Of a DNA stretch of 64,000 nt, positions 1-64,000 are shown in pieces. A program made the translations under genes and the position numbers. Below the pieces are notes generated by a model. The model worked only from the letters and a program-made list of their open reading frames with translations, did no database searches and was not told the DNA's origin. Position 1 is the stretch's first letter. Each line of letters begins with the position of its first letter. The stretch covers positions 227,801 to 291,800 of the forward strand of contig NZ_CP159837.1 of assembly GCF_040564635.1 (NCBI RefSeq). The letters run 5' to 3'. This stretch comes from Planktothricoides raciborskii GIHE-MW2. GTDB lineage: Bacteria; Cyanobacteriota; Cyanobacteriia; Cyanobacteriales; Laspinemataceae.

Positions 1-3000
1 ACCGTAATTACTTGACCAATTAACCGGACAATATATTGTTCATCATCTAAGCGGTTAGGGTCATTTTCAATGCCACTCCTTTTATCAACGGTTACTTGAT
101 AGCGGTCAATAATCCAATCTAAAGCGGAACGGTTGCCCAGACGATATTCAAAGACTTTCGGGGGAATACCCGCTAAAGTGAGAAACTCGTTATAAATTAA
201 CTGGGTTTTATCTTTACTCAGCTTCATCTTTTCCACCCGCCAATTTAAGGGAACCTCATTATTTTCGATAAATTTTAGGGGATATTCCGGTTGTTGTTCA
301 TAGTTGAGATGAATTTCCCCCAGGCGTTTTCCCGCATTGGCGAAACTATCAAAGTCTGGGGCGTAGGGAATGCGAGGTAATTCCCGTTTTAGGTTATCGG
401 CGTATTTTTCCCGATAGGTGGGATGGTGTAAAAGGGCATATATATAATAGAAGATATCCCATTTACTGATAGCGGGGTTTTGGTATTCTTGACGAAAAGC
501 ATCTAAAGCCCAATCAGTGATATTTTCTTGGCGGTTGGTTCCGTCTTCATCGTAGGTATAGAAGGGGAAACATTGGGTTTTTTCTAAAATATCTAAGCAA
601 GGTATTATTGGAGTCATCAGACAATGAAAAGGCTTACTACTACCGATACCACTTAAGCAAATAACTCGATTCTCTTTCTCAGTCTCCGGGGTAGGGAATA
701 TGTAGGGAAATTTACCGCGTACATCATTTAAGTAAGCAGCAAAGTATAGAAAAGAAGAGGTAAAAGGACGATAGAGAGATTTTCTGATATAATCTGGGTC
801 ATATTCTGCGATAATCCCTTGCTTTAAATATTTTTTTAAGTCGCGAGACCAGCTAATTTTAGTATCATCATAGGTGACAAAATTATCAACTCCAATAGAT
901 TTATCTTTGCAATCCTGCCATTTTCTCACTTGTTCATTATAAGTTGCGATCGCCCGTTGAATATTGGCAGCCAATTCATCGGCATTAAAATTATAAGCCC
1001 AAACATCGCGATTAGTTGCAACTCCTAAACTAAATATCTTAAAAATAGTATCGGTTGCTTCTCCCTTTGCTGCTTTGGTTTCCTTAGTTCCCATTGGGAT
1101 AAAAGTTTCAAAATCAGCCTGCAACCCTGCGGTTAACCAGGTATTTTTTTTGTCTGGTTTAATTTCTTGCCAGTCAACCCCAGCTAAATGCTGAGATTTT
1201 TCTAAATAGGTATATTTTTCCTCTTTGCGCCAAAACTCACCCACGGCTGCATAGTAAATTTGACATTGAGATTTTTGACCTTCTTTCTTTTTAATCAACA
1301 GGTTAATACTCACCCCTACTTGAATCCCAAAAACATTATGAGTCGTTCCTGATAACTTGGGATTAGTTCGCACATTACCCCCCAAATCTAAAACATAAAT
1401 CGCGTCAAAATCTTGGGCTAAATGTTGCCGCATCCCATCAAAAGCAATATTATCAATAAAACTGTTATTGCTGACAAATGCCACAATTCCCTCATCTTTA
1501 ATTCTATCCGATGCCCAGCGAAATGCTTTCACATAAGGATCGGAAAGCTTATTTTTTAAAGTCGCTTTCGAGTCCTTAGCATAAGTCTCCGCTACCCGTC
1601 GATCAACCCCTCCCTTTTGGTCATATTTCCGGTTTTTATTATTATCATTCTCATTTTCCTGCCCTACATTATAAGGAGGATTGCCAATAACCACAAAAAT
1701 CGGCGAATTTTGCTGCCGTTTCACCCGTTGGGTATTTTCGGGAGTAAACAAATCCAATTGCAACGACTCTTGATCCGAGAAAGTATCCACCAAACAAATC
1801 CCTTCAAACGGCTGATATTGCCCCGTTGCCGTCAAATATTCATGCTCAATATTCATCGAAGCAATATAATAAGGTAACAACATCACCTCATTGCAGTGCA
1901 ACTCATGCTCATATTTATAAGATAAAGCAGTTTTTCTAATTTCCCGCATCACCCGCATCAGAAAATTACCCGTGCCCACAAACGGATCCAGAATATGCAC
2001 CACTTTGTCGCTGAGAGATTTATTAAACTCTTTTCGCAGAATCTCATCAACACTTTTCACCATAAAATCTACAATCGGCTGCGGAGTATAAACAATCCCG
2101 TGAGTATCCGCTACCTTAACCGCAAACCCTTGGAAAAACTTCTCATAAACCGTGTTTAAAAAATGCTGTTTCTCGCTATACTCGTTAATTGTCGCGGCGG
2201 CTTCTTCTAATGCCCGATAAAAATAATCTACCTCCGCTAAAAAATGGGCGCGGCTAAAAGACTTAGAGGTTAAAGCCGAAATCACCTTCTCAATTTCCAC
2301 CGCGATAATATTGCGGTTAGTAAAATCAGGGTTATTAAAAATCTGGCGAAAAATCCGTTCCGTGAGTAAATGCTGAATCAGCATCTCTTCTACTGCCGCA
2401 TCAGAAATATTAGGATTAATCGACTGACGGCAAAGATTACTAAACCCATCAAAAGCATCAATAAATTTTTTATTGGTTTTCCGTTGCCCCTCAATTAACT
2501 CAACCAGTTTTTCCCCTAAGCTGCGAACTCTGTCCCCAAATTCTGCGGCGGCTTTTTCCCAATTTTCGATCTGGGGTGGGCGATATTCAAAAAATAGCTT
2601 AAGACTTTCTACCAGGACTTCCGGTTTAGTGATATCCCCATCATAAACTTGCTGTCCCCCTTGCCAAATAATCACCCGTTCAGGAGACTGAAAAATAATG
2701 TTATCTTTGGGATAGCCTTTGGCAAATTTCTTTTGCACTTCCTTGGCTAAATCATCTTCCGTATCTTTGGCTTCCCAGACCCCATGTTTGAGGGTATCTT
2801 GCCGAACTAATAACCCATCAACTTGGATGCGCTTTTTCTCGGTTAATTTTAGGCTATTTTCCTGTAGCAATATCCAGTTAAATTGCTGACAACAAGCGGT
2901 GAGCAAATCAGCAAAAGCTACTTTTACTGCCCCTTCATTAGCTGCCCCCAACTTAGCAAAGTTTTGTAATGTTTCGTAATATAACTTTACTGGTTTGTGG

Positions 3001-3029
3001 GTAGGTTTGAGGTTGAGAATAGCCATAAG
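1..3029 (-). CDS. Type IIG/IIL-like restriction-modification enzyme, N6-adenine DNA methyltransferase core (5' part of gene; C-terminus runs off window start)
   Basis: The minus-strand ORF starts at the ATG at 3029 and stays open to position 1; the ORF track omits it because it has no stop in the window. Translation carries motif I (DPFVGTGNFL), then the catalytic NPPY (VIGNPPYNVG), which fits a gamma-class N6-adenine methyltransferase. About 330 aa lie N-terminal to the methyltransferase core and contain a D...(E-A-K) pattern (QVDGLL...VWEAKD) consistent with a PD-ExK nuclease. At least 570 aa follow, typical of a target-recognition domain. Confidence 0.8.
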
Positions 3030-3366
3030 CTTAATCCGATTTTTGTATAGGCGAAATTAGCTATATGTTACCACAGAGGTGGGGCGGAGGGGCAGAGGTG
3101 CAGAGGTGCCCGCCATCGGTGTGGGGTGCCCGCCATCGGCAGAGGTGCGGAAGGGCAGAGTCAACAATCAACAATCAACCACCAACAAACAACCACGAAC
3201 AATATATATATGTCGGCACGTTTTCCCACTTTAACATTTTCTCTATGATATAATATACTTTCGGAGTTGTCAATAGTTTTTGAGAAAAAAGTTGGCGGAA
3301 TTTTTACCACAGAGACACGGAGAAACACAGAGGACTCTGTGGTAGCAATTTAGGCGTTATTTGACC

Positions 3367-6300
3367 TTATAATTGGGTCTTAGAATTCGGCCAAGGAATT
3401 AAAGGATCTTGGGATAAGCGGTCAGAAACCCTTTGAGCACCGAGGGCATTTAAGTGACTGGGGTCGGAAAAATATTGATGCTCGTTCGGCCATTCTTGAC
3501 TAAAATCTCGGAAGATAAATCCATGTTGCAATGCCAGCCCTAACATATACTTTTGAAAGGCGCTTTCATGTTTCATGCGAATCGGATCTAAATAATCTTC
3601 GGTTAGGGGAGTGTTAACAAAAACCAGTGAGACTTGATGCTTGTTGAGAAAGTCAAGTAAGTTAATGGTTGCTGTAGTTTGTTGACCCGTAAGGCTAAAG
3701 GATTCATAGTCAGCGTCATAGTCCCCAGAAACGAAAGCATATTGCTCATAATAACTCTTCGGGTCGAACTGAATGCTGATGGGCAGGAAACCATTAAAGT
3801 GACTGATAGATTTACCGTCGGTAATTGTGATTGCATCTAAAGGATTTACGGTGCCGTCTGAGGCCGAGTCGCAAACCAAAGATGTGTCCCCAGTTTTATC
3901 GGTACTTTGGCAAGAAAGAGACTTGGTTGAATCAGCGGATTTCTGTCGATCGCTAATAGAATTGCGGAGACTATAGGCAAACCAATTGTGCAATTCTTGG
4001 CGTTGAGAATAGGTAGCAGAAAGCGAGCCGACTTGTTCATTAAGCCATCGGTCAAGTTGCTGGTAGGCATCAGAGAAAGAGATGCCTTTTTTGGCTCGTT
4101 CGGCGAGGGTGGAGGTTAAGGAAGCCAAAGAATTTCCTGATTTAGATTCTGGGGGCAAAATTGCCGGGGGTGAACCGAATTGTAATTCTTTGTAGCCTGC
4201 GGAGGCGGTAATCATTTGAAAAGTGCGATCGCTTCTACCACTATTAAAAGCGCGTGCCCCATCGGCCCAAATAATTAAACGAGGCAACTGTTTAGCCCCA
4301 AGGAGTTGACGCACGAGCAAATCCACTACTTGAGCCGTTGCACCATTCACCCCAAAATTAAAAATGCGGAGATTAGGATAGCGATCGCTAAGTTGACGAT
4401 GCATATGCCCTGGATCGACACCCCGTAGAGCGCGGGAACTGCCCACAATCAGCACATCGGGCACCCCATACTCAGCCACATACTGAGCATAAATCGCCAA
4501 TTGGTCGTCCAGTTGCTGACTATTAAACGAAGGATATTTAAACTTTTCCGCGAGTCGGGGGCTAAAAAATTCAGCATCTCCGGTCATAGCTTGAGTAAAA
4601 CCAGAAGCGTTAAACACTTCAGAGTTGTCCTCGGCCTTTGACCAATTCATATTGCCTAAATCGGAGTCACTGGCTCCGGTAAAATCCATCAACTCTTGAT
4701 TGTCGATTTGGGTTGAAGCGGGCAGCAGGGCTGAAGATTCAGAGACTGCAGTGGTTGCTTGCCACTGCGCTTGATTAGTTTTGAACTGCTGGATTTGTAG
4801 CAGTTCCGCCAATAACCAATCCGCTTGCAGGGTAAACAATAAACCCAAAAGTCCCCAAATCATGGTTACTTTTGCCGAAGTTAAGTTGGTAGTGGGGGAA
4901 GTGGTAATGGGAACAAAAAGCCCAGAGAGGAGTAACCCTTGCTGGAGAGGATTGGGAGATGCTTCTTTCTTTTTCCGAAGTTTGACGGTGAGTGGCTTAG
5001 TCAGACAAGATTGTAAATCGTCTGAGTTGAGATCGGGATGCATCACCAAATTGCCCGGTTGGGGCAACAAGTCGGCAGTCGTCACCAAAGATGCGGGTTC
5101 GGTAACGGTAAATTCTGGGATGGTTTCCGTGCGAGACGAGCGGGACTGAAAATCCAGGCCATAGCGCCATTGCCCCTGGGCTTTTTGAAGCTGTTTTTGT
5201 CCCGCTCGCCTGCCGTAGACGCGCACTCCCAGGGTTTGCGGCAGATTCAGAGTAGCGACAAACTTGGCAACTTTCGCTCCGATCGCTCGCGGGGGGCAGG
5301 TGGGGGCTTCCACCAGAATATGCAGCAGGTCTGCTTTTTGACGGAGGGAAACCCGTATTCCCCCGGTATTGAGTTTTTCTTCCAAATCCGGGTGGAGTAG
5401 GCGATCGATCAAAAAAGTCAGGGCGGACAAATCTCCATTCTGGGCTAACTCCATCGTCGTGGGGGCAAGATGGCTAAACCGAGAAGCGGGCAAATCGATC
5501 CAATCTACCCACAGGGGGGTAGCATCCATATCCAGGGAACTGGTAGATTTATCACCTCTGAGACCATAGATAGTGACGCCATAGATATTCTGGGGGGCAA
5601 TAGTTTCTAGGAGGGGAGCGATCGCTGCCTTAACTGCTTCCTTGTGAAAAGTCGTCGAATCCGTCCCATAAGCCGCTGAATCGATGGCAAAACCTGGGTC
5701 GCTCAAAAAGATATGTAGGGTCGATTCTTTCAGCACCCCAGAAATCTGTAAATCTTCAGCAAAACTACCCGGTAAAGCTTCCCGTAACCGTTGATGCAAC
5801 AGTTGGGTAATTGCTTCCACATCTCCCCACCTGGCCCAATCTTTGAGCATCAGTTTTGCGGGGGTCAAATCGACCCGGAGAATCCATTCCGGCTGTTTTT
5901 CTCCGCTCACCTGACCGAGAATCACCGCATCTTTAAAGCCCTGTAAATCCAATTCTCGTAAGCGGGCGCCGAGGGAAGGGGCAATAGACAAGGGTTCTGG
6001 ACTATAAGCAGACTGGCAAACCACCCAAAGACGCTTTTGGGGTTGAGAGTTGACCGCCTCCACCTTAGTATGCAGATAAACAGCCGACCAAGGATTAGGG
6101 GCAGCCGATGCAGGATTTGGCTCGGCTGCCTCTGTCCCTGCCGAGGGTGATGGGGAAGCGAGTGATGATTCCAGGGTTTGAACTTTCACAATCACCTTAA
6201 CCCCTAAACCCCAAGACTTCAGGGCGTGACTCAGGTAATCGGCGATCGCCTTGGGATTTCCTTCGCGGGCAGCGTGCCAATCCTCGGACGGAGGGGGCAA

Positions 6301-6696
6301 AACTGGAGAAATTTTTTGCCTAGTTGGTCGCTGAGTGGTTTCCAAATCTGGAGGAGGTGCGACCCTCTCAGGGTCTTGAGGATTGAGTCGGACAGTCCAA
6401 TTGGGGCGCTTTTGGCCGAAACTCCGACCGTGAACACAAATCACCAACACAGGTGGAGAACCTGAAGGCAAAAAATTCTGGAGATTGATTTGCTTAAGAC
6501 CAAGAGTTAACTGGTCAACCACAATCGACACTTCTGGACAAGCTTCCCCTTCGCAGAGAATATCCAACAGATTCTGGCGTTGCCAGCATTGCACCTGAAC
6601 GCCGGGAAGATTGACACAGCGAGTAGCCCAGTCATTGAGAGATAAATGACTGGTGGCGGTTTTCGGTGATTGGGTTAAATGCGGGGAGGGTGACAT
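3367..6696 (-). CDS. Large (1109 aa) hypothetical protein with a central TM helix and a C-terminal SGNH/DltD-like (DUF1574-like) hydrolase domain
   Basis: This is a long uninterrupted ORF. The C-terminal ~450 aa carry GSSRALRGVD (Ser nucleophile block) and a terminal DPSHLN (Asp-His), as in SGNH/DltD-family esterases. A hydrophobic helix (MIWGLLGLLFTLQADWLLAELL) lies mid-protein. The N-terminal half is unrecognised. Confidence 0.5.
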   Translation of the reverse strand: MSPSPHLTQSPKTATSHLSLNDWATRCVNLPGVQVQCWQRQNLLDILCEGEACPEVSIVVDQLTLGLKQINLQNFLPSGSPPVLVICVHGRSFGQKRPNWTVRLNPQDPERVAPPPDLETTQRPTRQKISPVLPPPSEDWHAAREGNPKAIADYLSHALKSWGLGVKVIVKVQTLESSLASPSPSAGTEAAEPNPASAAPNPWSAVYLHTKVEAVNSQPQKRLWVVCQSAYSPEPLSIAPSLGARLRELDLQGFKDAVILGQVSGEKQPEWILRVDLTPAKLMLKDWARWGDVEAITQLLHQRLREALPGSFAEDLQISGVLKESTLHIFLSDPGFAIDSAAYGTDSTTFHKEAVKAAIAPLLETIAPQNIYGVTIYGLRGDKSTSSLDMDATPLWVDWIDLPASRFSHLAPTTMELAQNGDLSALTFLIDRLLHPDLEEKLNTGGIRVSLRQKADLLHILVEAPTCPPRAIGAKVAKFVATLNLPQTLGVRVYGRRAGQKQLQKAQGQWRYGLDFQSRSSRTETIPEFTVTEPASLVTTADLLPQPGNLVMHPDLNSDDLQSCLTKPLTVKLRKKKEASPNPLQQGLLLSGLFVPITTSPTTNLTSAKVTMIWGLLGLLFTLQADWLLAELLQIQQFKTNQAQWQATTAVSESSALLPASTQIDNQELMDFTGASDSDLGNMNWSKAEDNSEVFNASGFTQAMTGDAEFFSPRLAEKFKYPSFNSQQLDDQLAIYAQYVAEYGVPDVLIVGSSRALRGVDPGHMHRQLSDRYPNLRIFNFGVNGATAQVVDLLVRQLLGAKQLPRLIIWADGARAFNSGRSDRTFQMITASAGYKELQFGSPPAILPPESKSGNSLASLTSTLAERAKKGISFSDAYQQLDRWLNEQVGSLSATYSQRQELHNWFAYSLRNSISDRQKSADSTKSLSCQSTDKTGDTSLVCDSASDGTVNPLDAITITDGKSISHFNGFLPISIQFDPKSYYEQYAFVSGDYDADYESFSLTGQQTTATINLLDFLNKHQVSLVFVNTPLTEDYLDPIRMKHESAFQKYMLGLALQHGFIFRDFSQEWPNEHQYFSDPSHLNALGAQRVSDRLSQDPLIPWPNSKTQL

Positions 6697-6796
6697 AACT
6701 GCTTATCCAATGAGTGCCTTCAGAGATACCATAATAACCACGAAATTTTGGCATAGTTGTATGCTGAAACTATCCCCAAAATTTCAGGAGGAATCA

Positions 6797-7048
6797 ATGC
6801 CTAAGTTTCAGCCTGATTCTCAACCAGAGATGACTGCTAATGCAGCGGAAATGTTTAAGCAACTCAACATTGCTTCAGAGTCCCTGATTGCCTGTATAAC
6901 CGTACCCATGTTACTGGGACTGGTTGGCGGAAAAGCGATCGCTGATGGCTTACAAAGCCTCGGTCAAGCCAGTGAAGAAATCTTTCGAGGCGATCGCCTC
7001 CCAGTTCTCCACTTTCCGGTGGCAGCGGACGCGAATCCTGAACAATAG
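6797..7048 (+). CDS. Small hypothetical protein (83 aa)
   Basis: An internal ATG preceded by AGGAGG sits within listed ORF 6653..7048. The longer ORF overlaps the upstream gene, so the short form is more plausible. I recognise no family. Confidence 0.3.
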   Translation: MPKFQPDSQPEMTANAAEMFKQLNIASESLIACITVPMLLGLVGGKAIADGLQSLGQASEEIFRGDRLPVLHFPVAADANPEQ

Positions 7049-7300
7049 TCAGAGAACATTAATTCCAGCTTAACCGAGGGAGAATAGATAATTGACCTTG
7101 CCTTCTGGGAGATTTCGACCCAGCCGAAGCATCTCCCAGGGGCAACAGCCGACGGCGCGGATATCGACTTTGTGATTTGTGATAGTAAACAATTATAAAG
7201 CCGCACAATTATATCAGTTATAAACGATTTACCCAGAGTAAGTGGTGGGTTGTGTTGAATTGCTCGTAAAATTATGGCGTAAGCTCCATCAACCCGGTCT

Positions 7301-10300
7301 ATGATTACCCAAACATCAGACACCCAAGTCAACGTAGGGGCGCTTGGCGAAGCGCCCACGGAAATTCTGCTGCGGCATCGCCTCAAAATTGTAGAAGATA
7401 TTTGGGAATTTGTTCTTTCTCAGGAGTGCGGTGCAGAATTTGTGGAGCAACTGAATCAAATGCGTTCGATGTGTTCTCCCGCGAGACAAGCGACCCAATT
7501 TTCAGCGTTTCCGATTCTCAAAATCGTGGAACAAATGGAAATTGAGCAAGCGATTCGTTTTTCTCGGGCTTTTGCTCTGTACTTTCAGATCATTAACATC
7601 GTTGAACAGCACTACGATCAGCGCTCTCAACTGGCTTACCGGACTTCAGGCGATCGCAATTTTCCCAATAGTCTGCAACGGGCTAAACCAACGAGTTCCC
7701 GCTTTAGTCAATCAGCCCCGCATCTCAATGGAGAGACTCAGGTAGCCAACAAAAAGCTCAAATCATCTGAAACCACACCCCGTGTGGTGCCGGTGGAGAA
7801 CGACTTATCTCAGGGAGATACACCGAAAACCTCTCCAGAGTTGCCAGAAAAGCTGACAATTTCCCATCAGTGCTTATCGGAGCTGAGCATTTTTGCCACC
7901 AACCCAGTCCAACGGCGAGATTTAGGCACCTTTAACCAACTCTTTAGCAATTTATTGCGTTTGAATGTGCCGCCGCAGCAAATCCAGAAATTGCTAGATG
8001 AACTAGATGTCCGGTTGGTGTTTACGGCTCACCCCACGGAAATCGTGCGCCATACCTTGCGGACAAAGCAACGGCGCATTGCCAAACTGCTGCAAAAGCT
8101 AGACCGACTGGCGGATGCCCAAATGTTGCTAGACTTTGAGGATTCGGAGGACGAAGACACGCTTCTGGATCAGCTAACGGAAGAAATCCGTCTCTGGTGG
8201 CGGACTGACGAGTTGCATCAGTTCAAACCCACAGTGATGGATGAAGTGGACTATACGTTGCACTACTTTGAGGAAGTCCTGTTTGACGTATTGCCCTTAC
8301 TGCATGAACGACTCAAACGTTCCTTGCAAAGTTGTTTCCCTTACCTCAAACCGCCGCAGTATAATTTCTGTAAATTTGGCTCCTGGGTGGGGGCAGATCG
8401 CGATGGCAACCCATTTTGTACCCCAGATGTCACCTGGAAAACCGCTTGCTACCAACGGCGCCTAGTCCTGGATAAATACATTGAATCCATTGAGCAGTTA
8501 GTAGAAATTCTGAGTGTCTCCCTCCACTGGAGTGAAGTTTCCCAGGAACTTTTAGACTCCTTAGAACAAGACCGACTGAACTTTCCAGACATTTATGAGG
8601 AATCAGCGATTCGCTATCGCCAAGAACCCTATCGGCTGAAACTGACTTATATTCTGCGGCGGCTGAAAAATACCCGCGATCGCAACTCCCGTTTATATGA
8701 ACAAAACATCTTGGATTTGCGATCCTTCAAGGAAAAAATCAACCTCCCCATGTACCATTCTGGGGCAGAATTTCTGGCCGAACTCAATTTAATCAAACGC
8801 AACCTAGACACCACAGGTCTAACCTGTCGGGGGATCGAAACCCTAATTGCTCAAGTAGAAATTTATGGCTTCCACCTCGCGGCTTTAGATATCCGGCAAG
8901 AATCAACCCGTCACTCGGAGAGCATGAATGAAATTCTCGAATACTTGCAAATCTTGCCGCAATCTTACAACGAGATGCCCGAAGAACAGCGGATTTCTTG
9001 GCTGATTCGCGAACTGCAAACTCGCCGACCATTGATTCCTGACTCCCTGCCCTTTTCTGAATCAACCAGCGAAATTATTGAAACATTTCGCATTGTCCGC
9101 AAGTTGCAACAGGAATTTGGCCAAGAAATTTGCCAGACCTATATTATCAGCATGACCAAATCTGTCAGCAACTTACTGGAAGTCTTGCTGCTGGCTAAAG
9201 AAGCCGGGTTATACGATCCCGCCACGGGCATTAGCACCCTCCATGTCATCCCCTTATTTGAAACCGTAGAAGACCTAAAAAATGCCCCAGGAGTGATGAA
9301 ACAGTTGTTTGATTTGCCCCTGTATCGGGCAATACTCAGCGGGGGTTATCGGGGCTTATCCGGGGAGCAGCGATCGGGGTCTGAGTCAATCCCTGGGTCG
9401 GTTGGTAAAAATTCCCATCAGACCGGGACATCCGAATCATTGCAAGAAATTATGTTAGGCTACTCCGACAGTAACAAAGATTCGGGTTTTCTTAGCAGTA
9501 ATTGGGAGATTCATAAAGCTCAAAAACAACTGCAAAAAGTAGCCGAACCTTATAACATTGTCTTACGCATTTTTCACGGACGGGGCGGCTCCGTGGGACG
9601 CGGTGGCGGGCCTGCTTATGAGGCAATTTTAGCTCAACCAAATCGCACGGTGAATGGCCGGATTAAAATTACGGAACAAGGGGAAGTTTTAGGCAGTAAA
9701 TATACATTGCCAGAGTTAGCGCTTTATAACTTAGAAAGCATTTCAACCGCAGTAATTCAAGCCAGTTTATTAGGGTCTGGCTTTGATGATATTGAACCGT
9801 GGAATGACATTGTAGAAGAGTTATCGGCGCGATCGCGGGCTTGTTACCGGGCGTTGATTTATGAACAACCTGACTTTGTGGATTTCTTCATGGAAGTCAC
9901 CCCAATTCAAGAAATCAGTCAACTGCAAATTTCTTCTCGTCCGGCTCGTCGTCGTACTGGCAAAAAAGACCTCAGCACCTTGCGAGCAATTCCCTGGGTA
10001 TTTAGCTGGACGCAAACTCGTTTTCTGGTGCCTGCCTGGTATGGAGTCGGCACCGCTTTAAACGAATTTTTACAACAGGAACCCGTAGAACACCTGAAAC
10101 TCCTCCGCTATTTTTACCTAAAATGGCCATTCTTTAAAATGGTGATTAGTAAGGTAGAAATGACCCTCTCTAAAGTAGACCTAGAAATTAGCCATCACTA
10201 CGTTAACGAACTCTCAACCCCAGAAAAACGTGAGGCATTTCAACAACTATTTGCCCAAATTAGCAATGAATACAACCTCACCCGTGATTTAGTCCTGAAA

Positions 10301-10540
10301 GTGACTGGCCATGAACGCTTATTAGATGGCGATCGCGCCCTCCAGCGTTCAGTCCAGCTACGCAACCAAACCATTGTCCCCTTGAGTTTATTGCAAGTTT
10401 CTTTGCTCAAACGACTCCGGGAACACAATACCCTAATGCCTTCAGGAGTCATCCACTCTCGCTATAATAAAAATGAATTATTGCGTGGTGCATTACTCAC
10501 GATTAATGGCATTGCCGCTGGCATGAGAAACACCGGCTGA
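7301..10540 (+). CDS. ppc: Phosphoenolpyruvate carboxylase
   Basis: Diagnostic PEPC motifs are present: [32 protein letters not shown] and the C-terminal [10 protein letters not shown]. The 1079-aa length fits cyanobacterial PEPC with lineage-specific insertions. Confidence 0.95.
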
Positions 10541-10726
10541 TGGTTATTGGTTATTGGTTATTCGTTTTTTGTGGCTGGTGAGCGAAGCCGAACCAGTGAT
10601 TGACCGTTGACCGTTGTAGGGGCGTTCTCGCATTCGCCCCTACCCCTCCGCCCCCCGCTCCCCTGCCCCCCCTGCCGATGGCGGGTCGGTGAGCACCGCT
10701 GCCCCCTATTCTCTGTTCCCCCCAAA

Positions 10727-11359
10727 ATGCTTGGCAAACTTTTTTCAGAAAAACGTATATTAATTTGTACCTTTGTCGCGCTGACATCAGGCTTTTTTGG
10801 CTCTTATCTAGGCGGCCAAATCAATTGGTTCGCTCGGACGGCTCAGTGTCAAAACCAGCCCGAAGGATTAAATCATCTTTGTCGGGCATGGCAAACTCCC
10901 GGAGCCCTGTGGAAAGGTACTTTAGTCGGTGCTTGGATGGGGACAATTCTCGGTGCATTTATAGCCGGTTTAGCCACCAGAGAGGTTGAAAAGCACGATG
11001 GTGACGCCGAGTTGATTCAGAAGCAGGCGATCGCCGAATCGGGCTCACTCCCGTTAGAAGGACTAACAGCGGATGAAATTGCCACCCTACGGAGGGTATG
11101 GCGATCGCTCCTGGAAGCGGAAAAAAAAATCCCCCTCAAATCCTCAGCGGGTGATGACAGAGAGCAAAAGCCCTCAGAACCCATCAACAGTCCGCTATCA
11201 TTGGCACAGTTTCTGGATTGGGCTGATGCGGTAGCAAAATCTACCCCAAATCCCCCTAAAATGAGTCGAAACCAGGGGCGAGAAATTTTAATTTATCTAG
11301 GTTTTCCCGAAAGCAGCATCGATACAGTGTGGCAAAACTTAAACCGATCAAATAAGTAG
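10727..11359 (+). CDS. Hypothetical membrane protein
   Basis: ORF 10607..11359 has its 5' part inside a GC-rich palindromic repeat; the ATG at 10727 (MLGKLF...) is more plausible. It has two predicted TM helices. Function is unknown. Confidence 0.4.
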   Translation: MLGKLFSEKRILICTFVALTSGFFGSYLGGQINWFARTAQCQNQPEGLNHLCRAWQTPGALWKGTLVGAWMGTILGAFIAGLATREVEKHDGDAELIQKQAIAESGSLPLEGLTADEIATLRRVWRSLLEAEKKIPLKSSAGDDREQKPSEPINSPLSLAQFLDWADAVAKSTPNPPKMSRNQGREILIYLGFPESSIDTVWQNLNRSNK

Positions 11360-11463
11360 TAATTGCCTGTTTTTCAAAATTTATATAAACAATTAATAGT
11401 TAACAAGTTTTAATGATTAATTATGAACAAAAAATTAACCATGACTGATAATTACTCAATAAA

Positions 11464-12393
11464 TTGATTTTTGCTAAAATCTATCGTCAAACCGTCAACA
11501 TCACCGAACCAGAGGATATGTATAAAGCTACTGAACTGCTGATTGATGATTTTGTCAAAAAATTGCGATCGGCTTATCATCGCACTTATGGCAGACTGAA
11601 GCCAGACTATCCCGATATCTTGGCTTGGGCTGGAGCAATGGCCTTAGAAAACATTGCCAATAGTGATGCTCTTTATCACAATATTGAACATACCATCATT
11701 GTCACCTTAGTAGGCTTGGAAATTTTGCGTGGCAAACATATCCAAGAAGGGGGAGTTTCTTGTGAGGATTGGTTACATTTTACGATTTCTTTATTATACC
11801 ATGATATTGGCTATGTCAAGGGAGTTTGTCTTCAAGATCGACCCGGATGCTATGCCACGGGAATTAATAACACGATGGTAGAATTACCTGCGGGAAAAAC
11901 TGACGCTAGTCTCGCTCCTTATCGTGTCGATCGCGGTAAGCTATTTGTTCAAGAAAGATTTGGTGGTCATAAGCTGATTAATGCCAAAGAAATTCAGAAA
12001 AATATTGAATTTACTCGTTTTGCTTTAGCCTCAGCTTTGGCTCCTGAAGAAACCAAGACATACCCAGGATTAGTCCGGGCGGCAGATTTAATTGGGGAAT
12101 TAAGCGAGGAGCGCTATTTTTTGAAATTACCGGCATTATTTTATGAATTTGAAGAAACGGGATATAATCAACAACTAGGGTGTAAAGGACTCGGAGATTT
12201 ACGTCGGCACTATACGGAATTTTACTGGAATACGGTCTATCCGTTTATTGCCGATGCGATGACTTATTTAGAGTTGACCCAGGAAGGAAAACGAGTGCTA
12301 ACAATTCTTTATAGCAATCTGTTTGCCATAAAGAATTCATCAATTGATAAAAGCAGTAATAAAATCATTAATAAAATCATTGACCCTGGGTAA
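11464..12393 (+). CDS. HD-domain metal-dependent phosphohydrolase-like protein
   Basis: The H...HD signature (HNIEHTIIV ... LLYHDIGYVKG) is present. The start may be the TTG at 11464 or the ATG at 11518. Confidence 0.55.
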   Translation: MIFAKIYRQTVNITEPEDMYKATELLIDDFVKKLRSAYHRTYGRLKPDYPDILAWAGAMALENIANSDALYHNIEHTIIVTLVGLEILRGKHIQEGGVSCEDWLHFTISLLYHDIGYVKGVCLQDRPGCYATGINNTMVELPAGKTDASLAPYRVDRGKLFVQERFGGHKLINAKEIQKNIEFTRFALASALAPEETKTYPGLVRAADLIGELSEERYFLKLPALFYEFEETGYNQQLGCKGLGDLRRHYTEFYWNTVYPFIADAMTYLELTQEGKRVLTILYSNLFAIKNSSIDKSSNKIINKIIDPG

Positions 12394-12398
12394 ACAGA

Positions 12399-12580
12399 GA
12401 AAAGAGATGCCTAGAAAAGAGATGCCTAGAAAAGAGATGCCTAGAAAAGAGATGCTAATATGAACCATGAAAATTCTCCCTCCTCTCCCCCTCTCTCCTC
12501 TGTGCGCTGTACTCTCCCCTCTCTCCTATCCCCTCTCTCATCTCTCCTCTGATGTCAATTGATGTCAATTGATGTCAATT
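12399..12580. repeat. Intergenic tandem repeats (15-bp AGAAAAGAGATGCCT x3-4; CT-rich tract; 10-bp TGATGTCAAT x3)
   Basis: Seen directly in the sequence. Confidence 0.9.
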
Positions 12581-12595
12581 ATGGACTCAAGAGAA

Positions 12596-13060
12596 TTAAA
12601 CGGTTCCAGAACTGAGGTAAATTCTTTCAGCGACTTGCTTAAATCGTCGCAGTTGAGCCTGCATATCTTGTCGCGTCCAATTCGCCGCAAACCGATTGAA
12701 CCCAAACTCAACGATCGGATTGGGAATCGAAAACTCAAAGCGATTCACTAATCGAGTGCCTTTGCCTTCAGGCTGACATTCCCAGCGATCGCGCCCGGTA
12801 AAAAAACCCTGAAATTGCCAGACGATCAACCCGGGTTCTCGTTCGACCACCACACTATTGAGAGTGGGTTGCCACAAGGGAGTCAAGATTCTAAATCGAC
12901 TTCGACTGCCTAGTTCTGTACTCCACTCGCCCACCGGATCGCACCGTAAAGCGGGATTGAGCCAAAGATGCATTAATTCTAAATCAGTGATACAGCGTTC
13001 TACTGTGGTAGCGGATGCGCGAATTTGAATTGACTGCTCAAAAGTTTGACGAGAGACCAT
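12596..13060 (-). CDS. SRPBCC (polyketide cyclase/dehydrase-like, START/Bet v1 fold) family protein
   Basis: Size 154 aa with a composition and motif pattern typical of cyclase/dehydrase-like proteins. This is a tentative family call. Confidence 0.45.
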   Translation of the reverse strand: MVSRQTFEQSIQIRASATTVERCITDLELMHLWLNPALRCDPVGEWSTELGSRSRFRILTPLWQPTLNSVVVEREPGLIVWQFQGFFTGRDRWECQPEGKGTRLVNRFEFSIPNPIVEFGFNRFAANWTRQDMQAQLRRFKQVAERIYLSSGTV

Positions 13061-13450
13061 TTTTATGCTATAGGGAAGTGATAGACGGTAAGGGGAAAAA
13101 ATACTCGGGAAGGATTAACTCCTCTAATCGAATAACATAGTAAAAAAACTCAGAATTATCAAAATCTTAGAAAATTAATTAAAAATTAATTTTTGAACAG
13201 CTTGAATAATCTGAGTTAGATATATGGCAAGCTATATGGCCAGCTATATCGCCAGCTACATCATAAAGCTTCCAGGAATTGCCGAGATTGTCAACAAGTA
13301 GCAATTCTTAACCAACAACAAGGCAACCAAATCAGCATCAGTCTTGTAAGATAGTGCCAAGTGCTGTACAAATTCTGAACAACGAGACAAGATCGAGACA
13401 AGATATTTTTGGTTTGTCCGCACCGTAGAGAAGTTTAGGATAAAATCACT

Positions 13451-15088
13451 ATGAATGAAATTTTGCAAATCACTAGGATCCCAGAATCGGGTTTAAGACT
13501 GGGGTCAAATCTGTTATTAGCTCAGGAAAATGCAGTCAGTTCTGCCCTGAGTCCTGTCACTTCGTTTTTCCAAAAAATGGGGGAACAAGTGGGTAGCTTT
13601 TTACCGAGTTTAATTGGCGCGATCGCCATCCTGCTGGTGGGTTGGATGTTGGCAAATGCTCTCGCCCTGGGAACAAAAAAACTCCTTGACGCCACGGAAA
13701 TTGACAACTGGATCGCAGCTAAAGTGCTGGGTCGGCAACCAAATGACCCCAAAGTTCCTATCGAAAAATGGGTGTCCCAATTGGTGTTCTGGGTGATTAT
13801 GATTTTCGCCCTGGTTGCGTTTTTCAATGTTTTAAATTTAGATATTGTTTCCCAGCCACTGAATAGTTTTTTACAACAGATATTTAACTACCTGCCCAAA
13901 ATCGGCGGTGCCGTGGTAATCCTCGGAGTCGCTTGGATTGTGGCGACGATGACTAAAGCCATCGTTACCCACGGGTTGCAAAGCTTCCACTTGGACGATC
14001 GCCTAGCAGAACAAACAGGTGGCGAACAAAGCCCCTTTTCTTTGAACGAAACCCTAGCCAATGCGATGTATTGGTTCGTGTTTTTGTTCTTCCTGCCTTT
14101 GGTATTGGATGCCTTGCAGTTGCAAGGGCCACTGCAACCAGTCCAAAATCTGCTTGATACGATTCTTTCCGCATTGCCGAAGATTCTCACCGCTGTGATT
14201 ATTGGGGCGATCGGTTGGTTTATTGCTTGGATTGTTCGCCGCATTATCACTAATGTTTTGGCGGCAATGGGGACGGATCAAATCGCTTCTAAGATGGGAC
14301 TGACCCAAACCGATGGGGGAATGTCTCTGTCTGGGCTGATCGGCACTTTGGTCTATGTGTTGATTTTGATTCCTACGGCGATCGCGGCTCTCAATGCTCT
14401 GCAAATTGAGGCCATTTCCGCTCCAGCGGTGTCGATGCTGCAACAAATCCTGAATACTATCCCGCAGATTTTTACGGCAGCTTTAATTTTTGCCGTGTTC
14501 TATGCGATCGGCCAATTTATTTCTGAGTTGGTCGCCAAAATCTTGGCTAGTCTTGGGTTTAATAATATTTTCCAATGGCTCGGTTTGCCCACGGTTTCCC
14601 CGTCGGACAATGCAAGCAATTCTGAAACCATCTCCGTCAACAAAACTCCTTCAGAAATTGCCGGAATTGTGGTGCAAGTTGGCATTATGCTCTTTGCCGC
14701 AGTAGCCGCGAGCGAAGTGCTGGGGATGCCTGCGCTGACCCAAATTGCTCAAGGGATTCTCCAAGGTTCTGGCAACGTTTTGGTTGGTCTGCTGGTCTTT
14801 GGAATCGGTTTATATCTGGCGAATTTAGCCTTTACCCTGATTTCTGGGGCCGGTGGTGCCAACGCGAAAATTTTAGGCAATAGTGCGCGGATTTCGATTA
14901 TTGCCCTATCCGGTGCAATGGCTTTACAACAAATGGGCATTGCTACGGATATTGTTAATTTAGCCTTTGGACTGCTCCTGGGCGCGATCGCCGTGGCGGT
15001 GGCGATCGCCTTTGGCTTAGGAGGTCGCGATGTGGCGGCTGAACAGTTGAGACAATGGTTATCTACCTTTAAAGATAACGACAAATAG
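13451..15088 (+). CDS. Polytopic membrane protein with five tandem 'conserved TM helix' repeats (MscS-associated-like)
   Basis: Five repeats of about 70 aa share the pattern (L/I)P.I..A..I...G...A.........L...G.D (for example FLPSLIGAIAILLVGW, YLPKIGGAVVILGVAW, ALPKILTAVIIGAIGW, TIPQIFTAALIFAVFY). Confidence 0.6.
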   Translation: MNEILQITRIPESGLRLGSNLLLAQENAVSSALSPVTSFFQKMGEQVGSFLPSLIGAIAILLVGWMLANALALGTKKLLDATEIDNWIAAKVLGRQPNDPKVPIEKWVSQLVFWVIMIFALVAFFNVLNLDIVSQPLNSFLQQIFNYLPKIGGAVVILGVAWIVATMTKAIVTHGLQSFHLDDRLAEQTGGEQSPFSLNETLANAMYWFVFLFFLPLVLDALQLQGPLQPVQNLLDTILSALPKILTAVIIGAIGWFIAWIVRRIITNVLAAMGTDQIASKMGLTQTDGGMSLSGLIGTLVYVLILIPTAIAALNALQIEAISAPAVSMLQQILNTIPQIFTAALIFAVFYAIGQFISELVAKILASLGFNNIFQWLGLPTVSPSDNASNSETISVNKTPSEIAGIVVQVGIMLFAAVAASEVLGMPALTQIAQGILQGSGNVLVGLLVFGIGLYLANLAFTLISGAGGANAKILGNSARISIIALSGAMALQQMGIATDIVNLAFGLLLGAIAVAVAIAFGLGGRDVAAEQLRQWLSTFKDNDK

Positions 15089-15141
15089 AGAATTGATTCT
15101 GAACGGTTAACCACTCTTAGTTGACCGCTAACTGTGAGATG

Positions 15142-15200
15142 AAGCCACATTATTTTCTATTTTCAGTCAAAATAATGTGGCTTTGTCCGATATTTTTATA
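15142..15200 (+). terminator. Rho-independent terminator-like hairpin after the membrane protein gene
   Basis: A perfect 15-bp inverted repeat (AAGCCACATTATTTT ... AAAATAATGTGGCTT) is followed by a T-rich tract. Confidence 0.5.
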
Positions 15201-15463
15201 TTTTTTTACTTTAAATTAACAAAAATTACTTTAAATTAACAAAAATTTAGGTGAAATGCGAACAAATAAATCAAAATAAATTAAAATAAATCAACATAAA
15301 TTGGCGATCGCCCTATCCCCTAACCTGCCTAGCCAAATGTTATCAAAATTTGAAATTAGGCAGGGGTTTCCTGTGAAACCATAGCAAACAGCGAAATTTA
15401 GACAAAGGCTAATCTTTTTGATAAAATTTGATAAAATTTGAATTAACTATAATCAAAATTTGA

Positions 15464-17919
15464 GTGCGATTCGTTCACGCGGAAAGTGGATGGTAATTAA
15501 TACCTGAAACTTGCGCTTTGTAATGGTTTCGGAAGACAGAGTACACACAGGCATCAGCCTAAATCGTAGTCACGAACCCATTAGCGCGACCTGAACTGGT
15601 CGTTTGGTAAGTAGGGTCGGCCCTACTAGGGGAGTCACACCCCCTACCCTCGCGGAAAATACCATAAAAGGTATGGTCACGCCCTAGTAGGTAACGAAAC
15701 AGGCGGAATGCAGACCCCGAACGTAGCCGAAGCCAGCAGCCTAAGCCGGTTAGGAGCAAGAGGGACTCTCTCAATGGTGAATGAAAATGAATTGCCATTC
15801 AAACTGCGTCATCGTGAAACGAGCCAAATAAGGCTGACAGGCTCGAACCAAAAGGTAAAGTGGGTGGCCTTGGTGCTCAATGGTCATCAAGGCGTGTGGC
15901 CAAACTCTCACCGCAGAAGAGGCAGCACCTAACGAGAGGACGGACAATCAAACGACACAACAGGGTAAGCCCTACAGAGTCTATGGGAAGGTCGAATCCC
16001 ATAGTAAGCAGACCGCAAGGAAGGCAGAACTCTCTGGAGGGTAGAGGATGAGGCAAAAAGCGAAAGCATCCCTGTAATGGGGAGATAGGGGTTCAAAATT
16101 TGCCCCTGACCGAAAGGAACAGCAGACTTGCCTTGGGTCTTATGAGAAAGAGACCAGACAGTAAAAACCATATCTGAGGACAAGTTAGATGTCGCAGCTA
16201 AAAGCAACAAACGGACCAAAGAAGCCACTGGAAGATTGGAGCCAAATTAACTGGCAAAAAGTCAACAAGCTGGTTAGGAACTTACGTCAAAGAATCTTTC
16301 TCGCGAGAAAACTTGGTAACTTTCGCAAACTAAGAAGTTTGCAAAAGTTGATGTTAAGAAGCCACGCCAACTTACTATTGTCAGTGAGGAAAATCACCCA
16401 AACCAATAAAGGAAAAGCAACGGCAGGAATTGACAAGGAAATAGTCAATACCCCAGAACAAAGGGTGAAGCTGGTAAACAACTGGAATGGCGGAACTCAA
16501 AGCCCAACCAAACGGGTAATGATACCAAAGCCAAACGGAAAGATACGACCGCTAGGAATCCCAACCGTGCGTGACAGAATCGAACAGGCAATAGTAATGA
16601 ATGCATTAGAACCCGAATGGGAACCCGTGTTTGAGCCAAACTCCTACGGATTCAGACCCGGAAGAAGCTGTCAAGATGCCATTGGACTTTTATGCGACTT
16701 CAAAAAGGCAGAGACACTTGGGTTCTAGAAGCTGACATCAAAGGATTTTTCGATAATATTGCCCATGAATCCATCTTGAAACAATTAGGAAACCTACCTA
16801 AACGGGATTTAATCCAAAGATGGTTAAAAGCTGGCTATGTTCTCAAAGGGGATATCAACCCCACAAAGACGGGAACACCGCAAGGTGGGGTAATCTCACC
16901 CCTACTGGCCAACATTGGACTGCATGGTTTGGAACAATTCATTAAAACCACCAATTCAAAATTAGGCATCGTGCGGTATGCAGACGACTTTATAGTCACT
17001 GCTAAAGACAAAGGAAGTCTTGAAAAAGCCCAGACCAGAATCCAGCAATGGTTATCAGAAAGAGGACTTGAATTAAGCACGGAGAAAACGGTTATTACAT
17101 CAATAGAAAAGGGCTTTGACTTTCTCGGTTTCAACCACCGCCACTATAACGGCAAACTGCTTATCAAGCCATCCAAAAAGAAGGTTTTAGCCTTCTGTAA
17201 AAGGATAGGCGAAGAAATAAAGGCAATGAATGGTTGTGAACAGGAAGTAGTCATTAAAAAGCTAAATCCGATTCTCCGAGGTTTTGCTAACTACTACAAA
17301 GGGGTAGTGAGCAAAGTAACCTTCAGCTACATCTCATCAAGAGTGTGGTACTACCTTTGGAGTTGGGCGAAGCGTCGGCATCCCAACAAAAACACAAAAT
17401 GGATTCGGAAACGTTACTTTAAGACCATAAAAGGCAATAAGTGGACGTTCGCCTGTACAGGTACAGACAAACGGCGAGGGAAAGAGGTTGAAATAATTCT
17501 CTACCCAATAACTTACACTCCAATCGAGCGCCATGTAAAGGTCAAAGGGGAAGCGTCACCGGACGATCCGAGCCTCAAGGAATACTGGAAAAAACGTCAC
17601 CAGAAATATGGTAAGAGCTACTGGGAGAAAAATTCCCGGAATTATAAAATCGCCCAAAACCAAAACTGGAAATGCCCTATCTGTGGCGAACCTTTATTCA
17701 ACGGTGAGGAAATTGAAACCCATCATATAACACCTGTTGCAGAAGGCGGACAAAACGACATTGAAAACCTTGTGCATCTACACCAAGCGTGTCATAAGCA
17801 GGTACACAGCAAATCCAAGTCCAATCGCTTGAAATAAGGCTTGAGCCGGATGATACGAAAGTGTCAAGTCCGGTTCTTAGGGGAGGGGAGGGGAGTAATC
17901 CCTGAACCTTACCCGACTA
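15464..17919 (+). mobile_element. Group II intron (about 2.45 kb) encoding an RT-maturase-HNH protein
   Basis: The 5' end is GTGCG at 15464. Domain V is a textbook match (GAGCCGGATGATACGAAAGTGTCAAGTCCGGTTC, 17841-17874). A GUAA-tetraloop domain VI candidate follows. The intron-encoded protein ORF lies in domain IV. Confidence 0.8.
16189..17837 (+). pseudogene. Group II intron-encoded reverse transcriptase/maturase with C-terminal HNH endonuclease, split by a frameshift
   Basis: ORF 16189..16728 (frame 1; RT motifs 0-2: GIPTVRDRIEQ, YGFRPGRSCQDA) and ORF 16692..17837 (frame 3; WVLEADIKGFFD, YADDFIV, X/maturase, HNH CPICG...HH) overlap by 37 nt. The break falls in an A5 run at 16700-16704. Confidence 0.8.
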
Positions 17920-18896
17920 TAGCAGTCGCCAGTCCAGTTAGGACGTAGAATAAAAGAAGTTGCCAAAATTCGAGATAAATCTACCCATGTCTAATTCTTA
18001 CAGCTACAACTTACGGAAAAAGGTCATAGAGGCCATTGAAATCAACGGGATGAAGAAGAGTGAAGCCAGTGAACTCTTTGGAATTAGCCGCTTTTGCGAT
18101 CAATCTGTGGCTCAAGCGTAAAGAAGAAACTGGAGACTTCCATGCTAAGACATACAGACCCCCGGGTCATAGTCATAGCATAACGGACTGGGATAAGTTT
18201 CGAGCTTTTGTTGAAGAGAATGCGCTCATTAACCCAAGCTCATCTGGCTGAATTATGGGACGGTGAAATTAGTGAAAGAACCATCAGTAGGGGACTCAAA
18301 AAAATCGGCTTCACTCGCAAAAAAAAAACTTATGGATACCGGGAACGGGATGAAATAAAACGGGCAGAATTTATGGAAAAACTCGCTTCAGTCAAGCCTG
18401 AAGACATTGTATATGGCGATGAAGCTGGTATGGATAGCCGCGATGACTACAGCTATGGTGACAGTAGAAAAGGCGAACGTCTCCATGCTCTGAAGTCAGG
18501 ACGACGCCTGGGGCGCCTTAATATGATTGCCGCTTTTTGTCAAGGGGAATTACGCGCTCCTTTCACCCTTGAAGGAGCCTGCAATCGGAACGTATTTGAA
18601 CTCTGGTTAGAAATCTGTCTCATTCCCACCTTGAAACCGGGGCAAAAATTGGTGATTGACAACGCCACGTTTCATAGGGGAAGACGTATTGAACAACTGG
18701 TGCAAGAGGCCGGATGCGAAATTTGGTATTTACCGCCCTATTCCCCAGACTTAAATAAAATTGAGCGGTGTTGGTCTTGGCTTAAAAGCCGTATTCGACA
18801 CCAACTTAAACAGTTTAACACCAGATTACGAGAGGCTATGGAGCAGGTTCTTCGGTTAGCCGGTGCTTAATTTCCTAACTGGAGTGGCGACTGCTA
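17920..18896. mobile_element. IS630/Tc1-mariner family insertion sequence with 24-bp terminal inverted repeats and TA target duplication
   Basis: The terminal inverted repeats are TAGCAGTCGCCAGTCCAGTTAGGA (left) and TAGCAGTCGCCACTCCAGTTAGGA (right, reverse complement). TA flanks both ends (17918-17919 and 18897-18898). Confidence 0.8.
17987..18870 (+). pseudogene. IS630-family DDE transposase split across three reading frames
   Basis: The HTH N-terminus (MSNSYSYNLRKKVIEAIE..FGISR) runs 17987-18121 in frame 2. A middle segment runs 18060-18251 in frame 3, and the DDE core runs 18208-18870 in frame 1 (VYGDEAG, VIDNATFH, LPPYSPDLNKIE). Two +1 shifts are needed to join them. Confidence 0.7.
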
Positions 18897-18935
18897 TACC
18901 CGAAGCGAACTGCTATACAAGCCACGGGTAAACCA

Positions 18936-19233
18936 AAGATTCGGGTTGGCATTGGGATGCACACAGGAGTTTTGATGGCTGGCAGTGTCGGCGGCAAAAA
19001 AGGTCAAATTTTTCCGTGATTGGGGATACGGTTAATGTTGCCGCCAGACTAGAACCCATGAATAATTTACCAAAAATAATCCGTATCATTTACTGATGAC
19101 TGCGGATACTTATAATTTAGTTTGCGATCGCTATTTGGGTGAGCAAGTTGATCGCATTCAACTCCGAGGCAAAGAAGAAACTACCACGATTTATGCTATT
19201 TTAGGAGAGCGATCGCCGGAAAAACCGGGTTAA
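18936..19233 (+). pseudogene. C-terminal fragment of a class III adenylate/guanylate cyclase, frameshifted
   Basis: Cyclase catalytic-domain blocks are readable only by switching frames: KIRVGIGMHTGVLMAGSVGGKKGQIF, then VIGDTVNVAARLEPM, then LMTADTYNLVCDRYLGEQVDRIQLRGKEETTTIYAILGER. There is no N-terminal part upstream. Confidence 0.6.
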
Positions 19234-19350
19234 TTTTCCGGATTAATTTTCCGGGTTAATTTTCCGGGTTAATTTTTAGGGTTAATTTTTAGGGTTAATT
19301 TTTAGGGTTAATTTTTAGGGTTAATTTTCCAGATTACCAGATTAATTTTC
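19226..19350. repeat. Tandem array of about 8 copies of a 15-bp unit (GGGTTAATTTT[CT][CA]G)
   Basis: Seen directly in the sequence. Confidence 0.9.
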
Positions 19351-19404
19351 TCTAATCCGGTCTAAAAAGAATTCTTTTTAGAATTCTAAAAAAATTTCTA
19401 AATT

Positions 19405-20262
19405 CTAAAAAGAATATTTTAAAACTTTAATCACTGGCCCTGTTTCTGGTAACTGATTCGCTTGGAGAGCGATCGCATCTCCATTCACCTCTTCCACGGG
19501 CGTATCTCCCATCACCGAAAGAAACTGATCCAGCGCCACCAAATCGCAGAGATTTGCATCTGCGGCAGCGGTCCGATATTGCGTCGGAATCACCACTTTC
19601 GGATTCAGCAATGCGATCGCTGCCTTCGCTTCTTCGGGATTATAAACTTTTGGCCCACCGCCCACTGGCAACAACAACAGATCCGGACGACCCATCAAAA
19701 TTTGTTGATTAGTAGTAATCGGGGCTGCCGCACCACCGAGATGCAAAATCTTAATATCTGCTTGCGTCCACCGCCAAACCACATTTGTCCCAAAGCGGCG
19801 ACCCCCGTGGCGATCGTGGTCAGTACGGACTCCCTGGATCTGTTTGTCGCGAAACTGATAAGCCCCCGGTTCTGACAATATCTGAGGTTGACCCAGCAAC
19901 TCATCGATCGCCCCTTCATCCAACAACCGACTGCTAATTAAAACCAAATTAGCTTCCACTCGTGGCAAGCGATACCCAGCAGTACAACCAATACTACGGA
20001 AAGGATTCACCAAAACCCTCAGATTATCCCCCGTAAACGAAAAACAACTATGTCCCAACCATTTAATAGAAAGTTGATTTTGGGTCGTCGAAGCTTCGGG
20101 AGGTGTTGTTGGGGGGGTGGGTGAGGGGGTCGTGGATGGTGGGGGAGAAGTTTGAGATTGAACTTGGGCTTGAACAGCTTGCCATTGACCCGCGAGGCTG
20201 CTTCCCAGGGCGGCGAATAAACTGATTTGTCCGTAGCGGAGAAACTTGCGACGATTAATCAT
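19405..20262 (-). CDS. MBL-fold metallo-hydrolase with twin-arginine (Tat) signal peptide
   Basis: The N-terminal RRKFLRYG...A motif is followed by the WLGHSCF block typical of UlaG-like beta-lactamase-fold hydrolases. Confidence 0.65.
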   Translation of the reverse strand: MINRRKFLRYGQISLFAALGSSLAGQWQAVQAQVQSQTSPPPSTTPSPTPPTTPPEASTTQNQLSIKWLGHSCFSFTGDNLRVLVNPFRSIGCTAGYRLPRVEANLVLISSRLLDEGAIDELLGQPQILSEPGAYQFRDKQIQGVRTDHDRHGGRRFGTNVVWRWTQADIKILHLGGAAAPITTNQQILMGRPDLLLLPVGGGPKVYNPEEAKAAIALLNPKVVIPTQYRTAAADANLCDLVALDQFLSVMGDTPVEEVNGDAIALQANQLPETGPVIKVLKYSF

Positions 20263-20289
20263 TGAATCTTGGTTACTGGGTCTTGGTTA

Positions 20290-20895
20290 CTAAGTGTTAG
20301 ATAGGGAGGAAGCTTGGTGGAGAAAATTTCTCAGGAGTTGCTTGCCAGAAATGGTCAAAATACTTTCTGGGTGGAACTGGACGCCCTGAATATGTGGATA
20401 GTTCCGATGCTGCACCCCCATAATCGTGCCATCGCTAACCCAGGCGGTAATTTCCAAGTCTTTCGGGCAGCTTTCCCGGTCAATCACCAGACTGTGATAT
20501 CGAGTGGCGACAAATGGGTTAGACAATCCGGCAAAAACACCGACCCCAGTATGATAAACCTCAGAGGTTTTGCCGTGCATCAGTTCTGGCGCGGAGACAA
20601 TATTGCCGCCAAATACTTGACCGATCGCTTGATGACCGAGACAAACTCCTAAAATCGGTAAAGTTGGGCCGAGTTCTCGGATCAAATCTACGGAAATTCC
20701 CGCATCTTCTGGTCTTCCAGGACCTGGGGAAATCAGCACCGCATCCGCACCAGATTGGCGAATTTCACTGAGAGTGATTTGATCGTTGCGATATACCCGG
20801 AGGTCTGCGGCTATGGAAAACTCAGGCGCAAGTTCTCCTAAATACTGAACCAGGTTATAGGTGAAGCTGTCGTAATTATCAATAACAATGATCAA
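20290..20895 (-). CDS. trpG: Anthranilate synthase component II / aminodeoxychorismate synthase glutamine amidotransferase subunit
   Basis: Class I GATase signature (MIIVIDNYDSFTYNLVQYL, GVCLGHQ, HPES). Confidence 0.9.
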   Translation of the reverse strand: MIIVIDNYDSFTYNLVQYLGELAPEFSIAADLRVYRNDQITLSEIRQSGADAVLISPGPGRPEDAGISVDLIRELGPTLPILGVCLGHQAIGQVFGGNIVSAPELMHGKTSEVYHTGVGVFAGLSNPFVATRYHSLVIDRESCPKDLEITAWVSDGTIMGVQHRNYPHIQGVQFHPESILTISGKQLLRNFLHQASSLSNT

Positions 20896-20959
20896 GGCTA
20901 TGACTCCTTATCAATTTGGTAGATGGTCTCCGACTAATTAGGAGAGAGGGGCTCCCGGG

Positions 20960-21262
20960 GCTTTTGGGGCCTGGGGTGTGGGGCCTGGGGTGTGGGGTGT
21001 GGGGTGTGGGGTGTGGGGGAGAAGAAAGGGCCGCCATCGGTGTAGGGTGTGGGGGGAAGAGAGAAAAGAGAATAGAGAAAAGAGAATAGAGAATAGAGAA
21101 TTTTCCTATGCATCCTCTTTACTCTTTCCTATGCATCCTATGCATCCTCTTCCCCTACACCCTACACCCTACACCCTACACCCTACACCCTCTCAAACCC
21201 CTACACCCTACACCCTCTCAAACCCCTACACCCTACACCCTACACCCTACACCCCTGCCCCT
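20960..21262. repeat. Inverted heptanucleotide repeat arrays (GGGGTGT)n and (ACACCCT)n flanking AGAGAATAGAG-type repeats
   Basis: (GGGGTGT)n lies at 20968-21020 and the reverse-complementary (CCCTACA)n at 21160-21255, with tandem repeats between them. A long hairpin could form. Confidence 0.85.
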
Positions 21263-21266
21263 CTCC

Positions 21267-21872
21267 TTAACCCAAGAATGATTTTACCAGCAGATACAAA
21301 GGCGGTAACAGCAAACATCCCGCCACCGTAATCGCCGCAAAAGATGAAATCAGCACTGCTGCTGCTGCACAATCTTTGGCAATTTTAGCGAGTTGGTGGT
21401 ACGTTTGCTCAACGGTGAGATCGACTAATGACTCAATGGCAGTATTCAAAAGTTCCATTGCCAACACCGCCCCAATAGTCAGAGTAATAATAGAAATTTC
21501 CACCAAACTCACTTGCAAAAAAACACCCAGGGCAATTGCCGTGGAACCAATAATCACATGGATCCGAAAATTGCGTTGGGTGTTAAAGGCATACTGTACG
21601 CCTTCCCAGGCATATTTAAAACTAACAAAAAGGTTACTGGCTACTTTCCAGGAAAATTCCCGTTTCATTTTGGCTGTATCAGGCGATCGCCCCCAAGAAG
21701 TATTGAATTGTGGCTGTGAGTCTTGCCGTAGTTCTGGTCGTGAGTCGTGATGTTTTGCGGCTGCTTCAACAGATGGCGCCGGGGAAAATCGCGATGTAGG
21801 GGTGATACGCGCATCACCCCTACTGTTTCCATTGTTGCTGGCAGACGACTTATCGCGTTGATCTAGGGTCAT
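21267..21872 (-). CDS. dgkA: Diacylglycerol kinase (prokaryotic DgkA family)
   Basis: C-terminal DgkA blocks are present (NFRIH..., ELLNTAIESLVDL). The N-terminal 68 aa are low-complexity, so the true start may be the ATG at 21668. Confidence 0.75.
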   Translation of the reverse strand: MTLDQRDKSSASNNGNSRGDARITPTSRFSPAPSVEAAAKHHDSRPELRQDSQPQFNTSWGRSPDTAKMKREFSWKVASNLFVSFKYAWEGVQYAFNTQRNFRIHVIIGSTAIALGVFLQVSLVEISIITLTIGAVLAMELLNTAIESLVDLTVEQTYHQLAKIAKDCAAAAVLISSFAAITVAGCLLLPPLYLLVKSFLG

Positions 21873-21923
21873 GGCTTTAAAAGCATCTCTATAGGCTATT
21901 GGGTCTATCTTAATTAACCCAGT

Positions 21924-22508
21924 CTATATGCTGCTATCAGTAATATAAGTGTCCTGGGGACCGAAAACTGTCAAACCAACCGCCTGAAGCAAAATTTCTT
22001 GTTGCTCCAGCATCTCGGTTAAACTTTCTTCATCCGGGTGATCCCAGCCCAACAGGTGCAACAAGCCATGAGCTGCTAACCAAGCCAATTCGGTGGTTAA
22101 AGAATGCCCTTGTTTTTCCGCTTGTCGCTGGGCAGTTTCCACGGAAATCACAATATCACCCAGATAAAGAGGAATCTCCGATATTAACTCATCCGGCTGA
22201 GGGCAATTTACCTCTAAAGCCGCAAACGATAACACATCAGTGGGTTTATCTTGCTGACGGTACTGGCAATTTAGATGTTGAATTTCCTCATCGTCACTCA
22301 GACGTAACGTTAACTCATATCCCGATGCTTGGGGCAAGTCCGCTTCAAGGCGATCGCACCAAATTTCTAACCAATTTTGCCAAGTTTCCAGATCGATAGT
22401 TTTGTCAGGAATTCTTGAAATTTCGGTTTCCCAGAAATTGTCCTGCACATTAATTTCTAAATTCATCGAGGGTTTTGTTACTCCTGCATCCGTTACCAGT
22501 ACCGTCAT
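21924..22508 (-). CDS. ybeY: rRNA maturation endoribonuclease YbeY
   Basis: The [11 protein letters not shown] zinc-binding motif is present. Confidence 0.9.
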
Positions 22509-22522
22509 GTCACCGACCTAAA

Positions 22523-22741
22523 TCATCGACCTAAATAGGCAACCCCAACCAGAAATGCTAACAGACCAATGGTTGTTAGCGCAAAATGCTTTAAAGAGGT
22601 TCTGCCTTTTCGCACCATATTTCGCATCGCGAGTTTGACATAACTCGGTGGCGGTTCTTGGGTTGCGGGGTTTGCCTCTGTCCCAGGGGCAACGGTTTGA
22701 TTTTCTACGGTGATTTCTTCAGAAGAAGATGGTTGACTCAT
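22523..22741 (-). CDS. Small hypothetical protein with C-terminal TM helix
   Basis: This is the part of ORF 22523..22909 downstream of the heptanucleotide repeat (start MSQPSSS...). The upstream part of the listed ORF is a repeat translation artifact. Confidence 0.35.
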   Translation of the reverse strand: MSQPSSSEEITVENQTVAPGTEANPATQEPPPSYVKLAMRNMVRKGRTSLKHFALTTIGLLAFLVGVAYLGR

Positions 22742-22960
22742 TGATTGATCTCGATCGGGATAAAGGATAATTTGGTTGTTTGTTGATTGTTGTTTGTTGA
22801 TTGTTGTTTGTTGTTGGTTGATTGTTGTTTGTTGATTGTTGGTGGGTAGGGATTCTATTGTTGGTGGTTGACAAACAACAAACAACAAACAACAAAGAAC
22901 AAACAACAATCAACCAAAGAATCCCTACCCAACAAACAACAAATAACAAACAACAATCAA
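22742..22960. repeat. TTGTTGA/CAACAAA heptanucleotide repeat array arranged as a long imperfect palindrome
   Basis: (TTGTTGATTGTTGTTTG)n blocks are followed by their reverse complement and meet at GGGTAGGGATTC / GAATCCCTACCC. The array sits between the prfB stop and the next gene. Confidence 0.85.
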
Positions 22961-24077
22961 CTAATTATTTACAGCGATTTGATTTTCCTGACGGAGATAG
23001 GCTTCAATAAAATCATCGATTTCCCCATTCATCACATCAGTAATCGCGGTGGTTTCTACGCTAGTGCGTAAGTCTTTTACCAGTTGATAGGGATGAAAGA
23101 CATAGTTACGAATTTGGTTGCCCCAAGCTGCTTCTACCATATCGCCGCGAATTTCGGCAATTTCCGCTGCTCGTTGTTCTTGGGCAATCACCAATAATTT
23201 AGCTTTCAAGAGGGTGAGGGCTTTTTCTTTGTTTTGCAACTGCGATCGCTCCTGGGAACAACGCACCGCCAAACCTGTGGGTAAATGAACTACCCGCACG
23301 GCGGTTTCTACCTTGTTCACATTTTGCCCGCCTTTGCCCCCAGACCGCGAGGTAGTAATCTCCAAATCCTTATCGGGAATGTCCAATTGCACCGAGTGAT
23401 CCAGAATGGGCATCACTTCCACCCCGGCAAAGCTAGTCTGTCTTTTGCCGTTGGCATTAAATGGCGAAATTCTCACCAATCGATGAGTGCCTTTTTCTGC
23501 TTTCAGATAGCCATAAGCATAGCGCCCTTCTATTTCCAAAGTGGCGGATTTAAGTCCCGCTTCATCTCCTTCGGAAATTTCCATCAAATGCACTTTATAG
23601 CCTTGGTTTTCACCCCAACGGGTGTACATTCGCAGCAACATTTCTGCCCAATCCTGAGCATCGGTGCCCCCAGCGCCTGCATTAATCGTCAAAACAGCCC
23701 CACTTTCGTCATAAAGACCAGAGAGTAACTGTTCCAACTCCCAGCGATCGAGTTCGTGATTTAGCTGAGTAATATTGGTGTGGGCTTCACTCGCTAACGA
23801 TTCATCATTTTCTAGTTCCAGAAGTTCAAAAATCGCTTTTGTATCTTCTAAGCGATTTTTCCAGCGGTAATACTGCTCTAGATGTGACTTGAGGTCATTG
23901 AGTTCTTGCATCAACTGTTGAGCATTGGCTTGGTCATCCCAGAAGTCGGATTGGGCTGCCAGTTGCTCTAAGTCGTGAATTTTTGCGTTTAAGGCGGGAA
24001 TGTCAAAGATAGTCCTGGGTTTTCCCCAGGCGATTCGACAGGGTTTCGACTTCGCGTTTAATGTCTACCAATTCCAT
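22961..24077 (-). CDS. prfB: Peptide chain release factor 2, expressed via programmed +1 ribosomal frameshift
   Basis: The GGQ motif ([16 protein letters not shown]) and RF2 blocks are present. The short ORF0 ([24 protein letters not shown]) ends in the canonical CTT TGA C shift site (minus strand, + coordinates 24002-24008). The +1 frame continues as [13 protein letters not shown]... into the listed ORF. Confidence 0.9.
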
Positions 24078-24292
24078 AAGCTTCAAGAAATCTAATGAAC
24101 CTCTTTTGTCTTTATTATAAGGAATTTACCATGAGCGATCGCACCTAATTGATTCAATGACAAGAAAAAATTCTCTCCAACGCGATCTTATTTTTGCCCG
24201 CTAGTGAGCGGGACGCCGGGGAGCCAGGGCGCCGGGGAGCAGAGGCGAAAGAATTTGGCTAATGCGATCGCTCCCGGTGGTGAAGCTTTGTC

Positions 24293-24322
24293 AATAAAAA
24301 GGACAAGGCCAAAACCTTGTCC
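24293..24322 (-). terminator. Rho-independent terminator-like hairpin
   Basis: GGACAAGG-N6-CCTTGTCC is followed on the minus strand by TTTTTATT, downstream of ORF 24366..24581. Confidence 0.4.
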
Positions 24323-24365
24323 CGCGATCGCTAATGGGCGATTAATTACGGATTAATTGCGCGAA

Positions 24366-24581
24366 TTAATTCCGACGATTCAACGCAATCAACAACCGCA
24401 GAATAAACACAAACAGGTTGATATAGGTCAAATACATCGACAACGCCGCACTGAGATACTGGCTATTCCGGTAAGTGCGAGGGAGAACATAAAAATCCAC
24501 CACGGCACAACCACAAAACAGCAACACCCCAGTCCCAGAAATACCAATTTCTAGCCAGGTGGGGGTATTGTAAAGTTTCAA
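24366..24581 (-). CDS. Small hydrophobic hypothetical protein (71 aa, TTG start)
   Basis: The ORF has hydrophobic segments and a terminator-like hairpin downstream. I recognise no family. Confidence 0.3.
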   Translation of the reverse strand: MKLYNTPTWLEIGISGTGVLLFCGCAVVDFYVLPRTYRNSQYLSAALSMYLTYINLFVFILRLLIALNRRN

Positions 24582-24589
24582 TAAAAATC

Positions 24590-26045
24590 TAGCCAGATCT
24601 AGTCATGTATGGTTATATATAGACATAAGATTGGGCATCTCTCACTTAAATCACTGGCGATGTCACCTTAATCATAAACCAGTCATGCAACTTGTAGAAA
24701 AACATATAATTAGCAAAAATCACTATTTGTTCAAAGAGGCAGACTATTTGTGCTTTCTGTCTAAAAATTTGTTCAACTATGCTAATTATATGATTCGTCA
24801 ACAATTCTTTGCCACTGGAGAATACCTGAACTACTACTCCATCCAAAAAAGATGCCAAGGGACTCCAGATTATATCGCCTTACCTGCCAAGGTGGCGCAG
24901 CAAGTGTTATTACGATTGCATGAAAGTTGGCAATCTTTTTTAAGCGCTAACCAAGAATACAAAAAATATCCAGAAAAGTTTCAATCTCGGCCTCAAATTC
25001 CCAAGTATAAACATAAAACCCTGGGGCGAAACGTCGTCACTTATACGGCTCAAGCTGTCAGTCAAACGGCATTAAAGAGAGGCTTGATTCATCTGTCTAA
25101 AACTCAAATAGTCTTGACAACTCAGGTCAAAGATGTTTGTCAAGTAAGAATCGTCCCCGGCTTGGCACATTATAAAATAGAAGTCGTTTACTCAGCCCCG
25201 GAAAACCCTGTAAAGACTAAATCAGGGGGCATTGCGGGGCTTGATATCGGCTTAAATAATCTGGCCACAGTTACGGCAAATAAACAAGATTTTCAACCAT
25301 TAATCATCAATGGAAAACCCCTAAAATCAATCAATGCTTATTTTCATAAGAAGCGGGCGGCTCTACAATCATTATTAGCCCCCAAACAGAAAACATCTCA
25401 TCAAATAAGTCGGCTTACCCATAAAAGAAACTGTAAAATAGATAATTATCTACATAATGCGAGTCGTTGGCTAATCGATCATCTTGTCGCTAACTCAATC
25501 GAGACCTTGGTGATTGGTAAAAATGACCATTGGAAAACTGGCATCAACTTGGGCAAAAGAACCAATCAAAATATGGTGTCAATTCCTCATGCCCGATTTA
25601 TTCAGATGTTGACTTATAAAGCTCAATTAGTCGGCATTAAGGTCGTATTGATTACGGAAGAATACACCTCGAAGTGTTCGTTTCTTGACCAAGAACCTTT
25701 GTGCAAACTAGAAGTGTATCAAGGCAGAAGAATCCATCGAGGACTGTTTCGGTCAGGAAATGGGACTTTAATTAATGCTGACGTGAATGGTTCGTTAAAT
25801 ATCATCCGAAAAGCATTCCCCAACGCTTTTTCTGAGGGGATACAGGGGGTAGTAGTACCTCCCGTAAGGGTGACACCTTACAAAATGGTTGGATAGGGCA
25901 AGTGTCATATTTGTCTATAAAATCTGTAACTATTGCTCATATCCGTTTTTGATGGTTAATTGACATCTATGTATATTTTATATATTAGACAATTCTGACA
26001 AATTCTTATGCATCCCCCCTTGGCTAGGGGGGTTGGGGGGATCGA
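24590..26045 (+). mobile_element. IS200/IS605-family TnpB-only element (IS1341-like)
   Basis: tnpB is followed by a right end carrying a C6/G6 hairpin (CATCCCCCCTTGGCTAGGGGGGTTGGGGGG). No tnpA is present. Confidence 0.6.
24686..25896 (+). CDS. tnpB: TnpB (OrfB) RuvC-like RNA-guided nuclease of IS200/IS605 family
   Basis: Blocks GLDIGLNNLAT, EEYTSKCSF and NADVNGSLNIIRK fit RuvC-I/II/III with a zinc finger. The start is the ATG at 24686 or at 24631. Confidence 0.85.
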
Positions 26046-26245
26046 TCCGGTTTTGGGAAAGCAAGAAGTCTATTTTTTATTCCCTGAACCAGAAATATCC
26101 GCAAGGGCGAACCATGACCGTAAGCAATTTCTGTTTTTAACCATATTATTATTATCCCTGTTTTGGAGATGATTGTTGATGGCTTGAAAAAAACTGAGTA
26201 AAAAAATTTAAGCAAAAGATACCGGAGATGGAGGAATAAGCGGTT

Positions 26246-27052
26246 TTGGCACAATCAAATATAAATCAACCTGAATTAGTCGGCGATCGCCCCTCGGAGG
26301 CTGTACCGAAACTAGCAGCGATCGCCCTAAGCAAAAAATTTGCTCAATTGTCAGTATTAGAAAACATTAATTTTCAAGTTGATGCCAATGAATTTGTCTG
26401 TATTGTCGGGGCATCCGGTTGTGGAAAATCGACTTTACTGAATATTATTGCTGGATTGATGTCGCCCACTTCTGGACAAGTGTTATTAGATGGCGAAATA
26501 GTTTTCGGGCCGGGGTCAGACCGAGGGATGATTTTTCAAAATTATTCCCTATTTCCTTGGTTAACCGTGGCGGATAATATCGGCTTTGGTTTAGAACTTA
26601 GAAAAATATCTTCGGCAGAAAAAAAAGACCGAATTAATTATTTTTTAGAGGTGGTAGGTTTAAGCAAATTTGCCCAAGCTTATCCCAAAGAACTGTCTGG
26701 AGGGATGAAACAAAGAGTGGCGATCGCTCGGTCTTTAGCCAATCAACCAGAAGTATTGCTGATGGATGAACCTTTTGGGGCATTGGATGCCCAAACCAAA
26801 GAACAAATGCAGCAATTTCTCTTGCAACTTTGGCAGCAAACCCACACCACCATTTTAATGATTACTCACGATGTTGAGGAAGCCATATTTCTGTCCCAAA
26901 GAATTTATGTAATGACCGCCAATCCCGGTAAAATTAAACAAGAAATTCCCATCACCTTGTCTGGGGAGCGAGATTTAGAGATGAAACTTTCCCCGGATTT
27001 TCTGGAAATCAAGAAAACAGTGATTCACTCATTGCGCGGGGTATCTCCGTGA
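26246..27052 (+). CDS. ABC transporter ATP-binding protein (NitT/TauT nitrate/sulfonate/bicarbonate family)
   Basis: Walker A (GASGCGKSTLLN), signature (LSGGMKQRVAIARSL) and Walker B (LLMDEPFGALD) are present. No permease or binding-protein genes are nearby. Confidence 0.85.
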   Translation: MAQSNINQPELVGDRPSEAVPKLAAIALSKKFAQLSVLENINFQVDANEFVCIVGASGCGKSTLLNIIAGLMSPTSGQVLLDGEIVFGPGSDRGMIFQNYSLFPWLTVADNIGFGLELRKISSAEKKDRINYFLEVVGLSKFAQAYPKELSGGMKQRVAIARSLANQPEVLLMDEPFGALDAQTKEQMQQFLLQLWQQTHTTILMITHDVEEAIFLSQRIYVMTANPGKIKQEIPITLSGERDLEMKLSPDFLEIKKTVIHSLRGVSP

Positions 27053-27134
27053 AAAAATGAATCTATTAATTTTGGTAAAAAATTTAATGAATGGTATAAT
27101 TAACTCATCACAAATTAAATAATTAATAATCAAG

Positions 27135-28019
27135 ATGACTCAGATAAAATATCCAGTAAAAAAGGCAGTAATTCCAGCGGCTGGGTTTGGCACCCGACTC
27201 TTTCCCGCTACCAAGGCAGTGAAAAAAGAACTGTTTCCCATTATAGACCGGCAAGGGCAAGCCAAACCCGTAATTTTAGCCCTGGTTGAAGAAATGATTG
27301 ATGCCGGAATTGAAGAAATTGGGATTGTAGTTCAACCCGGCGATCGCGCCATATTTGCGGATTTTTTTCACCAAACCCCAGAATATTTTGCTAAACTATC
27401 TCAGGAAAATCAAGCATATAGCCAATTAATCCAAGAAATAGGCGATCGCATCACCTTTTTGACCCAAGAAACCCAAGATGGATTTGGTCATTGTGTGTAT
27501 TGTGCCAAAGACTGGGTAAATAACCAGCCGTTTTTGCTTTCTTTGGGGGATCATGTTTATCTCTCAGACACAGATATTTCTTGTGCGCGGCAACTCTTAA
27601 ATATTTATGAACAAACCGGGACAAGTGTAGTGGGATTAACGGTGACTGCCGCTGAAGAAATTCATCACTGTGGTTGTGTGGCTGGAACCTGGCAAGAGTC
27701 GAACACTTTATTATCCGTGACTGAACTTGCTGAAAAGCCAGATTTAGAATATGCCAGAAAACATTTATCTATAGAAGGTATCCCTCAAGATTCATTTCTC
27801 ACCATATTCGGCCTTTATGTGTTAAACCCCAGAATTTTTGACTATTTAGAAGCGAATATTACCCAGAATATTCGGGAACGGGGTGAATTTCAACTCACCT
27901 CTTGTTTAGAACAATTACGTCAAGCAGAAGGAATGCTCGGATATCTGGTAAAAGGACGGTCTTTTGATATCGGTAGACCAGATGCTTATAGACAAACTCT
28001 GATTGATTTTCGTGATTGA
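27135..28019 (+). CDS. galU: UTP--glucose-1-phosphate uridylyltransferase (GalU family)
   Basis: N-terminal KAVIPAAGFGTRLFPATKAVKKELFPI nucleotidyltransferase motif; length 294 aa. Confidence 0.75.
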   Translation: MTQIKYPVKKAVIPAAGFGTRLFPATKAVKKELFPIIDRQGQAKPVILALVEEMIDAGIEEIGIVVQPGDRAIFADFFHQTPEYFAKLSQENQAYSQLIQEIGDRITFLTQETQDGFGHCVYCAKDWVNNQPFLLSLGDHVYLSDTDISCARQLLNIYEQTGTSVVGLTVTAAEEIHHCGCVAGTWQESNTLLSVTELAEKPDLEYARKHLSIEGIPQDSFLTIFGLYVLNPRIFDYLEANITQNIRERGEFQLTSCLEQLRQAEGMLGYLVKGRSFDIGRPDAYRQTLIDFRD

Positions 28020-28024
28020 TTTTC

Positions 28025-28380
28025 TGGCTGGTTAAACTACCTAGAAACCAGAGCCGAGAAACCGGGTTTCTACGAGCGCTTTCACAGTAGGGGCGACGAG
28101 CGCATTCGCCCCTACATATCCACAACAGAAACCCGGTTATTTCGGGGACAAAAAAGCGCGATCGCCTACCCTGAACCCAGAAACGGGGTTTCTTTTTTGG
28201 TTTCTAGGGGCGACGAGCGCATTCGCCCCTACATATTCACCACAGAAACCCGGTTTCTTTGCTTGGGGGAAATGAGCGATCGCCTGTAACTCAGAAACCA
28301 AATTTTTACCCCTGATTTAGGTCAATAGCCCAAAATGAAATGATCCGAAAACCCGGTTTTTTAGGTTTGTGTTTAATGAA
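28025..28380. repeat. Cluster of AGAAACCCGGTTTCT-type palindromic repeats plus two GTAGGGGCG...CGCCCCTAC palindromes
   Basis: There are at least six copies of the (C)AGAAACC(C)GGTTTCT core. Two copies of GGGGCGACGAGCGCATTCGCCCCTAC lie at 28087-28113 and 28205-28232. Confidence 0.85.
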
Positions 28381-29484
28381 TCAATTAACTCCTGCTAGTT
28401 CTGCGGCTTGAATTTTTAAAACATTCTGCAAAATATCAAAAAATGTCTGTTTGACCTTCAAGAGTAAGGTGCAATTTTCAGCATCCAGGGTTAGGGATTT
28501 AAACCACAACTCACAGGTTTCTCTGAGGGTTTCGAGGTGTTGACAGAGGAGATGGGGAGCCAATTCTTTGGCACTCTGTTCTAGGATTTGGGGAGTAGAT
28601 TGGAGTTGATGGGTGAGGGTGAGGGTGTGAGGATTGTCTCCTGGGTTTTCAGATGAGGATGGGGGGATGGCAGTGATTTGCCATTGGTCGTTGGTGTCCA
28701 GTTCAATAATGCCCTGTTGAGCGGCACGTTTTAGGAGGGCGCAACAACGAGCATGGGTGGCTTGAACACGATAAAGGCTATCAGCCGGAGTGGGTTGTCC
28801 GGCGGTGCTAATATTAATCGGAGCAACGCCGGTTAAAGGAACGCGGAAACTGTGCCAACGCAGCGCATCCATACCGATCTCTTTGATGAGTTCATCCGTG
28901 GCGATGTCGGGAATAGGATGGATTTTTTGGCTGGGTTTGTGAAAGGCGTAGAGTTTGATCGGTTGAACGATGATGAATTGAAATTGCTCTTTGGTGTAGC
29001 CCAAGCATTGCATCGCGGCATTGATAAGAACATCATATTTGCCATAGTTAGAGGGACGTAAAACGATGATTTTGTCGCAATGTTCTTGCAGAATTTGATC
29101 ATAAATAGCAAGGTCTTTTAGGAGTTGGGTATATTCGCCGTTACGGTGTTGGAGAACTCTGTCGCAGTCGTCCCTAAAGTCGGCTGTTTTGATAAACCAG
29201 TCTTTGGGTTCGTCTTTGAGGGTGGTTTGTTCGATATCGGGGGGTAAGTCGGCGGCGAACTGGCGCGACATCGAGGCTTGGTAGATTTTGGAATGGGTTT
29301 TGAGGGTTTTAAGGAAGGTTTCGGGGTTGGGGGTTGGTTTGGGAGGGGCGATCGGGGTGTGGTTGGTTTGTTGGAGTAGGCTTTTGAAGGTGCCGGTGAA
29401 GGTAAAGCGCAGATCGGCTGATGAGGTGAGTTGCTCTGGGCGGATGGGTATCGAGAGAGTGTAGGTTAGGTGTGGTTTGGTCAT
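28381..29484 (-). CDS. Hypothetical protein (possibly DALR anticodon-binding-like domain)
   Basis: A 367-aa ORF contains IGMDALRWHSF. The family assignment is tentative. Confidence 0.4.
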   Translation of the reverse strand: MTKPHLTYTLSIPIRPEQLTSSADLRFTFTGTFKSLLQQTNHTPIAPPKPTPNPETFLKTLKTHSKIYQASMSRQFAADLPPDIEQTTLKDEPKDWFIKTADFRDDCDRVLQHRNGEYTQLLKDLAIYDQILQEHCDKIIVLRPSNYGKYDVLINAAMQCLGYTKEQFQFIIVQPIKLYAFHKPSQKIHPIPDIATDELIKEIGMDALRWHSFRVPLTGVAPINISTAGQPTPADSLYRVQATHARCCALLKRAAQQGIIELDTNDQWQITAIPPSSSENPGDNPHTLTLTHQLQSTPQILEQSAKELAPHLLCQHLETLRETCELWFKSLTLDAENCTLLLKVKQTFFDILQNVLKIQAAELAGVN

Positions 29485-29626
29485 AGCGAAGTTTTGGGGT
29501 GATGAGGGTTAGGTCGGATCAACTTTCTATTTTTTTGTTTGGTGAGCCTCTTGCCTGTGGCCTATTTTGCCTTGATTTAAGATATAACTGGACTAGACCA
29601 GTCGTACAATTTTGTCAGGAGGTTGA

Positions 29627-29887
29627 TTGATGAATAAAATTACCGTAGAAGAAATTACTCAAGATTTGAACTACTATCTTCAACGGGCAAAAGCTGGAGA
29701 AAGTTTTGTGATTTTTCAAGCAGACCAACCTATTGCTAAAATTATTTCGGCTAAATCTGAGGGTGTTTTAGAGGCTTTTGATGATTTTCGCTCCAGAATT
29801 ATTTCAGAAGGAATTGATTTAGATGGCGATGAAATCTTTGCTGATGTTCGGGACTACACCCCGACTACTGAAAAACCTTGCTGGTGA
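29627..29887 (+). CDS. Type II antitoxin (Phd/YefM-like)
   Basis: It is an 86-aa acidic protein, and its stop overlaps the start of the PIN toxin gene (TGATG). Confidence 0.65.
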   Translation: MMNKITVEEITQDLNYYLQRAKAGESFVIFQADQPIAKIISAKSEGVLEAFDDFRSRIISEGIDLDGDEIFADVRDYTPTTEKPCW

Positions 29888-30306
29888 TGAGCGTGAAATT
29901 TCTGCTGGATACCAACATCATTTCGGAAAGTATCAAACTACAGCCTAATGATATTTTTCTGGAGCATTTTCGACAGAATCTTGAAGAATCAGCGATCGCA
30001 TCGGTGACATGGCATGAGCTTCTTTATGGGTTATACCGATTACCGGAGTCTCGGCGAAAAAAGAATTTGTCTGATTACTTAACCCAGGTGATCCAAGCAA
30101 AAATGATCATACTGCCGTACTGTGATGCTGCCGCCGGATGGTTTGCGGCTGAACGTGCCAGACTGACTGCTTTGGGTCGAATGCCGTCATACCCGGATGG
30201 GCAGATCGCTGCGATCACTAGGGTCAATCATTTGATTCTTGTGACTCGTAATGTTTCAGACTTTGCGGACTTTGAAGGACTGACTATTGAAAATTGGTTT
30301 GTTTAG
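29887..30306 (+). CDS. vapC: PIN-domain toxin VapC
   Basis: The N-terminal LLDTNIIS acidic motif plus conserved D/E residues are present. The real start is probably the ATG at 29887 rather than the TTG at 29878. Confidence 0.8.
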   Translation: MSVKFLLDTNIISESIKLQPNDIFLEHFRQNLEESAIASVTWHELLYGLYRLPESRRKKNLSDYLTQVIQAKMIILPYCDAAAGWFAAERARLTALGRMPSYPDGQIAAITRVNHLILVTRNVSDFADFEGLTIENWFV

Positions 30307-30504
30307 AGAGAATTGAAGACATAGCGCAGATCCGTAAATGTGGTAATTTACGCGGGGTGGATGGGTGGGCGATCGAGGTAGGTTTGTTGGGGTTTGGTTC
30401 ATGGTGTTGTTTTGGGGTAACGAGGGTTGGGGGGCGATCGCTTTTTTAGTGCGCGATCGCCCCCCAAAAAAGCGATCGCCTTCCTGTAAAAAAAGCAGGG
30501 GACT

Positions 30505-30690
30505 CAGAAACCGGGTTTCTTTTCTTGGTTCCACAGTTAACTTTGGTATTCATAAAAGAAACCCGGTTTCTTTGCTGGGATACTCAGCGGGTCCGGGTTT
30601 CTTTTCTCGCTGCCACAGTTAACTGTGATATTCACAGCCGAAACCCGGTTTCTTTGCTTGGGGGTTCAGAAACCCGGTTTCTTTGCCTTT
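30505..30690. repeat. Two tandem about 95-bp triple-palindrome MITE-like elements
   Basis: Each unit is AGAAACCGGGTTTCTTTT..CCACAGTTAACTGTGG..AGAAACCCGGTTTCT. The centre is a perfect 16-bp palindrome. Copies also lie at 48178-48262, and partial copies at 28025-28380 and 47025-47048. Confidence 0.85.
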
Positions 30691-40077: not shown

Positions 40078-40322
40078 TCGGTAAGAGATTGGCTAAGATG
40101 ATGTCATTATGCCAAGGGGTTGCCCCATATCAGCAATTATGATTCACCGATGATGGGTGAAACAGAAGATCACCATGAACGACACTATCACCCCGATAAA
40201 AGTTCAAAAAAAGCTACGAAAAATCAACGGTTTTAGCCTTGTAACCGATGAGTTACAAGGCTTTTAATTTTATTAGGTGGCGGTGCAAGTGGCGGTGTAG
40301 GTGGCGGTGTAGGTGGCGGTGA

Positions 40323-40853
40323 TTATGCCCGTGCAAAATCCCCGGCCCCGGCCCCGGAATTTTCCTGAGACTTGCTATCTCGGTCAAACCAGAAATCAAA
40401 AATCTGATCCACGTCTATGCCGTCAAACTTGGGCACGGCACAATAGTGGCGGATAGCATCGGCCCCCGTTCCCACCCGGCACGCATATTTTTTCTGGTAG
40501 CCAATGAGATCCAAAATGACATTGATGCGATCGCCCGTCTTAACCGGGAGCCCCCGGCCAAATGTCTCTACAAACTCATCTGGGTTTAACCTGGCAACGG
40601 TATCGGTGAGGAACGGATCGTTATAGGCGAAATTTTCACCCGTCAAAAACCGGGATAAGCCCTTGTCAAAAAGCACCGATAAGTATGCTTGTCTGAGACT
40701 GACTGCATACTTGCTGATTTCATGGTCAAGGCACTGAGTTTTAGAGGTAAAAGTCTGGACTTGTTTAGCATCGTGAGACACGGCAAAAGCTTTACCAATG
40801 GTCAGGTAATACAGCAGTTGTAACGGTCGGAAACAACCGTGATCATCAGCCAT
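40323..40853 (-). CDS. Hypothetical protein
   Basis: The ORF is in an island-like region. I recognise no family. Confidence 0.45.
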   Translation of the reverse strand: MADDHGCFRPLQLLYYLTIGKAFAVSHDAKQVQTFTSKTQCLDHEISKYAVSLRQAYLSVLFDKGLSRFLTGENFAYNDPFLTDTVARLNPDEFVETFGRGLPVKTGDRINVILDLIGYQKKYACRVGTGADAIRHYCAVPKFDGIDVDQIFDFWFDRDSKSQENSGAGAGDFARA

Positions 40854-40888
40854 GATTAAAGCCTTAGAACAATAGCCATAAGTTCTAA

Positions 40889-41386
40889 CTAAATTCCCCG
40901 TTGTTTATACCGTTGATGCTTAGTTTTTGCCACGGCATTATTAAGGGTTTTTAATTCATCATCAGAGGGATTCTCAGTGGTATCAATCTCGCTGACTTCA
41001 GTATCATAAGCCGCATTTCTAATCTCTCTGATTTCAGTATCATGCACCTTTACAGGGTCAACATAGTGGCACCGATGACCGTCGGAAGTCAGCAACCATT
41101 CTAAATTTTCCCGGTAAGCACTTAACCCTAAATTGCTAAGGGCTACAGACTCACAGTAAGCATAAAATAACCCATTATCTAAAGCGGTAAAATCTTTGAG
41201 AAAAGATTGCATTCTCTTTTTGTTGGTTTGTAAGCAATGCTTAACCTGATCCGATGATAACGCACCACCAAATTTCATATATGTAGCGTTACCTGATTTT
41301 GGGAGCCAGATATGCCGGTCAACGGGCCAGCGATACCGTGCCACAAATTGAGCGACTGACTGAACATATTCAACGCTATAAACCAC
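40889..41386 (-). CDS. Hypothetical protein
   Basis: It lies 36 bp upstream of the previous gene on the same strand, so the two are probably co-transcribed. Confidence 0.45.
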   Translation of the reverse strand: MVYSVEYVQSVAQFVARYRWPVDRHIWLPKSGNATYMKFGGALSSDQVKHCLQTNKKRMQSFLKDFTALDNGLFYAYCESVALSNLGLSAYRENLEWLLTSDGHRCHYVDPVKVHDTEIREIRNAAYDTEVSEIDTTENPSDDELKTLNNAVAKTKHQRYKQRGI

Positions 41387-41801
41387 ATAACAACCGTGAT
41401 AAACAAGTCATTATTAATACTAAAATTTGTCTATAAAACACTGGAATAGATGACTAATGTTTATTCGCTTAACTTGCCTAGTTTAATTGATATAGAGCAA
41501 GCTTTATAATCAGGTTACTTAACTTAATTAACATTATTAAAGTCAATTAATCAAACTTAAATTTGACAATAAAGTGATAATATAGTGGCATTTTTTTTGC
41601 CATAATACAACGACTTAATCTTCTGGATACCGCAGAATAAAAATACGCAATTACCTTTTGATAAGCGAGGTTTACACTCTGCTAACAGTCTGTATGGGTT
41701 GTTTTATTGGTAAATAAAAAAATCCATAATTCAGCCTTATCAAACTTCTAATTATTTTGGATTAATTAACGCTACATCTGACTTGCCTACTTCAGCCATT
41801 T

Positions 41802-42857
41802 TTATAAAAAACTAAATGGAAAAATCAGATAAGTCAGCGTCAGCCAAATAAATTTTTGAAGCGTTTTGACTATCTTAAGCTGAGTCATAATTTCAGCCCG
41901 TTTTTTTCTAAGATACTTAGTATCAGCGTGTAATAAGTGATTTAAAACTTGTTCAGACTCATCAACAACCAAAAGACAACCGTCAAGGTAATTATCAACC
42001 GTCAGGTCAATTTTAGCTTTAGAATTAGGATGTAAAGAATCAATACACAGTCCTAAGCCAAAATATAAAGCCTCTAACCAATCTTTTTTAGAGGTCATCT
42101 CATTGAGAAATTGAATCCCGAAACGGTCACATAAGTGGGACATTAATTGCACTCTGTGTCCTAGCACAATCACTTTATGACCTGCTTTTATGGCGTCACT
42201 GACCATCTGGGAAAGTGTCCAAGTTTTACCCGTGTTTTTAGGGAATTTAATTGCTACAATTTTTGCATAAAGTTTAGGAAGTTTATCTAAATGTCTCCGA
42301 TTAAAGTCTAAGACGGGATAGCTTAAGTTTATAGACTTTCTGAACTTAGAAACTTGCAATGGTAAGGCAGAATTTAAAACCGTCTCAAGTGTTTCAATGC
42401 CATTCTGGACAAAGATATCATCAACACCTTTACCTAACTCAGGATGCCACTGAGCAATTTTAACAACTGCTTTTCTGTTAACCAGCCAAGTGATTTTATT
42501 GGCTAGTCTGGACGCGGCATTGTAAACATCTAAGGCAGTTGAGACTCTGCTATCAGCGTCAAAAGCGATCGTGATTTCGAGTTGTTGAAACCGGCTAAAG
42601 AATGATTGCAGCCACGGGTTTAAAGGTGCTTTAAATGCCGCGATACTTCTATCACTGGTATCAGAAAAGTTCCATATCCCTGGTAGCCCAATAGCAACGT
42701 AACCAGCACAAAGCAGACACGCGGTTTTCTTTGCCCCTTCAGTGATGACGACGGGCAAGTTATTGGCGATCGCCCATTCCCAAAATTGCTTACCATAACA
42801 GGTTTCATGCAAAAAAGGATGTTTGGGTTGATCAAGGTCTACTCGGTGCTCTAACAC
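41802..42857 (-). pseudogene. Truncated plasmid-type replication/primase-like protein (Toprim/DUF3854-like N-domain + P-loop NTPase)
   Basis: The N-terminal VVITEGAKKTACLLCAGYVAIGLPGIWN block is Toprim-like. Walker A (FPKNTGKTWT) and Walker B (LLVVDESE) are present. The ORF terminates about 50 aa after Walker B, in AT-rich sequence. Confidence 0.5.
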
Positions 42858-43916
42858 CGGGTTTTTTTGTCTCTAAACTTGGTGTGTGAAGTCCAGAGAC
42901 GGGATAAAATCACACCCTTTTAAATATTTATCCCTCATAGAATAGCACAAATTTCTAGTGGTAAACAGCAATCTTTAAAATCCTAGTGCTTTTATCCCTT
43001 GCATCATGGAAATAATGAGTGCAATGTGTGCTAATCGCTAGATATGGTGGCTTTGTTGTAGGTCAATAGCTAAACACGGTGTGTTTGGCAGATGTAATAT
43101 GCCACAATCGAATTTGATTGTTAAGTAAATATTAATCGCTGAAAGTTTTGTGCCACATAGTTTTTTATCACTATTGATTAATGTCAATACTTTTATCAAA
43201 AGTATTAGTAATAAAGCCACATCAAGCCACGGTATAAAAGTGCTATGCAAAGTGCTATGTAAGGAATGGCTAATTGCTGAATATTGATACAAAACTTAAA
43301 TATTTACCATAACAGATATAGAGTTTACAACCGAGTATCTGTTATCTGTGATTAACTTGCCTTTCTGTTTAGACCGTTGGCACTGGGATAACTAGCAAAG
43401 TTATTCCAGTTAACCAGTGAATCACTAACAGTTTGACTCAGCTTTTCTAGGGATTCTGTCTGGGTAGTTGACTGACTGAATTGCTGGTCTAACTGTAAGA
43501 AAACGTCAGGGATATATACTGCTTTTTCCCCTATATCGTTACTGATATTCATCAAGTCGTTAATCATGGTTTATAGGATTTTGGCTGACTCGCTTGATAG
43601 GCTTGAGTGACCGGCATTAATGTCAGATACAGCATTATCAATGTCTAGAGTTGCACTTGCCAGAATAGAGCGGGCTAAGGTCAACTTAGCTATAATCTAA
43701 ACCCATTGATTATTAGACAGTTTAATAACCTTTAAACTTGCTATGAAAATGTTTGGACTAACACAAAACTGGACTGCACTCGGTTCAAGATTCTGCACTC
43801 GGTGCGATCGCGTCGCGGGTGGGTGAACTTTTGGGAAAATGGGTGAACCCTAGTCAGATCAAGGGTGAACCTAGGTGATCGTTGGGTGACTTTTTGGGTT
43901 CACATTCACCCCTGAG

Positions 43917-44264
43917 TCACCCCTGAGTCACCCTCGGTTCACCGCGAAAGTCACCCCTAACTGAACGGAAACGGGATGACATTTCAAACATTAACTCTGC
44001 ATACTTTTGCTTGATTTGTTCCAAAAACTCAGCCACGTCAAAACGACGCTGAGAGACATAGATATAGAGTTCTTTGCCTATCCCAGCAACTACCAGAAAA
44101 CACTCTGGGTTATCCCAGATGTCCATTTGGTAACGGGGTGGGTAAACTTTCCGAAAATGAACGTAATACAAGGGAATCACAGAGTCACTCAACTCATCTA
44201 TCTTTTTGGCCGATTCTATTAATCGCCATTGCTGACCTGACTCACTGCGTAATTTAGGCAACAC
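43917..44264 (-). CDS. Hypothetical protein
   Basis: The ORF is in the island. I recognise no family. Confidence 0.3.
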   Translation of the reverse strand: MLPKLRSESGQQWRLIESAKKIDELSDSVIPLYYVHFRKVYPPRYQMDIWDNPECFLVVAGIGKELYIYVSQRRFDVAEFLEQIKQKYAELMFEMSSRFRSVRGDFRGEPRVTQG

Positions 44265-44308
44265 ACTGAGAAAATTGTCTTGACTTGTTACCTGAAAACG
44301 GTAATCAC

Positions 44309-44647
44309 TTAGGTTTTTGCTAAGTCAGGCACTAAAGAACCATAGTAATAATCTAAAACTCGGATGATTTCAGCCTTAGTCAACCGTGACCAGTCCCGCT
44401 TGACGATACCTAGTCTGGACTGGAAAAAGTTGCGAGTGACTTTGAAGGCAGTCCGACTGAGACGGGACACCTTAGCCTTTAACTGACGGATCGTGAGGGT
44501 CACATACAGTCTTTTCATACCGCGTGCCCCCCGTGGTTTTGTGCTATTCTCATAAAAGAACCCTTGTTTTAAGGTGTTTGAATAACCCGTGTCAGCGATT
44601 CTGCCAAGAACTAGCGTTGACGCGGGTTTTAACGTTTTTAGGGTCAA
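44309..44647 (-). CDS. Basic (K/R-rich) hypothetical protein, divergent from the XRE regulator
   Basis: The composition suggests a nucleic-acid-binding protein. Confidence 0.3.
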   Translation of the reverse strand: MTLKTLKPASTLVLGRIADTGYSNTLKQGFFYENSTKPRGARGMKRLYVTLTIRQLKAKVSRLSRTAFKVTRNFFQSRLGIVKRDWSRLTKAEIIRVLDYYYGSLVPDLAKT

Positions 44648-44743
44648 AACTAAAATAACCCTATTAATAGAGTAGTCGAAATGGCGACATAAGTCAATAC
44701 AAATATTAAAAAAAATCGTTAAAACTGCTACAGTGTATAGATA

Positions 44744-45007
44744 ATGAATTTAAATGCTACACTGAATATGTCAAGAACCTTGCTTAATATGCCGATGAAA
44801 TGGCGACTAGCGGTTGTCATGGCTGAAAAAGACATGGGGGTTAACGATTTGGCTGCAATAACTGGGTTGCACCGTGCTACCATCAGCAACTTAAAAAACA
44901 ACCTGCCTAGTCATATCAGAATGAAAACCTTGCAAAAAATATGTACGGCCCTCGAATGTCAACCCGGTGAGTTACTTCAGTGGACCCCAGACAATGACGC
45001 GGTATAA
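44744..45007 (+). CDS. Cro/CI (XRE)-type HTH transcriptional regulator
   Basis: The HTH is VNDLAAITGLHRATISNLKNN. The start may be an internal Met. Confidence 0.65.
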   Translation: MNLNATLNMSRTLLNMPMKWRLAVVMAEKDMGVNDLAAITGLHRATISNLKNNLPSHIRMKTLQKICTALECQPGELLQWTPDNDAV

Positions 45008-45034
45008 CCGCAACGCTCGATCGCTGACCAATTA

Positions 45035-45061
45035 CCTACCCCTAACCGGGTAGGTTTTTTG
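45035..45061 (+). terminator. Rho-independent terminator
   Basis: CCTACCC-CTAACC-GGGTAGG is followed by TTTTTT. Confidence 0.6.
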
Positions 45062-45399
45062 TTGGGAACCGAGGCCGCTGGCAGCCCGTGTAGCGGGGCC
45101 GCGTTACCTCGTGTGATGTGGGAAAAATGTCATTATGCCCATCTCTAGTGTTTTAACTAATCCTTCTGCCCATCCCTAGTGTGTTTGTAACTTTGCTGTG
45201 ACCCCGTGTGTCATGCTGGGAGCCAAAAACCTTATCTGGCAAGCATCACAAGCTTTTTAACAATATTTTCAATAAGCTTAAAACTTAGACGCTGCACTGG
45301 TTTCAAGCTTTGTATAGCCACGGGGTGATGTAAGGCTTGTCACCCCGTGTGGCGGTGGCGGTGTGACTGGTTACCGTAACCGGAATAACCCGGAATGAA

Positions 45400-45640
45400 T
45401 CCGCATAGTGCATTGATGATAAAAATTTCTCTGAACATGGCTTGACATGGCACTTAGTGGCACTAAGTGGCACTAAGTAGCCACGTTAAGCCACAAATAG
45501 CCCAAAATAGCCCTAGTCAACCCTAAAAAACGGGTTTTTTCCTCAAAATCGTGACCCAAAATAACCCAAAATAACCCAAAATGGCACTAAGTAGCCACGT
45601 CAAGTCCACTTAGTGCCATTACAACTTTTCTCACTAAAAA
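45400..45640. repeat. Iteron-like direct and inverted repeats (GGCACTAAGT x4-5, CCCAAAATAA x3)
   Basis: The repeats are seen directly; the region may be a decayed replication origin or attachment site. Confidence 0.6.
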
Positions 45641-45859
45641 ACTCTGGTATGGCCGGTCAACCTACTACCAGAGTTTTTTTGAGAGTTAAACTAAAAGCTA
45701 AAAGAAAATGAATACAATGTTTTCCGCACATACAGCATAGCACATATCTAGCCACCTAGTGCCATTACAACTCTGTAATTTTGCCCGCAAATTGCGTGTA
45801 TCTCTGGCAGGGGATTAATCCCCTGCTCAACCTCGCTAGACTTAACTCACCGCAAAAAC

Positions 45860-46084
45860 TTAATCCCCTAATTCTGGCAAGGTGATATTTTGGGCTAAAT
45901 TTTCGTAATCAAGACGGTCATCTCGGTAATGCTTGCGGATCCTTGTCGGTGATGTATCGAGTAACGCGGCGATCGCTTCTTCCGACATCCCAGACTCTAG
46001 CCAACGATTCTGGGTAGTGTGACGGGCGTGGTACGTCGGAAGATACTCGGTGACTTTTCCCATCTCTACCAGTGCCTTAACCAC
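45860..46084 (-). pseudogene. C-terminal fragment of a tyrosine recombinase/phage integrase
   Basis: TYHARHTTQNRWLESGMSEEAIAALLDTSPTRIRKHY matches the integrase box II/catalytic Tyr region. Only 74 aa remain, with no N-terminal part. Confidence 0.6.
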
Positions 46085-46172
46085 TTGAGTCAGTCGAAAC
46101 CGGATAAGTATCGATCCAGATTTCTAGGCTTAGGGGTGATTTTAGGAATCATATATTATTTATTAGGGAACA

Positions 46173-46745
46173 ATGGATCTGACTCCGATAATACCCCAAG
46201 TGGCTATGAAGGTGGCGGTAACGGGGAAACAAACAGCTTACAACCTATATATAACAAGACTTGTAAAGAACTGTTTGAAAGACACTCAAATTTCTGAGGA
46301 TAGCCAAATAGGCGATCGCAGGCGGTTGGTCTGGGAAATCGTCAATCAGCAAGCCGAAGGCGCTAACTTAGAAGGAGTCAACCTCGCAGGAGCAAATCTA
46401 AAAGGGGCTAACTTAGAAGCTGCTTATCTCAAGAATGCCACTCTGGACAATGCCAAGCTAGAAAATGCCAACCTCACTGGGGCCAACCTAATGAATGCGA
46501 ACCTTCAACGAGCCACACTCAAGCAAGCCAAGCTGATTAGCGCTACTTTAAAAGGGGCGAATTTGGCCAATGCCGACTTAGAAGCCGCAAACTTATATAT
46601 AGCAAATCTCCGAGATGCCCAGCTTCAAGGAATTAACCTCAAAGATGCCAATGTCCAAGGAGCCATATTGCCCGGTGGGGAATTAAAAGAGGCATTCGAT
46701 GAATCCGATGAATCCGATGAATCCGATGAATCCACATCTAATTGA
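46173..46745 (+). CDS. Pentapeptide-repeat protein with C-terminal (DES)n acidic tail
   Basis: A(N/D)LxG pentapeptides repeat throughout. The tail DESDESDESDES derives from a 9-nt tandem repeat. Confidence 0.7.
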   Translation: MDLTPIIPQVAMKVAVTGKQTAYNLYITRLVKNCLKDTQISEDSQIGDRRRLVWEIVNQQAEGANLEGVNLAGANLKGANLEAAYLKNATLDNAKLENANLTGANLMNANLQRATLKQAKLISATLKGANLANADLEAANLYIANLRDAQLQGINLKDANVQGAILPGGELKEAFDESDESDESDESTSN

Positions 46746-46749
46746 TTTC

Positions 46750-47050
46750 AACCAAGAAACCGGAGCATAAATCCCCCGCCTCACAAACCGGCGGGGATTA
46801 AAATCCCCGCCTCATAGCTAAAGTCCGATGAATCGGACTGAAATCAAATCAGGTAATTGTAGAGAGTCGGTTTTAACCGACTTGCGCTGTGAGACGGGGA
46901 TTTTAATCCCCGGCGGTTTTTGGGCGGATTTCAAATAGTGCAAGATTTCGGTTTTAACTGACTTGAACTATGAGACGGGGAATTGATTCCCCGACGGCTG
47001 TGGTCTATTCAGGAGAAAACCCCTGTAAGAAACCTGGTTTCTATCACCCA
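46750..47050. repeat. Nested palindromes and two about 60-bp direct repeats in a convergent intergenic region
   Basis: Overlapping alternative hairpins are CCCCCGCC..GGCGGGGATTAAAATCCCCGCC and GTCGGTTTTAACCGAC. The unit TCGGTTTTAAC[CT]GACTTG..GAGACGGGGA..TCCCCG occurs twice. Confidence 0.8.
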
Positions 47051-47051
47051 A

Positions 47052-48146
47052 TTAGCCCATTGCTTCCATCACGGGATGGAAGAAAAAGGCTAATCCCAAA
47101 ACCGTATAAGCGGCGAGTAACAGGGTGCCTTCTAACCAGTCCGATCGCCCATCAGAACTGACAGAGTTAGCAATCAACACTGCCACGGCCACGGCGACTA
47201 ACTCAAAGGGGTTAAAGTTCAAATCCATTGGTTGTCCCAGAATCAACCCAGCCAACACCAACACTGGGGCGACAAACAAAGCAATTTGCAAACTGGAACC
47301 CACCGCCACGGACACGGACAAATCCATTTTATTTTTCATCGCCACGGTGACAGCAGTGGCGTGTTCGGCGGCGTTGCCAATAATCGGCACCAAAATCACC
47401 CCGGTAAATAGGGCGGTCAGACCTAAACTGGCAGTGGCTTCTTCCAGAGAATCCACTAATAATTCTGATTCGATCGCCACCAAAAGAGTACAAACCAGCA
47501 GCACCACAGTCCACAAAAGACCATTGGGTTTTTCTGAATGTCCCTCTGAAGAGGACTCATTTTCCGCCTCCCCCACATCACAGAGATAGGCATGAGTTTT
47601 CATGGAAAACAGCAGAGTTAATCCGTAGACCAAAATTAAGACCACCGCCACCCAACCAGAAAGGGTTTGCATGGTGCTTTCTTCAATTCCTTGGGAGGTA
47701 TAGTTCACCGCCGTGGGTAACAGAATCGCAATCACCGCCAGATTCATGGCCGAAGCATTACTTCGGGCAACCACCGGCTGAAAGGTTTGTTCTTTGAATC
47801 GCAACCCCCCCAGAAACATAGACAAACCCATAACCAGGAGTAAGTTGCCGATAATCGATCCGGTCAAACTGGCTTTCACCACTTCCACCAGTCCCGCATT
47901 CAGGGCAACCAAGGCGATAATTAATTCTGTGGCGTTGCCAAAGGTGGCATTCAGCAATCCGCCAATGGTCGGGCCGACCAAAACCGCAATTTCCTCCGTA
48001 GCGGTTCCCATCCAAGCCGCCAGGGGAATGATCGCCAAACAAGCGGTAATAAACACAGTCACGGATCCCCATTCCAGGAAATGAGCGGCAATGGAAACCG
48101 GGACAAACAGCAGCAAAACAATAAAAATCAGGTTTTTCGGAGACAT
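47052..48146 (-). CDS. cax: Ca2+/H+ antiporter (CaCA/CAX family)
   Basis: Two alpha-repeat GNAAEH-type motifs (GNATELII, GNAAEHATAV) and 11 TM helices are present. Confidence 0.9.
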   Translation of the reverse strand: MSPKNLIFIVLLLFVPVSIAAHFLEWGSVTVFITACLAIIPLAAWMGTATEEIAVLVGPTIGGLLNATFGNATELIIALVALNAGLVEVVKASLTGSIIGNLLLVMGLSMFLGGLRFKEQTFQPVVARSNASAMNLAVIAILLPTAVNYTSQGIEESTMQTLSGWVAVVLILVYGLTLLFSMKTHAYLCDVGEAENESSSEGHSEKPNGLLWTVVLLVCTLLVAIESELLVDSLEEATASLGLTALFTGVILVPIIGNAAEHATAVTVAMKNKMDLSVSVAVGSSLQIALFVAPVLVLAGLILGQPMDLNFNPFELVAVAVAVLIANSVSSDGRSDWLEGTLLLAAYTVLGLAFFFHPVMEAMG

Positions 48147-48177
48147 TAAGGTATTTCTTGAGGTTGCTACGGGTTGA

Positions 48178-48290
48178 TCTTAAGAAACCGGGTTTCTTTT
48201 TGGCCATCCACGGTTAACTCTGGTATCTCACCACAGAAACCCGGTTTCTCATCGCTTTATTTTAAAGAAACCCGATTCGTTGGCGCATGG
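48178..48290. repeat. Triple-palindrome MITE-like element (same family as 30505-30690)
   Basis: AGAAACCGGGTTTCTTTTTGGCCATCCACGGTTAACTCTGGTATCTCACCACAGAAACCCGGTTTCT. Confidence 0.85.
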
Positions 48291-48927
48291 GAATATTGGC
48301 ATCTACGATATTTTTGCCGATGCCTAAGTCAGGATTTCTTGATATAGAGGCGGTTTGATTTTTTTCTAAGTAATTTTACTGAAAATGTTGTTTAAAAAAC
48401 TTAATAAAAATTTAATAATTTTTGTAGCAAAATTTGCCATAAGTTTGTTATTGAAGGCAGACAAAAAGAATTGTTAGCCAGCGATATGCCATCCGGCACG
48501 CTTCGCGATCGCAATTTTGTTAACAAACATTTTATATTTACGCCAAATCCAGTAAATTGCTAGAAAAATCAAGCATTTTCCCATGAGACGCGACTGGCTA
48601 TTTTCAGATTCCAGATTTTGCCCGATCTGCATTGTCAAAAAATCTGTCATCAAATATACATATTTTGTCACATATTTTTGTAAAGAATTGAAAAGATTAA
48701 AGTTTTATGTTCAACTGTTAATTTATCAGTTAAATTAGATAAAATACTCTGAGAAATCAGTTATATTGCTCAGGTAGTCATCGGCCATAACCCAACCATA
48801 AGACTTGATTAGGGAAAACCGCAGAATTTGATGAGTGTAAATTGACGCAAAGATTGGCAAAGATTTCCGGTCATTTTTTCGGGAAATCTGTAGCTCATGT
48901 TAGATGATTTTATTAAGGTGATTAATT

Positions 48928-51672
48928 ATGTCCCCAAATCCTCAAACTACAGACCAGTTTGTATCTCAATTGCCTGAACTCTGGGCAGAAGATTTAGAGT
49001 CGATGGAAGATGAAGTAGAAGCTGCCCCCAATCCCTTGCAAACCGCTCATGGGATTTACATTACGGTTCATGGGCATTTTTATCAACCGCCACGGGAAAA
49101 CCCTTATTTAGATGCGATTGAACGGCAACCCGGTGCAGAACCTTATCACGATTGGAATGAGCGGATTAATCACGAATGTTATCGACCTAATGCTTTTGCC
49201 CGCGTCTATAACGATCGCGGAGAAGTGGTCGATATTGTTAATAATTACGAGTATCTCAGTTTTAATATTGGCCCAACTTTAATGAGTTGGTTGGAACGGT
49301 ACGATCCACAAGTTTATCAGCGGATTTTAGAAGCAGATCGCAAAAGTGCAGAACGTCTGAATGGTCACGGAAATGCGATCGCCCAAGTTTACAATCACAT
49401 CATCATGCCGTTAGCGAATAAACGGGACAAATATACTCAAATTCGCTGGGGCAAAGCGGACTTTCGCCAACGGTTTGGCCGAGAACCGGAAGGGATGTGG
49501 TTGGCAGAAACAGCGGTAGACTATCCTACTTTGGAAGTATTGCACGAGGAAGGGATTAAATTTATTATCTTGGCCCCGTCCCAAGCAGAACGTTGCCGTC
49601 TATTGCCCACGGAAGATCAGCCAAAACCGGAATGGAATGCGGTGGGTGGCGGTCAAATTGACCCGACTCGTCCCTATCGATGTTTTCTCCCCAGTCGTGA
49701 CAAGTTGCCCGAAGCCGTTTCAGAAGCAGAGAGCGAACGCAAATACATCGATATTTTCTTTTATGATGGCCCGATTTCTCGCGACATGGGCTTTAACGAT
49801 GTGCTGAAAAGTTCCCACCATTTAGCCGGACGCTTATCATTAGCCATTCACGGGGATCATCGTCCCAGTCAACTGATTTCCGTAGCCACCGACGGGGAAA
49901 CCTTCGGACACCATAAACGGGATGCGGAAAAATGCCTGACCTACGCTTTTATTGCGGAATTTCCCCGTCGCGGCTGGACTTTGACCAATTTTGCTCATTA
50001 CCTGAGTATCTGTCAACCAACTTGGGAAGTGGAACTAAAGCCCGTCACCGCTTGGAGTTGTTCTCATGGGGTTGACCGTTGGCAAGACAACTGCGGTTGT
50101 GGTGGGGGTGGGGAATGGCACCAACTGTGGCGCCGTCCCCTGCGAAATGCCCTCAACTGGTTGCGGGATCAACTGATTTCGATTTATCAAGAAGAGGGTG
50201 GCCGCTTGTTGCTCGATCCTTGGCAAGCCCGGGATGAGTATATTCAGGTGATCCGCGATCGCTCCCCAGAAAATGTGGCGAAGTTTTTCCTGCGGCAGCA
50301 AAAACACAGCCTCACCCCCTCGGAACAAGTGGACGCCCTGCGGTTATTGGAAATGCAGCGTCATGCCCTATTAATGTTTACCAGTTGTGGTTGGTTTTTT
50401 GAAGAACTGTCTCGACCGGAAGGGACGCAGATTTTGCGTTATGCAGCCCGGGCGATCGAATTAGCGGGTGATGTGGCGGGAATTCAACTGGAAAAAGAAT
50501 TTATCGATCGCCTCTCCCAGGCACAGAGTAACGTTGACTTCTTCCAAGACGGGGCGGGAGTTTATCAACATCAAGTGATTCCCTCGCAAATTAACCTGGA
50601 ACAAGTCGCCGCCCACTATGCCATCAGCGGCCTATTTACCACCTATTCCACCGAACAGCGCATCTATTGCTACACGGTTTATCAGCGGGATTATCAGTTG
50701 CAGCGCATGGGGCCATTGACTTTGGCGGTGGGACAAGTGCAGCTTGCCTCAGGAATTACCCGCGAAAATTTGGAATTAGTCTTTGCGGTGCTTCATTTGG
50801 GCGGTTGGGATTTCCACTGCTGCATTCAACCCTTCTCCGGTCGTCGGGCTTACACCCAGATGAAAGAACATCTGATGGGGATTTTACAACAAGGCAGCGC
50901 CGCCCAAGCGATTCTGGGGATGAACCAGTATTTTGATGGCAAGTCTTTCAGTTTGCGTGACTTATTTGCCGAAGAACGGCATCGGATTATGCGCTTGCTG
51001 AGTCAAGAAACCTTGTTGCGCTTGGATCAACTTTATACCCAAGTATATCGGGATAATTATGGGGTAGTGATGGCTTTCCACCGGGATGAGTTGCCGGTGC
51101 CGAAAGAATTACAAGTGGCGGCAGAAATTGCTTTAGGAAATCGCTGTTTGGCGGCGGCAAAAGCCTTGGAAGCGGAAATCGGCGACGATCCAGAAAATGT
51201 TCTTAATGCTACAGGAGATAGTTTTTTGGGCTTGACTCAGTTGGTGGAGTTAGAAACTTGTGCCACAGAAGCGGGACATTTACGCTGCCATTTGGATATT
51301 CCCGAAGTTAAGCAAATTTTGGAAAAACTGATTGTGCGATCGCTCTCTCACCTGCTTTATCAAGCCAACCCGGAAACCGCCGAACCTCAGCTAGAACGCT
51401 TAGAACGAATGATTGCCGTGGGCAAACAACTGAATCTGCATTTGGCTACGGATCAAATCCAAGAATTGTACTTCTACTGGCTGCATGGGGACATCGGGGA
51501 TCAATGCTTTTATGCCGCTTATGGGAATCAAAACGGCGATCAAAATCGCGATCGCAGCGGTGATGATGCCAACAATACCTCGATTTGCTGGACGGTTTCT
51601 CAATTCCGTCGTCTCTTGCAACTGGGCAAAAAACTCTCGGTCAATGTCAGCACTCACTTAGAATCCCTCTAA
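48928..51672 (+). CDS. Glycoside hydrolase family 57 protein
   Basis: The GH57 N-terminal signature is ITVHGHFYQPPRENPYL ... WNERINHECYRPN ... (LAETAVD), over a large 914 aa. Confidence 0.8.
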   Translation: MSPNPQTTDQFVSQLPELWAEDLESMEDEVEAAPNPLQTAHGIYITVHGHFYQPPRENPYLDAIERQPGAEPYHDWNERINHECYRPNAFARVYNDRGEVVDIVNNYEYLSFNIGPTLMSWLERYDPQVYQRILEADRKSAERLNGHGNAIAQVYNHIIMPLANKRDKYTQIRWGKADFRQRFGREPEGMWLAETAVDYPTLEVLHEEGIKFIILAPSQAERCRLLPTEDQPKPEWNAVGGGQIDPTRPYRCFLPSRDKLPEAVSEAESERKYIDIFFYDGPISRDMGFNDVLKSSHHLAGRLSLAIHGDHRPSQLISVATDGETFGHHKRDAEKCLTYAFIAEFPRRGWTLTNFAHYLSICQPTWEVELKPVTAWSCSHGVDRWQDNCGCGGGGEWHQLWRRPLRNALNWLRDQLISIYQEEGGRLLLDPWQARDEYIQVIRDRSPENVAKFFLRQQKHSLTPSEQVDALRLLEMQRHALLMFTSCGWFFEELSRPEGTQILRYAARAIELAGDVAGIQLEKEFIDRLSQAQSNVDFFQDGAGVYQHQVIPSQINLEQVAAHYAISGLFTTYSTEQRIYCYTVYQRDYQLQRMGPLTLAVGQVQLASGITRENLELVFAVLHLGGWDFHCCIQPFSGRRAYTQMKEHLMGILQQGSAAQAILGMNQYFDGKSFSLRDLFAEERHRIMRLLSQETLLRLDQLYTQVYRDNYGVVMAFHRDELPVPKELQVAAEIALGNRCLAAAKALEAEIGDDPENVLNATGDSFLGLTQLVELETCATEAGHLRCHLDIPEVKQILEKLIVRSLSHLLYQANPETAEPQLERLERMIAVGKQLNLHLATDQIQELYFYWLHGDIGDQCFYAAYGNQNGDQNRDRSGDDANNTSICWTVSQFRRLLQLGKKLSVNVSTHLESL

Positions 51673-51702
51673 ATCGGAGGTTTTCTGTTGAGTAAATCAC
51701 AA

Positions 51703-51765
51703 ATATCCGTAGGGGCGATGTAGGGGCGATGTAGTGGCGATGTAGGGGCGAATCGCCCCTACATA
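51703..51765. repeat. GTAGGGGCG tandem copies ending in palindrome GTAGGGGCGAATCGCCCCTAC
   Basis: Same family as 10617-10647 and 28087-28232. Confidence 0.8.
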
Positions 51766-52090
51766 CATCTTTTGTCTGTGGTCGATCGGAAAGAAAATAT
51801 CAACAACCCTCACCGGGTGGTAATTGGGCGTTATTTCCCCCGGATGTGTACGAGTATTTTTGCTTACTCATATGTCCGTCTATTTACTTAAGTGTAATAT
51901 CCGTAAATACACGGAGAAAAAAATCCTGGTTACCACTGATGTGAAATTTCAATTTCACGATTACTATCGTGAATAGAAAAATGTCAACATAAAAATCTAG
52001 TAAAGTCTCTAAATTAGAATTTTCTATAAACAAAAGATAAATAATTTATTGAACTTACATTCAGAATCAATTCGGGGGTAAATTGCAACC

Positions 52091-53293
52091 ATGACACAAG
52101 CTACTTCAATTAAGACTCAAGCGATAGAATCTGCGAAATCAAATCAAGCACAAAAAAATTTAATCTCTCCAGGGCAAATTCTGCAAAATATTGTCACAAA
52201 AAAAATTACTGGCAAATTAACCATCAGCGACCCAAACGATGAGTCAATTTTTTGGCGCGTGTATGTAGGCAATGGACAAATTCATTTTGCAACCAGTGCA
52301 ATGGGGCAAAAAGAACGTTTGGAATACTTCCTACAATGGTATTACCCGGAATTAGAATTTAATGGTAAGGAATTTAAGTCCGACTATCAGCAAATTTGCC
52401 ACTACTGGAAATCCGGTAATTTGTCAGTTCAACAAGTTAGAAAATTGCTATTCTGGTTAACCCAGGATGCGTTAATTCAATTGCTGGCTTTGCCCAAAGG
52501 CGTGGTTCAATTTGAAAAAACCGTAGGGTTAGATCCGATATTGTTATCGGTTTCCCTGAAAGAATTGGTATGGCCCATGCGCGGGGTGATCGGTCAATGG
52601 CAAAAATTGCAACCAGAAATTACTTCACCGTTTCAACGGGTGATGATTAAAAATATCAAAGAACTGCCCAAGCTGTTGTGGGAAAAAGTCAGAGATATCG
52701 ATTTTATCAAAGCTTTGTGCCAAGTTTTGAGTCAAAATCCTTCTTTGTATGAAGCCGCCAAATATTTAAAAGCGGATGCTTTAGGATTAGCGGCTTTATT
52801 ACAACCCTTAGTCCGGGCTGGAGTTATAGAAATTCAGCCTTATTACTCACCCAAAACCCAGGAAAAACCAATTATTGCTTGCATTGATGATAGTAAAACC
52901 GTGCAACGCAATGTGAAAATGGTTTTAGAAGCCAGTGGGTATCGGGTGCTGAGTATTACCGAACCGGCAAAAGCTCTGAGTACAATGGTGAGATATAAGC
53001 CAGCTTTGGTGCTGATGGATATCAATATGCCAGAGATTAATGGCTATGAATTATCGCGGATGCTGCGTCAGTCTAAGCAATTCCATACCCTGCCGATTGT
53101 GATGTTGACTGGGCGGGATGGTTTAATTGATAAGATGCGATCGCAAATGGTGGGGGCAAATGACTATATTACTAAGCCTGTCCCACCCCTGATGCTGCTC
53201 AGTACCATTGAAAAAAATCTGCAATCAGCGCAAACCGTGACCCAGCCAAAAAAATCTTTGGCTCAAGAAAACGCGATGCTACAAATGGCCTAA
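52091..53293 (+). CDS. PatA-type response regulator (N-terminal PATAN-like domain + C-terminal CheY-like receiver)
   Basis: The C-terminal receiver domain has the phospho-acceptor D in LVLMDINMP and the K in ITKP. The N-terminal domain is about 260 aa. Confidence 0.8.
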   Translation: MTQATSIKTQAIESAKSNQAQKNLISPGQILQNIVTKKITGKLTISDPNDESIFWRVYVGNGQIHFATSAMGQKERLEYFLQWYYPELEFNGKEFKSDYQQICHYWKSGNLSVQQVRKLLFWLTQDALIQLLALPKGVVQFEKTVGLDPILLSVSLKELVWPMRGVIGQWQKLQPEITSPFQRVMIKNIKELPKLLWEKVRDIDFIKALCQVLSQNPSLYEAAKYLKADALGLAALLQPLVRAGVIEIQPYYSPKTQEKPIIACIDDSKTVQRNVKMVLEASGYRVLSITEPAKALSTMVRYKPALVLMDINMPEINGYELSRMLRQSKQFHTLPIVMLTGRDGLIDKMRSQMVGANDYITKPVPPLMLLSTIEKNLQSAQTVTQPKKSLAQENAMLQMA

Positions 53294-53486
53294 TTTTTCA
53301 CCATTCATCTTCCTAGACTATATCAGTTTTGACTGGTTTTTGACTCGTCGATGGCTTTCCAGAGAATTCTGAGAACACGCTCGCATTTGGATCGCATTTA
53401 CCTAAACGCCGATCGCTCATATATCTCTGATATATCGCTGATATACTTCTGATATACCTTATATATTTTGGTATTTTTTTGATATC

Positions 53487-54161
53487 TTGGAGAAGATCGG
53501 CAGCGTAAATGGGATAGATGCGGATAAAGTGAAAGATTACTTAGGCTTTCAGGTAAAAAATTCTGTGCGCTTGGTAGTGCCTGCGGATTGGGTGGTGGAA
53601 GCGATCGCCTTGAATTGCCATGAAATTTGTCCCATTCCCGGTGTCACCGATGGGATTTTGGGAGTGATTGATTACCAAGGACAGTTAGTTTGGGTGATTG
53701 ACTTAGGGGAATACTTGACTCATGTACTCGGTTTAGCCTCTGCCCCTTTGCTCGATGAAAATTATCCGATAGAAAATAAATCAGCCAATCAATTAACCAA
53801 TCAATTAACCAATAAATCAACCAATCAATCAACCAATCAATCAACCAATCAATTAACCAATCAATTAACCGGGGTGGCGATCGCATTGCCTCGTTCCCAG
53901 TCCCAGAAACCAATTAACTCGCAACCATTAATCTGGGTTTTCTCGGAACTACACGGCATCGTCTCCTTAAATCCCGCCAAGTTCAGACCCTTGCCTAGTC
54001 AGTTTACCTCCTTACTCGGTGCTTATTTCAGCGGTTTAACGGAAATTTTCTCCACTTCAGCGACCACAAACTCCACAACTGTGGCAATTTTAAATATGAA
54101 TAGTTTATTCTCTGCTTTAGAATATCAAAGAGGCTATCAGCTATCAGCGATTAGCGATTAG
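53487..54161 (+). CDS. CheW-like coupling protein containing an in-frame (NQ[LS]T)n repeat insert
   Basis: The CheW-like fold blocks are LGFQV..VRLVVPADWVVEAI, GVIDYQGQLVWVIDL and NLTNQLTNKSTNQSTNQ. The insert comes from a 12-nt ACCAATCAAT[TC]A array. Confidence 0.75.
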   Translation: MEKIGSVNGIDADKVKDYLGFQVKNSVRLVVPADWVVEAIALNCHEICPIPGVTDGILGVIDYQGQLVWVIDLGEYLTHVLGLASAPLLDENYPIENKSANQLTNQLTNKSTNQSTNQSTNQLTNQLTGVAIALPRSQSQKPINSQPLIWVFSELHGIVSLNPAKFRPLPSQFTSLLGAYFSGLTEIFSTSATTNSTTVAILNMNSLFSALEYQRGYQLSAISD

Positions 54162-54330
54162 GGATCGGCTTTTAGGGATCCGGGAACTTTAAGGGCAGGG
54201 AATTTCTGAAAAGTCGGCAGTCAGTAGGGTTGATAAAGCGAATCACCCCTACTGGTAATAGCTGATGGCGAATAGCTAATGACGAATAGCTGATAGCCGA
54301 TTAATTGACACTTGAGGCATAGTAAAGGGG

Positions 54331-57303
54331 ATGAATGGTTTGCTGGCACCACTCGATTTAGAGGCGATCGCCCAAGAATCGCGCAATTGTTTTTTATACG
54401 AAGAAGCGCCAGATTATTTGGTGATTTTAGAGCAAGGGATTGCTCAGTTAGGCAATCCCAAAGGGACGATTAATCTGGATGAGCAATATCAAAAATTAAT
54501 TCGGGTGGCGCATTCCCTGAAAGGAGGCGCAAGTTTAGCGGAAATGCCAGCCCTTTCTCAGTTGTCTCATAAGTTAGAAGATTTACTGATTGCTATCCAA
54601 GAAAAGCGGGTTAGCTTGCATGAACAAGTTTCAAGCAATCGCACTTCCGTTAAATCTGAAGTCACATCTGGTGGAGCCGATCGCACCACTTCCGCGTATC
54701 AATTATTGTTGATGAGTCTGGATCGAGTGAGTGCGTTACTATTTGAAGCCCTAAATCAGCCAGAATTACCCAATGAAACTGCCCCACAAATGGCCGATCT
54801 GCTGTGTGATGCGATCGATCAGTTTTTAGCTTCTCAGGGTTGTGCTAAGTCTGAGGAATTGGCGGATTTGGAGAATGTAACTCCTTTAGATCGTCATCCC
54901 CAAGTGAGTAGTTTTATTAAAACTTCTCTGGAAGTGGATTTAGAAGATTGTTTGCAAAGAATTGAATCTAGCTTGAGGGAAAATCAAGCCAGTGACAGTA
55001 TTTCTACAGAGGCTACCAAAGAGGCTACCAGAGAAGCGATCGCGACTTTTGCTGAAGAATGCACATTGCTCGGAGACGCATTAGGGGTGAATTGGTTAAG
55101 TGAAATCGGTTCTCAGCTTGAACAATCGTCACAAAATACTGATATTTCTTTGCAACAGGTGACAGAGGCGATCGCCCAAATTCGGCAGCAAAGAAATCAA
55201 ACCCTTTATGGTTCGGAAACCGAATCATTGAACTCAGACGAGGAGGAAAATTCTGCGGTCAGTGCGGAAACCGAGTGGCAATCTCCAGAAGAATTTTCTG
55301 ATTTAGATTCTGATTTAGATTCTGATTTGCCAGAACCGCCACCACTATCTTCCCCGGTGCCCCAGCGATTTCTAAAGTATTTGATTCGTCAACCAGAGAA
55401 GGCGCGATCGCCAGAAAATATTAATCTGCGAGTTTCCTTATCCCGCATTGACCGGATGACCAATACCGTAGGCGAACTGCTGATTAATTATGAACAACTA
55501 GAACAATGCGAACAACAATTAAAAGATGCCATTCTCGGCCAAAATTTATTACCCAAAAGTGCAAATGGCACCGCCGCACATAATCTAAAATCATCCCCAG
55601 AAGCTACCGACTTGCTAAAAACTGTTTTTCAAATTAATCAGCGATTCGATCAAAATCGGATTGACATGGTTTTGGGGGCGCGTAACCTGCGGAACACCCT
55701 GGCAAATATGCGCTCATCCTTAGAACAGTTGTACCGGGATTTAACCGCAGCGCGAATGGTGCCTTTTCGGGAAATGACCGAACGCTTTTTTGTGTTAATT
55801 GAAGACTTAAAAAAACAGTACCAAAAATCTGTTAATTTAGTAGTTTCTGGGCAAGATGTTTTAATCGATCGCTGGATTGTAGAACAATTACAAACCCCCT
55901 TAACTCACTTATTACGCAATGCCTTTGACCACGGCATTGAATTGCCCGGAGAACGATCTAACCACGGCAAATCTAATCAGGCAACTATTCATTTGTCTGC
56001 GGTCTCTAACGGCACTTATGTGGTGATTTCGATTGCCGATGATGGTCGAGGCATTAATCCAGAAAAAATTTACCAAAAAGCCTTGGAAAAAGGACTGATT
56101 TCTCCAGACCAAAAAACCTGGTCAGCGGATGAAATTTTGAAATTTTTGTTTACTCCTGGGTTTTCCACAGCGGAGCGGTTGACAGATATTTCCGGTCGGG
56201 GTGTGGGATTAGATATTGTGGTGCAAGAAGTGGCGAAATTAGGCGGTTCGCTCGCGGTAAAGACCACATTAGGAATCGGCACCCAATTTACTATAACTAT
56301 TCCTTTAACCCTGAGTATTTTACCCATGCATATTTTTCGCTGTCAAGGGCAAACTTTTGCCATACCTGCGGCTAACGTTTTGGAGACGATCCGTTTAGCC
56401 GATAGTTTAGCCGAAGTTACAGGCAATCGGGTCAACAATGCGGCAGAAAATCAGTCAAATATTCAGTGGCAAAATCAATTTATTCCAGTATTTCATTTAA
56501 ATGAATTGTTGCCTGTTCGGTCATGCTGTCCCAGTGAGCGATCGGCCAATTCCTCAGAAGCATCTAATTTAGGTAGTTTAGGGAGTTTAGGATTGGTGGT
56601 TAAAGTCAAAGAAAATCCCATTATTTTAGTTGTTGATGCTTTATTAGGTGAACGGCGATTAGTTCTAAAGCCCTTAGATTACCGGGTTCCAGTTCCGCCT
56701 TATGTCGCCGGGTGTACCGTCCTAGGAAATCGTCAGATTGTTCCGGTGCTTTCACCGGATCATTTTGTCAGTTTAATCAAAAATTTGTCCCATAACAATT
56801 CGTCAAAAATCACCCCAGAAAATATAAGCCCAGAAAATATAAGCCCAGAAAATATAAGCCCAGAAAATATAAGCCCAAAAAATCTAGATCAAATAGAGCC
56901 AAAAAACGGCGCGATCGCACATCATCCATCAGGGCGAATTTTAATTGTCGATGATTCGCGCACCGTGCGTTGTTTGTTGCAACAAACTTTGTCTCAAGCC
57001 GGTTTTTTGGTGGAAGAAGCGAGTGATGGTGCAGCGGGTTTTGCTAAGGTAGCAGAAGCCCAGGGTGAATTTGATTTAGTGATTTCCGATTTGGAAATGC
57101 CGCATCTGGATGGGTTGGGATTTTTGCAGAAAATTCGGGCATCTCAATGGTCAGATTTGCCTGTAGGGATGTTAACTTCGCAGGCCAAGGAAATTTATGT
57201 GAAAACCGCGAAAAAGTTGGGGGTCAAATTTTATTTGACTAAGCCATTTAAACCAGCAGAAATTATTAAGTTAATTGAAAAAAATGTATCAAAAAATTCA
57301 TAA
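54331..57303 (+). CDS. CheA-like hybrid histidine kinase (Hpt - HATPase - CheW - receiver)
   Basis: Hpt (HSLKGGASLAEMP), N-box (HLLRNAFDHGIE), G1/G2 (DDGRGINPEK, GRGVGLD), a CheW-like domain and a C-terminal REC (ILIVDDSRTV...DLVISDLEMP...KP) are present. Linkers carry in-frame tandem repeats (SDLD x3; PENIS x4). Confidence 0.9.
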   Translation: MNGLLAPLDLEAIAQESRNCFLYEEAPDYLVILEQGIAQLGNPKGTINLDEQYQKLIRVAHSLKGGASLAEMPALSQLSHKLEDLLIAIQEKRVSLHEQVSSNRTSVKSEVTSGGADRTTSAYQLLLMSLDRVSALLFEALNQPELPNETAPQMADLLCDAIDQFLASQGCAKSEELADLENVTPLDRHPQVSSFIKTSLEVDLEDCLQRIESSLRENQASDSISTEATKEATREAIATFAEECTLLGDALGVNWLSEIGSQLEQSSQNTDISLQQVTEAIAQIRQQRNQTLYGSETESLNSDEEENSAVSAETEWQSPEEFSDLDSDLDSDLPEPPPLSSPVPQRFLKYLIRQPEKARSPENINLRVSLSRIDRMTNTVGELLINYEQLEQCEQQLKDAILGQNLLPKSANGTAAHNLKSSPEATDLLKTVFQINQRFDQNRIDMVLGARNLRNTLANMRSSLEQLYRDLTAARMVPFREMTERFFVLIEDLKKQYQKSVNLVVSGQDVLIDRWIVEQLQTPLTHLLRNAFDHGIELPGERSNHGKSNQATIHLSAVSNGTYVVISIADDGRGINPEKIYQKALEKGLISPDQKTWSADEILKFLFTPGFSTAERLTDISGRGVGLDIVVQEVAKLGGSLAVKTTLGIGTQFTITIPLTLSILPMHIFRCQGQTFAIPAANVLETIRLADSLAEVTGNRVNNAAENQSNIQWQNQFIPVFHLNELLPVRSCCPSERSANSSEASNLGSLGSLGLVVKVKENPIILVVDALLGERRLVLKPLDYRVPVPPYVAGCTVLGNRQIVPVLSPDHFVSLIKNLSHNNSSKITPENISPENISPENISPENISPKNLDQIEPKNGAIAHHPSGRILIVDDSRTVRCLLQQTLSQAGFLVEEASDGAAGFAKVAEAQGEFDLVISDLEMPHLDGLGFLQKIRASQWSDLPVGMLTSQAKEIYVKTAKKLGVKFYLTKPFKPAEIIKLIEKNVSKNS

Positions 57304-57325
57304 GTTTTACCTATTTATCGCTGGT

Positions 57326-57994
57326 TTACCTGTTGGTTTCGCATCTGGTTTCGGCTAAAACTTGTCTCACCCAAGCCCGAAAAGAACGCAATAAAGTTGT
57401 TTCTCCTAAAGTTTGGCTTTGGCTGAAAAATTTCGTTAGTTCTGTCACCGATAACAGGGGAAAAGCAAGCGATCGCTCCACCATGATATATTTTCCCGCT
57501 TCTAACTGTAAGAACTTGACCACCCCGCGATCGCATCGCCAAATTTCTGGCACCCCCATTGCCGCATAAATCCCTTCTCGATCCACAGAACTACTGGAAA
57601 CATCAATTTCAATTACCAAATCCGGGGGCGGATCGGTAGTTAAATCAATCCGGGATTTTCCCTTAACCAATCGTTCATTTTGAATATAAAAACTTGAATC
57701 CGGTTCAGCCCCTTTTGCTAAATCTGGGCGCTTCAAAGTTGTCGAACCGACACTTAAAATTTCTATATTTCCTTCTTCTGCTAAAGCATCAACAAATTTT
57801 TCTAAAATTCGTTTTGGGTTTTCGTGGTCTAACAGCGGCGTCATAATTTCTAATAATTCTCGGTCATAGCATAAGCGAACAGTCCGATTATCTCCCATTT
57901 CCGCTAACAGTTGTTCATAGGTATGCCAGCTAATATGATGGAGGACAACTCTACCGATCGCAGTCGGAGTTAAAGTCGGTGCAGTTATGGTCAT
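57326..57994 (-). CDS. Uma2-family (DUF820) PD-(D/E)xK endonuclease, copy 1
   Basis: PDLVIEIDVSS and the EIW block are present, over a typical 222 aa. Confidence 0.8.
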   Translation of the reverse strand: MTITAPTLTPTAIGRVVLHHISWHTYEQLLAEMGDNRTVRLCYDRELLEIMTPLLDHENPKRILEKFVDALAEEGNIEILSVGSTTLKRPDLAKGAEPDSSFYIQNERLVKGKSRIDLTTDPPPDLVIEIDVSSSSVDREGIYAAMGVPEIWRCDRGVVKFLQLEAGKYIMVERSLAFPLLSVTELTKFFSQSQTLGETTLLRSFRAWVRQVLAETRCETNR

Positions 57995-58042
57995 AAAAAA
58001 TCTGCTTCAATTTAAATTATTTTTTTAACCAAAAGTCAGTCC

Positions 58043-58213
58043 GTAGGTTGGGTTGAGGCACGAAACCCAACGGAGGAGAGAGAATAGAGAAGAGACAATA
58101 GAGAATAGAGGTTCGTAGGAGAGGAAAAATTGAAATCTCCACTTTTCACTCTTTCATCAGCATCTATTTCCTAGGCATCTCTGTTGGGTTTTGCTTCGCT
58201 CAACCCAACCTAC
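58043..58213. repeat. MITE-like element with perfect 15-bp terminal inverted repeats (GTAGGTTGGGTTGAG / CTCAACCCAACCTAC) enclosing AGAGAATAGAG repeats
   Basis: Seen directly. The internal repeats resemble those at 21050-21110. Confidence 0.7.
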
Positions 58214-58263
58214 AAATACTATGTCATATTATGTAATATAATATATGTAATAGATATTGCCAT

Positions 58264-58932
58264 CTAATTGCTGGTTTCGCTGTTGCTTTCCGCTAAAACT
58301 TGTCTCACCCAAGCCCGAAAAGAACGCAATAAAGTTGTTTCTCCTAAAGTTTGGCTTTGGCTGAAAAATTTCGTTAGTTCTGTCACCGATAACAGGGGAA
58401 AAGCAAGCGATCGCTCCACCATGATATATTTTCCTGCTTCTAACTGTAAGAACTTGACCACCCCGCGATCGCAGCGCCAAATTTCTGGCACCCCCATTGC
58501 CGCATAAATCCCTTCTCGATCCACAGAACTACTGGAAACATAAATTTCAATTACCAAATCCGGGGGCGGATCGGTAGTTAAATCAATTCGGGATTTTCCC
58601 TTAACCAATCGTTCATTTTGAATATAAAAACTTGAATCCGGTTCAGCCCCTTTTGCTAAATCTGGGCGCTTCAAAGTTGTCGAACCCGCTCGCATTATTT
58701 CTATATTTAACTCTTCGGCTAATACCCCCACCAAAGCCGTTAAAATTTCTTTTGGGTTTTCGTGGTCTAACAGCGGCGTCATAATTTCTAGTAATCCTCG
58801 GTCATAGCATAAGCGAATCGTCCGATTATCTTCCATTTCCGCTAACAGTTGTTCATAGGTATGCCAGCTAATCTGATTGAGGACTACTCTTCCGGGTACA
58901 GTCGGGGTTAAAGTCGGCGCAGTTATGGTCAT
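58264..58932 (-). CDS. Uma2-family (DUF820) endonuclease, copy 2 (tandem paralogue)
   Basis: The 3' two-thirds are near-identical to copy 1 at the nucleotide level, and the N-terminal third has diverged. DLVIEIYVSS replaces DLVIEIDVSS. Confidence 0.8.
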   Translation of the reverse strand: MTITAPTLTPTVPGRVVLNQISWHTYEQLLAEMEDNRTIRLCYDRGLLEIMTPLLDHENPKEILTALVGVLAEELNIEIMRAGSTTLKRPDLAKGAEPDSSFYIQNERLVKGKSRIDLTTDPPPDLVIEIYVSSSSVDREGIYAAMGVPEIWRCDRGVVKFLQLEAGKYIMVERSLAFPLLSVTELTKFFSQSQTLGETTLLRSFRAWVRQVLAESNSETSN

Positions 58933-58954
58933 AAAAAATCTGCTCCAATTTAAA

Positions 58955-59575
58955 TTATTTTTTTAACCAGAAGTCAGTCACATCATAACCTAAATCAGTA
59001 ATCATCTGCCGCAGCAACGGTAAACTTAACCCAATCACGTTAGTATGACAGCCCTCAAGTTTTTCCACAAACAGTCCCCCTTGACCATCAATAGCAAAAC
59101 AACCGGCACAGTTTAGGGGTTCTCCCGTTGCCACATAAGAAACAATTTGTCGATCGCTCATGGGGGCAAAATAAACTTTGGTCACTTGGCAACGAACTAA
59201 AGTATTGCCTTTAGTTAAATCTATCAGTGCATGACCTGTGTAAAGTTCGCCCACAGAACTCCGCATTTTTTGCCAACGAGCGATCGCCACTTCGGGAGTT
59301 TCTGGTTTCCCATGAATTTCCCCATCTAATACCAACACTGAATCACATCCTAATACTAACATCGGGGAATGGTTCGGATCGTGCGGGGTAAATTCTTGGG
59401 CGACCACTTCTGCCTTACAGCGGGCTAAAGTCTCAACTAATTCACTGGGTTCATCAATCTGAACTTGTGACTCATCAAAATTACTCCGACAAACAATTGG
59501 TTCAAATCCCGCTTGTTTTAATAACATTAAGCGAGCGGGAGAAGTTGAAGCTAAAATCAACGCTGGATTCTTCAT
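58955..59575 (-). CDS. maf: Maf-like nucleoside triphosphate pyrophosphatase
   Basis: The N-terminal [14 protein letters not shown] motif is present, over 206 aa. Confidence 0.85.
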
Positions 59576-59649
59576 AATCAGTATAATCAGTTAATCGTTA
59601 ATTCTGTTACAGCGGATAGGGTGGGATTTTGCCCACCCTAATTAATCTA

Positions 59650-61227
59650 CTATTGATTTTCTTTACTTTCTTTAATCGGTCGCATAGTTGGGAACATAAT
59701 CGCATCGCGAATACTCAGGGTATTCGTGAGTAACATAATCACCCGGTCAATACCAATTCCCCAGCCCGCACAATTGGGCATTCCTAATGATAAAGCTTGG
59801 ATAAAATCTTCATCCATTGGATGCGCTTCATCATCCCCCGCTTCTCTTTGTTGCCGTTGTTGTTCAAACCGTTTGCGCTGTTCTTGGGGGTCATTCAACT
59901 CAGAAAAGCCGTTAGCAAATTCTGTGCCATTAATAAACAGTTCAAACCGTTCCACAAATCCCGGTTTGCTGCGATGAGATTTCGCCAGTGGGCTAATTTC
60001 AATGGGGAAATCAATGATAAAGGTGGGTTCAATTAAGGTGGATTCCACTAATTTATCAAAGACCCCATAGAGAACATAGCCTAAACTCTGTTTTTCTAGT
60101 CCTGATAAGTGGATTCCCAGGCTTTCCGCTTTGGCGATCGCATCCTCTAATTCTAAACAATCAAAATCTAGACCAGTTTGGTCTTTGACCGCTTCCACCA
60201 TTGTTTTAATTTGCCAATGTTTGCCGGTCAAATTGGGATATTTGGCACTATAGTCGTATGGGCGATCGAGATTAATGGTTTGACCTTGATATTCCACTGC
60301 GGTGCGATCGCCCAAAACTTGCTGTACCGTATAGGTAATCACATCTTCAATCGTCCCCATAATATCAAAATAATCCGCATAAGCCTGATAAACTTCCAGG
60401 GAAGTAAATTCTGGGTTATGGGTGCTATCAATCCCTTCGTTTCTAAATACCCGACCTAACTCATAAACCCGCTCAAAACCGCCACAAATAGCCCGTTTTA
60501 AGAATAATTCTGGAGCAATCCGTAAAAACAAATCCACATCTAAAGCATTATGATGGGTGATAAACGGTCTAGCCGCAGCCCCTCCATAAATTGCTTGCAA
60601 CACTGGAGTTTCAATTTCATAAAATTGTTGCTGATTCAGATAATTTCTAATACTCTGAATAATCCGACTCCGCATCATATACCGTTGCAAAGATTGGGGA
60701 TTTCCGGCCATATCCATTTCCCGATTGCGGCGGCAGATTTCTGGGTCGCCAACACCATAATATAAATCAGGAAAAGGAATGGTAGCTTTTGAGATCAATG
60801 TGATGCTATCTACCTGGAGAGAAAGTTCACCCCGATTCGTCCGACAAGCAATCCCTTCTGCCCCAATAAAGTCCCCTTCATCTAATAGTTTTTGAATCTG
60901 TTTGAAGCTTAAACCAGAATCTTCTTTAACCAGTTTTTTCTCGATTTTTAGTTGAAGTTTCCCACTAATATCCGTCAGGTCAATAAAGCAAATGCTGCCA
61001 CTACTGCGAAAAGAGGTAATCCGACCGGATAAGCGAATGTTTAAGCCTTCCGGATCCGCTTGACCATTTTCTAGTTCTTTTCCCGGTTGGGCGAAATGCT
61101 GGCGCACTTGCTCTGTGGTGTGAGTGCGCTGGTAAGATTGGCTAGGATAAGGTTCTATCCCTTGCGATCGCAGTTGTTCCACTTTTTGGGCGCGAACTTC
61201 TGCTTCATTGCGAGTAGTCTGAGTCAT
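59650..61227 (-). CDS. lysS: Lysine--tRNA ligase (class II)
   Basis: Class II motifs 2 and 3 (FRNEGIDSTHNPEFTSLE; GWGIGIDRVIMLLTN) and an OB-fold N-domain are present. Confidence 0.95.
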   Translation of the reverse strand: MTQTTRNEAEVRAQKVEQLRSQGIEPYPSQSYQRTHTTEQVRQHFAQPGKELENGQADPEGLNIRLSGRITSFRSSGSICFIDLTDISGKLQLKIEKKLVKEDSGLSFKQIQKLLDEGDFIGAEGIACRTNRGELSLQVDSITLISKATIPFPDLYYGVGDPEICRRNREMDMAGNPQSLQRYMMRSRIIQSIRNYLNQQQFYEIETPVLQAIYGGAAARPFITHHNALDVDLFLRIAPELFLKRAICGGFERVYELGRVFRNEGIDSTHNPEFTSLEVYQAYADYFDIMGTIEDVITYTVQQVLGDRTAVEYQGQTINLDRPYDYSAKYPNLTGKHWQIKTMVEAVKDQTGLDFDCLELEDAIAKAESLGIHLSGLEKQSLGYVLYGVFDKLVESTLIEPTFIIDFPIEISPLAKSHRSKPGFVERFELFINGTEFANGFSELNDPQEQRKRFEQQRQQREAGDDEAHPMDEDFIQALSLGMPNCAGWGIGIDRVIMLLTNTLSIRDAIMFPTMRPIKESKENQ

Positions 61228-61384
61228 GCTGTGTTTTTTTTATTTTAGAGAAACTTTCCATTATAACATACTCGGTTCCATCTGTTGGCAAAAAACAAAA
61301 GCATTCTCTTGAACCGGGGGCGGGAGAATTGATTGATCGATTGCCTGGAATGACCGCGATCGCCATTCGACAAAGGAAAGAAGA

Positions 61385-61500
61385 GAAAGAAAAGAAAAAG
61401 TAAAATGAATAAAATGAATAAAATGAATAAAATGAGTAAAATGAAGAAAATGAAGAAAACGAAAAAAATGAAAAAAATGAAAAAAATGAAAATATTGCTA
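61385..61500. repeat. Tandem 11/12-bp (AAAATGAATAA / AAAAATGAAAA) repeat array upstream of lysS
   Basis: Seen directly. It gives rise to the spurious FSFFSF ORF 61205..61555. Confidence 0.9.
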
Positions 61501-61575
61501 TAGACCGCCCTGATGGATAAATCTCAACTATCCCTGGCTTTAAAAATAAAATCAAACTACCTTTGTTAAAAAATT

Positions 61576-61803
61576 ATGCTACCTAACAATTTTTCCCAAC
61601 TGATTCCTTACATACAACCGGAACTGGAAATTTTAGAAACTTACCAAGTTACTCAGCAATTTTACCAGGAAGTGAAATATAGACAAGAGTTTGAAAGCTA
61701 TTGCCAATGGTATGAGGATACTGCCGAATTCCATCGTCAAGAATTGCAGAAAATGCGGGGGGATTTGAACTTATTCGGTTGGTTCATGCGGCAAAAATCC
61801 TGA
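61576..61803 (+). CDS. Small hypothetical protein
   Basis: The ORF has balanced composition. I recognise no family. Confidence 0.3.
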   Translation: MLPNNFSQLIPYIQPELEILETYQVTQQFYQEVKYRQEFESYCQWYEDTAEFHRQELQKMRGDLNLFGWFMRQKS

Positions 61804-61895
61804 AAAGTTTAGCAACAGTCTGGGCCCGCAAATTGCCAGGGGGCGAACTCACTCAATCGCCCCTATTTGGTATTTGGTGTTTGGCTGTCCGTTAA

Positions 61896-62132
61896 TTATG
61901 ACAATATTTCGAGTTCTTCTTCCCGAAAATGAGCTTTGAACTTTTTGTCAAATTGGACTTGTACTGGCAAGTTGGCGCTGATGGGTTTGCCTTGCCAGTC
62001 GTTTACCAAAGCCACCACTTCTCCTTCCAAACCCTTGAGGTCAAAGGCTTGATTCCGAGATTCAGGATGATGGTAAACAATCACAGATTCTTGAACACGA
62101 ACACGAACGCCTGCTTCCATAAACAAATCCAT
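61896..62132 (-). CDS. ftrV: Ferredoxin-thioredoxin reductase variable subunit
   Basis: VRVRV..SVIVYHHPE..AFDLKGLEGEV..WQGKPISANLPVQVQF..KFKAHFREEE matches the cyanobacterial FtrV pattern. Confidence 0.7.
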   Translation of the reverse strand: MDLFMEAGVRVRVQESVIVYHHPESRNQAFDLKGLEGEVVALVNDWQGKPISANLPVQVQFDKKFKAHFREEELEILS

Positions 62133-62207
62133 TAGCTAATGTATCTACAAATTTGGCTCCAAGAGGTTTGGCATTTCGGTGATGCCAACAATGTCACTCT
62201 ATCATCT

Positions 62208-62430
62208 CACATTATGTAACCACGATATGTAACCACGATATGTAACCAAGATATGTAACCACGATGAGTTTGGGGTTGAGGGGTTGGGTTTAAGGCTTTG
62301 GGTTTAAGGCTTTGGGGTTGAGGCTTTGGGGTTGAGGGGTTGGGGTTGAGGCTTTAGGGTTGAGGCTTTGGGGTTGAGGCTTTGGGGTTGAGGGGTTGGG
62401 GTTGAGGGGTTGGGGTGATGCCATCAGCGT
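62208..62430. repeat. Tandem arrays: 13-bp ATATGTAACCACG x4, then (GGGGTTGAG[GCTTT])n about 10 copies
   Basis: Seen directly. Confidence 0.9.
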
Positions 62431-62705
62431 AACTTGATCGCCTACTCCTTTGACCCTAAACAAAGGCAAAGAGCCTAAAAAAACTGTTAAATTTTATGAA
62501 GTTTACCAAGTTGATCGCCTCAAATGGTAAAGAAGGATCGTCAAGGAAATATGCTGGAGTGAAAGCGGGCAAAGGATATCGACCGGGCTGTACCAGCAAC
62601 TTCTTCACCTTTGGCCAAGATGTAAATTCTGTCACACTCTCTGGGTGAAAAAGTGCTATCACATAAATATAAATCAAAAATAATAAATAGCTTGGCGAGG
62701 TCGCT

Positions 62706-63059
62706 ATGTCATCATATACATTCGACATTTTAGGAGTTTCTCCTCTATTAGATTTTTTCACACAACAGGAAAAAATTAAGGAAAAAACTGCTCATCTCGA
62801 TTTGGAATATTTAGGTAGCTATACCTGCACCCTGGATAGTTTCCTCTCCTCGGTGGAAAGCGTTTCATTGTATAAAAACTGGCAAAGAGATAAAGTGTTG
62901 GATACGGTGATTAATTTCTGGATGAAAAACGGCGAAAGTATTGAGTATTGGACTGAACGGTTACACGATGCTGGGGCTGAAAACCTTTTGGTGGCACGAG
63001 TTGGTGATATTCAGGGTTTAAAGTACACTTTTGAGTCTTTGATGAATTCTAGCCTGTAA
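62706..63059 (+). CDS. Hypothetical protein
   Basis: A 117-aa ORF. I recognise no family. Confidence 0.35.
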   Translation: MSSYTFDILGVSPLLDFFTQQEKIKEKTAHLDLEYLGSYTCTLDSFLSSVESVSLYKNWQRDKVLDTVINFWMKNGESIEYWTERLHDAGAENLLVARVGDIQGLKYTFESLMNSSL

Positions 63060-63575
63060 CATCATTATTGAAGAGATTTTGGCTCAAACACGAGCAAGTT
63101 TCCCTCCAACCCAATTGGTATGGAGGGTTTTTTTGTTCCCTTTTTCTCAAATCCAAGCAAATGGTAATCGGTGGGCTGATTTTAGCCCATGGGCGATCGC
63201 CCATTACCGGGAAAGACCTTGGCACTGGGTTGATTCCCCTGACCACGGGGGTCAATCATCCAGGCCGCCGCTGAATTGTTCCGGTCTTAACCAGGTCGCT
63301 CGATCTGACCCTTGATGAAATCTAGAAAATTTGTTGCAAAAATTTATACAATAATAACCCAGTTTTTTATACAATGAGAGCATAACAAGAGATTAAGTCA
63401 ATTATCTCAGTGATGAACAGCACAGAGGAAATTGACCTAGATCACATTGTCCAGAAACATCAACAAAAAACTATTGATAGATTACCAGAATCTTGATCTG
63501 AAGAGATTGATCGCCTCCGGTAATGCAAAAAATGTTTTAAAGTAATAATATTAGGAGTTGAGAGTGGGAGTGAGT

Positions 63576-64000
63576 ATGAAGTTTGGGAACTGGGCGATCG
63601 CGGTACTAATCGGCACAATCTCTGTAGGGACTCCGGCTAAAGCCGAAAATCCCGCAGATCTGCAACAATTACTAGAAACCAAGCAATGTAGCAGATGTGA
63701 TTTAAGCGGGGCAAATTTAGCCGGGGTGGATTTACAAGGCGCCAACTTGGAAGAAGCCAATCTCAGTGGCACAAACCTAGAAGGCGCAAACCTGAATCAA
63801 GCGAATTTAATCCGAGCCAATTTGACCGACGCGAAATTAATCCGAGCCAGCCTGATTGCCGCTAAACTGCATGGTGCAAACATGGAACGGGCTAATTTAA
63901 TTGCCGCGAATTTAACTTTAGCCGGGTTGGTAATTACTCGCTTGAATTATGCCAACCTGACCTCGGCGAATCTGGTTGGGGCGAATCTAGAAAGTGCCGA
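63576..64000 (+). CDS. Secreted pentapeptide-repeat protein (3' end beyond window)
   Basis: A GGAG RBS precedes the ATG at 63576. A signal peptide is followed by A(N/D)LxG pentapeptide repeats, and the ORF stays open to the window end. Confidence 0.75.
   Translation, partial: MKFGNWAIAVLIGTISVGTPAKAENPADLQQLLETKQCSRCDLSGANLAGVDLQGANLEEANLSGTNLEGANLNQANLIRANLTDAKLIRASLIAAKLHGANMERANLIAANLTLAGLVITRLNYANLTSANLVGANLESA

Follow-up and report, generated by a model that had tools for sequence, protein, structure and literature searches.

A 64-kb stretch of contig NZ_CP159837.1 of Planktothricoides raciborskii GIHE-MW2 (64,000 nucleotides; hereafter the window, in whose coordinates all positions are given) raises the question of whether an insertion sequence (IS) that begins shortly after domain V of a group II intron lies inside that intron and has destroyed its 3′ splice region, and whether the interruptions of the IS transposase gene are real. 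A preliminary description took the IS to have landed within the intron's 3′ end, one mobile element nested in another. We consider it probable that the locus is best explained by an IS630-family element with the boundaries given below, which adjoins the intron, carries two genuine frameshifts and belongs to a family with a conserved recoding site in its transposase gene.

The IS adjoins a group II intron whose RNA is complete

The features of the intron and its surroundings are as follows.

15584 to 17917, plus strand: group II intron, 2334 nt, complete at both ends (placed by homologs with unrelated flanks)
16189 to 17837, plus strand: reverse transcriptase/maturase/HNH gene of the intron (Pfam RVT_N, RVT_1, GIIM and HNH)
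16684 to 16696, plus strand: where a 4-nt deletion (after 16687) divides the intron-encoded protein between open reading frames (ORFs) of 179 and 381 amino acids (alignment with L013, L017 and L021)
17843 to 17876, plus strand: intron domain V (Rfam RF00029 and fold)
About 17880 to 17914, plus strand: intron domain VI with branch A at 17911, followed by the last three bases, GAC, to 17917 (RF00029 and fold)
17918 to 17919, no strand: left flanking TA of the IS, equal to exon positions +1 and +2 after the intron 3′ splice site (read from the sequence)
18918 to 19233, plus strand: right flank, with the 3′ half of a frameshifted class III adenylate/guanylate cyclase gene (Pfam and aligned homologs)

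The 5′ end of the intron is fixed by homologs L013, L017 and L019, which have unrelated DNA upstream. The first bases are GCGCG here and in most homologs, GUGCG in L105 and CCGCG in two assemblies, compared with the 5′ GUGYG. A GTGCG at 15464 was considered as the 5′ end and ruled out, since 15584 is where every homolog starts. In three homologs, the EBS1 loop (15878-15883) shows covariation with the 5′ exon, and in the window 5 of its 6 positions pair with the 5′ exon; loops at 16076 and 16093 were rejected as EBS1, both being invariant whatever the exon.

At the 3′ end, the RF00029 model (Intron_gpII) is matched over positions 1 to 77 of 77 on 17841-17917 (58.3 bits; gathering score, 40), and domains V and VI fold as expected (−39.1 kcal/mol) with the branch-site A 7 nt before the intron end. 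Six homologous introns (L013, L014, L016, L017, L018 and L021) all end in ...CTTACCCGAC at the base equivalent to 17917 and are followed by unrelated sequence. Because the full-length model match and the six homologs both end at 17917, domain VI and the 3′ splice site, which lie wholly upstream of 17918, are intact. The reading in which the IS sits in or at domain VI, as a nested element that destroyed the 3′ splice region, draws on the IS beginning only 43 nt past the end of domain V (17876; the preliminary description had estimated about 45 nt) and on the difficulty of placing domain VI and the splice site by eye. It is nonetheless extremely unlikely, given the end-to-end model match and the shared end of the homologs; in addition, the sequence right of the IS (from 18899) resembles none of the nine intron homolog loci compared, and cyclase coding sequence begins at 18918.

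The intron RNA, domains V and VI included, is thus complete, and the IS abuts the intron, with the last intron base at 17917 and the IS on the TA that forms exon positions +1 and +2. IIB and IIC introns use a single exon base for 3′ exon pairing (IBS3) (PMC4424553). Since there is a TA on both sides of the IS, the first two exon bases past the splice site are still TA, and the IBS3 base would be unchanged.

The intron is itself defective, its reverse transcriptase gene being broken by the 4-nt deletion. The same deletion is present in L105 and L109, and the same split ORFs are found on L105 and L109-L111. The closest intron-encoded protein (93% identical) is also from Planktothricoides raciborskii, and an exact-protein look-up for the 381-aa reverse transcriptase ORF gave no match. 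A frameshift in an A5 run near 16700 was considered for this gene and rejected, since the alignment shows four nucleotides lost after 16687.

L016 and L018 each have another kind of IS630-type element near a homologous intron, separated from it by 178 bp; we judged this proximity to be coincidence.

The element has the ends and the transposase of an IS630-family IS

The IS occupies 17920-18896 (977 bp), and its ends are as follows, in addition to the left flanking TA.

17920 to 17943, plus strand: left terminal inverted repeat (IRL), TAGCAGTCGCCAGTCCAGTTAGGA (inverted-repeat search)
18873 to 18896, minus strand: right terminal inverted repeat (IRR), one mismatch to IRL (inverted-repeat search)
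18897 to 18898, no strand: right flanking TA (read from the sequence)

The 24-bp terminal inverted repeats match at 23 of 24 positions, as first described. With the TA counted, the pair extends over 26 nt (17918-17943 and 18873-18898; 96% complementary) and was the single pair found. In the window, the 24-nt end repeat occurs at 2 places only, the two ends of the IS (chance expectation, 0). The repeat is conserved at the termini of relatives, and a 24-mer identical to IRL lies at IS ends in 8 other cyanobacterial genomes. Nearly all of about 40 relatives with readable ends have TA at both ends. The present copy, too, is flanked by TA on both sides; the TA target duplication first described does not follow from this, as TA...TA is also expected after recombination between IS copies.

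The frame-corrected transposase matches Pfam DDE_3 (E = 2.4e-36), HTH_Tnp_IS630 (E = 6.4e-9) and HTH_33, with the HTH_Tnp_IS630 and HTH_33 match obtained only when both frameshifts were corrected. Its homologs number 711, of which the full-length ones have 290-291 amino acids and are annotated as IS630 family transposases; the closest are cyanobacterial and at most 82% identical. The element is therefore an IS630-family IS with a DDE_3 (Tc1/mariner-type) transposase, in agreement with the family first assigned. It would be a 977-bp cut-and-paste IS of the IS630/Tc1/mariner kind with a TA target and one transposase gene, encoding an N-terminal paired helix-turn-helix region and a DDE domain. 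Its build would be like that of ISY100 (ISTcSa) of Synechocystis PCC 6803, also of the IS630/Tc1/mariner kind, a likeness by description and not by alignment; the nearest plasmid-borne Synechocystis relative is only about 47% identical.

Two frameshifts in the DNA-binding region of the transposase are genuine

The transposase is read in three frames, and both frame changes are +1; ORF reading and alignment agree on this, as they do with the preliminary description.

17987 to 18121, plus strand: transposase fragment 1, residues 1-35 (first helix-turn-helix), then an out-of-frame tail and a stop (ORF reading)
18089 to 18098, plus strand: frameshift 1 (FS1, +1), CGCTTTTGCG in place of in-frame CG-TAATACG (alignment with relatives)
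18099 to 18224, plus strand: transposase fragment 2, residues ~37-79, up to the second helix-turn-helix (tblastn)
18222 to 18230, plus strand: frameshift 2 (FS2, +1), GCGCTCATT compared with GC-KGAATT in relatives, no homopolymer (alignment)
18208 to 18870, plus strand: transposase fragment 3, the remaining DNA-binding region and the intact DDE_3 catalytic domain (ORFs and Pfam)

The 44-aa product of fragment 1 is found identically on 13 contigs elsewhere. Fragment 2 corresponds in tblastn to residues 38-79 of the query P0001 (93% identity). The DDE core is intact, as reported: D144 (18418-20), D224 (18658-60) and E259 (18763-65; frame-corrected numbering) are all present in invariant alignment columns, with 35 residues from the second D to the E.

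The shifts had been placed in A-runs near 18100 and 18200, where they might have been sequencing errors. They lie instead at 18089-18098 and 18222-18230, neither of which contains a homopolymer of at least 5 bases, and FS1 is a multi-base patch and not a single indel. Moreover, the FS2 sequence is identical in 10 of 10 other assemblies covering the site (including L105-L111, L112 and L120), and the FS1 sequence is identical in about 6-8 others (including L105-L111; 8 at the upper count). Because these assemblies are independent (from ENA, JGI, Logan and NCBI), both frameshifts are genuine. That they are sequencing or assembly errors in a gene that is really intact is accordingly very improbable; the one observation in its favor is that the A-run at 18319-18328 varies in length among assemblies (A10, A9 or A8).

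FS1 also occurs in L011 and in every metagenome copy from the organism of the window. At the locus seen in the window, however, L112 (NCBI GCA_001276715.1) and L120 have an in-frame FS1 allele, as expected from gene conversion, and we take FS1 to be an allelic patch. Alternatively, FS1 (CGC UUU UGC) could be a functional +1 recoding site on which tRNA-Phe slips at UUU_U: the run of four U would permit perfect re-pairing in the +1 frame, and the allele is old, since the IS of L011, at only 82% overall identity, has it too. Of 84 family members screened, however, only the window copy and L011 have the allele, and no carrier is otherwise intact, as L011 is shifted at three further places and FS2 is present throughout the Planktothricoides-type copies. 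Together with the in-frame allele at the same locus in another strain, these observations leave the recoding reading scarcely credible; were it true, the transposase gene would need two different recoding events. We give just as little credence to the wider proposal that the IS came to lie exactly on the first two exon bases not by chance but through a preference of this IS630 lineage for intron-exon junction DNA, or that the CGC-UUU-UGC allele is a working +1 recoding site.

Returning to FS1 and FS2 as lesions, both strike the helix-turn-helix region, and the IS copy is therefore predicted to be non-autonomous and, as already suspected, decaying. Its DNA-binding region is cut at about residues 35 and 79 and severed from the intact catalytic domain, leaving the copy unable to produce its own transposase. 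In ISY100, the N-terminal helix-turn-helix motifs (residues 19-40 and 71-92) bind the ends of the element, and ends of 24-30 bp suffice in cis (PMC2170065). With its end repeats intact, the window copy would be mobile only by means of a related transposase acting in trans.

Among 5.8 billion proteins, there is no close intact copy, the best full-length match being only 82% identical (the source genome was covered by the 64-kb window only). An exact end-repeat search of species-representative genomes for sister copies yielded nothing beyond MITE-like elements and relatives at 82-83% identity, and an exact-protein look-up for P0121 had no match.

An A-run in the transposase gene is a putative recoding site of the family

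The only long A-runs in the transposase gene are A7 at 18298 and A10 at 18319, both in frame here. The second is placed as follows.

18319 to 18328, plus strand: A-run (A10 here), conserved family recoding site between the helix-turn-helix and DDE parts (comparison of relatives)

Among 70 relatives compared at this run, 50 need a −1 shift, 15 are fused and 5 need a +1 shift. In these 50, a run of 8-9 A marks where the DNA-binding ORF gives way to the catalytic one, which lies in the −1 frame. One relative in RefSeq has a coding sequence of 875 nt, no multiple of 3, and nonetheless a protein accession. Decoding in the IS630 family uses frameshift events (PMC5009743). The A-run thus appears to be a conserved −1 recoding site of the IS family, with ribosomal or transcriptional slippage as candidate mechanisms. 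The family would usually need a −1 slip here, and A10 in the window fuses both halves of the gene. At the same locus, the run is A9 in L105, L106, L108, L109, L111, L112 and L120 and A8 in L107; the A10 may be genuine variation or may reflect a miscalled homopolymer.

IS630 elements expressed by frameshifting or transcriptional realignment (e.g., the Roseiflexus IS630) similarly have an A-run at the ORF junction, whereas the A10 of the window copy makes a slip at the run unnecessary. ISY100, in contrast, has a single uninterrupted ORF, while the present family usually has two frames joined at the A-run, and the window copy has two extra frameshifts.

Recombination between IS copies and the order of events

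The cyclase gene right of the IS is a remnant without its 5′ half (Pfam Guanylate_cyc, profile positions 93-178 of 183, E = 4e−11). Sister IS copies are found at other loci, where the flanks differ: with three left flanks (A, the intron; B; C) and two right flanks (X; Y), the pairings A-X, B-X, B-Y and C-Y occur, some combinations coming from short-read metagenome assemblies, in which mis-joins across a 1-kb repeat are possible. In addition, there are two IS types, identical over the first ~590 nt and diverging after ~18510, and in L110 the intron is joined to the other type. The differing flanks suggest recombination between IS copies and, more generally, that IS copies may drive rearrangements in Planktothricoides-type genomes.

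We propose that the intron would first have homed into a fragment of another intron, that the IS would then have landed on the adjacent TA, and that later recombination between IS copies would have joined the IS to the cyclase gene remnant. We favor this order by a modest preference. The 5′ exon of the intron starts with GTGCGA, like another intron. The putative outer intron is a fragment of ~120 nt only, with no Rfam, plasmid or database match. The assemblies searched yielded no empty site, whether an intron lacking the IS or, at this left flank, an IS lacking the intron.

Two other accounts of the layout were weighed. In the first, the arrangement of intron, IS and cyclase gene arose when two IS copies recombined homologously, and the right flank was never the 3′ exon of the intron. 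The four flank combinations, the two IS types with the L110 junction and the loss of the 5′ half of the cyclase gene all point this way; on the other side, chimeras of this kind can arise in short-read assemblies, and A-X is the arrangement in isolate genomes (L112). We regard the chances of this account as even. It is compatible with the best explanation and forms part of it.

In the second account, the order is reversed: the fragment of the other intron already contained the IS when the group II intron reverse-spliced just left of the TA of the IS. The position of the intron is set mainly by the 5′ exon, with which EBS1 pairs in the window; the intron family tolerates widely differing 3′ exons, with all four bases seen at +1, and in L014 an intron 5′ end comes immediately after an intron 3′ end. 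Group II intron proteins with an HNH domain, however, usually read the 3′ exon for second-strand cleavage. The intron-encoded protein here has an HNH endonuclease domain, and the end of the IS would not supply the 3′ exon that it reads. Nor was an IS without the intron found at this left flank. The reverse order is therefore possible but doubtful, and intron homing followed by IS landing is preferred.

A union of left flank B with right flank Y as a restored IS5-type transposase ORF was tested and is unconvincing. Beside the right end of the IS, 13 bases at 18905-18917 (GCGAACTGCTATA) resemble that end. They were considered as the end of an older IS, but there is no further copy in the window or at 101 loci, and a metagenome scan for the 21-mer found nothing. 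Alignment with cyclase homologs gave no clear assignment of 18899-18917 to the cyclase gene.

Relation to known systems

The locus is an unremarkable accumulation of decaying mobile DNA, and its significance is slight beyond correct annotation. Since the intron RNA is complete and the IS is its neighbor, the locus should not be cited as an example of nested elements or of an intron inactivated by an IS. It resembles bacterial group II introns amid mobile DNA, including twintrons, in its broken reverse transcriptase gene and the IS on the 3′ side; the difference is that the IS here lies outside the intron, an adjacency with no nesting. For annotation of the cyanobacterial IS630 clade, the A-run in the transposase gene would best be treated as a conserved recoding site and not as damage, with the true lesions sought elsewhere.

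The family also includes short derivatives with the same ends, elements of ~400 and ~310 bp (in L010 and L009, respectively). Like MITE-like IS630 derivatives, the window copy has intact ends without a working transposase and would depend on a helper for movement; unlike them, it is full length and its catalytic-domain ORF is still intact. The transposase-less MITE-like derivatives of the same family would likewise have to move by a transposase supplied in trans.

The intron-IS block

The IS is real but defective: it is an ISY100-like element of the IS630 family that directly adjoins a group II intron (15584-17917), and this neighboring intron has lost its own reverse transcriptase. The DNA comes from Planktothricoides or a close relative. 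The finding is an ordinary one, and the arrangement of the two elements is adjacency rather than nesting. Of the preliminary description, the view that the IS is decaying stands, while its placement within the intron and the destruction of the 3′ splice region do not, as the intron ends at 17917.

Features of the block and its right flank (window coordinates)
17843-17876, intron domain V
17920-18896, IS element proper (977 bp; from sequence reading and a repeat finder)
17987-18121, transposase fragment 1 (residues 1-35, then a short out-of-frame tail)
18060-18251, transposase fragment 2 (residues ~37-79)
18089-18098, frameshift FS1 (CGCTTTTGCG in the window versus CG-TAATACG in relatives)
18208-18870, transposase fragment 3 (remainder of the protein)
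18222-18230, frameshift FS2 (GCGCTCATT in the window versus GC-KGAATT in relatives)
18918-19233, class III adenylate/guanylate cyclase gene, 3′ half (positions 93-178 of the 183-position Pfam profile)

The IS ends and transposase

The repeat finder returned a single inverted-repeat pair (17918-17943 / 18873-18898, 26 nt, 96% complementary), which, minus the outer TA on each side, gives the 24-nt terminal repeats with one mismatch that had been described. The 24-mer end repeat has only two sites in the 64-kb window, where none is expected by chance. The coding capacity is split among three frames, and both frame changes are +1 steps, as had been read from the sequence. The frame-corrected transposase matches Pfam DDE_3 (E = 2.4e-36), HTH_Tnp_IS630 (E = 6.4e-9), and HTH_33 and has 711 homologs; those of full length have 290 to 291 amino acids and bear the name IS630 family transposase. 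All three catalytic residues (D, D, and E) are present and fall in invariant alignment columns, the second D and the E being separated by 35 residues, in agreement with the claim of an intact DDE core. On the IS itself, the preliminary description thus holds. A search of a 5.8-billion-protein collection found no full-length protein >82% identical to the window transposase.

The intron ends before the IS begins

Rfam Intron_gpII (domains V and VI), the sole Rfam match in the window, aligns over model positions 1-77 of 77 to 17841-17917 (58.3 bits; gathering score, 40). In the predicted fold, domain VI is a stem with a GUAA loop, and the A at 17911, seven bases before the intron end, is unpaired. 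For comparison, we used loci encoding close relatives of the intron protein. In six of them (L013, L014, L016, L017, L018, and L021), the intron ends with ...CTTACCCGAC, 41 nt past domain V, and is followed by six unrelated sequences; BLAST alignments of nine intron loci to the window all stop at 17917/17918. Together, these observations place the last intron base at 17917, with the TA at 17918-19 as exon positions +1 and +2 and the IS next. All of domain VI and the 3′ splice site are thus upstream of 17918, the very outcome that the preliminary description had named as refuting its reading, and the splice-site region is intact. In IIB and IIC introns, the first exon base pairs with the intron (IBS3-EBS3; PMC4424553). 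Because insertion at TA, a putative target duplication, would have duplicated these bases, the first exon base would be unchanged.

The frameshifts are shared among independent assemblies

The preliminary description allowed that the shifts might be sequencing errors in A-runs. In an alignment of the IS with full-length relatives (three, at 82-83% identity) from an end-repeat scan of species-representative genomes, both FS1 and FS2 lie outside A-runs. Searching for exact matches to the 44-aa product of transposase fragment 1 gave 13 contigs. Of the 10 loci shown, seven (L105-L111) represent this intron-IS locus in independent assemblies from ENA, JGI, and Logan, and the remaining three (L102-L104) have a sister copy of the IS at another place. 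Look-up of a small ORF downstream of the IS added two NCBI isolate genomes. The FS2 sequence is identical in every one of these loci; that of FS1 is the same in L102-L103 and L105-L111. The FS1 allele is also found in a distant copy (L011) and is absent from the rest of the 84 screened family members. At the same locus, with DNA otherwise 99.3-99.6% identical, L112 (GCA_001276715.1) and L120 carry an in-frame allele, CGTAATACGATCG. FS1 is therefore an allelic patch of several bases, for which gene conversion between IS copies is the simplest explanation. Both frameshifts fall at places equivalent to the helix-turn-helix motifs of ISY100 (residues 19-40 and 71-92), which bind the end repeats (PMC2170065). 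We conclude that the frameshifts are genuine mutations, in line with the claimed decay, and that this copy would be non-autonomous.

The family has a separate junction between the HTH and DDE halves. In a survey of 80 metagenome relatives and three genome copies, the halves are mostly in different frames at a CGN-A8-G or A9 junction; the shift needed is −1 in 50 of the 70 scorable elements and +1 in 5, and the halves are fused in 15. A RefSeq 875-nt CDS with this family's split-frame structure carries a protein accession. A review (PMC5009743) names IS630 as a family making use of frameshift events and cites transcriptional realignment for a Roseiflexus IS630. The window has A10 (18319-18328), which fuses the two frames. 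Because other assemblies of this locus read A9 (seven) or A8 (one), A10 may be either a strain variant or a homopolymer miscall; in both cases, it leaves FS1 and FS2 unrepaired.

The intron 5′ end, target, and protein gene

BLAST alignments with homologs begin at 15584, and GTGCG at 15464, probably the earlier choice of 5′ end, was rejected on these grounds. In L013, L017, and L019, DNA upstream of GCGCGACC... is unrelated. The loop at 15878-15883 (CAATGG) varies in step with the 5′ exons and pairs with them perfectly or with one wobble in these three loci; in the window, 5 of 6 positions pair. We take this loop to be EBS1, so that the intron would sit at a near-cognate target. The 5′ exon (15464-15583, 120 nt) begins with GTGCGA, has a tetraloop-receptor-like CCUAA/UAAUGG pair, and may derive from the 5′ part of some other group II intron, making a twintron-like target; searches of Rfam and plasmids gave no match to it. 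The intron protein gene is broken into 179-aa and 381-aa ORFs by a deletion of 4 nt after 16687, which L105 and L109 share, so the intron is whole at the RNA level but no longer has a reverse transcriptase/maturase of its own.

The 5′ junction is polymorphic: L126 and L128 have AACCATTTCCGCGACC versus AACCCATTAGCGCGACC in the window (15575-15590 equivalent), which alters the first base of the intron. In L014 (2339-2368), an intron 3′ end (...CCCGAC) is fused directly to an intron 5′ end (GCGCGACC...), which could reflect tandem copies, an intron circle/lariat junction in reads, or a repeat-collapse artifact.

Flanks and history of the IS

Sister IS copies are exactly alike over the first ~590 nt and diverge beyond ~18510. 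The left flank is the intron (A), a site within an IS5-type gene (B), or another, non-coding flank (C); the right flank is CCCGAAGCG... followed by the 3′ half of the frameshifted adenylate cyclase gene (X), or a distinct one (Y). The pairings A-X, B-X, B-Y, and C-Y all occur among assemblies, a mixing that suggests recombination between IS copies. Some pairings may be artifacts of short-read mis-assembly; A-X is found in an isolate genome. We sought an empty site and recovered none; which of the two insertions, intron or IS, came first is therefore inferred.

The region is a mobile-element hot spot, in keeping with what is generally seen for bacterial group II introns (PMC4424553). In assemblies of different strains or samples, one and the same end of an IS5-like element (DUF4096 gene) comes after window position 15411 (L124/L125) and after 19052 (L105, 3554 onward); if two such copies recombined, the entire intron-IS block would be deleted. 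The cyclase remnant has at least two frameshifts, and its 5′ half is absent from the neighborhood. Seven nt right of the IS, GCGAACTGCTATA (18905-18917) resembles the IS right end GGCGACTGCTATA: the two have a 9-mer in common and, with a gap of 1 nt, GCGA. The stretch may be what is left of a solo end, a target-site resemblance, or a coincidence. AT-rich short tandem repeats, (GGGTTAATTTTY)n and two copies of TTTAAATTAACAAAAATTAC, border the block (19205-19330 and 15190-15300), and GCGATCGC (HIP1) palindromes are frequent, as is typical of cyanobacteria.

In Laspinema genomes, elements of ~400 bp (L010, 270-668) and ~310 bp (L009, 95-404) share the 24-bp ends of the IS and its first ~160-255 nt but lack a transposase; they are MITE-like derivatives of the same IS family. 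A different, larger IS630-type element, with a 355-aa transposase and ends TACCAAATCCGGTTAT, is found in L016 (2518-3675) and L018, 178 bp downstream of a homologous intron in another organism, and is thus near it, not adjoining.

Follow-up and report, generated by a model that had tools for sequence, protein, structure and literature searches.

A 6.1-kb stretch beside murF interpreted as the defunct relic of a small plasmid integrated in a cyanobacterial chromosome

Genes and repeats beside murF

The window (the whole 64-kb stretch of DNA analyzed), which comes from a cyanobacterium of the Oscillatoriales type, holds, between murF and a pentapeptide-repeat gene, the features listed below. L027 and L047 are circular metagenomic contigs, L021 is another genome, and P0001 is a full-length relative of the replication protein.

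40175-40267, plus strand: hybrid 30-codon ORF, a chromosomal ATG joined to the 3' part of a plasmid small ORF spanning attP
40176-40186, plus strand: left junction core (attL), TGAACGACACT; L027/L047 homology stops and L021 murF-upstream homology starts
40235-40262, no strand: conserved terminator-like hairpin between rep and attP, 11-bp stem
40274-40321, plus strand: array of four 12-nt units in tandem (TAGGTGGCGGTG), immediately behind the rep stop codon, TRF score 82
40323-42912, minus strand: rep pseudogene of the CyRepA1 family, from an ancestral protein of ~1,100 aa (tblastn with P0001)
41400-41870, minus strand: AT-enriched stretch of rep with the heaviest decay (C-terminal half of the helicase); 12 or more in-frame stops, 52% amino acid identity to P0001
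43247-43345, minus strand: remnant of a plasmid 58-aa gene with 2 stops (tblastn with L027 682-858)
43352-43720, minus strand: pseudogene of a plasmid 121-aa gene; start codon lost (M1>L), 2 in-frame stops, 83% identical to the L027 protein
43815-43960, no strand: second iteron-like cluster, 4 direct GGGTGA(A/C) and then 4 inverted copies
43917-44264, minus strand: intact 115-aa gene, function unassigned, 76% identical to the C-terminal half of an L047 202-aa protein
44309-44518, minus strand: intact gene for a basic 69-aa protein (pI 11), first in the rep operon; ORF extendable to 44647 from a TTG start
44744-45007, plus strand: intact XRE/HTH_26 regulator (76.5 bits), divergent from the rep operon
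45348-45363, plus strand: internal GTGGCGGTGGCGGTG motif, proposed earlier as a right boundary; aligns to L027 7111-7130
45437-45772, no strand: iteron-like region; TGGCACTAAG three times at 10-bp spacing, more direct and inverted copies, CCCAAAATA repeats, hairpin at 45630-45685
45860-46160, minus strand: tyrosine integrase pseudogene, C-terminal 74 codons (45860-46084) fused to the first ~25 codons (46085-46160)
46173-46745, plus strand: pentapeptide-repeat gene (Pfam Pentapeptide, 125 bits), first ~36 codons plasmid-derived
46211-46220, plus strand: isolated GGTGGCGGTA copy, on the side of the core that faces int, same strand as the array; equivalents at L027 4869 and L047 3211
46276-46286, plus strand: right junction core (attR), TGAAAGACACT; homology to the plasmids runs out at 46272-46286

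The rep gene survives as three ORFs (40323-40853, 40889-41386, and 41802-42857) and a 17-codon 5' remnant (42856-42906), to which residues 3-19, 190-515, 516-667, 672-835, and 837-1023 of P0001 map colinearly in three different frames (tblastn). Its lesions comprise two deletions, at least two frameshifts, and at least 12 stop codons, and the protein has lost ~170 aa near its N terminus (L027 1451-1983) and ~70 aa near its C terminus (L027 4441-4652). The 351-aa ORF at 41802-42857 (minus strand) carries a Pfam DUF3854 (Toprim-like) domain (112 bits, residues 25-155), a Walker A motif (PKNTGKT) at residue 206, and a Walker B motif (LLVVDESE) at residue 295. Positions 2-119 and 279-446 of the NCBIfam CyRepA1 profile are matched by separate ORFs in the window; the L027 rep scores 322.7 bits with this profile, whose cut-off is 200 bits. 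An earlier note on this DNA described a replication ORF cut off after Walker B. The ORF does end 49 aa past that motif, but the remainder of the gene lies farther downstream in different frames, and what the note took for unassignable genes (the first two ORFs) and AT-rich intergenic DNA (41400-41800) all belongs to this one gene. GC content in the most decayed part is 24-32% over 41408-41707 (~41-44% in relatives) and 28% over 41708-41856 (~34-36% in relatives), and 33% of the conserved GC sites in 41400-41870 show GC>AT changes vs. 8.5% in the flanks.

The integrase is similarly broken. As the earlier note recognized, a 74-aa C-terminal remnant is present (ORF 45860-46084, minus strand), and it shares 89% identity with the last 75 aa of the 427-aa L027 integrase. 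The L027 ORF matches the phrog_1 integrase family (E 6.5e-26); against Pfam Phage_integrase the integrase scores 22.7 bits, under the gathering score of 27.1. The alignment to L027 jumps from 6650-5996 (window 45437-46084) to 5006-4815 (window 46084-46272), which implies a 989-bp internal deletion in int with its junction at 46084. The 5' remnant is additionally frameshifted. Because int lacks these 989 bp, excision is no longer possible, and the element is today inert as a mobile element.

The only genes still open are the XRE regulator and the 69-aa/115-aa pair; ORF 43352-43567 is the residual tail of the 121-aa pseudogene. The 115-aa protein, also encoded by a separate ORF in L053 and L054, belongs to a family of only 5 clusters among 1.84 billion representatives, and homologues of the 69-aa protein have 69-70 aa, or 165-202 aa when fused to the 115-aa part. 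The divergent arrangement of the XRE gene (accompanied by a terminator-like hairpin at 45034-45055) and the basic-protein ORF at 44309-44647 (minus strand, pI 10.9), pointed out previously, is confirmed as conserved and ancestral, since it recurs in L027, L028, L047, L055, and L056.

The repeats listed in the earlier note were each found at or near the coordinates it gave, with a different meaning in some cases. Copies of GGTGGCGGTG occur in the array of four TAGGTGGCGGTG units (40274-40321), at 45348-45363, and at 46211. The note had proposed GGTGGCGGTG/AAGGCTT as att boundaries; in circular L027 and L047, however, the 12-nt array directly follows the rep stop codon, inside the element, and the motif at 45330-45362 lies ~920 bp inside it, aligned to plasmid-internal L027 7111-7130. 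The GGTGGCGGTG repeats therefore belong to the interior of the plasmid and do not mark its boundaries. The same array occupies the same position in L027, L028, and L047, while arrays of different sequence stand there in L048, L049, and L051, making the 12-nt repeats candidate arm-type sites of the integrase. The hairpin between rep and attP is found, with compensatory changes, downstream of rep in all six of these relatives. The iteron-like direct and inverted repeats are indeed present and are a conserved part of the ancestral element: GGCACTAAGT with up to one mismatch has 10 matches in the window vs. 2.5 expected (none of 100 shuffles reached 10), seven of them within 45449-45763 in both orientations, and ACCCAAAATA is repeated 2.9 times at 45554-45582. 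This region is conserved in L027, L028, and L047. The repeats are absent from L048, L049, L051, and the plasmid L029, even though the Rep of the latter is 72% identical. The GGGTGA(A/C)/GTTCACCC cluster at 43815-43960, missed in the earlier note, occurs in L027, L028, and L047 with variable copy number. All three repeat families that persist in the insert are candidate protein-binding sites. The stretch 45400-45640 is thus no more than a candidate replication origin; in pSYSA, the one characterized CyRepA1 plasmid, the origin region is situated upstream of rep (PMC9978351).

Colinearity with circular molecules and the insertion site

Apart from a circular permutation, window 40187-46286 (6,100 bp) is colinear with L027 and L047, two circular contigs of ~8.5-8.7 kb. 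Against L027 the whole island has a single break point, at ~4808-4815 (blastn and tblastx). Each circle encodes a CyRepA1-family rep, a 427-aa tyrosine integrase, an XRE regulator, and small genes in the same order; the L027 contig has a terminal overlap of 29 bp, and the L047 rep is split across the contig ends. The crossover point is uncertain by a few bases because the circles are only ~80% identical to the insert. GC content of the island, which the earlier note suggested comparing with the flanks, is only slightly low (41.3% vs. 44.1% in the remaining window). We consider it very probable that 40187-46286 descends from a small CyRepA1-type plasmid (~8.7 kb) with its own tyrosine integrase, inserted at a short core and now fossilized. 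The decayed integrative element proposed in the earlier note is strongly supported, with the remains of both an integrase and a disrupted replication gene in place.

The element is actually bounded by an 11-bp direct repeat, TGAA[C/A]GACACT, at 40176-40186 and 46276-46286. TGAAMGACACT has two matches in the 64-kb window, both at the junctions, vs. 0.01 expected for a core that is short and was defined after the junctions had been inspected; the core common to the junction alignment is AGTrTCnTTCA. DNA left of 40176 is the murF upstream region conserved in L021 and L030. On the right, window 46141-46304, including the 5' part of the pentapeptide gene, matches L027 4946-4783; the start of this gene (MKVAVTGKQTAYN) is similar to MAVKVAVLGRQTAYN in the small ORF of L027, and MNDTITPIKVQKKLRKINGFSLVTDELQGF of the hybrid ORF aligns to the C-terminal half of that 58-aa ORF (4711-4887, minus strand). 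The original initial codons of the pentapeptide gene were displaced by the insertion, and the gene gained ~36 plasmid-derived codons and presumably also took over the small ORF's promoter.

In the mechanism we propose, attP, located ~100 bp downstream of rep, within the small ORF and ~130 bp upstream of int, would have recombined with a short chromosomal core, TGAAnGACACT, at the extreme 5' end of the pentapeptide-repeat gene, which is divergent from murF. The integrase was probably the catalyst, and recombination would have linearized the plasmid and duplicated the core, one copy per end. The ancestral target may have read ATGAACGACACT-CAAATT... No empty site was recovered. The closest other genomes, L021 and L030 (MurF 88-90% identical), both lack the island, but they are rearranged exactly here, without a pentapeptide gene beside murF, which makes the reconstructed attB a deduction. 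If the insertion reading is true, a close uninterrupted genome should have a murF junction compatible with ATGAACGACACTCAAATTTCTGAGG.

Relatives have integrated independently, always just downstream of rep: L028 (Planktothricoides) in a WD40 gene, L048 beside FRP/OCP genes, L049 and L050 beside tRNA-Thr(CGT), and L051 beside tRNA-Gly(CCC). Because of the integrations at tRNA-Thr, tRNA-Gly, and the WD40 gene, a dual plasmid/chromosome lifestyle appears recurrent in the group.

Alternative explanations

The element could instead be mainly a chromosomal integrative element that replicates briefly after excision, comparable to tycheposons or phage-inducible islands, with the L027 and L047 circles as excision products. 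Five of the seven close relatives recovered are integrated, two adjoin tRNA genes (a classic island target), L027 has low read coverage (2.95x in the contig name), and the integrase has no close relative in 72,556 sequenced plasmids, the sole match being 28% identical. We nevertheless regard this as unlikely: CyRepA1 is an experimentally demonstrated plasmid replication protein (pSYSA; PMC9978351, PMC10079941), 214 PLSDB plasmids encode Rep homologues, and the circles have no cargo, packaging, or phage-interference genes. The insertion mechanism and the dead remnant would be identical under either reading. Entry independent of the integrase, by homologous or illegitimate recombination at chance microhomology, is quite improbable. 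It would suit a shared core of just 11 bp with one mismatch and a murF upstream region that is a rearrangement hot spot in relatives, but the independent insertion of L028 has the same plasmid break point, beside int and with repeats on both sides, and more distant relatives lie at tRNA 3' ends ~140-160 bp after rep, a pattern characteristic of targeting by tyrosine integrases.

A degraded prophage or phage satellite, in which the XRE gene and its neighbour form the CI/Cro-type lysogeny switch suggested in the earlier note, is very improbable. The integrase and the match of the 87-aa XRE protein to the phage repressor families phrog_3 and phrog_8 speak for it. Against it, the gene opposite XRE lacks an HTH and is the first of the rep operon. 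Capsid, terminase, tail, and lysis genes are absent from the island and from the complete circular relatives, no DNA match was found in 50,697 phage records, and the integrase has no relative in IMG/VR. That the segment is ancestral, non-mobile chromosomal DNA is barely credible. It was found in all same-species contigs extending far enough (L001, L037-L042) and, judged by every contig reaching the locus, is fixed in the species; yet it is colinear with the 8.5-8.7-kb circles, bounded by direct repeats, has only broken mobility genes, and has no counterpart in L021 or L030, the closest other genomes, where conservation would have spoken for immobility.

Comparison with known replicons and islands

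Integrated-plasmid remnants of this kind are ordinary; the value of the present one is that it exposes a plasmid group with free and integrated forms, apparently previously undescribed. Integrative plasmids of actinomycetes (pSAM2/SLP1-type) and archaea (Sulfolobus pSSVi/pXZ1-type) are small replicons with a Rep and a tyrosine integrase that occur as circles or integrated, with attP adjoining int. Some members of the group described here share their tRNA targets (L049-L051). Unlike them, however, the present element has an unrelated Rep family and no recognized transfer genes, and its close relatives target protein-coding genes (the pentapeptide gene 5' end; WD40) rather than tRNA genes.

CyRepA1 plasmids such as pSYSA of Synechocystis 6803 (Slr7037) and pAQ1 (SYNPCC7002_B0001) likewise have a Rep combining an N-terminal DUF3854/Toprim-like domain with a P-loop helicase (PMC10079941), and pSYSA also has small genes upstream of rep (ssr7036-slr7037; PMC9978351). 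In contrast, the element's Rep has only 34-39% amino acid identity to the Reps of sequenced plasmids, its upstream small proteins are unrelated to Ssr7036, the rep copy in the window is a pseudogene, and the element has a tyrosine integrase and attP and occurs integrated. The CyRepA1/pSYSA papers text-searched, mostly for integration terms, contain no description of such features for CyRepA1 plasmids.

The definition of the tycheposons of Prochlorococcus rests on a recombinase specific to their lineage, on tRNA targets, and on cargo (bioRxiv 10.1101/2020.12.28.424599). The present element lacks cargo, takes its replication protein from a plasmid Rep family, and has no tRNA gene as target in the window. 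Tycheposons are alike in being cyanobacterial integrative elements that combine a terminal tyrosine recombinase with a small primase/helicase replication module, and their decayed copies also pile up at integration sites (bioRxiv 10.1101/2020.12.28.424599).

The insert, its circular relatives and the target site

The interval between murF and a pentapeptide-repeat gene holds a well-resolved but dead integrated plasmid, of modest interest that comes from the living relatives it revealed. The main features of this interval are, in window coordinates:

38695-40077, minus strand: murF, the left flank
40187-46286: the insert (island), 6,100 bp
41802-42857, minus strand: 351-aa ORF
43815-43960: repeat cluster upstream of the rep operon
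44744-45007, plus strand: 87-aa XRE gene (XRE87)
45437-45772: iteron-like region
46085-46160: first ~25 codons of the integrase gene
46173-46745, plus strand: pentapeptide-repeat gene, the right flank

Our ORF list for the interval included ORFs of 176, 165, 351 and 74 aa and several small ORFs on the minus strand, together with the 87-aa ORF on the plus strand. Pfam recognized DUF3854 in the 351-aa ORF, HTH_26 in the 87-aa ORF and the Pentapeptide family in the flanking gene; the remaining ORFs in the interval received no Pfam assignment. An Rfam scan of 39500-47000 returned no RNA family, and the sole PADLOC match was a weak "control protein" hit to the XRE gene. The tRNA scan found no tRNA gene in the window, so the insertion target was not a tRNA gene. 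GC content, one of the properties that the earlier note had proposed to compare, was slightly low in the island (41.3% vs 44.1%). A blastn search along the lines also proposed there, with the entire segment as query, gave no match among PLSDB plasmids or INPHARED phages; the island DNA is too diverged from sequenced replicons to be matched at the DNA level.

Two circular metagenomic contigs are relatives of the island: L027 (8,756 bp, with a 29-bp terminal overlap) and L047 (8,506 bp, with rep split across the contig ends). Both carry, in order, rep, 12-nt tandem repeats, a hairpin, a small reverse ORF, a 427-aa ORF, an iteron-like region and the XRE gene in reverse orientation, followed by a 190-200-aa gene, a 121-aa gene and a 58-aa gene before rep is reached again. 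By tblastx and a blastn map, window positions 40165-46304 are colinear with this circle opened at L027 ~4808-4815, with a single break point. By this colinearity, the whole island is a linearised plasmid.

The junctions are marked by direct repeats on the plus strand, TGAACGACACT at 40176-40186 and TGAAAGACACT at 46276-46286, exactly 6,100 bp apart. The junction-repeat pattern had only two matches on both strands of the 64 kb, against 0.01 expected; because the pattern was defined after the junctions had been located, this statistic is supportive and not independent. In plasmid orientation, homology to L027 and L047 stops at the left end between ...TAGTGTC and GTTCATGG..., beyond which lies murF upstream DNA conserved in L021 (one of the two nearest other genomes), and at the right end plasmid homology begins at the boundary between ...AGTGTCTTTCA and AACAGTT.... 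Joined together, the flanks would read ATG AAC GAC ACT CAA ATT TCT GAG..., an in-frame pentapeptide gene (MNDTQISEDSQ...) divergent from murF. The attB deduced in this way would be CACCATGAACGACACTCAAATTTCTGAGGA, and the reconstituted attP junction is predicted to be CTTGTAAAGAACTGTTTGAAAGACACTATCACCCCGATAAAAG; attP falls within L027 4640-4940, and the predicted site of recombination is AGTrTCnTTCA. A small plasmid ORF across attP was split by the insertion: its 3' half now follows the chromosomal ATG (40175-40267) and its 5' half now forms the start (~36 codons) of the pentapeptide gene. The annotation is corrected accordingly, with the 5' end of the pentapeptide gene chimeric and three "hypothetical genes" being pieces of one rep pseudogene.

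The comparison with related genomes that the earlier note had suggested yielded no empty site. All same-species contigs carry the insert, and scans of GTDB genomes and JGI metagenomes with murF as anchor recovered only relatives (MurF 88-90% identical) that are rearranged at the site. The reconstructed pentapeptide protein, used as a query, retrieved no orthologue, only generic proteins of the pentapeptide type at <=55% identity. The insertion therefore predates the sampled strains, and the target was reconstructed solely from the junction analysis.

Directly upstream of murF the DNA forms a hot spot of rearrangement (window 40100-40190; L021 9800-10010; L030, the other nearest genome, 8700-8990). 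In each of the three, different DNA starts no more than a few bases from the shared divergent ATG; L021 and L030 are 94% identical to each other, with MurF 88-90% identical. At the 3' end of the pentapeptide gene (46697-46733), a perfect 9-nt repeat, CGATGAATC, is present in 4.1 copies and encodes DESDESDES. The pentapeptide protein of the same-species contig L039 has 196 aa as opposed to 190 aa, which suggests that the repeat number varies among strains.

The broken rep and integrase genes

The N-terminal DUF3854 (Toprim-like) domain is present in the 351-aa ORF (PF12965, 112.3 bits against a cut-off of 23, residues 25-155), followed by Walker A at residue 206, Walker B at residue 295 and a stop 49 aa further on. 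A tblastn search of PLSDB identified this ORF as the N-terminal third of a plasmid replication protein of the CyRepA1 family (NCBIfam NF042913), with 214 plasmids matched at 34-39% identity, all of them cyanobacterial going by the genera listed. With a concatenated query, the 165-aa ORF matched a more C-terminal stretch of the same CyRepA1 proteins, and the 176-aa ORF aligned weakly to a full-length Allocoleopsis CyRepA1. Closer full-length relatives (P0001-P0005; 977-1,103 aa, 64-76% identical) were found in a large protein collection. Against these, the window rep is not one continuous ORF of about 950-1,100 aa: it lies in three ORFs and three frames, with two deletions and at least 12 stops.

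Rep relative P0001 mapped onto the window
Codons 3-19: kept, 42906-42856
About 170 codons after codon 19: deleted
Codons 190-515: intact, the 351-aa ORF
Frameshift 1: near 41868
Codons 516-667: AT-rich "intergenic" DNA, 41400-41870, with at least 12 stops and 52% identity
Codons 672-835: intact, the 165-aa ORF
Frameshift 2: 40898
Codons 837-1023: intact, the 176-aa ORF
About 70 codons: deleted immediately before the native C-terminal ...GDFARA stop

The earlier note had described a truncated replication protein amid AT-rich intergenic DNA and unassignable genes. The gene is indeed broken where the 351-aa ORF ends, but its remainder continues in other frames, and in the P0001 mapping the supposedly unassignable genes and intergenic DNA are parts of that one rep gene. 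On the CyRepA1 helicase-region model, for which the curated cut-off is 200 bits and the intact relative L027 scores 322.7 bits, the window ORFs score separately because the gene is broken (101.1 bits over positions 2-119 and 45.4 bits over 279-446). By its homology to full-length proteins, the predicted window Rep is a member of the CyRepA1 family, in the form of a pseudogene. Within the family, only Slr7037 of pSYSA is reported to have been shown by experiment to support autonomous replication (PMC9978351).

Base composition within the pseudogene is uneven. GC is 24-32% at 41408-41707, compared with ~41-44% in three relatives, and 28% at 41708-41856, compared with ~34-36%. Over 41400-41870, GC>AT changes affected 33% of conserved GC sites vs 8.5% in the flanks, with equal AT>GC rates; on the coding strand there were 16 G>T and 12 G>A changes, a strand-specific bias. 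When selection on the intact-looking rep pieces was evaluated from the codon-position distribution of lineage-specific changes, this decayed segment was also the fastest-evolving part of rep in L028, the functional, integrated relative from Planktothricoides sp. SR001.

The 427-aa ORF (L027 4937-6220) matched the phrog_1 integrase over residues 8-408 (E 6.5e-26) and an annotated tyrosine recombinase on an Allocoleopsis plasmid (28% identity, E 2e-12), and it scored 22.7 bits on Pfam Phage_integrase, under the cut-off of 27.1. Searches against PDB sequences and IMG/VR returned nothing. These profile and pairwise matches indicate that the 427-aa ORF is a putative tyrosine integrase. The 74-aa window ORF, which by itself has no family match, is its C-terminus (89% identical), as the earlier reading of an integrase remnant had it. 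The stretches ...LPTYHARHT... and ...IRKHYRD... can be read directly in the window ORF and in L027 and L047; candidates for the catalytic Arg and the nucleophile Tyr are present, and the first His position of HxxR is apparently Tyr. The window gene is not intact: 989 bp are missing (L027 5007-5995), with the deletion junction at window 46084, and the surviving 5' remnant is frameshifted.

Repeat arrays, the XRE gene and the small genes

The repeats that had drawn attention to this DNA are present and non-random, so the earlier observation stands. The GGTGGCGGTG repeats, taken for att-like boundaries, are internal: in every relative the array lies directly after the rep stop codon. The second supposed boundary, at 45348-45363, aligns to L027 7111-7130, deep within the circle. 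All relatives have 3-5 tandem copies of a ~12-nt repeat at this position, followed by a hairpin whose pairing is kept despite sequence changes.

The 12-nt repeat after rep
Window, L027, L028 and L047: CCGCCACCTA
L048 (integrated relative): CCCGATCTACAT
L049 (more distant integrated relative): CACTACGACTTG
L051 (more distant integrated relative): GTTGCCACCT..

L027 and L047 share the same repeats, with Reps ~65% identical and integrases 82% identical, whereas L047 and L048 have different repeats, with Reps 84% identical. L027, L047 and the window each carry one further copy, on the same strand and on the int side of the core. For this array we thus favour candidate arm-type sites for the integrase over Rep iterons.

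The iteron-like region contains three copies of TGGCACTAAG at 10-bp spacing, more copies in both direct and inverted orientation, CCCAAAATA repeats and a central hairpin. Where the earlier note had seen an iteron-like origin, clustered direct repeats with helical spacing (about 10-11 bp) are thus present, and they are kept in L027, L028 and L047. The repeats are conserved in the four elements that have a common int/XRE backbone and co-occur with that backbone, not with Rep: L029, a plasmid whose Rep is 72% identical to the window fragments, has no copies of TAGTGCCA, and the array is absent from L048, L049 and L051. The second cluster, at 43815-43960, is made up of GGGTGA(A/C)/GTTCACCC units; it too is conserved, though the number of copies varies. 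pSYSA is the only CyRepA1 plasmid reported to have been examined by experiment, and its origin region is the small-gene region directly upstream of rep (PMC9978351). By analogy, either repeat cluster could be the origin.

Next to rep, the 121-aa gene is without its start codon and is interrupted by two stops (a 71-aa ORF is its tail), and the 58-aa gene also has two stops. The "basic protein" gene is a 69-aa ORF (pI 11), followed by 45 nt and a 115-aa ORF. In L027, L047 and the homologue P0234, the two are fused into one protein of 190-202 aa. We rejected a frameshift pseudogene as the origin of the split, since L053 and L054, two unrelated elements that encode another primase-helicase (DUF3854-D5_N), show the same split with the same 45-nt spacer. 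We therefore regard the split as natural variation and both ORFs as apparently intact. The 69+115-aa family is tiny. The 69-aa protein had no family match, an AlphaFold model of P0234 (pLDDT 80) had no Foldseek PDB match at E < 0.01 (TM-scores <=0.3), and the small upstream proteins showed no similarity to Ssr7036 of pSYSA.

The 69-aa + 115-aa cassette of the window (43928-44519) is 86-87% identical at the nucleotide level to its counterparts in L053 (1112-1703) and L054 (230-810). Elements of the L053/L054 type encode an 871-aa DUF3854-D5_N-DUF5906 primase-helicase. L054 comes from sample ERZ4201039, also the source of L045, a contig 100% identical to the window, so a related element co-occurs with the window organism.

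XRE87 is intact, and relatives keep it in the same place, facing away from the rep operon. The earlier note had likened this arrangement to a CI/Cro lysogeny switch, but only XRE87 has an HTH, the facing 69-aa protein matches no family, and no phage genes are present. The conserved position suggests that XRE87 regulates the rep operon and is not part of a phage switch.

Recurrent integration, distribution and strain mosaicism

In the integrated relatives the junction always lies 100-160 bp past rep, and the chromosomal sites differ.

Integrated relatives and their sites
Planktothricoides sp. SR001 relative: in a WD40-repeat gene; same plasmid position as in the window
L048: beside FRP/OCP genes
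L049 and L050: beside tRNA-Thr(CGT)
L051: beside tRNA-Gly(CCC); rep already truncated

A junction always this close behind rep, at different sites, argues for site-specific, presumably integrase-mediated insertion and a dual plasmid/chromosome lifestyle in this plasmid group. A second independent fossil is seen at L051 3-2267, where rep is already split into pieces of 195 and 537 aa next to the tRNA gene; post-integration decay is therefore recurrent in the group.

The window organism is common in metagenomes (ERZ4201039, ERZ4206175 and JGI 3300015375 among them), its CaCA protein being indexed in 63 blocks of the collection. All contigs reaching the island carry the insert, as exact-protein look-ups also showed, and the integrase deletion is the same in each. 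With the window, the nearest other genomes have only murF and a CHAT gene in common, and they are mutually different directly after the divergent ATG. Around 44480-45852, five same-species contigs (L037-L040 and L001) diverge from the window. Their flanks, together with the integrase deletion junction, are 99.7-99.9% identical to it, and left of 45852 they are ~91% identical or unalignable. The XRE allele and the iteron copy numbers differ as well, and the contigs stop within the island. L001 additionally has an unalignable block (42947-43249) and a 94% block (43249-43844), and it lacks 146 bp between the direct repeats at 45606 and 45752. Such mosaicism suggests either post-integration recombination with circulating related plasmids or assembly chimeras.

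The insertion mechanism resembles that of classic integrative plasmids and islands. No integrating CyRepA1 plasmid is described in the CyRepA1 and pSYSA papers that were text-searched (one of them for origin terms only). The only cyanobacterial parallel found was the tycheposon family of Prochlorococcus, which is recognized by a lineage-specific tyrosine recombinase, a tRNA target and cargo; the window target is not a tRNA gene and the insert has no cargo, although two distant relatives adjoin tRNA genes. It is conceivable, if rather doubtful, that these elements form an undescribed lineage of minimal CyRepA1 plasmids of filamentous cyanobacteria, which would alternate between circle and chromosome through a divergent tyrosine integrase with the element-specific 12-nt repeats as arm-type sites. 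The host would keep XRE and the 69-aa/115-aa module to repress or exclude incoming relatives, and the dead copy would act as a landing pad for recombination, which, if true, would account for the mosaic of alleles seen among strains.

As a mobile element the insert is dead, a remnant of a kind common in genomes, and its value is that of a pointer. When it is compared with its relatives, a compact rep + int + attP module emerges, ~8.7 kb in size and native to Oscillatoriales-type cyanobacteria, for which few genetic tools exist. CyRepA1 replicons are already under development as vectors (PMC9978351, PMC10079941). With its short core, a matching integrase/att pair could yield a tool for site-specific integration, and it would be a concrete system for studying plasmid-chromosome DNA exchange in cyanobacteria.

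Elsewhere in the window, 57326-59575 holds three tandem paralogous genes (222, 222 and 206 aa), and the L037 orthologue of one of these is assigned to Pfam Uma2. Positions 58269-58979 match the neighbouring copy at ~93% identity.
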